From Botryllus schlosseri (taxonomy: Eukaryota): 64,000 nt of DNA. The stretch spans positions 10,726,001-10,790,000 of the forward strand of contig CM119376.1 in NCBI GenBank assembly GCA_051294905.1, written 5' to 3'. The translations under genes were made by a program, and so were the position numbers. The notes beneath the pieces were generated by a model that saw nothing but the letters and a program-made list of their open reading frames with translations, did no database searches and was not told the DNA's origin. This document shows positions 1-64,000 of the stretch, in pieces; position 1 is the first letter of the stretch, and each line of letters opens with the position of its first letter.

Positions 1-2765
1 ATTTGAATAATATCCTTGTCGCGTCAAACTGTGCTTATGTGGGTTATGAAACATATTTACCCTAAACACATTGAACCCCGGAAATATTCCCTGACCAATT
101 TGCCAGGTTATAATATCAGGTTATAATGTCAGATATAAAGTGATATTTTTGAAGTGCTGTTCTTGGGAATGATTGGCATTTTTCACGCTACTGTGACGCA
201 ACTGACCATAATTGTGTTCGTGATATCTCCAAAGTGGCAATTTATTTGATTTTCCTACTTGAGAGACTAGAAATTAACTCGCAATCCGTTAATGAGAAAA
301 GAAAGGGCGATATTATTGTGTGCAAATACTCGCGCTTTCCCTGTCTGGTACGCGATTAATCCAGTCTCAACTTGTAATTATTTAGGCCGCTTACGAGGGG
401 TTTAACTTAGGTTGAGATCGGTAATACATTCCATTCCTTTTTAGAACAGCGAGTTAACAGCAATAACAATGGCCCATATTGGCCGTTACTTCGTCTCACA
501 CTACTTTAGAAGGTTTAAACCTTCGTAAATTATTAAATGTTTCGGAACTGCGTAATCAATTACATAATATCGTAATCAGCTATTTTTCGAGTTGTTCCTG
601 ATCGCATCCGTGCTTTCTCGCGTACCAGCTGACACACAACGAACACTGCGCGAGCCGCCACATGTACACAAGTGTAGACCTGTACTATACCTATATAGAT
701 GTTGCTACTTGAGCTGGTTTGACACCTGGCGCTAGTTGATTGACTATTGAAATCACAGCCCATTGGTGTATACTTAACAGTGTATAATTAGCTAATTACC
801 ATCGTGAGTAATAATTGATTGACTATGCGCGATTTTACGAGTTTTTGACAGCCTGCAGCCTTGATTATTGGCCTACGCCAAACGGTAATGTAGTATATCA
901 ACTAGTTATCATTGGCGTATACTTGAGTGAAATTAACGATGTTGTTACATTCTCCTTCTCAATAACTATATGCCTGGCAATGTTCGCACCATGATCTCAG
1001 CGATTGTTATTGATATATCGCCGAATGTGGTCGTCCAGCAAGCGGAGAATTTTGTATATTGGGATTTAGAAATTCCGATTCTTAATTAGAGTTGGAGAAA
1101 TAAGGCAATTGCTTTACGTAGACCTGGTAAATTTGGACACTGACTTAGAAACCTGGACTTGGGTATATGAAATTAGCGAAATCGGTTATGGATTCGATGT
1201 AAAACTTTCGATGATTTTTAGCTTTGGCGTGAATTTTGAACGTGAAAAAGCCAGGTCGATTTAGACCACCGGTTCCAAGCAATGAGGTGTAGCAATAATG
1301 CAATAATTGATAACTTCGGATCGTGACGTTGGTATGTTACCGTGTTGCTGAAACTGTGGCTCGCGAGCTTTTCTAGGCATTAGGAGGTTTAAAGGATCGG
1401 AAATTGATATACCAACGGGTAGCGATCTGTCAAGTAGAAGGCTACTTGTTATCGCTAGGGGCAGACAGACACTCCCGGTTAAACCCCAGGAGAATGTAAC
1501 AAAAAGAAAACGGAAAAATAAAATCGGGATGACTGTTATCTGCCACCACACACGATGAATAGCACAATATCGGTTTGCTTAGGATCTTGTATCAACACAG
1601 AGTTTAGTCGTAAAACCGTGATAACTAGTCGGATCGTAGACTCGTGGATTCGAGTCTGTTATGTGTGGAGACTGCGCAGCGCTGTAGCCAAGGAATGTCA
1701 ACCACGCAATCAAATGGCATCCTTTCTAGTTTCACATTGCCTCAGTTTTATTGCGGTTTATTTTTAGTCGAATCCTCATCTGATCTGCTGTCGCGTTTGA
1801 CGGATCCTTTGTTTTCGAAGAGCGGCCTTGCATATGTCGCCTCGTGTATAGTTGTATGTTTTATATACCATGATTGTGACGTGACGCACAAAAGTCGAAT
1901 GTCTACCCGTCTCTGTGTGTGCCATCGGATTTCTAGGTTTTATTCTTAGTCTAAAAAGGCCATTGTTCAAGTTTACCGACGTCACATGCCGCTTATCATC
2001 CATACTCGGAGCGGGTGGTCTCGAGTACTCTCAGAGTTGTAGTGTTTGTTAGGATTTGCTGCGATAATCAAACAATCGCGAGCGCCGATCGGACTTCAAA
2101 GGATATTACAAGTCCACGGCTGCTTTCCTTGTAATCCCCAAAAATTCTGCGTCACGCTGAGGCCGGGATAAAACCGTCAATGAAGTATCGTAATGACTTT
2201 TGAATGACGAACAAATATGTCGGGAGGCCGTATATACACTTTCTGGAGATTAGCGGTTGTAATCATAGTGACGTGTTCGATTTTTAGACAAACGGTTGTT
2301 CGACAATTGGGCATGCGACGCTATAGCACTTTATAATGGGACTTTGCCACCCCAAAACTAACCCCAACTCCAACCCCCAAATTAAACCCAACCTTAAGTC
2401 CAACCTTCACCCTAGCCGTATCCTAACTTTAGCCTAAATGCTCACTACCCAGCTTTAGCGTGTCCATTGTCCAAGTGTCGCATGTCCAAGTCCATATAAC
2501 CAGGAACCGACATAAACAATAAGCATCGAATGAATGCCATCTTGGAGGAATTTTTCCGGTCAGCCACCTAAACTTCTTACGACCCAATGTGTTAAATTCT
2601 TGATGATGTTTCTCCAAGGTTTATATTCGATTAGTAATGTGGGTTAGACTGTCGTAAACAATAATATCAGCATTTTTCACTTTAGTGCACTAATGCCCGT
2701 TTATCGTCGGCGGTTCAACTTTCTTTGTAGATTATGATCAATTATTTAATTTTCGAAACATCTAC

Positions 2766-2798
2766 ACGGGGCCTACGATAAGTTATCGTAGGCCCCGT
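2766..2798. repeat. 33-bp perfect palindrome flanked by a 4-bp direct repeat CTAC
   Basis: ACGGGGCCTACGATAA-G-TTATCGTAGGCCCCGT; CTAC at 2762-2765 and 2799-2802. Confidence 0.8.
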
Positions 2799-5166
2799 CT
2801 ACATTACATTCATTTCTTGATAGGTAGTCGTAGTTGCAACCTATGTCTTAAAATCTTTTCATACGTAATAGAATCTCAAAACAAATACAAAGCGCCGTAA
2901 TCCAGTTGAAGTTGCCAAGCAAAACAAACGCGGCGTGACATAATTTTCGTTGCCATGTTCGCGACCTAGACTTCGATCTTTTAATCAGTGACTGCCTTTG
3001 ATGTTAACAGTGCGAGAGTTGATTTTATAAACGGTAAATCGGAAATGATAAACGGTAAAATGATTAATTATCGAGCCCCTCGTCGGCTTTGTCGTGATTC
3101 TCTCGACTAAAAACAAACTACTTTCACTTTTCCGGCGTCGCTGATGTTCAACACGGTCTGTGTTTGCGATCGGAGAAAGTTATTTAGTTTAACGGGCTGC
3201 ATTCTCACAGCAACGGGGCAGTTAATCGTAAACATACCACCGGTGAGACATAGATTAGGACGAGGGATAAAGCTCGTACGCAACCGTAGATATTTATCTC
3301 CATCTCAACAACCAAAGTGATTGAGAATGAACAGGATTTGCGAATCAATCTGTCATGGTCGTGGGCCGCCGTGGTTACCAAAATAAATCGCGAAAAGATT
3401 CCCGCCTTTCGAAATCTGATAACCATCGTCGTGGCATTGTTCAGGTCGTGTATGAAAACAGCACCCACGAAATTCGCACCATTATTCAATTTGACCCTAA
3501 GCCAATGACGGCGACGGGGTCTTGAGTATGACTTCGGGAAAAACAATCACCAGTGATTTCGACACGAGAGTAACTAACACATGACATAATGAGCCATCCA
3601 ACGCTTCACCTCTGTTGGCCTTTGAATTTACAAAGTGACATATACTGGTGTTATCTGGAGCGAATTGTACGTACACCGTACAGTCATAGCATGTCTTCCG
3701 ACCCCTGGGAACGCGTCGCAACACTGACGTTGAGATGACGGAACGCGTACTACAGACTTGGGTTCTGAGCTCATTATTTAGCCCTAACAGATGACTGGCA
3801 ATGTGAAATTTTACGTTGGCTTGATGTTGCTATGTAAACAATAACATGACCTCCGTTTTGGAGGGCATTGGTCAATGTCATGCGGTATATCCACATTATA
3901 AGTCACTTTCCACGCGAGAGTCTCATTTAATATTTTTTTTACATATTCTCACTTTCATTTTTAATTCAATTATGATATTTATGGATGAATTTGGTATGCA
4001 ATATTCGTAGAGATTTGAGGTAAATGCAGAATCAGTACATCTGTCCAGAACATGGCCTACCGATTATTCATAATTTTGCACGTTGCGACAACATCTTACT
4101 GGTGATGCAGAGGACCATTTTATCAGCCAAAGGTTTTTTTAAATATTATTCTCCTGCTGTTGCCAGCAAAGATGGTCAAATAGCCAGGGCTGCTACCCGA
4201 ATAGAAATTGAATCATTAATTTCCAGGACACGTCAAAACTGCTCCAAGAGGATGTAGACAACGAAAGATCTGAAACTTACCCGGGTAATTAGTTTCAAAA
4301 AGTTTTTCGACCGGTCTGGTACTGTTAGCAAGTGAAATCGGCGGTTATTACTTTCGAAATGGCAAGTGTCTGCACGACTGACGTAAAATGAGTATAATGA
4401 CATTACAAATAGGTAGAATATTCGAAAATACATTCACCCACCGTGATACTGCGGATATTTCGCGTGGTTATTATTAAAATTTCACTCGATGGAACACAAG
4501 CGTTGGCAAAATCATGCGCCCACAAAACAGAATCGTCCACGGTCCGACGAACGTTTTTATTGGCGACCACCGCACTGCGACAGCCCACTTCACACTATCA
4601 GACCGTGTGATTGCTTTATCGCACGGATCAGAACTATTCGAGGTATGACGTGATGAATACACGGTTGTCCGAACGACATTCTTTATTCAGCGCTGTGGGA
4701 TCAGTCACGCTATTTGCCGCTGCAATAATAATCAGCGACAAAGCAAAACGCGGGGCAGCCCAGGATTTGAAACCGCGCGAAACAGTTGATAGATGAGCCG
4801 TGGCGAAAATAACGGGCAGGTGCGCGTCAAGGCCTGCGTGCGGTACGAATAGGTCTTGAAAGAGTTGTGATTCCAAACAAACACAATTAACACCGAATCG
4901 TTGGTGAGGTATCGCGTTAGCTCTAAAGATATGCGGACACGCGAATTTCCGAATCCGAATTCACCCTAGTCCGGATAGAAATGTCAAATTCCGAGTCCGG
5001 ACAATCCGGTCCTTCCGAAAAATCCAACTATATGTAAAGATTTCTGTAAAAAAATTGCTAAAATCCGCCTTTCGAAGCAATTTTAAAATCCTGCTCCGAA
5101 ACCGGATTGCGATCGCTCTGGTAATTCCCAGCATTCTAAATATGACATATTGCAATCACCGTCGCT

Positions 5167-5339
5167 GTGTGGCATTGGTGCTGTTTACGACTACAATGGT
5201 CATGGTCTTTGGTCAGTGACACCAGGCCTGGATAAACCTCAAACACTCGGGATGGGATTCTGCAGTCGACCTCGATCGTACTCGAACCGGCAACCTATTG
5301 CTGTTGCAGCTGTGGATCATACCACTACGCTATCTCGCC
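5167..5339 (-). mobile_element. tRNA-derived SINE, degenerate and internally deleted
   Basis: Reverse complement of the GGCGAGATAGCG...GCTGCAACA...GGTTCGAG head and of the 3' body. Confidence 0.7.
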
Positions 5340-6753
5340 TCGAACAATCACCGTCACGTCTAAATTGCTACGTGCACCTCATGTTAAGCGATGGCACGCA
5401 GTAATGGCCGGTAACAGCTATCCGCGTGGAGAGCTCAAAATGTAGTATAAATCGTGTGTGTGTATTGGATTTGTGTATGCAATCGTTTCGGGGAATTCAT
5501 AATCTTTGGGACTGAGTGACAAATCTCGTGTCCAAAACTTCGCATCGATATTTGTTGGTAGCTCGCCATTAAGGGCGGGCATATGGGGCTGACCACAACG
5601 GATTACTCAATTAGAGCGATAGCGAAATTGGCACTGTGGTCGGTCAGACCGTCTGAAAATTGCTTGCGCTATCACCGCGTACTGGCGCCTGGTGACGTAA
5701 TTGGCGTTATCACCGATTTATCCCAATCTGCGTCACGCCTCAACGGGTTTTCACGCTCACAGCATTAATGAGCCATTTGATGTAGCAACCTCTGACTATA
5801 GGCCACCATCGCGAATTTAACTTCAACAAAGTACGAGGAACTTGCCGGTGGTCTAATCGTCGGAGCTGAGAAGACGTAATTCGGCCTGAGGACTTCTGTG
5901 GAGTCGTGACTCACGTACTCTATGGCATATATGCCACATATACTTGCTTTACGGAAAAATCGCATTATGTTTCTCCCTCTGAGTCTATTCTATGTTGCCT
6001 GCTGAAGAGTAACAAATAATGATGAAGTGATTTAGAATGTATTGCACGGTCAATCATGTACACCATGTACACCTGTGTTTATCGATAAAATTAGATTTGC
6101 TTATCTCTAATAGGAGAATTTTAACGATTACGCGTCGCGTCCGACAATTGGATCTGTGAAGTTTGTTTGTAAAACCTAAATTATTCAACACTTGGGCGGT
6201 ATTAGGCGCATGATCGGGCTATTTCCGCATTCCCTCGTAATTTTCGTATCTTCACTCCTTGTAGTTGGCCAATTCAAAGCGTCCGGTCTTTACCGCATTC
6301 GTGTCGCATAAAAATCGAGATGGCTAATGATGCTAAGAGATTTTATCGCGATAGTCGCCCTTGAGGCTGTATCTACAGGGATATACTAGGCACGGTTTGG
6401 CGCCAATCTTAAATCCGAAGTAAGGAACATGTCAAATCGGTTTCATTAGTTTCGCGTTATACCGTGTTGTAACGAAGCTATATTGTATAGGCTCAACTGT
6501 CTAATCCGGGACTGTGCAATGTGCATCTTGCGGTCCGCGAAGAGCTACCAAATTCAAATGGTGTGTGGACGCCGAATGACATTCCAATTTAGCTTAAATT
6601 TAGAGTCTGTTACGTTTGAGCTCAATTGAGCTATAAGAGAAGGGACAAAACAATAGAATCACTAGCATATGAATAGCATACTGACATGAATATTTTTGAC
6701 GAAATCTAGTATTTCACCGGTCTAAAGGGTTGCACAAATGCACGTCTCTGATC

Positions 6754-7020
6754 TCATCCACTACAAATGCACACTTTGCTGTTCATTGATACCACCACAT
6801 CATCACAATGTAGACATGAAGCTATATGGTTTTTTAATGATGCCTTGGTGTCTTTTACTGTCAGCTTGGAACAACTGTCGTCAAATATCCCAACGGTCAA
6901 CGGGCGTATAGCCAAGACACACATTTGGATCGGCCCAAAAATATCGAACAGAAATGTGACGTTGCAGATAGTGTGACGCGACAAACCCTTGGATTTTAAG
7001 GGGAATTGTTCAATGCGCAT
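6754..7020 (-). pseudogene. Possible decayed Penelope-like GIY-YIG endonuclease fragment
   Basis: FPLKSK...CNVTFLF...RPLTVGIFD...SLKNHIASCLHC follows the spacing of the PLE motif F.LK.K...NVVY.F...R.L..R..EH...S.I..H...C..C; catalytic GIY/YIG residues are eroded. Confidence 0.4.
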
Positions 7021-8743
7021 TCTTCCACTCTCTAATTGTCAGTCGTGTAAACACTTCCCACTGCAACATTGAGATAATGCATGAACCCGATTTACATTGT
7101 TTACAGCCCTCCCTAAACGCAATGAGCGGCCATACGTGTCTCTGTGTTTCTTTATCCCGATCGCTTTTGCATTCCCGGCAACGCCACGGTTCTTATCAAA
7201 CATCACCGCGCTGAAAGCTTTTTGTTGTACCTCACCCGAAGCGCGCCGCCGAATGATTAATGCCCGAATCTCACGTGCCAGTTGTTCTCACGGCCACATT
7301 CCGGCGTCAACAAATCCCACGATTGCGGCATTGTTTTAAAATGATTTTTCGCCGGCTTTGAGTGGGCCCATTGTCGTGGTGCGATTGACTTACCACGCAT
7401 TGTCGTCATTAACGCGTCATCAAAAAGGACTGGGTAATCGACTGCATTCTACAGCCCCGAGAGCACTTTGTCATTCTGTTGCAAAAATACCGACACGTCT
7501 TTAGGCACCAGGTGGAGACCTAAAGACGCTGACTATACGGATAAAAGTTGCTTTTCATTATCACGCTATTTTGTTGTTTTAAAGGTAACCGTTAATACTA
7601 GCTGAATATTTTCTTCCGGGCAACGGAATACTAAACCCATTCTAGTTTTCTCACCCATTTCACACTCTTTCATGATTTCCCCAACCCCAAACACATTCCA
7701 AACCCGCGTTTCGGAAGCCACTATCAAGAGCGATGACCCTTGGAAGTGTTTTGCGAAATTATAAACAGCGAAAGCGGTGGAGTTATGGAAGTTGACCGCA
7801 CATTCCAAATATATGAATATCTCCAATACACCGCAAAGTTATCAGACCGTACCCGGTATTTCAGATATTCGTAGGGATTTCCCTCTAATTATCATCGCTT
7901 TAAATATTAATGTGGAAAAGGGTGTATTAGTATTCAACGTACATAGATTTGATATCATCAACTTTCATTTTATTCAATCGAATCGCTATATTCTTGACTC
8001 CCGTGTCAGTCGCCGATTACGATCCCGCAATTAGAGCGCCATCTTAATGCGGAAATTAATCGCAACTTAGCTATGGAATTTGATATCTTAATATTTTCAA
8101 TGTTACGGTCAATCGACTTCATAAGTGGATAACCGGTATCAATTTAATGTTTAGTCGTAAAGAGGGTAACCGATTTTTTCGTAATATCCGAGTTACTGCG
8201 ATATCGGGTAGATTACATTTCTTAATATTGGCTTAATCGGGGATAAGCCGTATCCCATCCCGTCGATGTTACCACGCGATATAGGAAAGTGTATTATATA
8301 CATTTGCTCTCTCGGTGGATATTATATTTCGTGAATAACTGTGACAAACGTGATTTTCGTCACGATCTGTATCCACGCGCTGATTCAACAATCAAGACAA
8401 GCCCGCGACGCGCAGAAAATTTCACCCAAGCTAAATCATCACTACCATCGAAGGAGTGTTGTAGTTGTAATCCCATGGATATTTTCGTCGTATGCTAACA
8501 TTACAGGAACACGCTTACACGTTGCCAATTCCCCACGCATATGTACACACAATATGGTGCGTTTGCTACTTTTGTATGCGGATAATGAATTCGTGTATCA
8601 ATCCAATAGTAGCCTAAATCGTGTTAAAAGCAAGAGGTATCGTATTACTACGTAAACGCTGTAGAAGATTTAACCATTTATTAAATTAGTTTCAAGTCAA
8701 TACATTATTGATCTTCGTAATCATGATCGACTATTTTGTTCAG

Positions 8744-8815
8744 AGATCTTTCATACAACAAAATTGGCATCATTCAAAGGAAGACACTCCGAGGCCCCAA
8801 GAGCCTGCGAACATT
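8744..8815 (+). CDS. slit: Slit exon, LRR domain 1
   Basis: 72-bp phase-2 LRR exon [24 protein letters not shown]; ttcag/gtaagt. Confidence 0.93.
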
Positions 8816-11800
8816 GTAAGTCTGTTTTCGGTACCTTTTTCTTATAGTATCCTCAGACAATGTTGTTTGCGTGGTGAAACACAGGAAAAACTCATCCTCT
8901 TTCAGGAAAGAACGCTCTACGCTATTTCTGGAATTTTTTAAGCCCTAACTGGTCTGCCACGGCACGCTATAGGGCAGGAAACGTTGTGAAGTCATGTTTG
9001 CCACTGCTGTACGATATGGGGCTTAAACGCACGCACCCGGTATTGATTACAATACCCGATCTGAATCTCATTCGCGGAATTCGCGTTGGATTACCGATGC
9101 ATTGTTGAAATGCCGCTAAACGCCGCCAGACTTGTCGTGGGTTCACCCAGCATCAAGACAGTTAAATTGCAATGGTAAACATGCTGTTTTCTTGATTTTT
9201 GATGGATTACCAGAAAATCCGGTGCGATATCGAACTTCACAGTGTATCGTCTTACCTCTTTGAAAAACACGTCGGATAAATGGCCGGCTTCCGTATACGA
9301 AAAACATGTCATTCAATTTTCTCTTTCGAACGTTGCCGTTGTATTCGTCTGCTTCAGTACTAAATTCGGGGTTTGCCAATTGGTCATGACGAAGCATGTC
9401 GGCCATGCGTAATTTGCGTTGGATATATGAAATTTGCTATGGGAGTCTTTAGTCTTTGAAAACCAAAATAGCGTACGTCGAAGTAAGCTCTTGGAGCCGC
9501 CTACTAATTAAATGGTCAAGTGTTAGAGATGGTGCGAGCCCCTGAAAGGTTCTGGTTCGTGTAGACACGAAAATTCGAAATTCCTCATTGAACACGGACG
9601 TGAAACTAACTTATAACATCTTGTGATGTCAAAATGCTAGTTCCAATCAAATATATCATTTGCGCCTTATCAGACATAGATAAAGATAATCCCGTCACTG
9701 GGCTAGGTCCAGCATGTGGCGGTGATGAAAGCGTGTTATAGGTCAAGCGGCATTATCAAAGCTCAGTACAATTTATTACGCCATAAGGTTTATGATGATT
9801 TTACTTTGCTGTCATCGTGATACTGTTAAAATCATCCGAGGAATTTTATCAGTAATGTTAAGAATACTGGAAAATACAGTGGAGAGATAGCGTATGGTGG
9901 TACGTTCCGCAGATGCAACACCAATGACTTATGATCGGTCGACTCCAGAATACCTCCTCTCCACGTCGTCCGTTTAAATGGGTGTCGTACAAAAGCGTAG
10001 AATGAAAGTGGGCCGTGCCACAAGTCCGCAGATAAGAAATATCGGCCTGTTGTAAAATGATCATGGTATAGTCGAAACACCATCAATACTGAATACCAAT
10101 ACATACAAAAACTGTTATTTCACAAAAATGTTCACATGAGTAGAACCTGTCAAGGTTCGTTTGAGAACGTGAACCAACCGCACGCTATAAAGTATATTAA
10201 ATTAAAGTTTTCAAAAATGCGCTGTCACCGGCGTTAATAGTGGCGAGATAGCGCAGTTGTGTAATCCGCGGCTGCAACACCAATGGGTGCGGGTTCGAGT
10301 CCGACAGAGGCAGACTTCAGAATTCCTATACCTAAGTGTTGTAGGTTTATCTAGGCTCCTCCTAGCCACCTCATCCGCGTAAGCGGTGTCTTACAAAAAG
10401 CCTAGAAGTTGGCCGTGCTATAAGTCAGCAGTTACGGGGAAAAATTTGATGAATATCGGCCTGGTGTGAATGACCATAGTAATCGACAAGCACCATGAGT
10501 ACCACTAAACAAACAAACCGGCTTTATTACGGCATAACAGTGATTGCCGCGGACGATAATCGACTAATTACAATAAGATTCGACAGTCGCCTCTCAAAAC
10601 GTTTGATTAGTACCGTTCTTATATAGTTGCGGAATGTCTACGGCTGTGATTGCTTCACTCTTTAACTGATTGATATTTACGCCAGAGCTCCAATGACCTT
10701 TTAAACCCACCCGATTACAGTACTCCACTACTCTCGAATCGTGATAGCTGCCGCCGGCCCGCGGATTTTCCCACCGTATGTACGCCTGTGTTTGTTGAAC
10801 TTGAGTCTTCGAGTGTGTTTTATTGGATCGCTCTTGCAAAATAGTCGTGAATTCGCAGCTCCGTTGGCAAATCTTTTGTTTTCACAACTCGATTCGGGCT
10901 TATGCGAAGTACCCGTTATCGAAGAGAGCTTGGTTTACATGGTTTGCATTCTTTGTTCAACACCAGCTGGCTTGTGTTCGCTATTGAATCCGATACCCTG
11001 TTTTGGTTTAAGAAGCGCAGTTTTAATCGCAGGTGTTCGCTATTGAACCGCGCGAATATCCTTCCGGTTAAGAGTGGCTATAGAAAAATTCGATACATAC
11101 AGCGAAATAAATGAACCTCACGGGTCAAGACGGATGGCTTTAGCTGGGTGCGCTATGTGTGTGTCAAGCAATATTGGGTAGATATGTCATTTCGTATTTG
11201 GGATGTAGCGAACCGGGCGACACGCCGATCATAATAACATCCTGACCCTAAACGCGGTGTATGTAAATATTTGGACTCATCTAAAAATACTGCGGACAAA
11301 CTACGGTGCTTTATTAGCGGATCGATTACCATTTTCATAAAATGCTACGTACGGCAGGTGTGCGTTAGAGTACATTTTGTGGAGTATTCGATCGTGAAAT
11401 GTGGCTTTGTGAGATGTGTTTCTTGCGCGTATACGATACATCATTTTCGCTCGACCGATCAAGGTTTCGTTACTGTGACAATCCGAATACTATTAGTCCA
11501 ATGCTGGGTTAGCGTACTGCGCATACCCGCTTAGCTACACCGTCGAAGACATTTCCGCTATGCCGTCACGATATGCCCAGAATCAACGGCATTTCCTTCC
11601 CTTAAAATCTGACCTTTTCTTGCCTATATCCCTATACGCATTAACATTACACACGTACGGTTGTTTTCCTCTGTTTATGAATCTTCTCGTTTGTCGGTAT
11701 AAGTCTGAATATACGTTCGGAAACCAATACTCTAGAACAGTGGTTCTCAACCTTTTTGGCTTCGCGGACCCCTTTTGACCGTCACGGACTCCCGCGGACC

Positions 11801-14800
11801 CCCTCAAGTTTTGGTTCAATTTTAGCTCTATTGTTGCGCAACCTTCATATCTGTCTTGTGCATTTGTGCAAACATGAATTGTAGGCATGTGATAAACAGC
11901 AAAATAATGATTTTTCTTGAAAATAACATCATACATTTATGTAGAAATTGGAAGACTTTTATTTTTCCAAAGCTAATTTTGCTGCTGTATTTTTTGAAGT
12001 ACGTGGTCGTGTCATGAAAATTCGCGTCTTCGTTTTGGTATGAACGAGTAGTGCCGAAAACCATTTCTACAAAGACAGATGGAGGCTAATGCTATATTAA
12101 CGCATAACGCTTCCGACGATACTTTTGGTGTGATCGTAACATTTATGGCGCCAAAATGAAGAAACATATATTTTATGAACATATCACATCTAGCATCTAG
12201 CGCAGCGACGGGCAACATACGGACCGCGGGCCGGATTGGGCCCGCGACGGCATTTTGATCGGTCAAAATGGACAAATTTTATGCGCCAAATAATGGATAC
12301 AAGTTTTCCAACCTGAGAAAGACTGTCATTAAACGACTTGTTCTGTTCGGGTTTACATATATTTTTACGAGCAAACATTTTCTACCAGGAACAATTGAAC
12401 ATTAACAAGAAAAGGCTGCATAACAATATAGCTGGTGATGTGAATTTCAGGTTTGGAGCGTAATGCTTTGATAGCAACGAACCACTCCTTGTTCATCAAA
12501 AAACCAGCCTTGTCGATAGAGGGCATCCGCAATAAGAATGCGCCAAATTAGGGAAATACTTCGGAAATTTTTATTTCAAACGACTGTACACTAATTTGAT
12601 GAGACTGACAACTTCAAATCGAGAAGGTTTCGCAGACATTACGAAGTCTACATGATTGACGTTACTATCTCCATATTTTTATACTTTTCACAAACCCAAA
12701 TATAACGTCACTAAACAGCAATGTGTTTGTATCAGCAGGTTAATGGAAAATTGGCAATGAAAATGAATATCCACACTGCAATAGTTCATGTCAGACAATT
12801 ATTATGATGATATGAGTCATTAGGTTTTAGCAGTTGTGGTGCGAAACTGCATCATGCTTTCTCAAATTAAAAAATAAAATAAAAATTAGGTTATCAACCA
12901 TTTAAAAAGTTTAGAGGTCTCGCGGACCCCCTGAAATTGCTTCGCGGACCCCCGGTTGAGAACCGCTGCTCTAGAAACAAGATTATAATTTATTTTACCT
13001 TACCAGGCAATTGAACCACAACGAAATTACATGCATCCACGAGAACAGCCTGCGCTCGCTGAGACGACTCGAATTCCTCACCTTCGATAACAACAGAATC
13101 ACCACTTTCTCCCCGCAGAGTTTCTCGCACCTCGCGCGGCTGCGCACATTGTAAGGCGGCGCTGACCTTGGAAAATTCTTCCTATCATACTCAAATCCTA
13201 AACTTTTCAGCCGTTTTCATCAAAACCCGCTGAACTGCAACTGTCATCTCAGCTGGATGGCGAACTGGCTTCGCGAGCTCCCTGGGGCCGGACTGTACAC
13301 GCAATGCGCCGAGCCGTCGCACCTTCGCGGAACTGAAATCAAACACTTGCAAGCCAGCGAATTTGTATGCGAAGGTGTGTGAGCGATAGATGTCAATTTG
13401 GTCTTCGTGCGTCTGTGGAGATAAAGTTAAGTCATTACTAGGGCTAGGCCAAGGCTGAGCGATCCCATTCCGAATCGAGTGTTCGAGTATCACTCATTAT
13501 GACATCATCATAGGATGGATATATACTTTTTACGCCACCACAAAGAAAGTAATGCCAATTTTACATCGCATTAAAAAGAATTTCTTCTTTTTTTCGATGT
13601 ACTTTACCACAATGCTGTAAGTAAGTTGATCATGACTTCATAGGAATGTCATTTCCAGTATCGTGAGGATCTTTCTACTGCATGTTGTGGACGCTTCGAC
13701 ACTATCAATCGCGGTGTCAATGTTTCCACGCTTGGAAAAGGTATCGAAACTATAATTCTCGTTAAACTCGTAGGGGACAGTGACGTATCATTTAAGTCCC
13801 CGACAAAAATTGTCTATCACTACAAATAATGCTAGATTCGGAATATTGGACTTATCGAATTATTGCGCCTGGCCCTGGAATTTAGAATTGGATTTGGATC
13901 TGCAACCGGGAACAGAACTTGGATTTGAAAATATTAAACCCACTCATCTCTCCTCTTTAGCTTAGAATAGCGCGTCCACTGTACAATGTACAAGGTCACG
14001 CTCTTGGCGACGCCTTGGGCAGCGCGATGAACTTTACCTGACTGGACTTAACTCCCGAATTGACCCGCGACATGCGCTGTTCCGCTGTCATTTCGCAACA
14101 TGTCATGTACAAGAGTCGGAAGTTGAACAGCAAAGCCGTCTTGATCTCGTGTTATCTCAAAATAACGGCCGATGCGCTGCCAGACAATGTGTCTGAGTTA
14201 ATCGGGCGCGTCGAGCAGGTAGCGATTATGGAGAGTTTGCTAAATTGCGGCGTCGCCCGTCGCCGCATAAACACGGGGTGGATTTCAAAGGCACCGATAA
14301 GTATCGGTTGGGATCGATCGGACGCCGGAATAAAAGAGGGGGTCGGGGCGTAATCGTTGTCGGGGCCCACCCGCGACAATGTGAGACGATCGATGTTTGA
14401 GGGTAATAAAATTCCGGGTTCATTATCTATAAATGATTTATGAGCTCAAGTTGAGTTCATATTCTGAACTTCTCGCAACGCCAGTGTAGCATTCCATTCA
14501 CGTATTCTCAATGGCGAATATAAAGGCTTCTCTGGCTGCAATGGGTCTAACTAAGAAGACTATAGGAGTCACACTAAGACTGGTCGCATTCTCAAATCCA
14601 AATCTCGAATGCATTACGTGTTATCTCCGAATCCAAATCGTGAACGCAAATGCAACTCAAACTCATTCGTTGGTTGAATGAAATATAAAAATTACTTCCG
14701 TGACCAAATCCTAAACATCGTAAATTGAAATCGTTTTCGAAAATTTAAATTCAGTCCGTTGAATCCAAATTCATGATCAAATCCGAGTATATTTCACAGG

Positions 14801-17800
14801 GGCGTCCCAGAGACCCACGTGCTCCTTGGATTCTTACTGTCCGCCCGCGTGCCGATGTCTGGACGGCGTGGTCAACTGCATCGATCAAGGACTGACGTCA
14901 CTTCCTCCCTCGTTACCGTCTGACGTCACTGAGCTGTTCGTAAACTGTTATAACCCCAATCGTGTGTTGCTGTCTTAAACGATGATCGCTTTTAGGCGCT
15001 TGGAACAGAATCAGATCCGGGTCATACCGCCAAGAGCTTTTGCTAGATACAAGCAATTGCAGAGAATGTGAGCATGATTTCACGTAACGCTTATTTTGTA
15101 GTCTCATGGGCTTGGTGTGTAAGACAGGCAAATATGGTTCGAAATCTTGCCCTTGTCAATCATAACTTTGTACGAATTGAGGTGGTACTATGAAAACGGG
15201 GATAATCATGATAAAATGCGTTTCTCTATTACGCTTTCTCTGCAGGAAATACCTTGGAATATCTCGTAGGCAGAAGCAAAGCTCTGTGTAATTTGTTTGG
15301 ACAAACCATTCGCTATCTTCGGCGAATCGCACAAAATTCGGCATACGCCGGCTGTTTGGGCTAAGAAAAGAATACTTTTCGTCGTACGTTTCGTGTCGTT
15401 ACGTCATGATTCGAGCTTTGTTTTGTTAGCCTCCGCGATCTCCGCCGTTATGAGAGTTATTCTCGATATTTTTCCGTCGGAAAATTGGATTACCCGACCA
15501 GGCCGCACTAACAAAGGATCCGGAATTATTTGCTCCTACCAACAATCGACCACACGCGATACGGCTAGTAGGAAACCGTACTGCAGATCCTTATTTTTTC
15601 TACACGAAGGCATTTTGTCGTGAGCGTAATTCCATCGCTGGTCAAGTGGTCAGCCTGTAGTTTTCTTTGTTAATACGATATTATAGGGGTTGGGGTTCAA
15701 ACATCTGAACGCGTTTAGGCCGAACAAACGTGAGTCCACCGGCTACTTACATCACGATTTCAATCCGACCCTCACACTGTGAACCTTGATCAAGTCAAAA
15801 GTCGCATGTCGCAAGTTACGAATCCATTCCTCATTGGATTATAATAGGTGGGACAGGTCCCATTAAAAATCTCGGGTTCATAAGGGGATCGCGTCATGTG
15901 TAATGGCGATTATCCGTTTGTTGACTGATGATATCATCAAGACGCGCGGTTCGCCGGGGCTCTCGAGCGAAATTAAAATCTCATCAAGACATCACTACTG
16001 AGGAAAAGCTATCAAAACACGCCTCTCGTCGGAGAATTATAATTTGATTGATTAAGCTAATAGGATTTGAAAAGCTAGAGGATGTTCCTTGTTGCAAGAG
16101 CGCCACTTGACGCAAAGCGCAATGCATTCCTTTCGGTGAAATCACGGGTTTTCTATACGGAGACAGTCATCGGGCTACGTTAACCCAGCCAGTCTTGGAC
16201 AAATGGATCAGTTTTTCCAAATTACATTAGAATTTTAATTATAATTACACAGTTCTTTATTCTTCAAATTAGACTGGAATTCGAATTATATCTACACTGA
16301 TTTCTCTAAATTAGATTGCAATTAGAATTGTAGCTACACATTTTTTCAATTAGATTGGACTTAGAATTACAAATCATAGTTCATTGTCATAAGCACGATA
16401 ATGGCAAATGTCTTTACAGAAAACTTGGCGCGTTTCGCACTATACAGTTTTCCTGAAGCATTTTCGGGAAACCCAAAAATTAGATTAGAATCAAAATTAA
16501 AGCACAGAAGCATTGAACAAATTAGATCAGAATTAGAATTAGAGAAAAGAAACATTTCACTAATTAGATTTGAATTAGATTACTGACATTTCGTCCTAAT
16601 TAGTCTAATTGCTCATGTCTGCCGCTAGCGAGGGAGTCGGTGCTGTAATCGCGCGAGTGAATAAGCTTTCGATAGAGCCGTTTGCTTTTCTGAAACACAC
16701 ACTGTCCATTACTTTGTGCCTGATTTCTATCGAATTACGTGAACGACAGCTGTCGTCAGTTCTTCACAGTCCTGTGTCCTGCATCCCGACCCAGGCTGTC
16801 ACACGATCCTACTTGCGTGACAATCTTGGGCGTAGGCTTTCTCGGTATGACTTACGGTCCTCGGGCAAGATTATGCCTAACGCGATCACCGGCTCGGATT
16901 TCACGGTTATCGACATTTCGCCTTCGTTTTCAGAGACTTGAGCAATAACATGATCGCCGAAATATCCGAAGACGCATTCCAGGGAACGAAGCGTCTGATT
17001 TCGCTGTGAGTTGTAATTTAATTTCTCGGACCACCCACCGTCGTGATTCCTATGGAGCAACGCAGAGCGAGCCTGTTCACGTTGGGATTTGCCCCGCTGG
17101 TCGCGACTTCTTGCCTTACATGGTCGTTGTTACTATTTGGTTTAGCATCTGTTGGATGTTTGGGAGTTTGTTTCTATAACAAATATTGCTAAGTGTCAGT
17201 TGGTGACCGTGAGAATGGTTGCTATTTGCAAACCACGGCGGTAATGAAGCAGAGTGTAATTGGAACCAGAAATACGTCATTATTGCGCCGCTACACATAT
17301 CAGTAACCTATACAAACCCTACATGGCATTCCAAAGGCTGCGTGATAATCTAAGCGCCGTATAAGTTCATAATGATACTAGCTTTGGAATCAAACATCGA
17401 TCGCAAATACTATTATGTAATTACAGACGTGGTCAAAGATGTAAACGGTGCTACTCGTGTATACTAGTTGTATACTTTAAGAGAAACCTAGTTGAGTACT
17501 TTGAAAAGGTAGCAGTACTTTGATACGGTCCCCATCCGCGTAATAATACCAACCTAATATTATGACGCGTGTTCGGTTTCATTGCAGAATTCTGTACGAG
17601 AACAACATCGCCAGCTTGCCTCGAAATGTATTTTCTGGACTGTCCAAACTCGAACTTCTGTGAGTCCGCATTTACGACTTGAATATAGGCTTTTGATTTT
17701 CAGTAGCGATAAAGCAACCTCGATTTTTAGCCTGTTGAATGCAAACAAGATATCCTGTCTGAGACACGATGCGTTTGACGGACTGTCTTCTCTCAAACTG

Positions 17801-20800
17801 CTGTAAGTAACGACATTATACCGCGTAACACACATACGTTTCATAAAATGCATTATCGCCAGGTCGCTGTATGATAACAAGCTGCAGACGATCGCGAAAG
17901 GCACATTCAAAAGTCTGAAAGCAATTCAACATCTGTAAGTGTCGTGAAAGCAATTGTATCGCCAATGATATAGATGCGCGGCTTTACCCTGCAATTTCTT
18001 ACAAATACTCCCCATCTTTCTTCAGACACTTGGCTCAAAACCCGTATATTTGCGATTGTAACATGCGATGGATCGCTGACTTCCTCCACGAACATCCGGT
18101 CGAAACCAGCGGGGCTAAATGCGCCGCCCCGCGCAAGCTCTCTAACAGAAAACTAGGGAGCATCAAAGCGAGAAGATTCAAGTGTGACAGTAAGCGTTTG
18201 ACGGGTTTCAAAAAGTATACCAGTAGTTGGATGTTTCTACGCCTATGTAGCAAAGAGTGCACGTCCGATTTACTACCAAAGATATGCGATACTTCGACCA
18301 ATTATATTTTTGAAAAGTACTTGCTTGGAGTTACTTTCCAGACCTTTGATTCGCTACTTGTACTTGGGGTATATAGTTTTGGCATGTCTTATAGTAACCC
18401 CTAGCTCTGCTTGTAATTTCATTTGAATTTCTGATTATATGTGTGGCGTGTCCATGTGCTTCGGTATAACCATGTTCAGTGTCGCTAACGCACTCGCACC
18501 TTAACATGGTCACATTGAGCGCAAGGTCACGAGATGCAAGCTTTCTTCATTGCGGAATGCGCACTGATTTCTTTACGTCACTGTATTGTCTCCAAGCTCA
18601 CACCATTCGTTACTGTTCAGACGGTAACAACTTCCCGTCGCCGTACGCCGGCGAATGTAGCCCCGAATCGGAGTGCCCGCCGAAGTGCAGATGTGACGGC
18701 ACTGTTGTGGATTGCTCCAATCAACAGCTAACAAGCATCCCCGACAACATTCCCGCGTATACCACAGAGCTGTAAGTTCGACGAGTTGTATTTAATAATA
18801 CAAAAACGTGAATAGTATATTCTCATTGGAATGAACCCAAATGTTTTCGGCTGACACTCGTCAGGGGTAATCGTCAGCAATTATAGTAGAGAATTGGAAA
18901 GAACATTGTTCTCTGCTAGTTGCTGACGATCACCTCTGACGAGTGTCAGCCGAAAATATTCGGGTTCATTTCAACGTGAATATACCATTCAATTGTATAT
19001 ATTGAAGCTCTGTACCTCCAAGAAGTTATTCAAATAACTAAAAAATGTTCGAATACCGTGTGCTTCACAAATTTTCAAAACTTCACCATTGCGCTTTCGC
19101 ACCCATTACAATGAATGAAGGCGGTAAAATACCTCAATCCTTATGGAAATAAACCCATGAGGGTATAGGTAGTGTTTTCCAGTACCAACCCAAGAAGACG
19201 CAAAAGGTGGTATCGTTGAACAGAACCCACTACACCACGGAATATGACTCCATAGGCAGACTTGGACAACTAGATAATTATAGTTGTCTAATTTCACTAA
19301 ATTAGAGCAAAATGCCAGTAATCTAATTCTAATCTAATTTGGAAAAGCTGAAAATTTTCTAGTTGTCCAAGTATATGCTTGGATAACTAGATAATTATAG
19401 TTGTCTAATTTCATTAAATTAGAGCCAAATGCCAGTAATCTAATTCTAATCTAATTTGAAAAAGCCGAAAATTTTCTAGTTGTCCCAGTCTGTCCATAAG
19501 GATTGGTGTACTTGGCCCGTTTTCAGTTATACGCTGCTATTGGAATAGGAGTGAAATTTTGCACCTTATTGAGTAAATCCTGTGAATACACCTATTTTTC
19601 TCCCATGTCTTTACTGTAGGTAGACGGAAGTTTCATTTTCAAATCGTCATCTCAATTTCAGAAATCTTGCCTTCAACGATATTGAGACCCTTTCCCGGCT
19701 TGATATTTTCAAGAAACTTGCGAATTTGAAGAAGATCGATCTGTCCAACAATAAATTGTCGGCCATCGAGGAAGGCGCTTTCAGTGGCGCGCACAGCGTT
19801 TTGGAATTGTGAGTTTACGGAGTGTAGGACGAATTTGTAATAGAAATTGGGCAGGCGTTATACCTTGATGTTGTATTTTAATCTGTTTCTAATACCGTTG
19901 TCTCTCGGTTTTAATCCATTCGGTGTCGTGTTTCACAAGACTAAATACCGATCAAACACTCATTCTAGCCGATGTGGGCGACCATCAGGGTGTCTTACGC
20001 GAAGCGTGGAATCGGTGCTGCTCAGTGCTCAGTTAGCCGTGTCCCCAAATAGCCCACCACAAATAAAACTCCATCTAAAGTTCGCCGGCGTGTCGGTATC
20101 TGAGAATGTGGTTGCCATAACTTGAGTTACATCAATTATAAAATCTTTAACTGCCTTACTACATTATACGCGATTGACCAGCTGAGAAAAATACATTAGG
20201 CACAGATTTTGGAAGCATTTCTTCACGAACACAGGTCGTGGTTACGGTACACGCCTCCGACCTGCGTGAATTCTTTCAATAATTCGCTGCTCAAGTGGCC
20301 ATCACGTCCAGGTGGTTGCTAAAAACAAAAACTTCGGAAGATGTGGGATTTGTCGACTGCTCTGAATTCCATTAGCGACTAGATCAACATTGACTCACTG
20401 TATAAGCTCATTTGTTCTTACAACCAAACGCGCCATGTGCTTCAGATCTGACAGGGCATGGGCCGTGAGTGTTGTTTTTCGGTGATGATATTGACATGTT
20501 CTAATTGATGACCTTACAAGGACTATATGTGTTGCGTCTCGGAATTCTTTCACTAGTAAAATAACTACCTCTGATCCCCGTGGCCTTCTTTATAAGTCAT
20601 TGTTTTCGTGGCTAGGTGCTGCGTTGAATGATTACCGAATGGTAAAGTTAATGCTGGCTGCTTTTTGGACGGACATAGTAAATTACCGATTCTTACATAT
20701 CTCGAAAAGATGGGGGATTTCAGCTTCCAATAAGAGCTTGAAATTCAAATCTATACAGCCGGCAACATTCAAATACCTTAGGAAATGAGTACGGCAAGGG

Positions 20801-23800
20801 AATATCGGTGCATGCTTATATACTTATGCAAACATCGCAAATTCAAATTCGGTCAAATTCATCCAGTAAATAGTTCTGGTACGTTGATCTCTAAAACTTC
20901 TTTACTGTTGTTAGACCGTTTAATGATATCGGCCTTTTGGAAGGTATCGCCATGGCAGACAAAATCTCTCTATTCTAATTTTCTCGTGAATAAATTCGCG
21001 GACGAAACCGTAAAATACCTCTCCGTCCATTAAGCATTCCGGCTAAGTTCGCGTACCACCGTGACCGGTGACCCTTGTAATTGTTGAAATCATCAGTAAA
21101 CATTTATGTCAAATTATTCCTCACCCACAAATATAATAGACTAATGGACAGGTGGGCCTCGAAAACATTTCGAATTTGGGTGATTCACGACCGTCGACGT
21201 ACGGGCGTTCAAAGTTTACGCGCGGGAACTGTGTGGAAAGATATTTTTTTCGATACTGGTCATAAAATTCATTTGAGTCACCGTTGTTTGACTTTACTCG
21301 GTTTCATTTCTTTTAAAAACTCCATTTCGTCAGTTGGCAAAGTTGAAGGTTATCACAAATATTACTTCGCTTTCACACCTGGATATCAGTTGCATCCCAA
21401 ATAAATCGGGACTTGTCTTCATAGTTCAGTTGATCCATCGTTACGGTAGCTGGCATATTCCGCTGTTTTACGCAATCCGAGACCAGGAGACGTGACCTGT
21501 GTTTGTCTTCTCAGGTGGATGAACGACAATGAACTTGAAAATTTGAAGGGATCCATGTTCTCGGGACTGACTAATCTCCGTACTTTGTATGTTTTCTTTT
21601 CTGCGCGTACGGCGGGATCGAATTACTCACGACTTGGATTCGTTTATTTCAGGATGATCCGCAATAATCATCTGCGTTGCGTAAATAATGAGACATTTGC
21701 GGGCCTGTCCACTATCACTCATCTTTCGTTGTATGAAAACAGAATTACGAGCATAGTGGAGGGGGCGTTCGATAGCTTGTCTTCGATGACTTTACTGTAA
21801 GTATTGTAATACATTGATTCTGCGGAGTTTACATTGTTACTGCGCCGGTTCCAAATGACTTATCTTATTCATTCTGTGCTTAAACACAAAAACCACATAT
21901 CTAACATAATGTTCGAGCATCGGTGATTCAAATCTACATGTTAGTTGAAAAATACATGTCTTTAGTCCAAGAAAACATGAGCTCACTTCAAATGCACTTT
22001 CGTTCACCATTGAAATCTGCGTCACTAATCAAATCATACACTAATCAAATCACCCAAACGCTGCAATTTTTTGTGTAAAGAAATTCACATTTTGAAAAGA
22101 AAACACGGCGATTTCGATTCTACAACTATATTATCCGTTCTTTATTTGAGTGCACTGAAAATGTCAAGCTTCCCAGTGACAATTTCGATTTAAGATGACT
22201 GCCCATATTTGTGTACTTGCTGAGACATAAGTACGTATATTCATTCGTAATAAGTCGGTATACAAGTAACAATTCCGTACAATATACGGAGCCTCGCTCA
22301 ATTATCTTAATACAACCCAATACTGAAAAGTTTTCAAAAATGAAAGTCGCTCATTTTTACATGAAATATGTCGTTTTAGACCACGATCAAATATATGAGT
22401 GCGCACAATATACATAATCTCTCATGACTAACCAAAATGCAACCAAATACTCCAATTGCGTAATGAATGAAATTCGTTCATTTTTGAAAACATGACCTTT
22501 TCGATTGCATTTCGACGACTTCGCTTTCCGACTGAATGATTGCTAGTCTTTTCTGTGCTTATTGAAGAGCAGAGGACATTTAGTCCATTTTGGACCCATA
22601 TTCCAATAAATTAGTCGGTAAAATATACATAGTCACCCATGATCAACCATAATGCAACACAATACTCTATTTAAAAAAAATATTAGTTCATTTTTAAATA
22701 AAATATGGCGTTAACGATCGCGTTTCGACTACTTTAAACGCGCATTGACAACTATTATTTCTCACTGAATCGTTGTCAATCTTTTCTATGCTTACTGAAG
22801 TACGGAGGATAAACCTCCTCCCGTCAGGTATGTCCAACTGTCTTCGAATTGACTGAAATTCATCCCCGTCGCCGGCTGAGATCTCGAATTGTTCCATAAC
22901 AGAAATCTCCTTTCCAACCCGTTGGTGTGCGACTGTCACCTGCTATGGTTGTCCGCCTGGCTACGCACCGGCACCTTCAAGTCGGGCAATCCGCGCTGCC
23001 ACGAGCCGTCGATGCTGCACGGGTTCCCGGTGTCCGACATCAACCCGCAGGACTTCAGGTGCTCGCCCGAAGCGGCGTCGAAGCCGCCGACTTGCAAGCC
23101 GGAAATGAAGTGTCCGGAGAGATGCGTGTGTGAGGGTGAAGGTAAGGGGGAGTACTTGATATTATGAATTGGTATGTAGCTCAATATCGCCCTTCGGAAA
23201 CTAAACTGTGGACCATAGGCGGCAGATTTATTCAGTTGCCATGATACAGGGGCTATTTCACATGATCCTTATGGCAATTGTGATCAACAAAATGATGCAA
23301 ATTTATCCCAAAAACACTCTGCACTTTTCGAAATCCAAATTACTAACAGTCAATAGTGTTGCCTAAAATCTGTTGAAGTAGAAATGAGAGTAGTCCAAAA
23401 CACTATCACTTGAATACGTATACTGTGTAGTGCACATAGGCCAAACTGTGAGTTCTCCGAAAGGGTAGAAGTAACCTTCCATCTTACTGACCCGCTTCGG
23501 TCACAGTGTGACCGCAATCAATGTATTGCTGCCTGGAATGAGCTTGCTGTATTCTTTTCTATGGTTCCGCCCGAAGTTTTGTAAGATTTGGGAACCTTAT
23601 CGGTTTTATTTCAGGTACAATCGTCCGTTGCGTTAACGCTGGGCTCACCGCATTCCCGGTGGACGACATTCCAACAACAGTCACCGAACTGTATTTGAAT
23701 CTCAACAAGATCAAGCTCATACCGGCGTCTGTAAAGCGATTTCGGAAGCTCGAGATACTGTAATGCAGTCCGTTATGCCAACATCGACACAACTTTACAA

Positions 23801-26800
23801 CTTCTTTCCCGCGCAGAGATCTCAGCAATAACGCGATCTCGACATTGCAAGACAACTTGTTCTCGAACTTTACACGCCTGTCAAAACTCCTGCTGCCGTA
23901 CAACCGCTTGAGATGTCTGCCTCCTCGCGGGTTCGCGGGACTGAGAAACTTGAGAATATTGTGAGTCGCAAGCGTTGTCGCAGTTACTGGAGTCATTTTT
24001 GTACACTGTCAACTTAATTTTACAGGAGCCTGCACAGCAACGAGATATCGACTGTACAGCGCGGGACCTTTGAGGACCTTCCTTCATTGAGTCACATGTG
24101 AGTCGATTTTATGGGACGTAACTGTCATGGTGATCATAGTAACGCACTGTCTGTACTTTCTGACTGGTCAGGTCTCGCAATTTGCACTACTTGAGTGATT
24201 CTCGGCAAGGCCATTTCCAGTTTTTCTTCAACATTTGTTTGAATCAAATCGCTTGATTCTTGTGAGTGAAAAAGGGAATATATTGCCCCGAACTACTCAC
24301 CAAGACTGTAGTTCATAAATGATTCACTTCCCAATTCTACTTCAATCAGTTTTGATATGCCGAGAGAATCAGTGTTGAATACCATGGGTGACCACTGACC
24401 AATCTATCTACCTCTCCATATTTACTATACTGTCAGGGTTTATTGAATATTTCCGGAAACTGCACTATGTTGTAGTTTATAAAGCATTTTGACTGATTTA
24501 TGATTTCATGGCGACAGCGCTATTGGATCCAATCCCTGGTACTGTGACTGCAACTTGGCCTGGTTCCGGAACTGGATCAACAGCGACTACAAAGAACCAG
24601 GGACGGCGCAGTGTTCCGGACCGGAATCTGTGGCGGGCATGGTCCTTCTGACGACTCCCGCGTCACGATTCCGATGCGACAGTAAGATATTATTCTTGAA
24701 ATCCCCGCTGTTATATCTTTTGGTAACACTATACTATAGAGTATAGACTGTATTAGAAATTTGCATTTCACAATAATGTTGCTTGCCACCGTTCTCCCAA
24801 CGTGAGAGTGTGTTGTAGGAGCTGTTATGTAAATAGGCCATTTATATTTGCGAATGCCTGTAATTTCTTGCACGGATTTGTCCAGCGTTTGTGTGTTGCT
24901 TCTCTGTGGTTACGCTGTAGTAGAGTGTAGAACACTCCGACTGATCTCAGGGTCGGTTTTGTTCCCATTGCGCGAAAACCATTAGTGAGATACTCAACGT
25001 TTTTTCGATGTCCCCCAAAAGCACAAAGTAAAAGGATTTTGCTTGCTAGAAAACCATGAGCACGGGCGGGAGGTTTTAATTCGGTATCGCGGACGCGGTG
25101 AGGGAATTCACGCTCATGGTTTTCGTGCAAGAGTCGTGGCTTGTATTTGAAATGAAGGAAGGACTATGCTGACAACTGATAGTTTGTAATTATGGACATG
25201 CATTTTATATGTCCTGAGAAATCAATGATGGTACACACTCCCGGTTACTCTCAAAGGCGGTCAAAGTTGTCAGCGTTGCTACTCAAGTAGAAGAAGAAGT
25301 CTAAAAGCATAACCTCTCAAGTTCTCTACTTGAGTAACCTACTTGAGTACTCTGGTAAAGGAGAAGTACTGACAATCTCTGGTTACTCTACATAAAATCA
25401 ATTATCATCTAAAGACTTTGTAGCGTTGAATTCACTATAGTAAACATTTCCCTTGTCGGTTTTTCTAAACTGCAAGTACCCTCTCGTGCTGTCAAGTTAT
25501 GATTTTATCACACCGATTACGACTGTAGATATCTTCTAAACTCTGTGACCACGTACATTGGAAACGGGCCTAATATATCCGATTTACCGCCATAATAAGA
25601 TTTGATACGACATCATTATCCATGCACTGTCACTCAGGGAATTGAATGTGGATAAAGTAATTTAAACAGATCAAGGCGGCATAAAATGTCCCATGACGCT
25701 TTCCATCCAATATTTAATAGTTCTCAGCATAGTCCGCTTCATTTCAAAATCGGAGCGAATTTTAGGCGGTTTTTTCACTGTTTCAACCACCTATATTTCA
25801 GAGCTGCCCTACCGCAAGTGCAAAAAACGTCGTAAATTCAGACGGCGAGGTAACAACGACATAACCCATAATCCTCCTGCTTTGTGCTTCCGTTCTAATA
25901 AGCGATGAAGGAATGAATTTTGTTTGATTCGGGGCACGGTACTAGGACCTTATTAATTTTATTGCGTTAGCTGCGGTTTCATCGTCCGTTTGTTTCACTG
26001 AGATCGTGAGATCTTTCGCACCGAACTCGTCTTTCGAAATAGTTGCATGGTGACAGGTGTTTGAGTGAGAATTGCATTGGATAAAATGATCAGAAAGATT
26101 GGTTTAAATCCGCCGGTTTTCCCTAAACCTGGTATGCGAAACTCAGCGTGAAGCTTGTTGGTCCAATTGAATCGTTAGATCTACTGCAAGATAGAAATGG
26201 AAGTGTCGTTAAGACTGCAAACGATTTGCCTCAGAACTGTATGGTGTGCACTATATCGACAATGCGGAGAGTTTAATTGTTTTGTCGATCTTACAGCTCG
26301 TAAAATATGAGGTCATGCCAGCCCCATATCTATAAATGTAACAAACTATTTGTTTGTGGTATACTACGAAGTCATATATAGTCAATCCGGCATATTTAAG
26401 ACGAATATTTTACCCTACCCTCAGGGCTGTTTCTACTGGCATTTCTGCATGTCACTAGTAGGCGAAAGAGTACTATTGCCTCTCAATTTGAGTAGATTTT
26501 AACGAGAATAATAGGCCTTCACAACCAAGAGTAATATTTTATCAACCATCTTGACGCGTCGAGACCTCCGTTAGCCGTAACTCTGCATTAAAAGATGTTA
26601 CACATCACTACCGGTACGTATATTCATGGTACGACATTTCTGTCGGGTATTTATTGACCATCACAATGGTCACACAGCGTTACAAATTAGTTTGGTCCAG
26701 AAAAATGAAATTACCATTAAAAAACTGCCGACATTTTCATTTTTGGCTGCTAAAAGCATATATGTTCAACTTCTCTAGTCGTTATTGCTGTTGTGCCATC

Positions 26801-29800
26801 GTGATCGGTGGTAGTCGCCTCAAAGCTTGATCCATATAGACTCAGAATTGAATCATTCCAGCCCCATGGTGTTTCTATTGAAAAAAAGCAGGGCAGTGTT
26901 CTGAGTGATACGGCCGATTTGTTTACCACGCTGTACTATATAATAATTGGTGATGTAGTAGGACCTTGACTCGAGATAATGTTTGAAGTGATGCATGTTG
27001 GGATCTCCTTAGCATCGTTCTTCTCGTGGTCTTACATCCTTAGCATATATGTTGCTTGAAGCTTGATGTAGCTGTTCCGTGGGCGTGTAATCCATTTGCG
27101 ACTGATCTGAATGCTTCTGTTATACGTGTTTGAGATTCCCAATATCTCATTCCTACCATTACTGAGCGTCTGTGCCGACATCGATTGGTCTTTTATAGGA
27201 ACTTGTCTTTTTGTGATTGTATACTATGATACGATATATGTAGTACTTTGTAATGAGCCAGGTTTGTAAATCTGATAATTCGCGTTTCTGTGGAGGGAAC
27301 GTGTAGTTTTATGGTAATCTTCAAATAGGAATTTTACTTTCGCTGTTGCATGTATGGAAAGTTCCTTTTGCATGGTCCGTTGATTCTCAATTCCGATGCA
27401 TGCGTATGGTCGATGTTTGCAGTGGTTTTGTAATAGTAGTTTTTCTTTAAATCGGACATCTTAAATTGCAGTTTTTCAAAGTTTCCGTTTATTCACCAGG
27501 TCCCCTTAGTATACCCATCGCTTCGAAATGCGACCCGTGTCTCTCTGACCCCTGTCTCCACAATGGCACGTGTAGGCTTCATCCTGAGGAGTATTATCAG
27601 TGCATATGTCCAACGGGTAAGTCTGATTGATGGCATCGCTGATATTTATGAGGAAATAAAAACCTATTTTCACACGAACATGTGACTTACTTTTCCTTTT
27701 AAGGAATTCAAAACGCATCTGTCTCAGTGGTACATGAAATATTAATATTTAATACTTACGACTTACGGTAATCCGCTTTATTACGACAGGATTCAAGGGC
27801 AAGCACTGTGAAATGCCTGTTAATGCTTGTAATCTGCGTCCGTGCAGGAATGGCGCTACGTGCCACGGCCGTAATGAAATATCTTACACGTGAGTAATTG
27901 AATCACGCGTTACCTTGTTGAGACGTTAACGAATTTTTTGTGAAATTTCCAGGTGTACGTGCCCCCCGGGATTCACCGGCTATGACTGTGAAATTAACAT
28001 TGACGAATGCGCGCAGAATCAATGCCGACCCGCCAACGCTACGTGCATTGACGGAATCAACAGCTTTACTTGCCGATGCCCTGCAGGCTGGTAAGCGCAA
28101 ATGCAATTAGGCTAAATCGTTGCTGCCAAGTCCACCATATAGTAGGGTGCAGATCAGGCACACACCACATTTCGATACCAAATTTCGCTTTCAAACCAAT
28201 GCAGATGGGTGTAGTCGCATCGTATACACCAATCCTTATGGAGATCTATGTCGCAAGGGTGAGATTTTAGTAAACATAACCTACTACACTCGTTTTCACG
28301 TATTAGACTGGGTGTGGAAGGAAAATTTAGTACCAGAAAGACCTGATCACCTATAATTACACACTAAGCTATGGTGGAAATGTACTAAATACACCTAGTA
28401 CACTAATACACTTCTGTCTACAACCCACCTTAGAATAAAGATTTACGAATGGTCGTAGTAAATTAGTAAACTAGCTATAGTGCGAGTGTGCAAAAACTGT
28501 GCATATTTGCTTATAATCTCCATGGTTCCGGCTTGACATGATCTTAAGGATATATTGTCGGCACCTGTACAGCTATACGCAGTTATCTATACACACAAAT
28601 ATAGTATCTTGTATGTGTTTTTGTTTTGAGTGTTTCTTACATACTCAATATGTTTGTTATTAATGTTCCGGTTGGCGAAGCAATAAAATATCTCTCTTTT
28701 TCTCTCTGTCTCTTACTCTTTCAAGTATTCTTCAACCTCTCCCAACTCCTCTGATTCCACCCACTGACATTGTCCACATATGTCATCCAGGATGGGCGAC
28801 TTCTGTCAAATCGAAATCGACGACCCTTGTCAGAGACAGCCTTGTCTCAACAACGGAAAATGCTTCCCGCATCTCAACCCCAACGAAGACATCACCTACA
28901 CGTAAGTGACATTTTACGCAGAGATGGTGATCATCGATGATGCTGAAGTACGAATAGAAGTAACGATTGTCGACAAGTAGAAGTGGAAAACGAAAGGTCG
29001 GAAATGTACTGAAGTATGTGGATTGAAGAAGTGGATTTGGGCACAGTTTCACATATAGTAATAGGGATTTGCCATTTCAATAGCAAAAGTTACACACGAG
29101 CCTAGTATTACTACTACTGCTTTCTACTTGAAAAAATCTGACATATAAAAAGTAGGTCTCATCAAAACTGCGAAAGTGAATATATACCTATTGTTACCAC
29201 AAGGAAAGCAATGCCGGTTCTACACTACTAAAAGATAATTTGCTATATTTTCGACCATATCTACTTCATTGGACAGTGACAATGCTGTGGGTTGATCACG
29301 GCTTTAGCGAAATGTTATTTCCGATATGGTGTGTATAGCTTATTTCCGATATGGTGTGTATAGCTTCATACTGTGGATGTCATGATACGTTGGGGAAAAT
29401 ATCGACAGTATACTCCTCCTTGACAATATAGTTCTCAGTGAAAACTGCTGTGTCATTTCAGTTCTTCTGTATTTCCTTATGTCCAAACCTAACCATGACC
29501 ATTGACGATCGCTGAACGCCACTCGAATATATATGTATTGGCTACAGGTGCGATTGCGAGTTTGGATTCCGCGGTGCGAACTGTTCCGAACGTTGGGATC
29601 CGTGCGATAACCACAAGTGTGAAAATGGAGCCGCTTGCATCCTTTACAGATCAAACAGCGAGGGATACAGATGCGACTGTCCGGTGGGTTATCGGTAAGT
29701 GAACGAATAATCGCTATCAATATTCTTAAAATTGCAATAACACAGTATGGGGTTTCATGATACGCTTCGGAATAAGGGTTGGTGATTTTTATTGGCTGCA

Positions 29801-32800
29801 CTTGCGTCCTAGTTTATTCTACCGCCATAATGACATTTCATCCTGCCTGGGCATGACCTACTATCTTTCATATAGTCGGCAGGTGCGGAAATGTAATATA
29901 ATTATGGTGGAGCGTGGATTTTTTCCATTTTTGATGACATATGCATCCGAAAAGTAGGTTAAAAATAGTGACCACCTCTAGTGTACCGTATAGATTTTGC
30001 TTGTACTCAGTATAACGATCAAAACCTGTTAAAGCCGTCAACTACCACAAGAATTTGTTTCATATTTTCATATCGCCATGACGCCATCATATAATAAACA
30101 CGATGTTACATGCGCATATCAATCGTGAAATGCATTGATGCGTAATACATTATCTTAATCAACGCTTTTCTGTTGCAGCGGCGAATTCTGTGAGTTCACC
30201 ACCGGGAACTCTGCCGTGATTCTGCAAGATGACCCGTGCATCAACAACGATTGTCAGAACGACGCGCAATGCATCGTGCAACCCCGAGGGTCGTCGGATT
30301 TCGTTTGCAAGTGCTTGTCGGGATTCACTGGTGACAAGTGCCAGTCGGTAAGCCTTCCCACCGCGGTCTTCCTATCAAACGGATGATTATCACGCAACTT
30401 CGCGGTATTATTACAGATCGCAGGGATTACGATCTCGCACAACGGCAGCTACGCGGAACTTGATGAAGATCTGACAGGAATGGAAGAGCTGAGGATTAGC
30501 TTGGAGATTTCGACACATCAGGTAATATTTGAGTGAGTAATATTAGAGATAGTCAGCAACAAAGTACATTATCTTTTGCAAAAACTATCAAAATTATATT
30601 GCTTCTTTCATATTTCTTCGAGTGGAATGTACTTTTTTGTATCGTTTGCACGATTTTTCCCGACGAAATTGTCATGGCCACCAGGCAATAACGTTCATGT
30701 AGTGACGATGTCATAATAAAGTTAAGAAATTGAGACAATATATTTATGGCAGTAAGCCGTCTTTTATTGGTCGCTGTCATGCTTCAGCAGATTTCCATTC
30801 ATTGACAGCGAATTCTCAAAGACTGTCCCAGACTACTGTTTTGAGGCCACATAAGGTCTTCATGTGTCCCGATCGCCACTGGACCGAAATATACTGACAA
30901 ATATACCGACTGCAAATTTTGAAAAGCAGTGAATTTCAGGCCTACTGGCATGATAGATTCTTACTTACTTTTCTGTTATCTTTATATTATTCTTTCAACA
31001 GCCAAACGGAGTTATATTTTACGCCGGCGAGCTGGGTGACGATGGTAGCAGGCATGCAGTGATCGAATTATTTTCTGGCCACGTTCGATTCAACTATGAC
31101 GGAATAAGTCGAGCCATTTACTCGGAGGAGATTATAAACGACGAGGAATTCCACACGGTTAGTTGGTAGTGCATTCAATTTCTACAAAGCATTGCATTTG
31201 TAAGCTCAAGGTATGAATGAATGCGATATTGGTACATGAATCCCACCGGTACTGATTCAGTGTGATATTCTACTTTGAAAATTTTAGGTCAGCAGGCGTT
31301 GTATTTGCGACTAGAATATTTACGCGATCTAGACATTTCATCGTCTCAATTCTTGCAGATTCAAATAACAATGGGCATGCACGGCGTCACAATGAGGATC
31401 GACGATTCCCGAGACTATCAAACGGAAAGCACCAAAACGGTCAATATGGTATCGCCGGTATACGTGGGCGGATTACCGAGGGACATGTGGCTTGGCGCGA
31501 GAAAAGCATGGCAGATCAGAAACGCTACTAGCTTTATAGGTGAGTTGCATTGATGAGTTTAAAATTTTGTGTGCTTATGCTGTTATCCAAATGAATGCTC
31601 TTTTTGCTACTGCATAGTGGCGGGTTGCAAATTAGTAACAATATATATATCCCATTCTTTTTGGTCGGCCTCAGTAGAATAATCACATGTGTAGCAGTCC
31701 ACCAAGAAGGCTGTTGTGGAGGGTTGATGGACCGCTGCTGTATGTGATGTCTTTTTTCCTATTTTGAGGAGTATTGACGCCGTTAATGCAAAGATTGTAC
31801 ATGTAGTCGGTAGTGCTATTCTAGTAGAAGTACGAGGTAATGTTGTGAAGTTTTACTCAATTACTAGTGGAAGTTGCAATTTTAGGCAGCGCCGTTATCA
31901 CGGTAACTGAATATATTTTCGAAAATTGCACATATCTGTAGCGTCATTAGTTGTTTAGCGTATGTCGCGAAGATACATCTTGCCATATCTAATGTAGCCT
32001 CTGCCGCTTAACTGTTAAAAGTATGCGACCCGTGACCAAATGTACCTTTTGAAACTGAACACCTGAGTATCTTTCAGACCTAGCCTTTCTACTGCCCACT
32101 TGTAATTGAGCGGCAATTTATGGCATTGCTTCTACTTGAATAGCAATAATGCTAAGTAATCCTTGGTTCAGTACACAACGTATGATCTAATATCGCATTT
32201 CAGGATGCGTGCGTAATGTCCTGTTCAACGAACGGCAAGTCGACTTTTTCACCGCCAGCCAAGGTTCGTATTCGAACCTGTTCGAAGAAGAGACCGGGGT
32301 CAAACCGGGCTGTCAGAGATTATCGGGGCCGTGGGTATGTAACGACGCCACATGCAAATTCGGAAACTGCATCACAAACGGCACTCACGGAACTTACTGC
32401 AAGTGCCACGAAGGATACGACGGTAAGTGTTACATAGTAAGCGTATGCTGCATTTTCAATAGTTCGTAGAACTGGTTTTCCGTTCATCAATTATATCAAT
32501 TGCACAAGTGTACTACCGTTTGCAAATTAGTTCTCCCGTTTTAGTCACGAAGATGCGGTCACTAATTCGCAAATTGTTATGGACTTCTAACATAAACAAA
32601 GCACGCTATTTACCAATGTACTTTTCGGCCTTTCGATTTTCTTCTTCCACTTGAACAAAGTTTAATTTCCTCGGAAAATCACGCCTACTTTTTAAAACTT
32701 CATTCAATTATAATTCTACTCGGTCATTATTATCCATAAATAGACGCCCTGCGCCGTTACCACAGATTTATTTAGTCTTGTCAATATTGTTTCGCTTAGG

Positions 32801-33944
32801 CCGAGGCTGCGATATTGAAGACTCGCAACCTACCGCTTGCTCCGGTCATCTCTGCGAACATGGAATGTGCGTTGTCACGGGAGACGACGCTAGCACATAC
32901 GTCTGCGAATGTGATGCAGGTATAACATGTAATTTAACGTAATCGATATACTTTGAAGAATCTGTTGAGAATGTGTAATATGCGAGATTGTTAAAATCGC
33001 ATTTTATATTTCATTTCTTTTCTAGGATACGGCGGGCAGTATTGTGACATTCGTGATTATTGCTCGGGAGTCAGTTGCGGACAGCATGGGGAATGTGCGA
33101 TCACGTCGACCGGTTACACGTGTAATTGTAAGCTCGGCTACCAAGGAAGACATTGTGAAAAACGTGAGTGATGGTATATCCGGTACTTTGAGCTGCTAAC
33201 TAGCTTCGCAAATAGGTTTTGATCAGTGGCAAATGTCCGCATCACGGGTAGGAAATTTAGGCAGCGATGTTGAAGCCCATGCTTAGTGATATTATCCACA
33301 ACTGCAACACCAATAGGTTGCGGGTTCGAGTCCGACCGAGGTCGACTCCAGAATTCTGCCGAAATATTGGAGGTTTATCTAGGCTCCTCCTCGATATCTG
33401 ATCCGCGTAAGCGGTGTCTTATAAAAGCCTAGAAGTCGACCGTGCTATACAAGTCGGCAGATACAGAATCAAAATATAGAATATATACATAGGCCTGGTG
33501 TAAAAGACCATAGTCGTCGAAAAACACCATGAACACAACAAAAACAAGTTCACATAATTCCTTTTAAACCTTGTCACAGGTGTGAGAAGATGCAGCGGCA
33601 CAAGAGTCCGTCAATACGTACAGATCACCGTCCCAAGGCCCACGCCGGCCGTGCCGGGCTCCGCCGAAACGATGGTGTGCAAGAGCAGCAAGAAAATCAC
33701 CAACGTCGTATGCGACGGTTCGTCCTGTCTGTCCAGAAGAAGCGGACGCTCCAGTCAGCGCCGGCGCAGAACGCGCGATCCGGGAAGGACGGCTCTAATT
33801 CACTCTCTCACCCAACCGTCTTCGAGGGAGTGCTGTGCCCCCTTGCGTCAGAGAAAGAAGAGCGTGGCTCTGCAATGCGAGGACGGGTCGGTCATCAAGC
33901 AGCAAGTCACCAAGGTTAAGAACTGCGGTTGCCAAACGTGCTGA
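8744..33944 (+). CDS. slit: Slit homolog (4 LRR domains, 6 EGF, laminin-G, 3 EGF, C-terminal cystine knot); 5'-partial, 32 coding exons in window
   Basis: join(8744-8815,13007-13150,13211-13374,14800-14935,14996-15067,16934-17005,17588-17659,17731-17802,17863-17934,18026-18189,18621-18771,19662-19808,21515-21586,21653-21796,22903-23141,23615-23759,23817-23960,24026-24097,24518-24681,27500-27616,27790-27889,27953-28090,28791-28901,29548-29694,30179-30347,30417-30521,31002-31157,31359-31539,32204-32422,32800-32919,33026-33163,33580-33944). All introns are GT-AG and all phases are compatible. Peptides resemble SLIT2 as recalled ([41 protein letters not shown]). Confidence 0.97.
9881..10110 (+). 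mobile_element. tRNA-derived SINE, degenerate copy
   Basis: Shares GGAGAGATAGCG head, GGCCGTGC, ATATCGGCCT and CACCAT blocks with 10242-10518. Confidence 0.7.
10242..10518 (+). mobile_element. tRNA-derived SINE, full-length copy
   Basis: Head with Pol III A box (TAGCGCAGTTG) and B box (GGTTCGAGTCC), Cys-like CTGCAA anticodon loop, family-specific body, (AAAC)n tail; 5 other copies in the window. Confidence 0.85.
11738..12968. mobile_element. Non-autonomous hAT (Charlie-type) DNA transposon
   Basis: TIRs CAGTGGTTCTCAACC / GGTTGAGAACCGCTG; perfect 8-bp TSD CTCTAGAA (11730-11737, 12969-12976). Contains a second hAT end near 12203 and a possible decayed dimerization-domain relic (- strand). Confidence 0.9.
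13007..13150 (+). CDS. slit: Slit exon, LRR domain 1 (2 LRRs)
   Basis: [48 protein letters not shown]; 144 bp. Confidence 0.95.
13211..13374 (+). CDS. slit: Slit exon, LRRCT of domain 1
   Basis: [40 protein letters not shown]...EFVCEG. Confidence 0.95.
14800..14935 (+). CDS. slit: Slit exon, LRRNT of domain 2
   Basis: [45 protein letters not shown]. Confidence 0.95.
14996..15067 (+). CDS. slit: Slit exon, LRR domain 2
   Basis: [24 protein letters not shown]; 72 bp. Confidence 0.95.
16190..16620. repeat. Degenerate (AATTAGA/TTAGAA)n-rich repeat element
   Basis: Numerous AATTAGATT/AATTAGAATT motifs; related to 19255-19494. Confidence 0.6.
16934..17005 (+). CDS. slit: Slit exon, LRR domain 2
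   Basis: [24 protein letters not shown]; 72 bp. Confidence 0.95.
17588..17659 (+). CDS. slit: Slit exon, LRR domain 2
   Basis: [24 protein letters not shown]; 72 bp. Confidence 0.95.
17731..17802 (+). CDS. slit: Slit exon, LRR domain 2
   Basis: [24 protein letters not shown]; 72 bp. Confidence 0.95.
17863..17934 (+). CDS. slit: Slit exon, LRR domain 2
   Basis: [24 protein letters not shown]; 72 bp. Confidence 0.95.
18026..18189 (+). CDS. slit: Slit exon, LRRCT of domain 2
   Basis: [54 protein letters not shown]. Confidence 0.96.
18447..18531 (+). ncRNA. mir-218: miR-218 family pre-miRNA hairpin, intronic in Slit; predicted 5p 18454-18475, 3p 18506-18526
   Basis: 5p AUGUGCUUCGGUAUAACCAUGU vs vertebrate miR-218 UUGUGCUUGAUCUAACCAUGU: identical seed UGUGCUU and identical 3' 9 nt. 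It pairs with 18503-18531 (about 25 pairs including G-U). It lies in the intron after the LRRCT2 exon. Confidence 0.88.
18621..18771 (+). CDS. slit: Slit exon, LRRNT of domain 3
   Basis: [50 protein letters not shown]. Confidence 0.95.
18809..18991. mobile_element. Foldback element made of two inverted ~70-bp Penelope pseudo-LTR-like arms
   Basis: Arms near 18809-18880 and 18920-18991 are near-perfect reverse complements; each carries a hammerhead-like core. Confidence 0.6.
18932..18965 (+). ncRNA. Minimal type I hammerhead ribozyme motif (Penelope-type)
   Basis: acct-CUGACGA-g(ugucagc)c-GAAA-auau-UC-gggu: full catalytic core, 4-bp helix I, 1-bp helix II, palindromic helix III (AAUAUU). Confidence 0.6.
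19255..19494. mobile_element. Small MITE with an internal 117-bp tandem duplication
   Basis: Two 111-bp copies (19261-19371, 19378-19488), each bounded by (C)TTGGA(C/T)AACTAG...CTAGTTGTCC; AATTAGA motifs are shared with 16190-16620. Confidence 0.7.
19662..19808 (+). CDS. slit: Slit exon, LRR domain 3
   Basis: [49 protein letters not shown]. Confidence 0.95.
21515..21586 (+). CDS. slit: Slit exon, LRR domain 3
   Basis: [24 protein letters not shown]; 72 bp. Confidence 0.94.
21653..21796 (+). CDS. slit: Slit exon, LRR domain 3
   Basis: [48 protein letters not shown]. Confidence 0.95.
22903..23141 (+). CDS. slit: Slit exon, LRRCT3 and start of LRRNT4
   Basis: [32 protein letters not shown]...[10 protein letters not shown]. 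Confidence 0.95.
23615..23759 (+). CDS. slit: Slit exon, LRR domain 4
   Basis: [48 protein letters not shown]. Confidence 0.94.
23817..23960 (+). CDS. slit: Slit exon, LRR domain 4
   Basis: [48 protein letters not shown]. Confidence 0.95.
24026..24097 (+). CDS. slit: Slit exon, LRR domain 4
   Basis: [24 protein letters not shown]; 72 bp. Confidence 0.95.
24518..24681 (+). CDS. slit: Slit exon, LRRCT of domain 4
   Basis: [54 protein letters not shown]. Confidence 0.95.
26450..27000 (-). pseudogene. Possible decayed non-LTR retrotransposon (CR1/L2-like) AP-endonuclease relic
   Basis: Scattered motifs in the expected order across frames (RG..., ESIWIKL, GNF, PTR, LD.I); many stops; boundaries approximate. 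Confidence 0.35.
27500..27616 (+). CDS. slit: Slit exon, EGF1
   Basis: [38 protein letters not shown]. Confidence 0.95.
27790..27889 (+). CDS. slit: Slit exon, EGF1/2
   Basis: [32 protein letters not shown]. Confidence 0.94.
27953..28090 (+). CDS. slit: Slit exon, EGF2/3
   Basis: [45 protein letters not shown]. Confidence 0.95.
28791..28901 (+). CDS. slit: Slit exon, EGF3/4
   Basis: [36 protein letters not shown]. Confidence 0.93.
29548..29694 (+). CDS. slit: Slit exon, EGF4/5
   Basis: [48 protein letters not shown]. Confidence 0.94.
30179..30347 (+). CDS. slit: Slit exon, EGF5-6 linker and EGF6
   Basis: [56 protein letters not shown]. Confidence 0.95.
30417..30521 (+). CDS. slit: Slit exon, laminin-G
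   Basis: [35 protein letters not shown]; phase 0/0. Confidence 0.9.
31002..31157 (+). CDS. slit: Slit exon, laminin-G
   Basis: [34 protein letters not shown]...INDEEFHT. Confidence 0.93.
31359..31539 (+). CDS. slit: Slit exon, laminin-G
   Basis: IQITMG...[29 protein letters not shown]. Confidence 0.93.
32204..32422 (+). CDS. slit: Slit exon, laminin-G end and EGF7
   Basis: [14 protein letters not shown]...GVKPGC...[12 protein letters not shown]...CKCHEGYD. Confidence 0.94.
32800..32919 (+). CDS. slit: Slit exon, EGF8
   Basis: [39 protein letters not shown]. Confidence 0.92.
33026..33163 (+). CDS. slit: Slit exon, EGF9
   Basis: [45 protein letters not shown]. Confidence 0.93.
33270..33547 (+). 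mobile_element. tRNA-derived SINE in the last Slit intron
   Basis: CTGCAACACCAAT...GGGTTCGAGTCCGACCGAGG...GCGGTGTCTT...CACCATGAACACAACAAAAC. Confidence 0.85.
33580..33944 (+). CDS. slit: Slit terminal exon, cystine-knot (CT) domain
   Basis: [12 protein letters not shown]...[12 protein letters not shown]...[37 protein letters not shown]. Confidence 0.95.
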
Positions 33945-34977
33945 TACGTGGCGAAGCAGTCGCACCTCGATAGGTGACGAATCGAACGAACTGTTCGTGG
34001 CCGTGGAAAGCCGCGAAGGACTCGCAGCATCGCCATGACGTGTGTACTATGTGCATAAATGCAGTTGTCACGACGGAATCCAACGCCTTGTTGTCAGACT
34101 GAACGCGTGTATATGCAGAGTCGGTCGATAACGAAGTACTTCTACTCTTTGGAGTACTGTTTCTGGTTCGTTTTATTTGGAATACTGAGTACCAAGGAGT
34201 TATTGCTTGCTTCTTGATCGCAAACTGATCAATCAAAACTCAGTTGAGCCTCATCGACATTAGATGACGACGTTGTACTCTGTATACGATTTCTCCTTCA
34301 AATATCATACCATAGTGTGTACGAGACGGCACGGAATGACACTTGCTGAATCTTATATTTAAAAAGTTCATGCAGGTCGATATATGAGTGTGGTCGCGAT
34401 TTTTTATCAGAATGTCTGTTATAGCGTGTCCGTATGCGTTGTCCGTAATCAAGTGCCATTTTACTAGATTTGCATCAGCGCAATGTAGATCATCAACGTG
34501 GAGTTGTTGTGTATCACAGCAAACAATAGTGTGTCTGTTACGTAGTGGCTTCAGCGGGAATTTCTTTTTCTCTCACCAGCGACAGTTTGAATTGAAACTA
34601 ATACATTCAACGTATTAGTTTGAACGGATTGATCGCAGAGTTAGTCTGTGAGTCTTCCCTCGCCTCATTCTACGATGCAAAGTAGGCCATTTATTACGAA
34701 GCGTTTCCGCTTATTTCTCCATCTTCTTTCAATTTTCACTCGTATAATTTAGGCCTAACGAAGTATCACTTGTATTATTTATATTTGGATCTTTTAATGT
34801 CAACAATATTGTATTGTATTTTTGTTGTCCGTAACCCTCTTGACACTTGTCATAGTGTTTATTTTCGTTCTTATTTTTTTAGTACTTCATTGAATTCAGC
34901 AAATTTTTATAAGCATTATTCATTTCTGAAGTATTTCTCGGTGACTTTGTATATTTTTATCATAAAAGTTACGTGAT

Positions 34978-34983
34978 AATAAA
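34978..34983 (+). terminator. Probable Slit polyadenylation signal (AATAAA), implying a 3' UTR of about 1 kb
   Basis: AATAAA at the end of an AU/U-rich stretch downstream of the stop codon. Confidence 0.5.
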
Positions 34984-36119
34984 TGACACATTGTCGAAAG
35001 AATTTACCTGTTAAATTCAGGCAGTATGGTGGATACGGGTATATCAGTTGATCTTAACCCCTCCGGGTTGCGAGCGAAATGTGGGTCGCGCAGCCTTCGA
35101 AAATGGGTAACGGCGAAGTTCTCGTTGTTTTGTAATTTTATTATATTTACAACAATTGATACGGAATGAACCTCCAAAGCGTGTAGTACACTATATCCCG
35201 AATGAATGTGGCGTGTGCAGTGAAGGAGGGATACGAATCCATTCATTTGAAATCTCAAAATCAAAACTTTTACATATCTTGTGAAGCGAAGTTCGAGATT
35301 AGCATGTGAACCAACCAAAACCTATTTGCAGCATCGTAACATGTGAAAGCTTTACAACCTTTTTGAGCACCATCCACACTTTTTTTTGCAAACAAAATTT
35401 CATCCGCACAAACCTACAGGAAATTCTTACACAGAAAGGAAATGAAGATACGTAACAATATTTTGTTCAGATGTGCGACACGTATGCTACCGGTTTAGGC
35501 CATCAAGTGTCTCATTAACCGTTTGGCGCCGGCGTGGGTATTTTTACCCATTGCCGGTACGAGGGAAGCGTACTGCAATAGAACCGCTATATATCCCGTT
35601 CTGATCGTACTAGGTCGTTGCTGTTTATTTCTGCCGATAGATATTGTTTGTGCAATTGATACCATAATATTTGATATATATTATATCTAAGACATCGAAA
35701 TCGGATACCAAAGACCTTAGATAAATATGTTGCAAAATACACTGTTTCGGCAACGCGCGCGTCATTGACCACTCTCACATAACTTGCTGTATGTTTCGTT
35801 CTGGCCGTCTTAGAGCATAGTTGTTTCTTTCTATGAAAAGCTAGTGTCGATACAAGTCCACACATATCTTCATATCTGATATTAGTTACATATAACGTGT
35901 TCAAAATCTATGTGATAGGCCGCGTGACAAAAATATCCGCCGACCGCATCATTTTGCGCTCACGCGCGTTCCCGATATACCCGTCATGTAAACCGTCGTA
36001 TATTTGGTTTTATTCATCATAGCCTGTTGTAGTTTGTTTCTATGAATAGCGCTTGTCAGCTTCTGTTTTTCTTGCTAAAACAAACATAGTATACTAGTTA
36101 TGTCTGCACCGCTCAAGGT

Positions 36120-36900
36120 TGCATTTGAAAATCGGGAACAAATTCTCGCAGCCTACCGTACCAGCTTCAAGCAGAGGGATGATTACTGGTCACATAAGGG
36201 GATATATATCGAGTTCTAATAGTGATATACCTTCACGTCCTTCATAGATTGTGTCTGTGAATAGTTGTTTCTTATACGTTTCTAAATAATGGCTAATAGT
36301 CAAGTATAATTCGTAATAAATACAATATTACTCAGCGCATAAATCTACGCAAAAGTGTGCATCTGGATATACAAAGAGCTGTCGTATAACGATATATATC
36401 TTACGTTGTAGTAATGATAGGCATTCGCGGATTGTCTCTTTCAATAGAACTAGCCAATATCCACCTTCAAGGCCAAAATAAACAACATCAGTTTGCCTAA
36501 GCCACCCCAAGGTCGCTTCTGAAAATCGCGAAGAGAATTCCTGCAGCCTACCACGGTAGTGTCAAACGCAGGGACGAATATCCGTAACATAAAGTGATAT
36601 GTCCTGAATTCAATTGGTAATAGACATTCTTAGATTGTTTTTGTGAAGAGTACATGCCCATAGGCTTATATCTACATCAGACAACAGTTATTAGTGATGT
36701 ATATATGGTAATAACTGCAATATTACTCGGTGTGCATTACTTGCAAGAGGTGTGTATATATTTGAAGGAAGTGCTACCAAATAACGTCATAAACTTTACG
36801 TTGCAGTAATGATAAGCATTTGCAGTATATCATTGTGGTAAGGACTGTATAATATACGTCTAGGAATACTAAAATTACTGCTTTAGGTTCTACAACAGTT
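36120..36900. repeat. Old diverged tandem duplication, period ~390 bp
   Basis: Collinear shared blocks GCAGCCTACC, TAGATTGT..TGTGAA.AG and TTACGTTG(T/C)AGTAATGATA. Confidence 0.55.
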
Positions 36901-36927
36901 TCAATTATAAGCCTTCGAAGTTACCAT

Positions 36928-37360
36928 TAGGGCTGGGCACAATGATTCGAGTACTCGAATCTGAATCGAGTAATTATTTTAATGATTCGAGTCGAGTAGC
37001 AAAAGACGATTTTTTCGAGTACTGAAATTATACGCTCGTCGCTACTGAAAGTTATTTTATCAGCGAGAATAATGGTTTCGATACTATTTTCCACTGTTGA
37101 AGCCTTGAAACCTTGATTGGCAGTATCGCAGTATACGAAACATATCGTACAAAGTTACGGCAGTACCAAGGTATCCTGAATGTGATGGATAACAGGCATT
37201 ATATTCTTTGTGGTGGCACAAAAGGTACGTATTTGAACTTTGACATATTACATTTTGTTGTGACGTCATAATGAGTGATACTCGAATACTCGACTCGACT
37301 CGAAGCATAATACGTGATTCAGAATCGAATCACTCAGATACTCGATTTTGCCCAGCCCTA
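36928..37360. mobile_element. hAT-type MITE
   Basis: TIR TAGGGCTGGGCA; perfect TSD GTTACCAT; subterminal ACTCGA repeats. Confidence 0.9.
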
Positions 37361-37939
37361 GTTACCATACGCGCACCATGACTCACTCTCTCGGCGGCCT
37401 GCCGCGAGTTGACTAAAACGGTCGGTATTGTTTTGATTAGAAATTATCGCCTGCTAGACGTGGAGGGTCGACTCAGGGCTCTCTAGAACGATAAATACTG
37501 TGTCTATACAATACATAGGACTCTATCGTCATCGGATACCTATACTAAGGTTCATAAGACCCGCAATTTAGCATTTCTGTTTCCAACCAACGTTTTCTCG
37601 GCTTGCTCTCGATATACGTATCCAGACACAGAGCTCGAAATGACTTGAGTGGCGCAATCGGATCCGCGTTGAAGTTCTGATTCGAACGCTACCTTGTTTA
37701 CCGTACTCGAATCCCATTAAGGTACAGTTTTTCGATTTTGAAAATTGAAGTAAAATTTTTCGAAATCTGCAGCCGGTGCCAATCGGTTAAAAAGACAACT
37801 CAAACTTCACGTCTTCATGTGTCCCGACGCAGAAAGGGTTGGCCTCCAAATTAATGTGTCGTCGTCTCATAGGCCCACGTCCACTCGTTGCATATCCCTA
37901 GACCAGAGGTCAGGGACCTTATTTTGGTTCAATATTTTC

Positions 37940-38181
37940 AATTTTTTGTGGTATTCATGGTGTTTGTCGACTATAGGCTACTATGGTCATTTTCTGCCGA
38001 CTTTTAGCACGGCCCACTTCTAGGCTTTTTGTAAGACACCGCTTACGCGGATGAGGTAGCGAGGAGGAGCCTAGATAAACTTCCAACACTTATGTATAGG
38101 AATTCTGAAGTCGGACTCGAACCCGCAACCCATTGGTGTTGTAGCCGCGGATTATACCACTGCGCAGTGCGCTATCTCGCC
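37940..38181 (-). mobile_element. tRNA-derived SINE
   Basis: Reverse-complement match to 10242-10518. Confidence 0.85.
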
Positions 38182-38316
38182 TCAATATTTTCAAGTCTAA
38201 TTCCCGAAGAGCCATATGACGATGCAAACCAACTGCTACGTCACAATTGAATATTTGTGTGACGTCATGTGGGTACAATATCGAAGTTCGTTTATATTTG
38301 TGTTTCAAGTGTCTAT

Positions 38317-38978
38317 TAGGGCTCTTCAAAAATGACTTTTTTTCTCAAATCGTACTGGCTACTTGATAAAATTGTTAGGTTACCTAATTTAAGCATACAC
38401 ACACAATTTGGTTGAATTCCAGCCAGTAACCGCTTTGCTTCAGGAGAAGAAAGTTACTATTTATTATATAAAAATAAATAATAAAAAATTTGAAAATTTT
38501 CTGTTCGCCCCATGAAAGTGTTAGGCTGTCCATAGAAACGATTCTCACCAAATTTGGTTCAATTCCAACCAGTGGAAGCGGAGTTATTGCCGTCGAAAAA
38601 TTTGGATTTGAATAAAATAGTATTTACGGTGACCGATTCTTCGTTTATTTATTATAGTTGTGCTCACCGTAAATACTATTTTATTCAAATCAAAAATTTT
38701 CGGCGGCAATAACTCCGCTACCACTAGTTGGAATTGAACCAAATTTGGCGAGGATCGTTTCTATAGACAGCGTAACACTTTCATGGGGTGAACAGAAAAT
38801 TTGCAAATTTTTTATTATTTATTTTTATATAATAAATAGTAACTTTCTTCTCCTGTAGCAAAGCGGTTACTACTGGAATTCTACCAAATTTTGTGTGTAG
38901 GCTTAAATTAGGTAACTTAACAATTTTATCAAGTAGCCAGTACGATTTGAGAAAAAAAGTCATTTTTGAAGAGCCCTA
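38317..38978. mobile_element. hAT-type foldback MITE (~315-bp inverted arms, ~30-bp spacer)
   Basis: TIR TAGGGCTCTTCAAAAATGAC...; perfect TSD GTGTCTAT (38309-38316, 38979-38986). Confidence 0.92.
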
Positions 38979-41900
38979 GTGTCTATTGAAGTGATATAAC
39001 CTTGATGTTGTAAAGCGAACGTCAAGTGGTCGTGCGATACGCAAGCCGAAGAGGTTCCAACCGACTTGATTGCTTGATTGTTTTTCTTAAGTTAATTACC
39101 TAGTGCGTGTTACCTAAGGTGTACGTTGGTTTGTGCTTTGAAAACCAGTTCGTTTTTTATCGCTGTGTACGACGGTTACCTTCATTGAACGACGCGCCGA
39201 ATTGATACGTTTCGAAGACTATCGCGGGCTGAGACGGCATCGTATTTAAACTCTCACGGTGTGAGGTGTTGGAGTAATTTCTCGTCTTGACTTTGATTTA
39301 TCCGTATGCAAGTCGCTGATCTTTTTTGGGAATTTTGTTAATAAAATTCTACACTTGATTCCGAGTATTTCGTTTTGGGAGGGGGAGCAGGCACGTATCT
39401 ACATAGGATTCGGCTTTTTATGTTGTTAGACACCAGCACCCGCATTAATGAAGCCGGTTTCCGCGCATTTGAGCATGCAACAACTTACAGCTTAGCTGTA
39501 CAGGTGTCGGGACCCTTCGCAAGCAACATATTTTCATTTCCTTGAGAGATATATTCTTCAAAACTTCAGCCAATCGAATGTGCTTTTTAGAGCAAAACTA
39601 ACAATTGTCTACAACAGTAAAAGTGTGAATCTACTGTTTATTCTTCAGTACCACGCTGTTTACAACTTTGCAGTTTCCACAGAGTTCGTCTTCGTAGGCC
39701 TACAGCGCGCGCGAGGGTTTCCATGTCATATGGTATGCACCAGTGTCACGACATCAATGGAGGTTATTTGAACCGACTTCTATGTGTCGGAGGTTTATCT
39801 GGTCTCCTCATCGCTGATCTCACTGCATGTGCACTGTACAGTGTCGCACAAAAACCCCAGATGAAGCAAGTAAAAGTCGAGCTTGCGAAAAATCGGCTGC
39901 GACAGACGAGGACGCGTGCGAGAGAGAGAGTGAAGGACGTGGTTGAGAGTGTGACTGGAAGTCGTCCGCAAAAATCGTACCACAAGCAAAAAGATCAAGC
40001 AAAGGACAATATTCATGATCGGGCGCAAATGACCTTATCAGCGATAAGCGCCAAAAATTGTTCAATAAAAACAAATATGTATATTGTCCTAGTGACCGTC
40101 ACGGAAGGTTCAATAGGTTTCCCCAAACCGGCAAAATAACTTCAACGACAGAGTATAGTGTTAATTGAACTTTATTTCTAAATGCTCGAGTTCTTCCGCG
40201 GTAACATAACGATTAGCTACAGGCCTACCTGGCTATGCTTGTAATTTGAATTTGTACTTGGCAACATCACTTCCAGGGAAGTTCATTTGTCGCGGATGAT
40301 CAGGAAGATAATGTGGATTCGAAAACTGCATTGTCTCTCCCACCAATCAACACATCGTGCAATACATGGTTTGAAAACGCGTTTTGCAAGTGTACGTACA
40401 TCTGTACAAACTTCGTATCGAACTCGACGGATTCCAATGTAGACCCGTACATAACTTGAAAGTACCGTATTTGTCCTATTATAGAAACAACGATCATATT
40501 GAACTGATAAATGAGCAATTATTATATGCGGGCAAATATTTGACCCAAATTTTAGAAATTTGAAAAGGGGTAATTTCGATCCCCTCAAACTCTCCATGGA
40601 TACGCCACTGTCTCGCGCCTCACAGACGAATAATGACGCGGGCCGTTACGAAAATTTATAAAAAGGTTGCAGCAAAATCTATGAAAAACATGAAAAATTG
40701 GAAATTTGTCAAAGAGCCATATCATTTCATCAAAAAGGCCATAGTTGCACGACCCCTGCCCTATAGACTATAAAGCAGTGCTTCTCAACCGGTGGGTCGC
40801 GAAGCTATTTCAGGTGGGTTGCGAAAACGTTCCAAAATCTAACACACTTTCTTTCTTTCAAAATCTGTCACACTTTCGTATGCCTATTTACTTTCCCAAA
40901 TATTCCAAAGACTTTATATTCTCAAGATTAGAGTAATTTCACATTCTCCTCCTCCCATTTAAATTGTTTTGCGCTCACAAGCCACGTTGCCGTAGGTATT
41001 GCAGTTGAACACAGCATAAAGGCCACAAACAACGGCAATGCAGCCTATGCAAGTAGTTATCACATACCACAATTTAACGTAGCTATGGATGGAAAATTCA
41101 TAACAGCTACATAAGTAAGGTAATATATTTGCTCCGCATTACGTATTGGCCGTCGCTACTATATAATTCCTACAAAACTGTTGTATTCCGAAATCGATAG
41201 CGCGTTTCACTGTGCTGCGATTGTCCAATTGTTAGCGAGTAGTGTATGAGGCAGATTCGTTTGTGCCTCGCCTGGCTATTGTTTCTCTGCGATGGTATTT
41301 TCTGTAACAAAGCCGAATGTCACCTTCCTTGGCAATTTTGGGAGGGTTCTGGTGCTCTGACACTGTTAATGTTTGGATTTTCGGAATCAGTGTGACAATA
41401 GCATTTTAGTGATCTATTTATGATAAATTGCATTGTCGCATGTGAGGCACGACCCGCCCGTGCCTCACCTGTGCCTCACACCTCCTTTCGAGCTGGATTT
41501 TTGAATAATAATTATGCAAATTGATGAAGTTGGGTGAAAAAATGTTCAAATTTAGTTATTTAAGAGCATCGATGTAAAGTATCAATAATCATCGACTCAC
41601 GGAGGATCTTCACTTACTCACCCTGACGACAGGTGAGGCACTGCCTCACCTGCCTCATCGGACCGCACGTTACTGAGTGTATACCCAACACAGTGACCTT
41701 GGGTATATTTAAAAATTATTCACAGGAAATCGTGCAAATGATTTTTTTGCAAGCAATTCAACAAATATTGCTGGCATCTTAACTGATCGCTCTGGTGCGG
41801 TGGTGACCCAAAGGTATACTCTTTGCGACCCATACTTTAAGAACGCCTAAAGGGGCGGGGGGCTATATAATGATGGTGTTTACTAACATATTCGTTCCTA

Positions 41901-42399
41901 GTGCTAATCGAACCATTATTACGAAAGTATGATGATTGTTCAGAGAAAGAAAACATAGAGGTGATTTTACGTCATTCACCCTCGTGTTGCAGGCGTAGAC
42001 GAGCTGATGAACTGTGTGCCTGCCACTATACACCCGCTGCTTACCTCTACACCCTGCCACTCAGTGTTGCCACTCAAGGTTCGTGAAAGAGCAATAGATT
42101 TGCCAAGTAAAGACCACTATATCGACCAAGAGCTTTGAAATTTTGGTCAATTCTATAGCGTAAATCATAAAATATGAGAGGGATGCATTGATTAAAACCA
42201 ATGAATTTACGAGAAGACAACAAATGACAAATTCATCGCGTTTCTGAAATCTTTCTCACATCAAACAATATCGATAATTATTTATTTCCCGACAATAAAT
42301 TTAAATTTTTTCGGCTCTAAACTAAAACATATTCTCTCTAATATAAATATTATCCATTACATTCGATCCATTCAGAGTGAGGGACATAAAAATTGGTGA

Positions 42400-43070
42400 A
42401 GCGTCTCAAACTCACATATCAATGAGTGGTTCTCTAGCTTTTCTACAGTCAAAGGATCAAAAAAAGCTACACAGGGAAATTTTATTAAATTAAAAATCTA
42501 TAAGCCAAATCACTATAGGCAAGCAAGTATGTCGTAAAAGTTTGCAAACAACAAACATTGTATTGTTGGTATATTATGTAGAAGAGAATTGTTCACTCCG
42601 GTACATGACCCAAATATGTGGCCCTTTAAGCTTGTTTTGAAACATTACAAGAAGCAGGATGCCTGCTTTTCCAAAGCAAAAAGGGCTTAACATGATAACT
42701 TGAAATAATTTATCATCAATAATCTACGGCTGTATTTATCATGCTAAATCTTTTTCTCCAGTTTTCATATTCTGTTACGCATTATATCGGAATCGAGGAA
42801 AGCTGTTTCCGAACGCTTTATTTCTTTTGGTTTATTGCCATGGTATAAAAGGCTTCTTTTGTATTGTACTTTATAGACAACCAGATGAATGGAGACTGCT
42901 TACTTATAATAGATCAACACGATACCTGAAGTGCGTGTTACTTCACAATCGAAATAAATATGCATCGGTTTTAGGACAGTCGATCCGTCTCGACTGGGAG
43001 CATTTTGTGGTCTACACCAAATACCATGTGTTCCAAGCTGGAAGGGAGCCAGAGATGAGCATTGGTTAAT
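42400..43070 (+). pseudogene. Decayed Chapaev3 (CMC superfamily) transposase fragment
   Basis: LYRNR...LVYCHGIKG...YRQPDEWRLLTYNRSTRYLKCVLLHNRNKYAS resembles the recalled Chapaev3 motif YRNR...VYC...EWRLFIDSSKRSLKCVLLHNGNKYAS; stops and frameshifts upstream; boundaries approximate. Confidence 0.65.
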
Positions 43071-43257
43071 TTCTAGTGATGTTTCTATATGGTTTCGAGC
43101 TTTTCCCTAGTGTTTTGCAGGATTAAATACCAGTTCTAAATACAAACAGCTTGACATTTTGGTGGTTTCTGATTTGCCGCAATATTTTACTATGCACTAG
43201 AGTTGGTCGAAGGAATCGGCGTTGCTACTCAAGTATCACAACTAACGCCTTACACTT

Positions 43258-43508
43258 CCAACCACACCAATGGGTGCGGGTTCAAGTCCGACCGAGGTCG
43301 ACTTCCGAATTCCGATACCTAAGTGTTGGAGGTTTACCTAGGCTCCTCCTCGCCACCTCATCCGCGTCAGCGGTGTCTTACAAAAAGCCTAGAGGTGGGC
43401 CGTGCTATAAGTCGGCAGTTACGGAAAATAAGAAGAATATCGGCCTGGTGTAAATGACCATAGTAGTCGACAAACACCATGAATACCCCAAAAACAAACA
43501 AACAAACA
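43258..43508 (+). mobile_element. tRNA-derived SINE, 5'-truncated
   Basis: CACCAATGGGTGCGGGTTCAAGTCC... through the (AAAC)n tail. Confidence 0.85.
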
Positions 43509-44374
43509 CTTCCAACCAATTACACGTAGAAGTAATAATTTCCAAGACATCTGAAAACTATTTCAAGTGGAATACGAAATGAAAGGTCTGAGGAAGTCAG
43601 TAAATATCTAAGTATTTTTGGTCGGTGGGAGGGTGGTCGCATACATTCAGCAGTTAGTCGGAGGTGGCTATACATACGAAATCGCAAGATGCATCGTTAT
43701 AGCTAACACAAAATGACTATGATGACACCACCCATGGGTAGAATCTATGAAAAATATATTCAGTTACCGTGATTCAGAGGCTATTTCAAGCGTTTTCTAT
43801 GACAATTTAACTCATGATAGCGGTGGAATATTATTCTGAACTACTTTCTACTTAACAAAAATGTAATTGCAAATGTAATTAGTTCATCCAGAATACTGTT
43901 CAGGTAGATGTTGAAGTAGTTGCAAAACATTACCACTTCAGTAAGTACTGCAAGTAGCCCAAATCTACTTGATTACCTCGAAAAAGAAGACATATTCAAG
44001 ATATATAATATCTCAACAACGTGACGGTGATAGCTAGAGCAAAAACAACGTCAGATTCGTATTCAGCGCCCCCAAATTAGATATAATTGACCCAAATAAG
44101 TCCTGGCGCAAAAATCGTATAGACCATAGTGACGTAATCATTATTGTTATGTAAAGCTTATCATAATAACATATTCATAAATATCGATTTTTCATGATCG
44201 AACACTAGATTTGCAGAATTTTGATAAAAATAGACTAGAACACTAGTTCAAGTCAAAATACACCAAATCTAGTGTAAAAACCCTAGTAGTGGCACCACTG
44301 CTACCGACTACAACCACTACACTTTGCCTCCCACTACACCCGCTTGCGAATCAGATTTTTATTACGTATTAAAT

Positions 44375-46322
44375 ACAGAGGTGGTCAAAGTAGTCAAGAA
44401 AGCTACGCAAGTAGAAGTAGAAGTAGCGACGCAAAAATATTCTCAAGTACGAGTAGAAGTATAGTCCTTTTAAAAGCAGCCTAAAACTAATTGAAGTATA
44501 AGTTGCATTGACTAACTTTAAATCTACTCAAGTAAGTAAGTAGTTCGTAATTCGTTCGCACATGGACTGTCAAAAGCTGCAAATTGAGCTATGCGAAAGG
44601 TGCAGAGCTTGATTCATATTGATGCATCCCAGGAGGTAGAAATTTTTGACAGCGTGAGCGTTTGTCCGCATCATGGGATGAAAATAATAGCATTGATATG
44701 GGAATGCGACACTAATCCTCTGTTTACTTGAACAACCCGATTTAAAAAATATGATATGGCGCCCTCCTTCATTTTATAAGGCCAGTAGTTTGGTCGAAGA
44801 GCAACACGGAGAAACGGTGTTGAATACGGTTGTGTTAACACTTTGCGCGATTAGTAAACGTTAATAAAAATATATAGCTGATCGTAAAAATGACATAGGA
44901 GAGATGTGATACCGATGAGACACTGGGACCGAAAATACTTGAAAAATTCTATGCGATAATTCCATGATTACAGTACGCGACTTCGTCTACAACGGCATGC
45001 TGGCATAATCTTTCCTCGCATGCAAAAAACTTCGACCTACACTTGCTTTCATACTTCAACATGTATGTTCTCCAGACAAAAGAACTGAACCTATTAGAAC
45101 TCAAAGTGTGATACTGTTAATTGAATTATAAATATGAATACAAATTCTAAAAAGCGAAAATATATTTCCTGTCTTTTGTTCAGAAAGTTAAAACAGCTAG
45201 TGTTGGTCTGCTAAAAATGTCCGAGTCCACTTTTCCAGATTAGGACGCGCCATGGGCTGCTAGACTACGATATGGCAGACAAGTGCTAGATTGCGAAATG
45301 GTAGGTAAAACGCCATGATGGGCCATATTTACTGTGATGAAATATTTCACATGGGTGACATTGGTACCACATCTCCCCTATAGTGTAGCTTTATTTCCGG
45401 AAAATAGAGGCAATACTACACTTGCTTTCATACTTCAACATGTATGTTCTCCAGACAAAAGAACTGAACCGATTAGAACTCAAAGTGTGATACAGGTAAT
45501 TGAAATATAAATATAAATACAGCTTCTAAAAAGCGAAAATATATTTCCTGTCTTTTGTTCAGAAAGTTAAAACAGCTAGTGCTGGCGGTCTGCTAAAAAT
45601 GTCCGAGTCCACTTTTCCAGATTAGGACGCGCCATGGGCTGCTAGATTACGATATGGCAGACAAGTGCTAGAGATTGCGAAATGGTAGGTAAAACGCCAT
45701 GATGGGCAATATTTACTGTGATGAAATATTTTACATGGGTGACAATCCGATGTGAACGGAACCACGCAACCCGCTACCTAAATTATATTCACCGATACGT
45801 TCGTGAAATCACATTGTTATACTGTGCACGAAGCGCGACGAAAATTCTGGGCTTTACTCAACTTTAGGGAAAATTAAGTGTTGACACTCTGTGAAAACAT
45901 CCGAAATTCCTCAGGCTATCTTTCTGATTGGCGGATTAAACTACTTCTACTTGACAAACTGAAAACAGCGAAAAGTAAGTAAGTAGATCATGAAATATTA
46001 CGAATTAGAAGTTGAGTAAGTATTATTATTATTATTATTATGTATAAAAACATTTAGTGGTGCTTTTCGCATCGAAGGCTTTTTGCACCACGGCGATTTT
46101 AGATATTTTGATCAAAATGATAGCATGAAATGTCATGAAAATACAAGATGAGTACATATAGCTAAATGCGACGCTTTGACTCTCGTATGAAGTCCAGTAG
46201 ATCGGCAATAATGTTGCTGTTCGTTAAAAGGTTAGATAGCTGGAACGGTAGCCTACCTAAATAGTGGAAAACTACTTCAGAACTTCAAAAAAGTAGAAGT
46301 ACTTCGTTACTGACCACCTCTG
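44375..46322. mobile_element. AGTA/CTACTT-rich MITE family ends (CAGAGGTGGTCA ... TGACCACCTCTG); related pieces at 25250-25390, 43850-43990, 46455-46580, 61830-62045
   Basis: 12-bp inverted termini and repeated AAGTAGAAGT/CTACTTGAGT motifs; no TSD, so the two ends may belong to different copies. Confidence 0.5.
45037..45744. repeat. Tandem duplication, period 379 bp (45037-45360 and 45416-45744)
   Basis: Near-identical ~325-bp copies visible directly. Confidence 0.95.
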
Positions 46323-46582
46323 AGCATATGTACAGATTTATAAGGTATGCAAATTTAGATTTTGTGTAAGAACGTTGCCTTCTTTTAGCATATAATGGTA
46401 AGCATTGCATTGTAAGCATTTATTTCCGAATATATGTATATATGATATATATCACTGGTCAAAGTAAAAGTATTCTGCGTTGATACTCAAGTGGAAGTAG
46501 TAGTAGCATCTACTCCAGTACAAGTGGAAAAAGTGATTTACGAGGCATTTCCAAACTACTTCAAGTGGAATATGTAGTAGGT

Positions 46583-47938
46583 CAGGGGCGGGCAACTTCT
46601 CCAGTCGGCGGGCCGGATGTAGGAAAATTAAGTACTTGGCGGGCCGGATAGCTGAATCGATACATTATTGGCCCATTTATCCACATATACAAGGAATAAA
46701 TCGCATGTAATGAATGTATTGCAACGAGAGCAATGTCATTTCAAAGCCATTTCTCGCCGATAATGACGAAGTCAATGTGAATTTGAGAACACCATTGTCA
46801 CACAGGCGCCGCCATGTCTGCTTCTCTCTGATCAATCAACACACGCAACAGTCCTTAATTAAGATTTCAAGGCGTTCGACGAGCCCCGTATCCCAAATTT
46901 ACCAAGATATCAATTCATTAGGGTTGAGTACATCGCAAATGCTGATAATGCAAGTCTTCTCGCTTCTACGAACTTGAGCGTAAGCTTCACTCTCGCACGC
47001 ATTCTCGGTATTGTCCATGTCCATGTCCATCCTCGGTAATGGTTTTCTCGGTATTGGTATAGAACCCCCTCGGCCCTAGTCTGCCGAGATTTCCCACTAC
47101 TTGCTTACTACGTCAAATATTAGTGACTGTATGTTATTATTTGCGTGTGTGCAGTGGTGGCTTTTTGGGTGGGCGAGGTGGGCGGCCGCCCGGGTCCCCC
47201 TTGGTCGAAGGGTCCCCCTATTTATATTATGCGCTTTTTTCAAGGATAATAACGAATAAACATGGAAATCCGTGTACCAAGCAAGAATATGATTCCGTAC
47301 AGATGTGTCAATAATCATCATCAAATCTCTGCATTTGTTAGAAAAGTCCCGTATCCCGATAATCATCACGTCTCTGCATGCGGTACAATTACTTAGTTTT
47401 GATGTAGTCACCACCTGGCCAAACCTTGCCGTGGTGAAAGATAGATAATAATAATAGACGCGAAGTTAAGGTTGGATACTTATAGCCCCCCCCCCCCCTC
47501 CCTCCGGTAAGTCTCGCCCAGCCCCCCTCGTTCGTAGAGCTACTACTGCGTGTGTGCGCAGCGTGCGAGAGTGGAGCTTAGGCGTAAGTAAGTAGAAGCG
47601 AGAGGACTTGCATTATCGGCATTTACGGTTCTATACCAATACCGAGAGAACCAGTACCATAAGAATGGACATTACCGAAAACGGCCAATGCCAAGAATCT
47701 AACTTACTGAGAAGGCGTTGTCGAGAAATTTATATCTGACACCGAATGTGGCAAATCCATCATGTACTTGTACATGCACACGACCTGTATATATGCATAA
47801 CATGCCTGCATTGCATTCTCGGTAATGTCCATTCTCGGTATTGACCGGACACCGGGCGGCAGGCCACATTATCTACTAAGACGGGAAACTGTCCGCGGGG
47901 CCGGATCCTGCCCGCGGGCCGTATGTTGCCCGCCCCTT
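46583..47938. mobile_element. Non-autonomous hAT element with nested fragments
   Basis: TIRs CAGGGGCGGGCAAC / GTTGCCCGCCCCTT; perfect TSD TAGTAGGT (46575-46582, 47939-47946). Confidence 0.9.
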
Positions 47939-48914
47939 TAGTAGGTAATATAAGATAATCGTCAGATTAGATTTATATCTGAACAAGACACACATAATGT
48001 AAATGAAGTTCTGACGAACATTCTATGTGATATGCATGTCAGCATGTGCATACGTACGTAAGTATGCGGCTACGTCAATATTTTGCTGGTAATCTACGTG
48101 GTACGCTACGTTGTAAAATTGCTATGCGTCTAACATCGTGCCCAAACGCTTTCCTACGTTCAAAGTTTTTTTTTTTCCTAATAGAGCAAACGACCATGAC
48201 TGCAGGCAATATTCTCCAAGGCTTCATTAGCATATTACGCAGAATACAAAAATACGGAGACATGGACCATAAATATCCTCATCGAAATATCAGCGACCCT
48301 GGGGTGAAATATGGTTTACTAATGAATAATGATTGTTGAAAAATGAACACTGATACCATAGCAATTTACAACGTAGCGTACCACGTACCATGCCAGCTAC
48401 GTTGTAAATTGCTATGCTGGTACACTATTAATTTTATACGCCGATTGTGTCAGCCTCAAAAATTTCGTAATCTGGCAACCGCTTTCTCTCTGATTTACAA
48501 AGAAGTAAACGCTCAGCAAAACTGAGTTCATGAATAGGATAGATTTCCTACAACAGAACAGGCTACACCAGATATTGCTGATGGACGATGGCGCAATGAG
48601 TGTAGCGAATAGAACTGCTGAATATGTTATGATCACGTCAAAGCAAGTGCTGCATATATAGTACAGTAGTAATTTGCATGATCCACCTACCCTTTAAGAA
48701 TTGACGCTGACTGCGAGACGTATCATGTATCAATAACGTTTCGTATCAAACTACACCCCTATGGGATCTCCGCTCATTTTTTAAAAATAAATCCTGCGTG
48801 ATGAGAGCTTTTCTGCATAAAATAATTGGGTAATTAAACAGAGAGTTCTGCGTGACGTTGCCACCAATTCCACTCTGGACTCTATACAGTATACACAAAC
48901 ACAGCTATATGAGC

Positions 48915-49689
48915 GATTACCAGAGAACCCGTCCCTTGGAGAACCCGTCCCTACCAACTCGGCCCTCGGAGAACCCGGCCCTCGGGAAATTTTGCATATC
49001 AAGCACGCGTGGTCTACTTGTTGTGGTATTCACGGTGTTTTTCGACTACTCTGGACCTCGGAGAATGCGGCCCGCGAACAATTTTGTATTAAAAATTAAA
49101 TGTGAAGCCGGCCCTCGGGAAATATTGTATTCACCGGCAACCCTAATATCCCACCTCCACCAACCCTAATATCCCACCCCCGGCAACCCTAACCCTAATA
49201 TCCTCCCCCATCCCTAATATCCCCCTCCCCCAACCCTAATATCCCACCTCCGGCAACCCTAATATCCCACCTCCGGCAACCCTAATATCCCACCCCCGGC
49301 AACCCTAATACCCTAACCCTAATATCCTCCCCCAACCCTAATATCCCCCTCCCCCAACCCTAATATCCCACCTCCGGCAACCCTAATATCCCACCTCCAC
49401 CAACCCTAATATCCCACCCCCGGCAACCCTAATATCCCACCCCCGGCAACCCTAATATCCCACCCCCGGCAACCCTAATATCCCACGCATGCCCTGACCT
49501 CCTTACAAGACCGACAAATCAGTTGATAATAACATTATTACTTTATTAATTCATATTAATACTTGTGAATACACTTAATTTCTAAATTTCCCGAGGAATT
49601 CACCGAGGGCCGGGTTCTCCAAGGGCCGGGTTCTCCGAGGGCTGAGTTGTTAGGGACGGGTTCTCCAAGGGACGGGTTCTCCGGCAACC
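48915..49689. mobile_element. MITE with 8-bp TSD (Merlin- or hAT-like) carrying a telomere-like minisatellite
   Basis: Imperfect TIRs G(A/G)TT(A/G)CC(A/G)GAGAACCCGTCCC with subterminal GAGAACCC repeats; perfect TSD ATATGAGC (48907-48914, 49690-49697). Confidence 0.85.
49136..49487. repeat. 23-bp minisatellite (CAACCCTAATATCCCACCCCCGG)n, about 15 units
   Basis: Directly visible; contains the CCCTAA telomeric hexamer; G-rich on the - strand. Confidence 0.95.
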
Positions 49690-50045
49690 ATATGAGCTGA
49701 TACTGACGCTATAGTAGCTGCGAACAAAAATGGTGTGGAAATTTTCATGTTGTTGAGTAAATTTTGTCGAAAGTATTCGCGTGCAAAATCAGCATATGCA
49801 TTTTTGTTGGTTTTAATATTTTTACCTTGGTCTTAACCCACTTAATCTTAGCTCAAACGTGTCTGTCTAAGTTCAGTTCATTTGGAAAACCATTTCGCAG
49901 TCACAAAGTCAGTTACAGACTTGGTTTGAGTTGGTGTATCTCGGCTAGAGTCGGGTATGTTTTGTAGTTTTAAGTTTGCCATAACCTTGTAGACTGGGAT
50001 TGAATTGAATACTTTCCGTTATTTATATATTATATATAACATACC

Positions 50046-50410
50046 TAGGGACTTGGGTTACCATACGTCCTCCTCCAGGAGGATTTGTCCTCCATGTTCA
50101 GATTTTGAAAATATGCTCCTTTTTGGGAATTAATCCTTCTTTGCCAAGATAGTGGGTAGATTCGAGTGAAAATGGGCATAAAGGTATAAATGACGCCAAA
50201 CAGGAAAAATTTGTGGTTCAAACGAAAGTGACGACCATTTTTTTCAGTCAACCAACGTAAAGTGTGAAACAAAAACTGTATTTTTTGGAGTCGAACCTTT
50301 GTTTATTTTTAGTCAATTTACCTTTTCTTCAGGATTTCACTCCAGTATTTTAAGTTCGAAAATTTTGAAGAAGTGTTCTCCTTCCTCGATGCCAAAATAT
50401 GGTAACCCTA
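50046..50410. mobile_element. hAT (Blackjack-like) MITE
   Basis: TIR TAGGG[ACTTGGG]TTACCATA / TATGGTAACCCTA; perfect TSD AACATACC (50038-50045, 50411-50418). Confidence 0.85.
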
Positions 50411-51313
50411 AACATACCGCCATTCCTGACATTAATTTTACAGTCATGGTATACCAGTATAGCCATGGCAAAGTCATTGCTGCCAATCAAATAGAAATAT
50501 AGAAGTTTGAGTCACAAAGAAACTTGCTACTCAAGTTTAATAGTATTTATATCCTGTCCTAAAATATATTGTATAACTACGCGGTCATATAAACAGGTGA
50601 CGCTAAAATGGAATTTGTCTGCATCAGTGGTCACGGTTATTGCTATATGTATGTTTAGTTACTATACTTGCATGTGTGTGTCAATTGCTGTCCATTTGGA
50701 AAACGGATGCTAGAGAAAATTGTATGTAGGCCTACTGGTACGGTAGGCTATATGCTGTTTTGTATCACACGAATTAGTATCATTACCCAATTGACTGCAT
50801 GGAGATGGTTTGGATTACCTGGCATCTTTCTTAGGATTTCGGTAGCGTAAGCAAATTGAATATAGTGTGATTGAACATGACTGAGGGATAAAACCAAGTT
50901 GAGTTACTTTGATGATGTTGGAGCGTTGAATTTTCAATTCTATCCTACGCATTTGGTGGATTATATAAATAGTCTAGTTCTCTATATGTTACCCTTACTT
51001 CTTTGCTGTTTCAAGTATCATGCTGTCGAATGGCACTCGACTGATTCCCACCATGTGACAGCGCTATAGATAATGCCCTGTATTGAATCTGTGTCCTGTG
51101 CTCACACTGTTCAATTTTTTGAATATTTTTTATTAAATTACTTCAACTTGGAGAATCATCGCTGCTCACCTGTTATTTTAGGCAAAACGTACCGAGATTT
51201 TAGTAGCCAGGGTTGATGCCTAATTTTCATTTGTTTGCGTTTGTAGGTCAAAGATGTTTTGTAGCTACTAATTTCACGTTATAGACCTGCAATGTCTGAG
51301 AAAGGATAAGAAC

Positions 51314-54300
51314 ATGCCGTCTAAAGATTCACCAAGAACCGCAACTGCCTCCGATGTCAAATTGGATTTATATTTCCTGATTGCGCAATTCCTCAAGAAC
51401 GGCCCGTGCCAGGAAGCTGGGTCAACTCTTATAAAAGAACTCGAACGCAATGGCTTGTTGCACAGGAGTTTGGATTGGACCGGAAGTCCTCGTCCGCCTG
51501 ATTTTGCGCATTCCACATCAAGGTTTAGGGATATACCGCCGGATTATCTATTGAAGCTGTGTGAAAGAATCGGTCCTGTTTTAGACAAGACACTGCCACC
51601 GCCAGTACCTTCACATCCATCATTATGCTCGTTAGGGAGGTACTCCATGCTACGAGATGAAAAGACTGTCTCAACAACACAGTGGAATGCGAGATCTTTT
51701 TCTGCATCAATAGGCAGAAAGCCGTTAGTCCCTCCTCAAAATTTTATCAAATCTCCAAATTGGGCTTACGGAATTTTTGGTCGTGAAAATGGAGGCTCGC
51801 GTTTCAAGAATTTGCTCCGGCCTATCCAAACTTTATACCAACAAATGAAATTGTACCAGCGCATATTGGGACATTTGTCGTCAGTGTATTGTGTTTTGTT
51901 CGATCGCACGGGCACACGGATATTCACTGGGTCCGACGATTGTTTGATAAAGTCATGGTCCTCCAGCCAAGGCCGTCTTCTTGCCACATTTCGCGGGCAC
52001 CAGTCTGAAATCTGCGATATGGACATCAGCTACGAAAACACAATACTAGCGTCAGCGAGTTGTGACAAAGAAATCCGTATTTGGGATGCCAAAAACGGAA
52101 AGCCAATTACCATTCTTCAAAGTCATAGTGCAATGATAACCAGCGTTGAATTCAGCCCAATGGTACAGGGAAATACGCGTTACCTCATCAGCACCGGCCG
52201 AGATGGTAATGTTGTGTTTTGGGTTTGGAACGTGCAAACATTTAATTTTGAGTCACAGCCGCACAAATTCCAGGAGAGAAACAGGCCCGGGGTTGCTATG
52301 TTGTGTTCGTCATGCAGCTCGGGTGGGCGTTTCATTGCGGTTGGGGGGTCGGATAATCTCGTTCACATTTACCATATTCCATTTGAGCATGACGGCGGTA
52401 GCGCGATAGGTCCTTTGACTATCGCGGAACAGGATGAACATACGAATACGGTTGATAGCATTTGGTTTTCGCACGAAGGCTTGAGACTTGTGAGCGGTTG
52501 CAAAGATGGTACTGCCAGAATATGGACTTTTGAATTTTCCACCTGGACATCGTTGGTTCTTGACGTGTCTCGAACTTTTGACTCCCCGTTAGATCCCGTA
52601 ATGAATGCCACCAAACCTAATACCTCCACCTCGAAATCTGGCAACTCATCAAAATCCCAGAGTAAAGAAAACGCCAACAGAATCTGCGTCATTATGGTGG
52701 CTTGGGATTGCTGCGATGAAAACGTGATGACGTCTCTCACAAATTTCACGATCAAGGTCTGGAATTCAAACTCGAGAATGTTAGTCAGCATCTTGAAAGG
52801 CCACACCGACGAGGCGTACTGTTTAGAGCCCCATCCGATGGACAAGCGGGTGCTGTTAAGCGCGGGCCACGACGGCAATGTCTTTTTGTGGGATGTGATA
52901 TCTGGCATGTCGTTGATGAATTTCCATAATATGTTGGAAGGGCTAGGGCACGGTGCTGTGTTTGACGCCAAGTTTTCAAGAGACGGTCATTCATTCGCTT
53001 GTACAGACTCACACGGGCATTTACTTATATTCGGTTTCGGCGATGGGAAAGTCTATCAAAAATGCCCTGTACAACAATTTTTCCACACTGATTACAGACC
53101 GCTTATTCGCGATCAACACGGGTACGTTTTAGATGAGCAAACCCAACAAGCGCCTCATCTTATGCCGCCTCCTTTTCTCGTCGATATGGACGGCAATCCG
53201 TATCCGCCCGAATTGCAGAGACTTGTCCCGGGCCGGCAAAGCTCGAATGATTTGCAGTTATTGCCCAATTTGGTGGTGCAAGAAAATGACGCTTTCGAAG
53301 TGATCGATGTTGAAAATATCCCAGATGAACCGCAGCCTGCACCAGATGCTGCCGCCAGGTCTGCGCTCGATCAAAGGATTCAACAATTGATAAATTCAGA
53401 ACCAGTGGAGGATAGCGATGAGGCGCCGCCTGCAGGTGAGCCCGCTCCGTTTGCATCGCCTAGCTCATCGGTTACTTTACGCAGAGAGGGTGACACTGCT
53501 GGCGTGCGGCAAATGCACCCAAACGCGCCTCGAAGTCAGGTCGCCTCTATGGCTGACATAGTGGCTTTAAACCAACGAACCATCACGCCACAATTCACGG
53601 ACGAAGAGCAAGCGCACCGTACGGCGGTTCGGAAAGAGAAAGGTCACGCTGAGTTGCAATGGTACAGGAGAGAACGGAAGAAAAGACGTCCGGTTTCCCA
53701 TCGCAGGCTTTCGCGAGACGCTCCAAAAGAACTGGAGACGCGGAGGAGGATTAGACACACGGTTCGGCCGCGTTACAAAGAACCGTCCTGCGATGACGAA
53801 AATACAGACGATGATCGCAGCCGAGAGTTGCGTAGAAGACTCATTAGCGTCATACCTTCTCACGCGCATCGGTACAGCACAAGATCGACTGCTCCAAGAT
53901 CGCGACGTTTATCCGTTCCTGAAAGCATTGATGAAGAACCTTTGGATATCGACACGGTAGACGCCGTGTCTACTAGCGAACATGACGAAACTTCAGCGGA
54001 TTCGTCCAGCTGTGAAGATTACAGCGAAAAAGCCAAGATAATACGTACAAGCCGCAGACGGGAACAGCACAAGCACCGTAAAGAAAATAGGAAGAGTAAA
54101 AACCAGGGTGTCAATAAGTTTATCAGTAACGGCTTACGGCGTAGTCAACGACAAAGGAAGGTACCTAATCGGTTACGTAACACTGAGATCGGTGATTCAA
54201 GTAGTGCGGATAGCGAAGACAATGATGCAAATATTCCGGCATCGCCTTTTTTGACACCAGACAGTCGTAATGGGAATGCTCTAAAAGTGCCCGGTCGCAG

Positions 54301-56929
54301 AAAACCGAGAAAGCAACGGATCGTTTCAAACGCGTCGAGCACTCTTGAATTGTCCGACTCTGAAAGCAAAAACGCGATCATAAACCAGCCAACGACGTCC
54401 GCGCAGTGCAAAACCGAAACTGATGTGCAATCCAACGGGAATGAACCTACCTCATCAAAAGCAAACGTTGCCGTAAAAATCAAAAGCGAAAACCCAAATC
54501 CAAATCAAGTCGCTCCCCAGTGCTACCTCCCGCCGGACTGGATACGGCGGTCTACCCCGTGCATCTTTCCGTACGTGCCACAAATCGATGACGAAGTCAT
54601 GTACATCCGTCAGGGCCACGAAATGTACGTGAACGAAGTGACCAAACATCACGTCTGGTCGATCGGAAACACAGAGTTGTGTTATGCGAAGTATCCGGAC
54701 ATTAGTTTCGCCGAGCCTTGTCAGGTCACTGGCATCGCGTACAAAGTGGGACCGCCGACATTGTGCGAAGTGGAGCTGCATAGAATCAATTTGAAATTGT
54801 CCAAGAAATCGACGATCACCGTTTGCTATCATGACATGCCCAACGTTGTCGATTTTCTAATTCTAAAAGATAAGTATGACGCCAGCATCTCCAAGACTTG
54901 GTCGGAAGGCGATTATTTCCGGTCTATAATAGACGACACTTGGTGGTATGGGACAGTGGTCGCGAAAAACCCAATCGATCCCAAATATCCGCAAAGCCAC
55001 TTTCAAGAAGTCCACATACTATGGGACGGCGACAACGGCCTGGCTGATTACGATGACCTGTCTCCGTGGGACATGGAAGTGGTTCCGCGTGGTGTGGTGA
55101 CGCGGTCTCATGATAACTCAAAAGGTCACGTTCGCCTTGACGATAAAGAATTGTATGATGCTGTGTGTTATAAAATGAAAGCGTCAGATTGGGCTAGCCG
55201 TAACGATAGCGATTCCGACGATAATAATCCTTCAGAGGCTTTGAAAAAGAGAATGGTACGCGAATGCAAGCGTATCGCCCGTGGCGTGCAGCATCTTATT
55301 TTACAGCAGCAGTTTGACGATTTTGTGCAGCCCGTCGATACCGTGCAGTATCCGGCTTACCCATTGTATGTCGCGTTCCCAACTGATCTGTCTGTGATTT
55401 TAGAGAGAGTGAAGAATCACTATTACCGCCGGCAGTCTGCGATATCCTGGGAGATAGCGCAGCTCGAAGGGAACGCGGTCACGTTCAACGAGCCCGATTC
55501 GTACATTGCCAAAAAAGCGAAATTACTGCATCAAATACTCGATTGTTTTGTGAAAGACCCAAACTGCCGTAATATCGACGATTTGCAGTCCAATTTTCTT
55601 GACGAAACGGCTGACGACGCAGATTCTTCTTTTCACGGAGAAAACTCAGAATCAGGCGAAGATCAGAAAGTTTTGTCAGACTCGGAATGCGAATCGGAAT
55701 CGGACGAAAACCACGCTACGGACTCGCAGGACGTGAGCGAAAACGTAACTACTGCTGAAGAAGAGGAAGATTCCGGGAAAGTTATTTTATGGATGGAAGA
55801 ATGTAAAAAGTTACTGGTGGACGTGATGGGAGTGCAGGATTCGCGTCCTTTCCGGCGCAGGCAGGTTAAAGACGAGGAGGACGATATCGCGAGCGATACG
55901 GAATCAACTGCCGTCGACTTGACGACGATCGAAGGCCGGCTGTTGAATTCCCAGTATGAAAACCCCGAGCGTCTGCAGAATGACGTGCAGGATATGTTCG
56001 CGTCATTCAAAAGCTCAAATCCTTCGAGAGAAGGCCGGTCGATGCTCGCCAGGCTGGCTCCGCTTATGAACTCGAAAATTGATGTTATCGTGGAAGACTG
56101 GAGGAAGAAGCAGGCGGCAAATTCTGCGGTCGCCACGCGGAGGTCGAGACGTAATGCATCGCGAACAGAACGATATCTGATTTCAGAGACCCGAGTGTCA
56201 CGCGTTTATCCCATGCAGGGCGCGCGTGTTTTGAGGTCCCAACGCTGCAGTCGCAGTATTTCTAATTTAAATGATTTTGTGGAGGAATCGGACTGTGTTC
56301 GCGACGACGGTGATCTTGTCGAGTCCAGCCACGGAGAGTACGAAATAGCCGTGGCAGCGCCTGGAAAACGCAGCTTGCCAGTGTCCGACGACGGTCAGGG
56401 AGACGCGAGTCTGTCCTTGCGACTTCGCAAGAAACGCAAAAAGAGTTCTGGGTTCAAAGACGATTCCAGTGACGATCGGGACGATGTTCCGGTCCAGACG
56501 CGACCTTTTTTGAAATCGAATGGTCGGTCGGACGTAGGCATCGCGGACGCATCGGATAATTTGCATAATCATCGTTTGCGAGAGAAAAGAAGCAAGCCGG
56601 CACGATTCGTGGATTACTTCGACGTTGAACCGGACCGCGAGCACAATGTGAAGGAGTCTAAACCCGTGCGCAAATCGTCCCGGTCTAGAAAACCGATCGG
56701 GCTCTATGTTGATTCCGAATCTGAGAGCGAAGCGTACAGGGATATAGCCGAAGACGTGGAAATAGACTGTGGGCCTTCGGCCCCGGAAGCGCACTTGGTT
56801 CCGAAAAAGAGCTCTAGATTCCGAAACGGATCGTTCGCGTACGAACGGACACACGCCAGACCGTCCAGGTCAGCGCGTAAGCGACGTGTGTCCAGTCATT
56901 CTAATGTTAGCGACTCTGACGGGAGATGA
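51314..56929 (+). CDS. BRWD: Bromodomain and WD-repeat protein (BRWD1/BRWD3/PHIP family), single-exon ORF, 1871 aa
   Basis: N-terminal DLYFLIAQFLKNGPCQ; WD40 repeats (GHLSSVYCVLFDRTGTRIFTGSDD, HPMDKRVLLSAGHDG); QFFHTDYRPLIRD; PYVPQIDDEVMYIRQGH; cryptic Tudor (GDYFRSIIDDTWWYG...SPWDME); bromodomain 1 (PTDL...YYRR...TFNEPDS); diverged bromodomain 2. Confidence 0.97.
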   Translation: MPSKDSPRTATASDVKLDLYFLIAQFLKNGPCQEAGSTLIKELERNGLLHRSLDWTGSPRPPDFAHSTSRFRDIPPDYLLKLCERIGPVLDKTLPPPVPSHPSLCSLGRYSMLRDEKTVSTTQWNARSFSASIGRKPLVPPQNFIKSPNWAYGIFGRENGGSRFKNLLRPIQTLYQQMKLYQRILGHLSSVYCVLFDRTGTRIFTGSDDCLIKSWSSSQGRLLATFRGHQSEICDMDISYENTILASASCDKEIRIWDAKNGKPITILQSHSAMITSVEFSPMVQGNTRYLISTGRDGNVVFWVWNVQTFNFESQPHKFQERNRPGVAMLCSSCSSGGRFIAVGGSDNLVHIYHIPFEHDGGSAIGPLTIAEQDEHTNTVDSIWFSHEGLRLVSGCKDGTARIWTFEFSTWTSLVLDVSRTFDSPLDPVMNATKPNTSTSKSGNSSKSQSKENANRICVIMVAWDCCDENVMTSLTNFTIKVWNSNSRMLVSILKGHTDEAYCLEPHPMDKRVLLSAGHDGNVFLWDVISGMSLMNFHNMLEGLGHGAVFDAKFSRDGHSFACTDSHGHLLIFGFGDGKVYQKCPVQQFFHTDYRPLIRDQHGYVLDEQTQQAPHLMPPPFLVDMDGNPYPPELQRLVPGRQSSNDLQLLPNLVVQENDAFEVIDVENIPDEPQPAPDAAARSALDQRIQQLINSEPVEDSDEAPPAGEPAPFASPSSSVTLRREGDTAGVRQMHPNAPRSQVASMADIVALNQRTITPQFTDEEQAHRTAVRKEKGHAELQWYRRERKKRRPVSHRRLSRDAPKELETRRRIRHTVRPRYKEPSCDDENTDDDRSRELRRRLISVIPSHAHRYSTRSTAPRSRRLSVPESIDEEPLDIDTVDAVSTSEHDETSADSSSCEDYSEKAKIIRTSRRREQHKHRKENRKSKNQGVNKFISNGLRRSQRQRKVPNRLRNTEIGDSSSADSEDNDANIPASPFLTPDSRNGNALKVPGRRKPRKQRIVSNASSTLELSDSESKNAIINQPTTSAQCKTETDVQSNGNEPTSSKANVAVKIKSENPNPNQVAPQCYLPPDWIRRSTPCIFPYVPQIDDEVMYIRQGHEMYVNEVTKHHVWSIGNTELCYAKYPDISFAEPCQVTGIAYKVGPPTLCEVELHRINLKLSKKSTITVCYHDMPNVVDFLILKDKYDASISKTWSEGDYFRSIIDDTWWYGTVVAKNPIDPKYPQSHFQEVHILWDGDNGLADYDDLSPWDMEVVPRGVVTRSHDNSKGHVRLDDKELYDAVCYKMKASDWASRNDSDSDDNNPSEALKKRMVRECKRIARGVQHLILQQQFDDFVQPVDTVQYPAYPLYVAFPTDLSVILERVKNHYYRRQSAISWEIAQLEGNAVTFNEPDSYIAKKAKLLHQILDCFVKDPNCRNIDDLQSNFLDETADDADSSFHGENSESGEDQKVLSDSECESESDENHATDSQDVSENVTTAEEEEDSGKVILWMEECKKLLVDVMGVQDSRPFRRRQVKDEEDDIASDTESTAVDLTTIEGRLLNSQYENPERLQNDVQDMFASFKSSNPSREGRSMLARLAPLMNSKIDVIVEDWRKKQAANSAVATRRSRRNASRTERYLISETRVSRVYPMQGARVLRSQRCSRSISNLNDFVEESDCVRDDGDLVESSHGEYEIAVAAPGKRSLPVSDDGQGDASLSLRLRKKRKKSSGFKDDSSDDRDDVPVQTRPFLKSNGRSDVGIADASDNLHNHRLREKRSKPARFVDYFDVEPDREHNVKESKPVRKSSRSRKPIGLYVDSESESEAYRDIAEDVEIDCGPSAPEAHLVPKKSSRFRNGSFAYERTHARPSRSARKRRVSSHSNVSDSDGR

Positions 56930-58200
56930 CGCAGTCAGAGCGTTATCTAAAATCCGCAATCATCATGTCCATAGTCAGCATTTGAAAGTTAATCCATGTC
57001 TGTTCGAGGTTTGTCATTTTTTGACATTTGAGCATGCAACGCGATGAAAAACGACACTTTTACGTATGGTATACGACACTTTTAGAATGTGACTTTACAA
57101 CTCCAAAAGTAACGTTAACCGTAGGCTCCGTAGCCCCAATCCTTTGCCTAACTGAAGCCTAATTTTAACCATCCCGACTTGAACATAAAACCGCCACAAG
57201 TGTCGCGTGCTATTACGTTGCATGCTGATTTGTCCGCGAACCGTTCATGGTATGTCGTACTCCAATCTATGCATTTCATAACCTTTCATGCCCAGTCTGT
57301 TTTGACGAATGCAACTTTTGCCAAATTTGTGTCGTTGTAGTGAGTACAATTCTTTTTCGTTGTGATACGTTGATACGATACGGGTAACGTTGAATTTTAG
57401 AGCATTCAGAACCGGGCATTTAGCGCTACTGAAGTCGAAAGGCACTGGATGATGTTCTTCAGTTTCCCTCAAGATATTTCAGTGATCTATGAACAAAACT
57501 GGCCGATCTTTTGACGCGTTGCGTTTTCCAACAGTGACATTTTGCCGGTCTTTTTCCGGGTCGTTCGGCTTTTTATCGTATCGAAATTAGACACTCTACT
57601 TTTTTCCCATTTCTGCCATACGGGCAAAAATAAGTTCCTTGGACCCGTTAGACGGGAGTTGGTTTACGTCATCAAGTCTGGTTGTAGAGTTTGAACTGAT
57701 GTGTGGGGTAAAAACGGGAACATGTAGTAACAGTACTTGGTGAATGGTTTGCGTCAAGGTACAGCCTGTTGTATTGAAAATGGCAATTTTAACGAACTAT
57801 CTTGGTCATCTGGATGCCATAATAGACTTCTTTAATGTCGCCTGATATTTTATTTAGAGATTTCTGTAAGCGGGGATTGACTTTCATGAATTTTTTCCGT
57901 CATACTCCATCAAGCCACGTTAGACGCAACTGAACAAAAGGCCTGTCTAAATGTCAGAATTTCCGTTTCATGTTCTTTTAAATTCCGTCGATTAGTCTTG
58001 TTCTTTTTTGCCATCAGACCGTTGGTCTGGTGTATTTGTCGTGAGTTCTCAAGTTGTTATTGCATATTTTTTCGCATTACGGTTTGTGTCTTCTTTTTGG
58101 GTATTATTCGCTTGTCTCCATTTTTTGGATTGCTTTTCCTAGGTTTTGGCGGAGTCAACTATATTTTGAATTGGTAACCTGGTGTGCATGGTACGAAAAA

Positions 58201-63864
<5,664 letters not shown>

Positions 63865-64000
63865 GTAAGAGTGACCCGTAGTTGTATTTCTGACAAATTT
63901 GTTGGGTTGATATAATAACGGCCGAATTTGTATCTTGTCTGTTGATGGACGAACCAGCCAATATGTTGTTCGGTCGAAATTGCCAAGTCGTAAAGATTTA

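What the first reader, a model, noticed from the sequence alone, without database searches (positions are those of the whole stretch)
18447..18531. Divergent miR-218 hairpin in the Slit intron that appears syntenic with the vertebrate miR-218 host intron
Seen: the 431-bp intron after the LRRCT2 exon (HLAQNP...FKC) contains AUGUGCUUCGGUAUAACCAUGU (18454-18475). It shares the complete miR-218 seed (UGUGCUU) and the last 9 nt (UAACCAUGU) with vertebrate miR-218-5p, differing at nt 1 and centrally (CGGUA vs GAUC). It pairs over about 25 positions with 18503-18531. With a 2-nt overhang the predicted star starts AUGG, like human miR-218-1-3p. Known: vertebrate miR-218-1/-2 lie in introns 14/15 of SLIT2/SLIT3, repress Robo receptors and mark motor neurons. 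Inference: the Slit/miR-218/Robo ligand-plus-receptor-repressor unit is present in this apparently invertebrate chordate. It would then predate vertebrates, with a lineage-specific mature sequence that identity-based miRNA searches could miss.
Basis: partly seen in the sequence, partly recalled or inferred. Interest (0 to 1): 0.9.

Follow-up and report, generated by a model that had tools for sequence, protein, structure and literature searches.

The report
Sea-squirt miR-218 inside a Slit intron
A sea squirt's Slit gene carries a slightly diverged copy of microRNA miR-218 in what appears to be the same intron that hosts it in vertebrates, so this gene-within-a-gene arrangement is probably older than vertebrates, though a miR-218 was already predicted in another sea squirt in 2017.

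Summary
AUGUGCUUCGGUAUAACCAUGU lies at 18454-18475 (+), in a 99-nt hairpin (18440-18538, -36.5 kcal/mol, z -2.4). The hairpin sits in a 431-nt phase-1 intron between the Slit LRRCT2 and LRRNT3 exons, sense to Slit.

It is not a chance match. About 9e-5 exact seed-plus-tail matches are expected per window. The whole precursor also aligns to the published Halocynthia roretzi mir-218 hairpin (Wang et al. 2017). Identity is 32/37 in the 5' arm plus basal stem and 25/28 in the 3' arm, while the loop has diverged with indels. The mature sequences differ by three substitutions, and every shared base pair survives.

The intron has the same position and phase as in fish slit genes. Published exon numbering puts mir-218-1/-2 in that intron, but I never saw a vertebrate mir-218 in fetched DNA. 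The amphioxus Slit locus shows no counterpart.

The window comes from a stolidobranch ascidian; Styela clava gives the closest protein match (67%).

Rfam's mir-218 model scores only 14.6-16.7 bits against a threshold of 62, so standard annotation would miss it.

Expression and Robo targeting are untested. Verdict: a real, probably functional miR-218 orthologue, and a new member of a known kind. The conserved Slit host intron is the useful new point.

The parts
18026..18189 (+). Slit exon encoding the C-terminal cap of LRR domain 2 (LRRCT2: [11 protein letters not shown]...RRFKCD plus 1 nt)
   Evidence: ORF and translation. tblastn with mammalian SLIT3 P0156 aligns it to residues 433-485. It ends at FKCD + 1 nt | GTAAGC.
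18190..18620 (+). Host intron: 431 nt, GT..AG, phase 1
   Evidence: Sequence. Fish slit contigs L003 and L004 have the same codon position and phase (FRCS + 1 nt | GTAAG/GTAGG).
18440..18538 (+). mir-218-like primary hairpin: about 35 stem positions including the basal stem, with a 26-nt apical region
   Evidence: Fold -36.5 kcal/mol, z -2.43. Aligns to the Harore-mir-218 precursor across both arms. nhmmer with the two-sequence profile hits only here in the window, E 1.4e-31, though the window sequence is itself part of that profile. Best Rfam sub-threshold hit is RF00255 mir-218.
18454..18475 (+). Predicted 5p guide AUGUGCUUCGGUAUAACCAUGU (seed UGUGCUU)
   Evidence: Sequence. 19/22 identical to the H. 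roretzi form from its second base. Seed and last 9 nt match the Rfam mir-218 consensus. A UG lies 14 nt upstream at the base of the stem. The 5' end is inferred, not measured.
18506..18527 (+). Predicted 3p (star) AUGGUCACAUUGAGCGCAAGGU
   Evidence: Derived from the fold assuming a 2-nt 3' overhang. 19/22 identical to H. roretzi, but its seed differs at position 6.
18621..18771 (+). Slit exon encoding the N-terminal cap of LRR domain 3 (LRRNT3: [37 protein letters not shown]...)
   Evidence: ORF. tblastn with SLIT3 P0156 aligns it to residues 485-537.

Best explanation
The hairpin at 18440-18538 is the orthologue, in a stolidobranch ascidian, of the miR-218 gene. It lies on the sense strand of a 431-nt Slit intron between the LRRCT2 and LRRNT3 exons, which is the intron position that hosts mir-218-1/-2 in vertebrate SLIT2/SLIT3. 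The likely mechanism has three steps. First, the hairpin is transcribed as part of the Slit pre-mRNA, or from its own promoter as in vertebrates. Second, Drosha cuts it about 13-14 nt above the basal junction and Dicer trims the loop. Third, the 5' arm AUGUGCUUCGGUAUAACCAUGU is loaded into Argonaute and guides repression of mRNAs carrying AAGCACA seed sites. Shown here: the sequence, the fold, the homology, the intron position and the strand. Inferred: processing, the exact ends, the choice of arm, expression and targets. The three central substitutions relative to Halocynthia (positions 9, 11, 13) fall where miRNA-target pairing is least constrained, and they keep or improve the stem.
For: 1. 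Exact seed plus 9-nt tail match, with about 9e-5 expected per window.
2. The full precursor aligns to the published Harore-mir-218 hairpin. Identity is 32/37 in the 5' arm plus basal stem and 25/28 in the 3' arm, with the loop diverged and carrying indels. This pattern is typical of a miRNA gene under selection.
3. Both hairpins fold alike (-37.3 and -35.1 kcal/mol). Of 26 shared pairs, 23 are invariant, 3 changed on one side and still pair, and none is broken.
4. The 5p seed is identical in the window, Halocynthia and the Rfam consensus, whereas the 3p seed differs at position 6. This points to 5p as the guide.
5. The stem has about 35 positions with a UG at -14 at its base. By general knowledge of Drosha substrates this is canonical geometry.
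6. It is on the same strand as Slit. The intron position and phase are identical to fish slit genes. The literature places mir-218 in SLIT3 intron 14 and SLIT2 intron 15, with SLIT2 exon 15 being the AKEQYFIP mini-exon at the end of D2. Spliced and unspliced vertebrate fragments show FRCS|AKEQYFIP|GTEDY.
7. It is single-copy, not part of a repeat family.
Against: No expression data exist for this species. The fold z-score is modest (-2.4). Rfam RF00255 scores 14.6 bits on the + strand and 16.7 on the - strand, against a gathering score of 62. The Halocynthia entry is itself a computational prediction; its only read support is Ciona small-RNA reads mapped across species (58 + 55), and the same paper calls miR-218 absent from Ciona. 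Only one other tunicate sequence was available, so there is no double compensatory change and no tree. I never saw a vertebrate mir-218 in fetched DNA, so intron orthology depends on exon numbers taken from papers. A CNNC motif sits at about +19 from the predicted 3' Drosha cut, slightly outside the canonical +16 to +18.
Confidence: 0.8

Rival explanations
1. It is a homologous but decaying relic. The hairpin descends from mir-218, but in this lineage it is no longer processed or no longer functional, and the central substitutions are the start of its erosion.
For: The mature sequence carries three changes in its centre relative to Halocynthia, and five differing positions plus a length difference relative to vertebrates. 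It scores far below the Rfam threshold. Surveys did not find mir-218 in Didemnum, and the Didemnum paper also reports it absent from C. savignyi and Oikopleura. Wang et al. note its absence from Ciona in miRBase. Loss in tunicates is therefore plausible. There are no expression data.
Against: The seed, the 3' tail, the basal stem and the 3' arm are 86-89% identical between ascidians assigned to different lineages, while the loop is scrambled. Every shared pair is retained and the central changes add pairs (C-G and U-A). Free decay would hit the arms and the loop equally. The failed surveys used the same kind of model, which also fails on this hairpin.
Confidence: 0.13
2. It is a chance resemblance: an ordinary intronic stem-loop, such as a splicing-related structure or a foldback transposon remnant, that happens to contain miR-218-like words.
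For: The neighbouring intron holds a large foldback element. The fold z-score is only -2.4. A looser pattern allowing 3 mismatches is expected 0.75 times per window. An unrelated family in metagenomes also matched a seed/tail/arm pattern.
Against: About 9e-5 exact matches are expected per window. Homology extends over about 100 nt to a published ascidian mir-218 precursor, including the 3' arm and basal stem that were not part of the original match. It is single-copy. It sits in the expected Slit intron on the expected strand.
Confidence: 0.03
3. The functional RNA comes from the opposite strand, as an antisense transcript through the Slit intron, or the 3' arm rather than the 5' arm is the guide.
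For: The minus strand also folds (-32.8 kcal/mol) and scores slightly higher with Rfam mir-218 (16.7 vs 14.6 bits). The two arms are equally conserved against Halocynthia (19/22 each).
Against: On the minus strand the seed would be UGCGCUC, not UGUGCUU (alignment). The minus-strand fold is weaker (z -1.67). The 3p seed differs between the two ascidians, whereas the 5p seed is invariant from ascidians to vertebrates. The Halocynthia hairpin aligns in the sense orientation.
Confidence: 0.04

Closest known systems
Harore-miR-218 of Halocynthia roretzi (Wang et al. 2017, BMC Genomics 18:314, PMC5399378; scaffold S248:20705-20812, minus strand)
   Same: Same hairpin architecture. Shares AUGUGCUU + 5 nt + UAACCAUGU in the 5' arm, ACAUGGUyACwUUGAGCGCArGGUCACG in the 3' arm, and the basal stem UGUGUGrCGUGUC.
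   Different: Three substitutions in the centre of the mature sequence (U9C, A11G, C13A) and three in the 3' arm. The loop is unalignable. The Halocynthia paper never mentions Slit, so a shared host is not known. That entry is a homology prediction, not a sequenced miRNA.
Vertebrate mir-218-1 (SLIT2 intron 15) and mir-218-2 (SLIT3 intron 14); Rfam RF00255
   Same: Seed UGUGCUU, 3' tail UAACCAUGU and the 3'-arm core ACAUGGU...AGC.C..GG. Sense orientation in a Slit-family gene, in the intron after the LRRCT2 exon with the same phase (literature).
   Different: The first base is A rather than U. The centre is CGGUA rather than GAUC, so the mature sequence is one base longer, as in Halocynthia. 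It scores only 14.6-16.7 bits against a gathering score of 62. There is one copy in a single Slit gene rather than two in paralogues. The host intron is 431 nt, and I found no AKEQYFIP-like mini-exon in its three reading frames. Robo targeting and motor-neuron expression are documented in vertebrates only.
Other ancient intronic miRNA/host pairs (mir-33/SREBF2, mir-126/EGFL7, mir-140/WWP2)
   Same: A sense-strand intronic miRNA kept in the same host gene across vertebrates (one search lists these pairs in human, mouse and chicken).
   Different: Here the pair extends to a tunicate. Co-expression with the host is untested.

Membership tests
MIR-218 microRNA family | Seed (nt 2-8) UGUGCUU in the 5' arm | tested here: met
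   18455-18461 reads UGUGCUU, identical to the Rfam consensus and to Harore-miR-218. This assumes the 5' end is at 18454.
MIR-218 microRNA family | Similarity of the rest of the mature sequence and of the star arm | tested here: met
   The last 9 nt are identical to the vertebrate consensus. 19/22 match the Halocynthia 5p and 19/22 the predicted 3p. The centre differs.
MIR-218 microRNA family | Imperfect hairpin of about 35 bp that can give a duplex with 2-nt overhangs | tested here: met
   Folds. The structure is shared with the Halocynthia precursor and no pair is broken.
MIR-218 microRNA family | Reaches the Rfam RF00255 gathering score | tested here: not met
   14.6 bits (+) and 16.7 bits (-) against 62; no hit at gathering level. 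RF00255 was still the top-scoring Rfam family in the intron. This threshold is an annotation cut-off rather than a biological definition.
MIR-218 microRNA family | Orthologue present in a related species, with arms more conserved than the loop | tested here: met
   Alignment to the Harore-mir-218 precursor. Only one other tunicate sequence was available.
MIR-218 microRNA family | Small-RNA reads from both arms with fixed 5' ends (the MirGeneDB-style criterion, recalled from memory) | not testable with these tools
   No read data for this species. The only indirect data are Ciona reads assigned to the Halocynthia hairpin (58 + 55).
Slit-hosted mir-218 (conserved host intron) | Sense strand, in the Slit intron between the LRRCT2 and LRRNT3 exons | tested here: met
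   Exon map against SLIT3. Identical junction codon and phase in fish slit contigs.
Slit-hosted mir-218 (conserved host intron) | Vertebrate mir-218-1/-2 lie in that same intron | tested here: inconclusive
   Papers give SLIT3 intron 14 and SLIT2 intron 15, with SLIT2 exon 15 being AKEQYFIP at the end of D2. Vertebrate fragments show FRCS|AKEQYFIP|GTEDY. The vertebrate contigs I fetched were SLIT1 or too short, so no mir-218 was seen directly.
Slit/miR-218/Robo feedback loop | AAGCACA sites in the Robo 3' UTR and repression of Robo | not testable with these tools
   No Robo gene lies in the window. AAGCACA occurs 3 times in the window against 3.9 expected.

The most novel reading that the evidence does not exclude
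The whole regulatory unit may already have existed in the last common ancestor of tunicates and vertebrates. That unit is a Slit gene carrying in its D2/D3 intron a miR-218 that represses Robo-type receptors and is active in motor neurons. It would have arisen after the split from amphioxus. The vertebrate SLIT2 and SLIT3 copies would then be its duplicates from the genome duplications, and SLIT1 would have lost it.
Probability: 0.35. Interest if true: 0.7.

Novelty: new member of a known kind. Interest (0 to 1): 0.5.

Why it matters
miR-218 is a well-studied vertebrate miRNA. It is reported to be motor-neuron enriched and to form a feedback loop with Slit/Robo signalling. As I recall, without having checked, curated miRNA catalogues date the family to vertebrates. 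The only tunicate record I could find is a computational prediction in Halocynthia that gives no genomic context.

This hairpin adds two things. It is a second ascidian orthologue. It also shows the miRNA sitting in what the evidence indicates is the same Slit intron as in vertebrates. Together these would date the host-guest arrangement to before the tunicate-vertebrate split, hence before the vertebrate genome duplications. No counterpart was found in the one amphioxus Slit locus examined.

It makes the origin of this circuit testable in ascidian larvae, which have very few motor neurons. It also warns that surveys using the Rfam model, or near-identity to vertebrate sequences, report false absences of mir-218 in tunicates.

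Tried and rejected
1. Fetching the orthologous Slit intron from other tunicates failed.
- A representative search with the LRRCT2 exon returned Slit proteins from annelids, rotifers, amphioxus and vertebrates, plus vertebrate exon fragments. None of those I looked up was tunicate.
- Two word-based searches with intron-spanning ORFs found nothing.
- P0142 and P0124 were short marine-metagenome contigs without a usable intron.
- The window's own large ORF is not on record.

2. A metagenome scan with a seed/tail/3'-arm pattern gave 8 contigs. All belong to one unrelated family with a 16-nt spacer, so it is a chance match.

3. I could not see mir-218 directly in a vertebrate contig.
- L003, L014 and L016 turned out to be SLIT1-type paralogues, which are not expected to host it.
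- L004 (fish slit2) and L017 were too short.
- No mir-218 was found in the contigs scanned; L017 was too short to be worth scanning.

4. An 11-mer UUGUGCUUGAU lies in a different amphioxus Slit intron (L005:7355). It does not fold as a miRNA (z -0.49) and gives no Rfam mir-218 hit, so I rejected it as chance.

5. Walking from the Styela clava BRWD3-like gene (P0197) to its Slit gene was not attempted. The intron lies about 33 kb from that gene in the window, and the flank limit is 10 kb.

6. The mirtron reading is rejected. The hairpin is 250 nt from the donor and 82 nt from the acceptor.

Full report
**1. The observation**

It lies in a 431-nt GT..AG intron (18190-18620). Upstream is an exon encoding [11 protein letters not shown]...RRFKCD (18026-18189). 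Downstream is an exon encoding [37 protein letters not shown]... (18621-18771).

- Folding 18430-18545 gives one long hairpin of -37.3 kcal/mol (z -2.30).
- The trimmed hairpin 18440-18538 gives -36.5 kcal/mol (z -2.43), and 4 of 200 shuffles fold as well.
- The minus strand folds less well (-32.8 kcal/mol, z -1.67).
- The stem has about 35 positions: UGUGU/AUGCA, CGUG/CACG, CC/GG, UGUGCU/AGCGCA, CGGU/AUUG and ACCAUGUU/AACAUGGU, separated by small internal loops.
- About 9e-5 exact matches of seed plus 9-nt tail, with a 4-5 nt spacer, are expected per 64-kb window on both strands.
- The hairpin is single-copy in the window.

**2. Family databases**

Rfam finds nothing in the window at gathering thresholds. 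A permissive scan of the intron ranks RF00255 (mir-218) as the top family on both strands, but at only 16.7 bits (-) and 14.6 bits (+) against a gathering score of 62. The near tie between strands reflects the near-palindromic nature of the duplex. The exact seed UGUGCUU is on the + strand only; the minus strand reads UGCGCUC.

**3. The key comparison**

Wang et al. 2017 (PMC5399378) predicted a miR-218 in the ascidian Halocynthia roretzi, UAUGUGCUUUGAUCUAACCAUGU. Their Additional file 1 gives the 108-nt precursor. Aligned to the window, it matches over 18440-18541.

| Region | Identity |
|---|---|
| 5' arm plus basal stem | 32/37 |
| 3' arm | 25/28 |
| Apical loop | Aligns only with gaps |

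- From the shared A, the mature sequences differ at three positions (U9C, A11G, C13A) with no indel.
- The two hairpins fold alike (-37.3 and -35.1 kcal/mol).
- The consensus structure has 26 pairs. Of these, 23 are invariant, 3 changed on one side and still pair, and none is broken.
- In the window the centre forms C-G, G-U, G-U and U-A pairs, whereas Halocynthia has an internal loop there. The substitutions preserve or improve the structure.
- The 5p seed is the same in the window, Halocynthia and the vertebrate consensus. The predicted 3p seed differs between the two ascidians. This favours 5p as the guide.

Conserved arms, a conserved basal stem and a scrambled loop are the signature of a miRNA gene under purifying selection.

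**4. Limits of the Halocynthia record**

That entry is a homology prediction. The read counts listed beside it (58 larva, 55 gastrula) are Ciona robusta small-RNA reads mapped onto the Halocynthia genome. The same paper says miR-218 is absent from Ciona and Oikopleura in miRBase. The Didemnum genome paper found no mir-218. The word 'Slit' appears nowhere in the paper or its supplements. I found no other paper on tunicate miR-218 in the library.

**5. The organism**

The intronless 1871-aa ORF at 51314-56929 is a BRWD3/PHIP-like protein. Its best match is Styela clava (67% identity over the first 900 residues); the next tunicate is Phallusia at 46%. The window therefore comes from a stolidobranch ascidian. 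It is not S. clava, and the differences in the hairpin show it is not H. roretzi.

**6. The host intron**

- tblastn with a mammalian SLIT3 (P0156) maps the window's Slit collinearly. The upstream exon corresponds to SLIT3 residues 433-485 (LRRCT2) and the downstream exon to 485-537 (LRRNT3).
- Fish slit contigs end this exon at FRCS + 1 nt | GTAAG or GTAGG. The window ends it at FKCD + 1 nt | GTAAG. Codon position and phase are the same.
- In amphioxus the junction lies four codons later, in the same phase.
- Spliced and unspliced vertebrate fragments show ...KKFRCS | AKEQYFIP | GTEDY....
- PMC12607519 states that SLIT2 exon 15 encodes AKEQYFIP at the end of D2. SLIT2 exon 14 is therefore the LRRCT2 exon.
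- Papers place mir-218-1 in SLIT2 intron 15 and mir-218-2 in SLIT3 intron 14, and zebrafish mir-218a-1 between slit3 exons 14 and 15.

The window's intron is thus positionally orthologous to the vertebrate host intron. This last step rests on published exon numbers. The vertebrate contigs I fetched were SLIT1-type (L003, L014, L016) or too short (L004, L017), and I never saw a vertebrate mir-218 directly.

**7. Amphioxus**

In the Branchiostoma belcheri Slit locus (L005, 37.7 kb) the homologous intron is about 560 nt. Four tests found no counterpart:

- Rfam at gathering level over the whole locus.
- Rfam at a permissive level in the intron.
- The seed/tail pattern with up to 3 mismatches.
- nhmmer with the ascidian two-sequence profile.

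An 11-mer UUGUGCUUGAU in another intron does not fold as a miRNA. This is consistent with an origin after the amphioxus split. It rests on one locus in one species, and part of that gene model looks poor.

**8. Mechanism**

- Shown: a conserved, sense-strand hairpin of canonical size inside a Slit intron. It is 250 nt from the donor and 82 nt from the acceptor, so it is not a mirtron.
- Inferred from general knowledge of miRNA biogenesis: the UG at 18440-18441 lies 14 nt before 18454 at the base of the stem, which fits a Drosha cut giving a 5' end at 18454. A GUGU lies in the apical region. A CNNC (CUUC) begins at about +19 from the predicted 3' cut, slightly off the canonical position.
- Predicted: the guide has the seed UGUGCUU and would recognise AAGCACA sites.
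- Untestable here: whether Robo is a target in this animal, since no Robo gene lies in the window. AAGCACA is not enriched in the window (3 observed, 3.9 expected).

**9. Verdict**

It is not the first tunicate miR-218, so the family's pre-vertebrate origin was already implied by the 2017 prediction.

What appears to be new:
- a second ascidian sequence, which shows selection on the hairpin;
- the conserved Slit host intron;
- a demonstration that model-based surveys miss this form.

The Robo half of the proposed unit and any expression remain open. I rate it a new member of a known kind, of moderate interest.

Noticed in passing
window 18809-18991 (+), the next Slit intron: A near-perfect inverted repeat (roughly 18826-18970) whose arms contain CUGACGA...GUCAGCCGAAA-type words, as noted by another first-stage finding (a hammerhead in a foldback). 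Rfam at gathering thresholds reports no hammerhead anywhere in the window.
   Followed up: partly
window 51314-56929 (+): One uninterrupted 1871-aa ORF encoding a BRWD3/PHIP-like protein. Best match is Styela clava at 67% and Phallusia reaches 46%. About 17 kb between the Slit stop (33944) and this ORF holds no long ORF that looked like a gene.
   Followed up: partly
L005 7355-7365 (Branchiostoma belcheri Slit, intron between the LRRCT1 and LRRNT2 exons): UUGUGCUUGAU, the first 11 nt of vertebrate miR-218, occurs here; about 0.02 such matches are expected in the locus. It forms only a 13-bp hairpin (z -0.49) and gives no Rfam mir-218 hit, so it was judged chance.
   Followed up: yes
L014 (Logan contig SRR29536170_235085, 9989 nt): A very compact, apparently sauropsid SLIT1-type gene. 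The LRRCT2 exon, the AKEQYFIP mini-exon, the LRRNT3 exon, further LRRs, and EGF and laminin-G exons all fit within 10 kb. It has no mir-218.
   Followed up: partly
L006-L013 (metagenome contigs): Eight contigs share an almost identical stretch, TTTGTGCTTAyTTGTAACCATGTACACCCTATGGACTGTACATGGTTAGGTGTAC, in AT-rich DNA (36-38% GC). It matched the seed/tail/arm pattern by chance, and its nature was not examined.
   Followed up: no
L005 about 13548-21298 (B. belcheri Slit model KAI8480829.1): Residues 227-492 of the annotated amphioxus Slit protein look unlike Slit, with low-complexity, non-LRR sequence. This suggests a mis-modelled stretch in that gene model.
   Followed up: no
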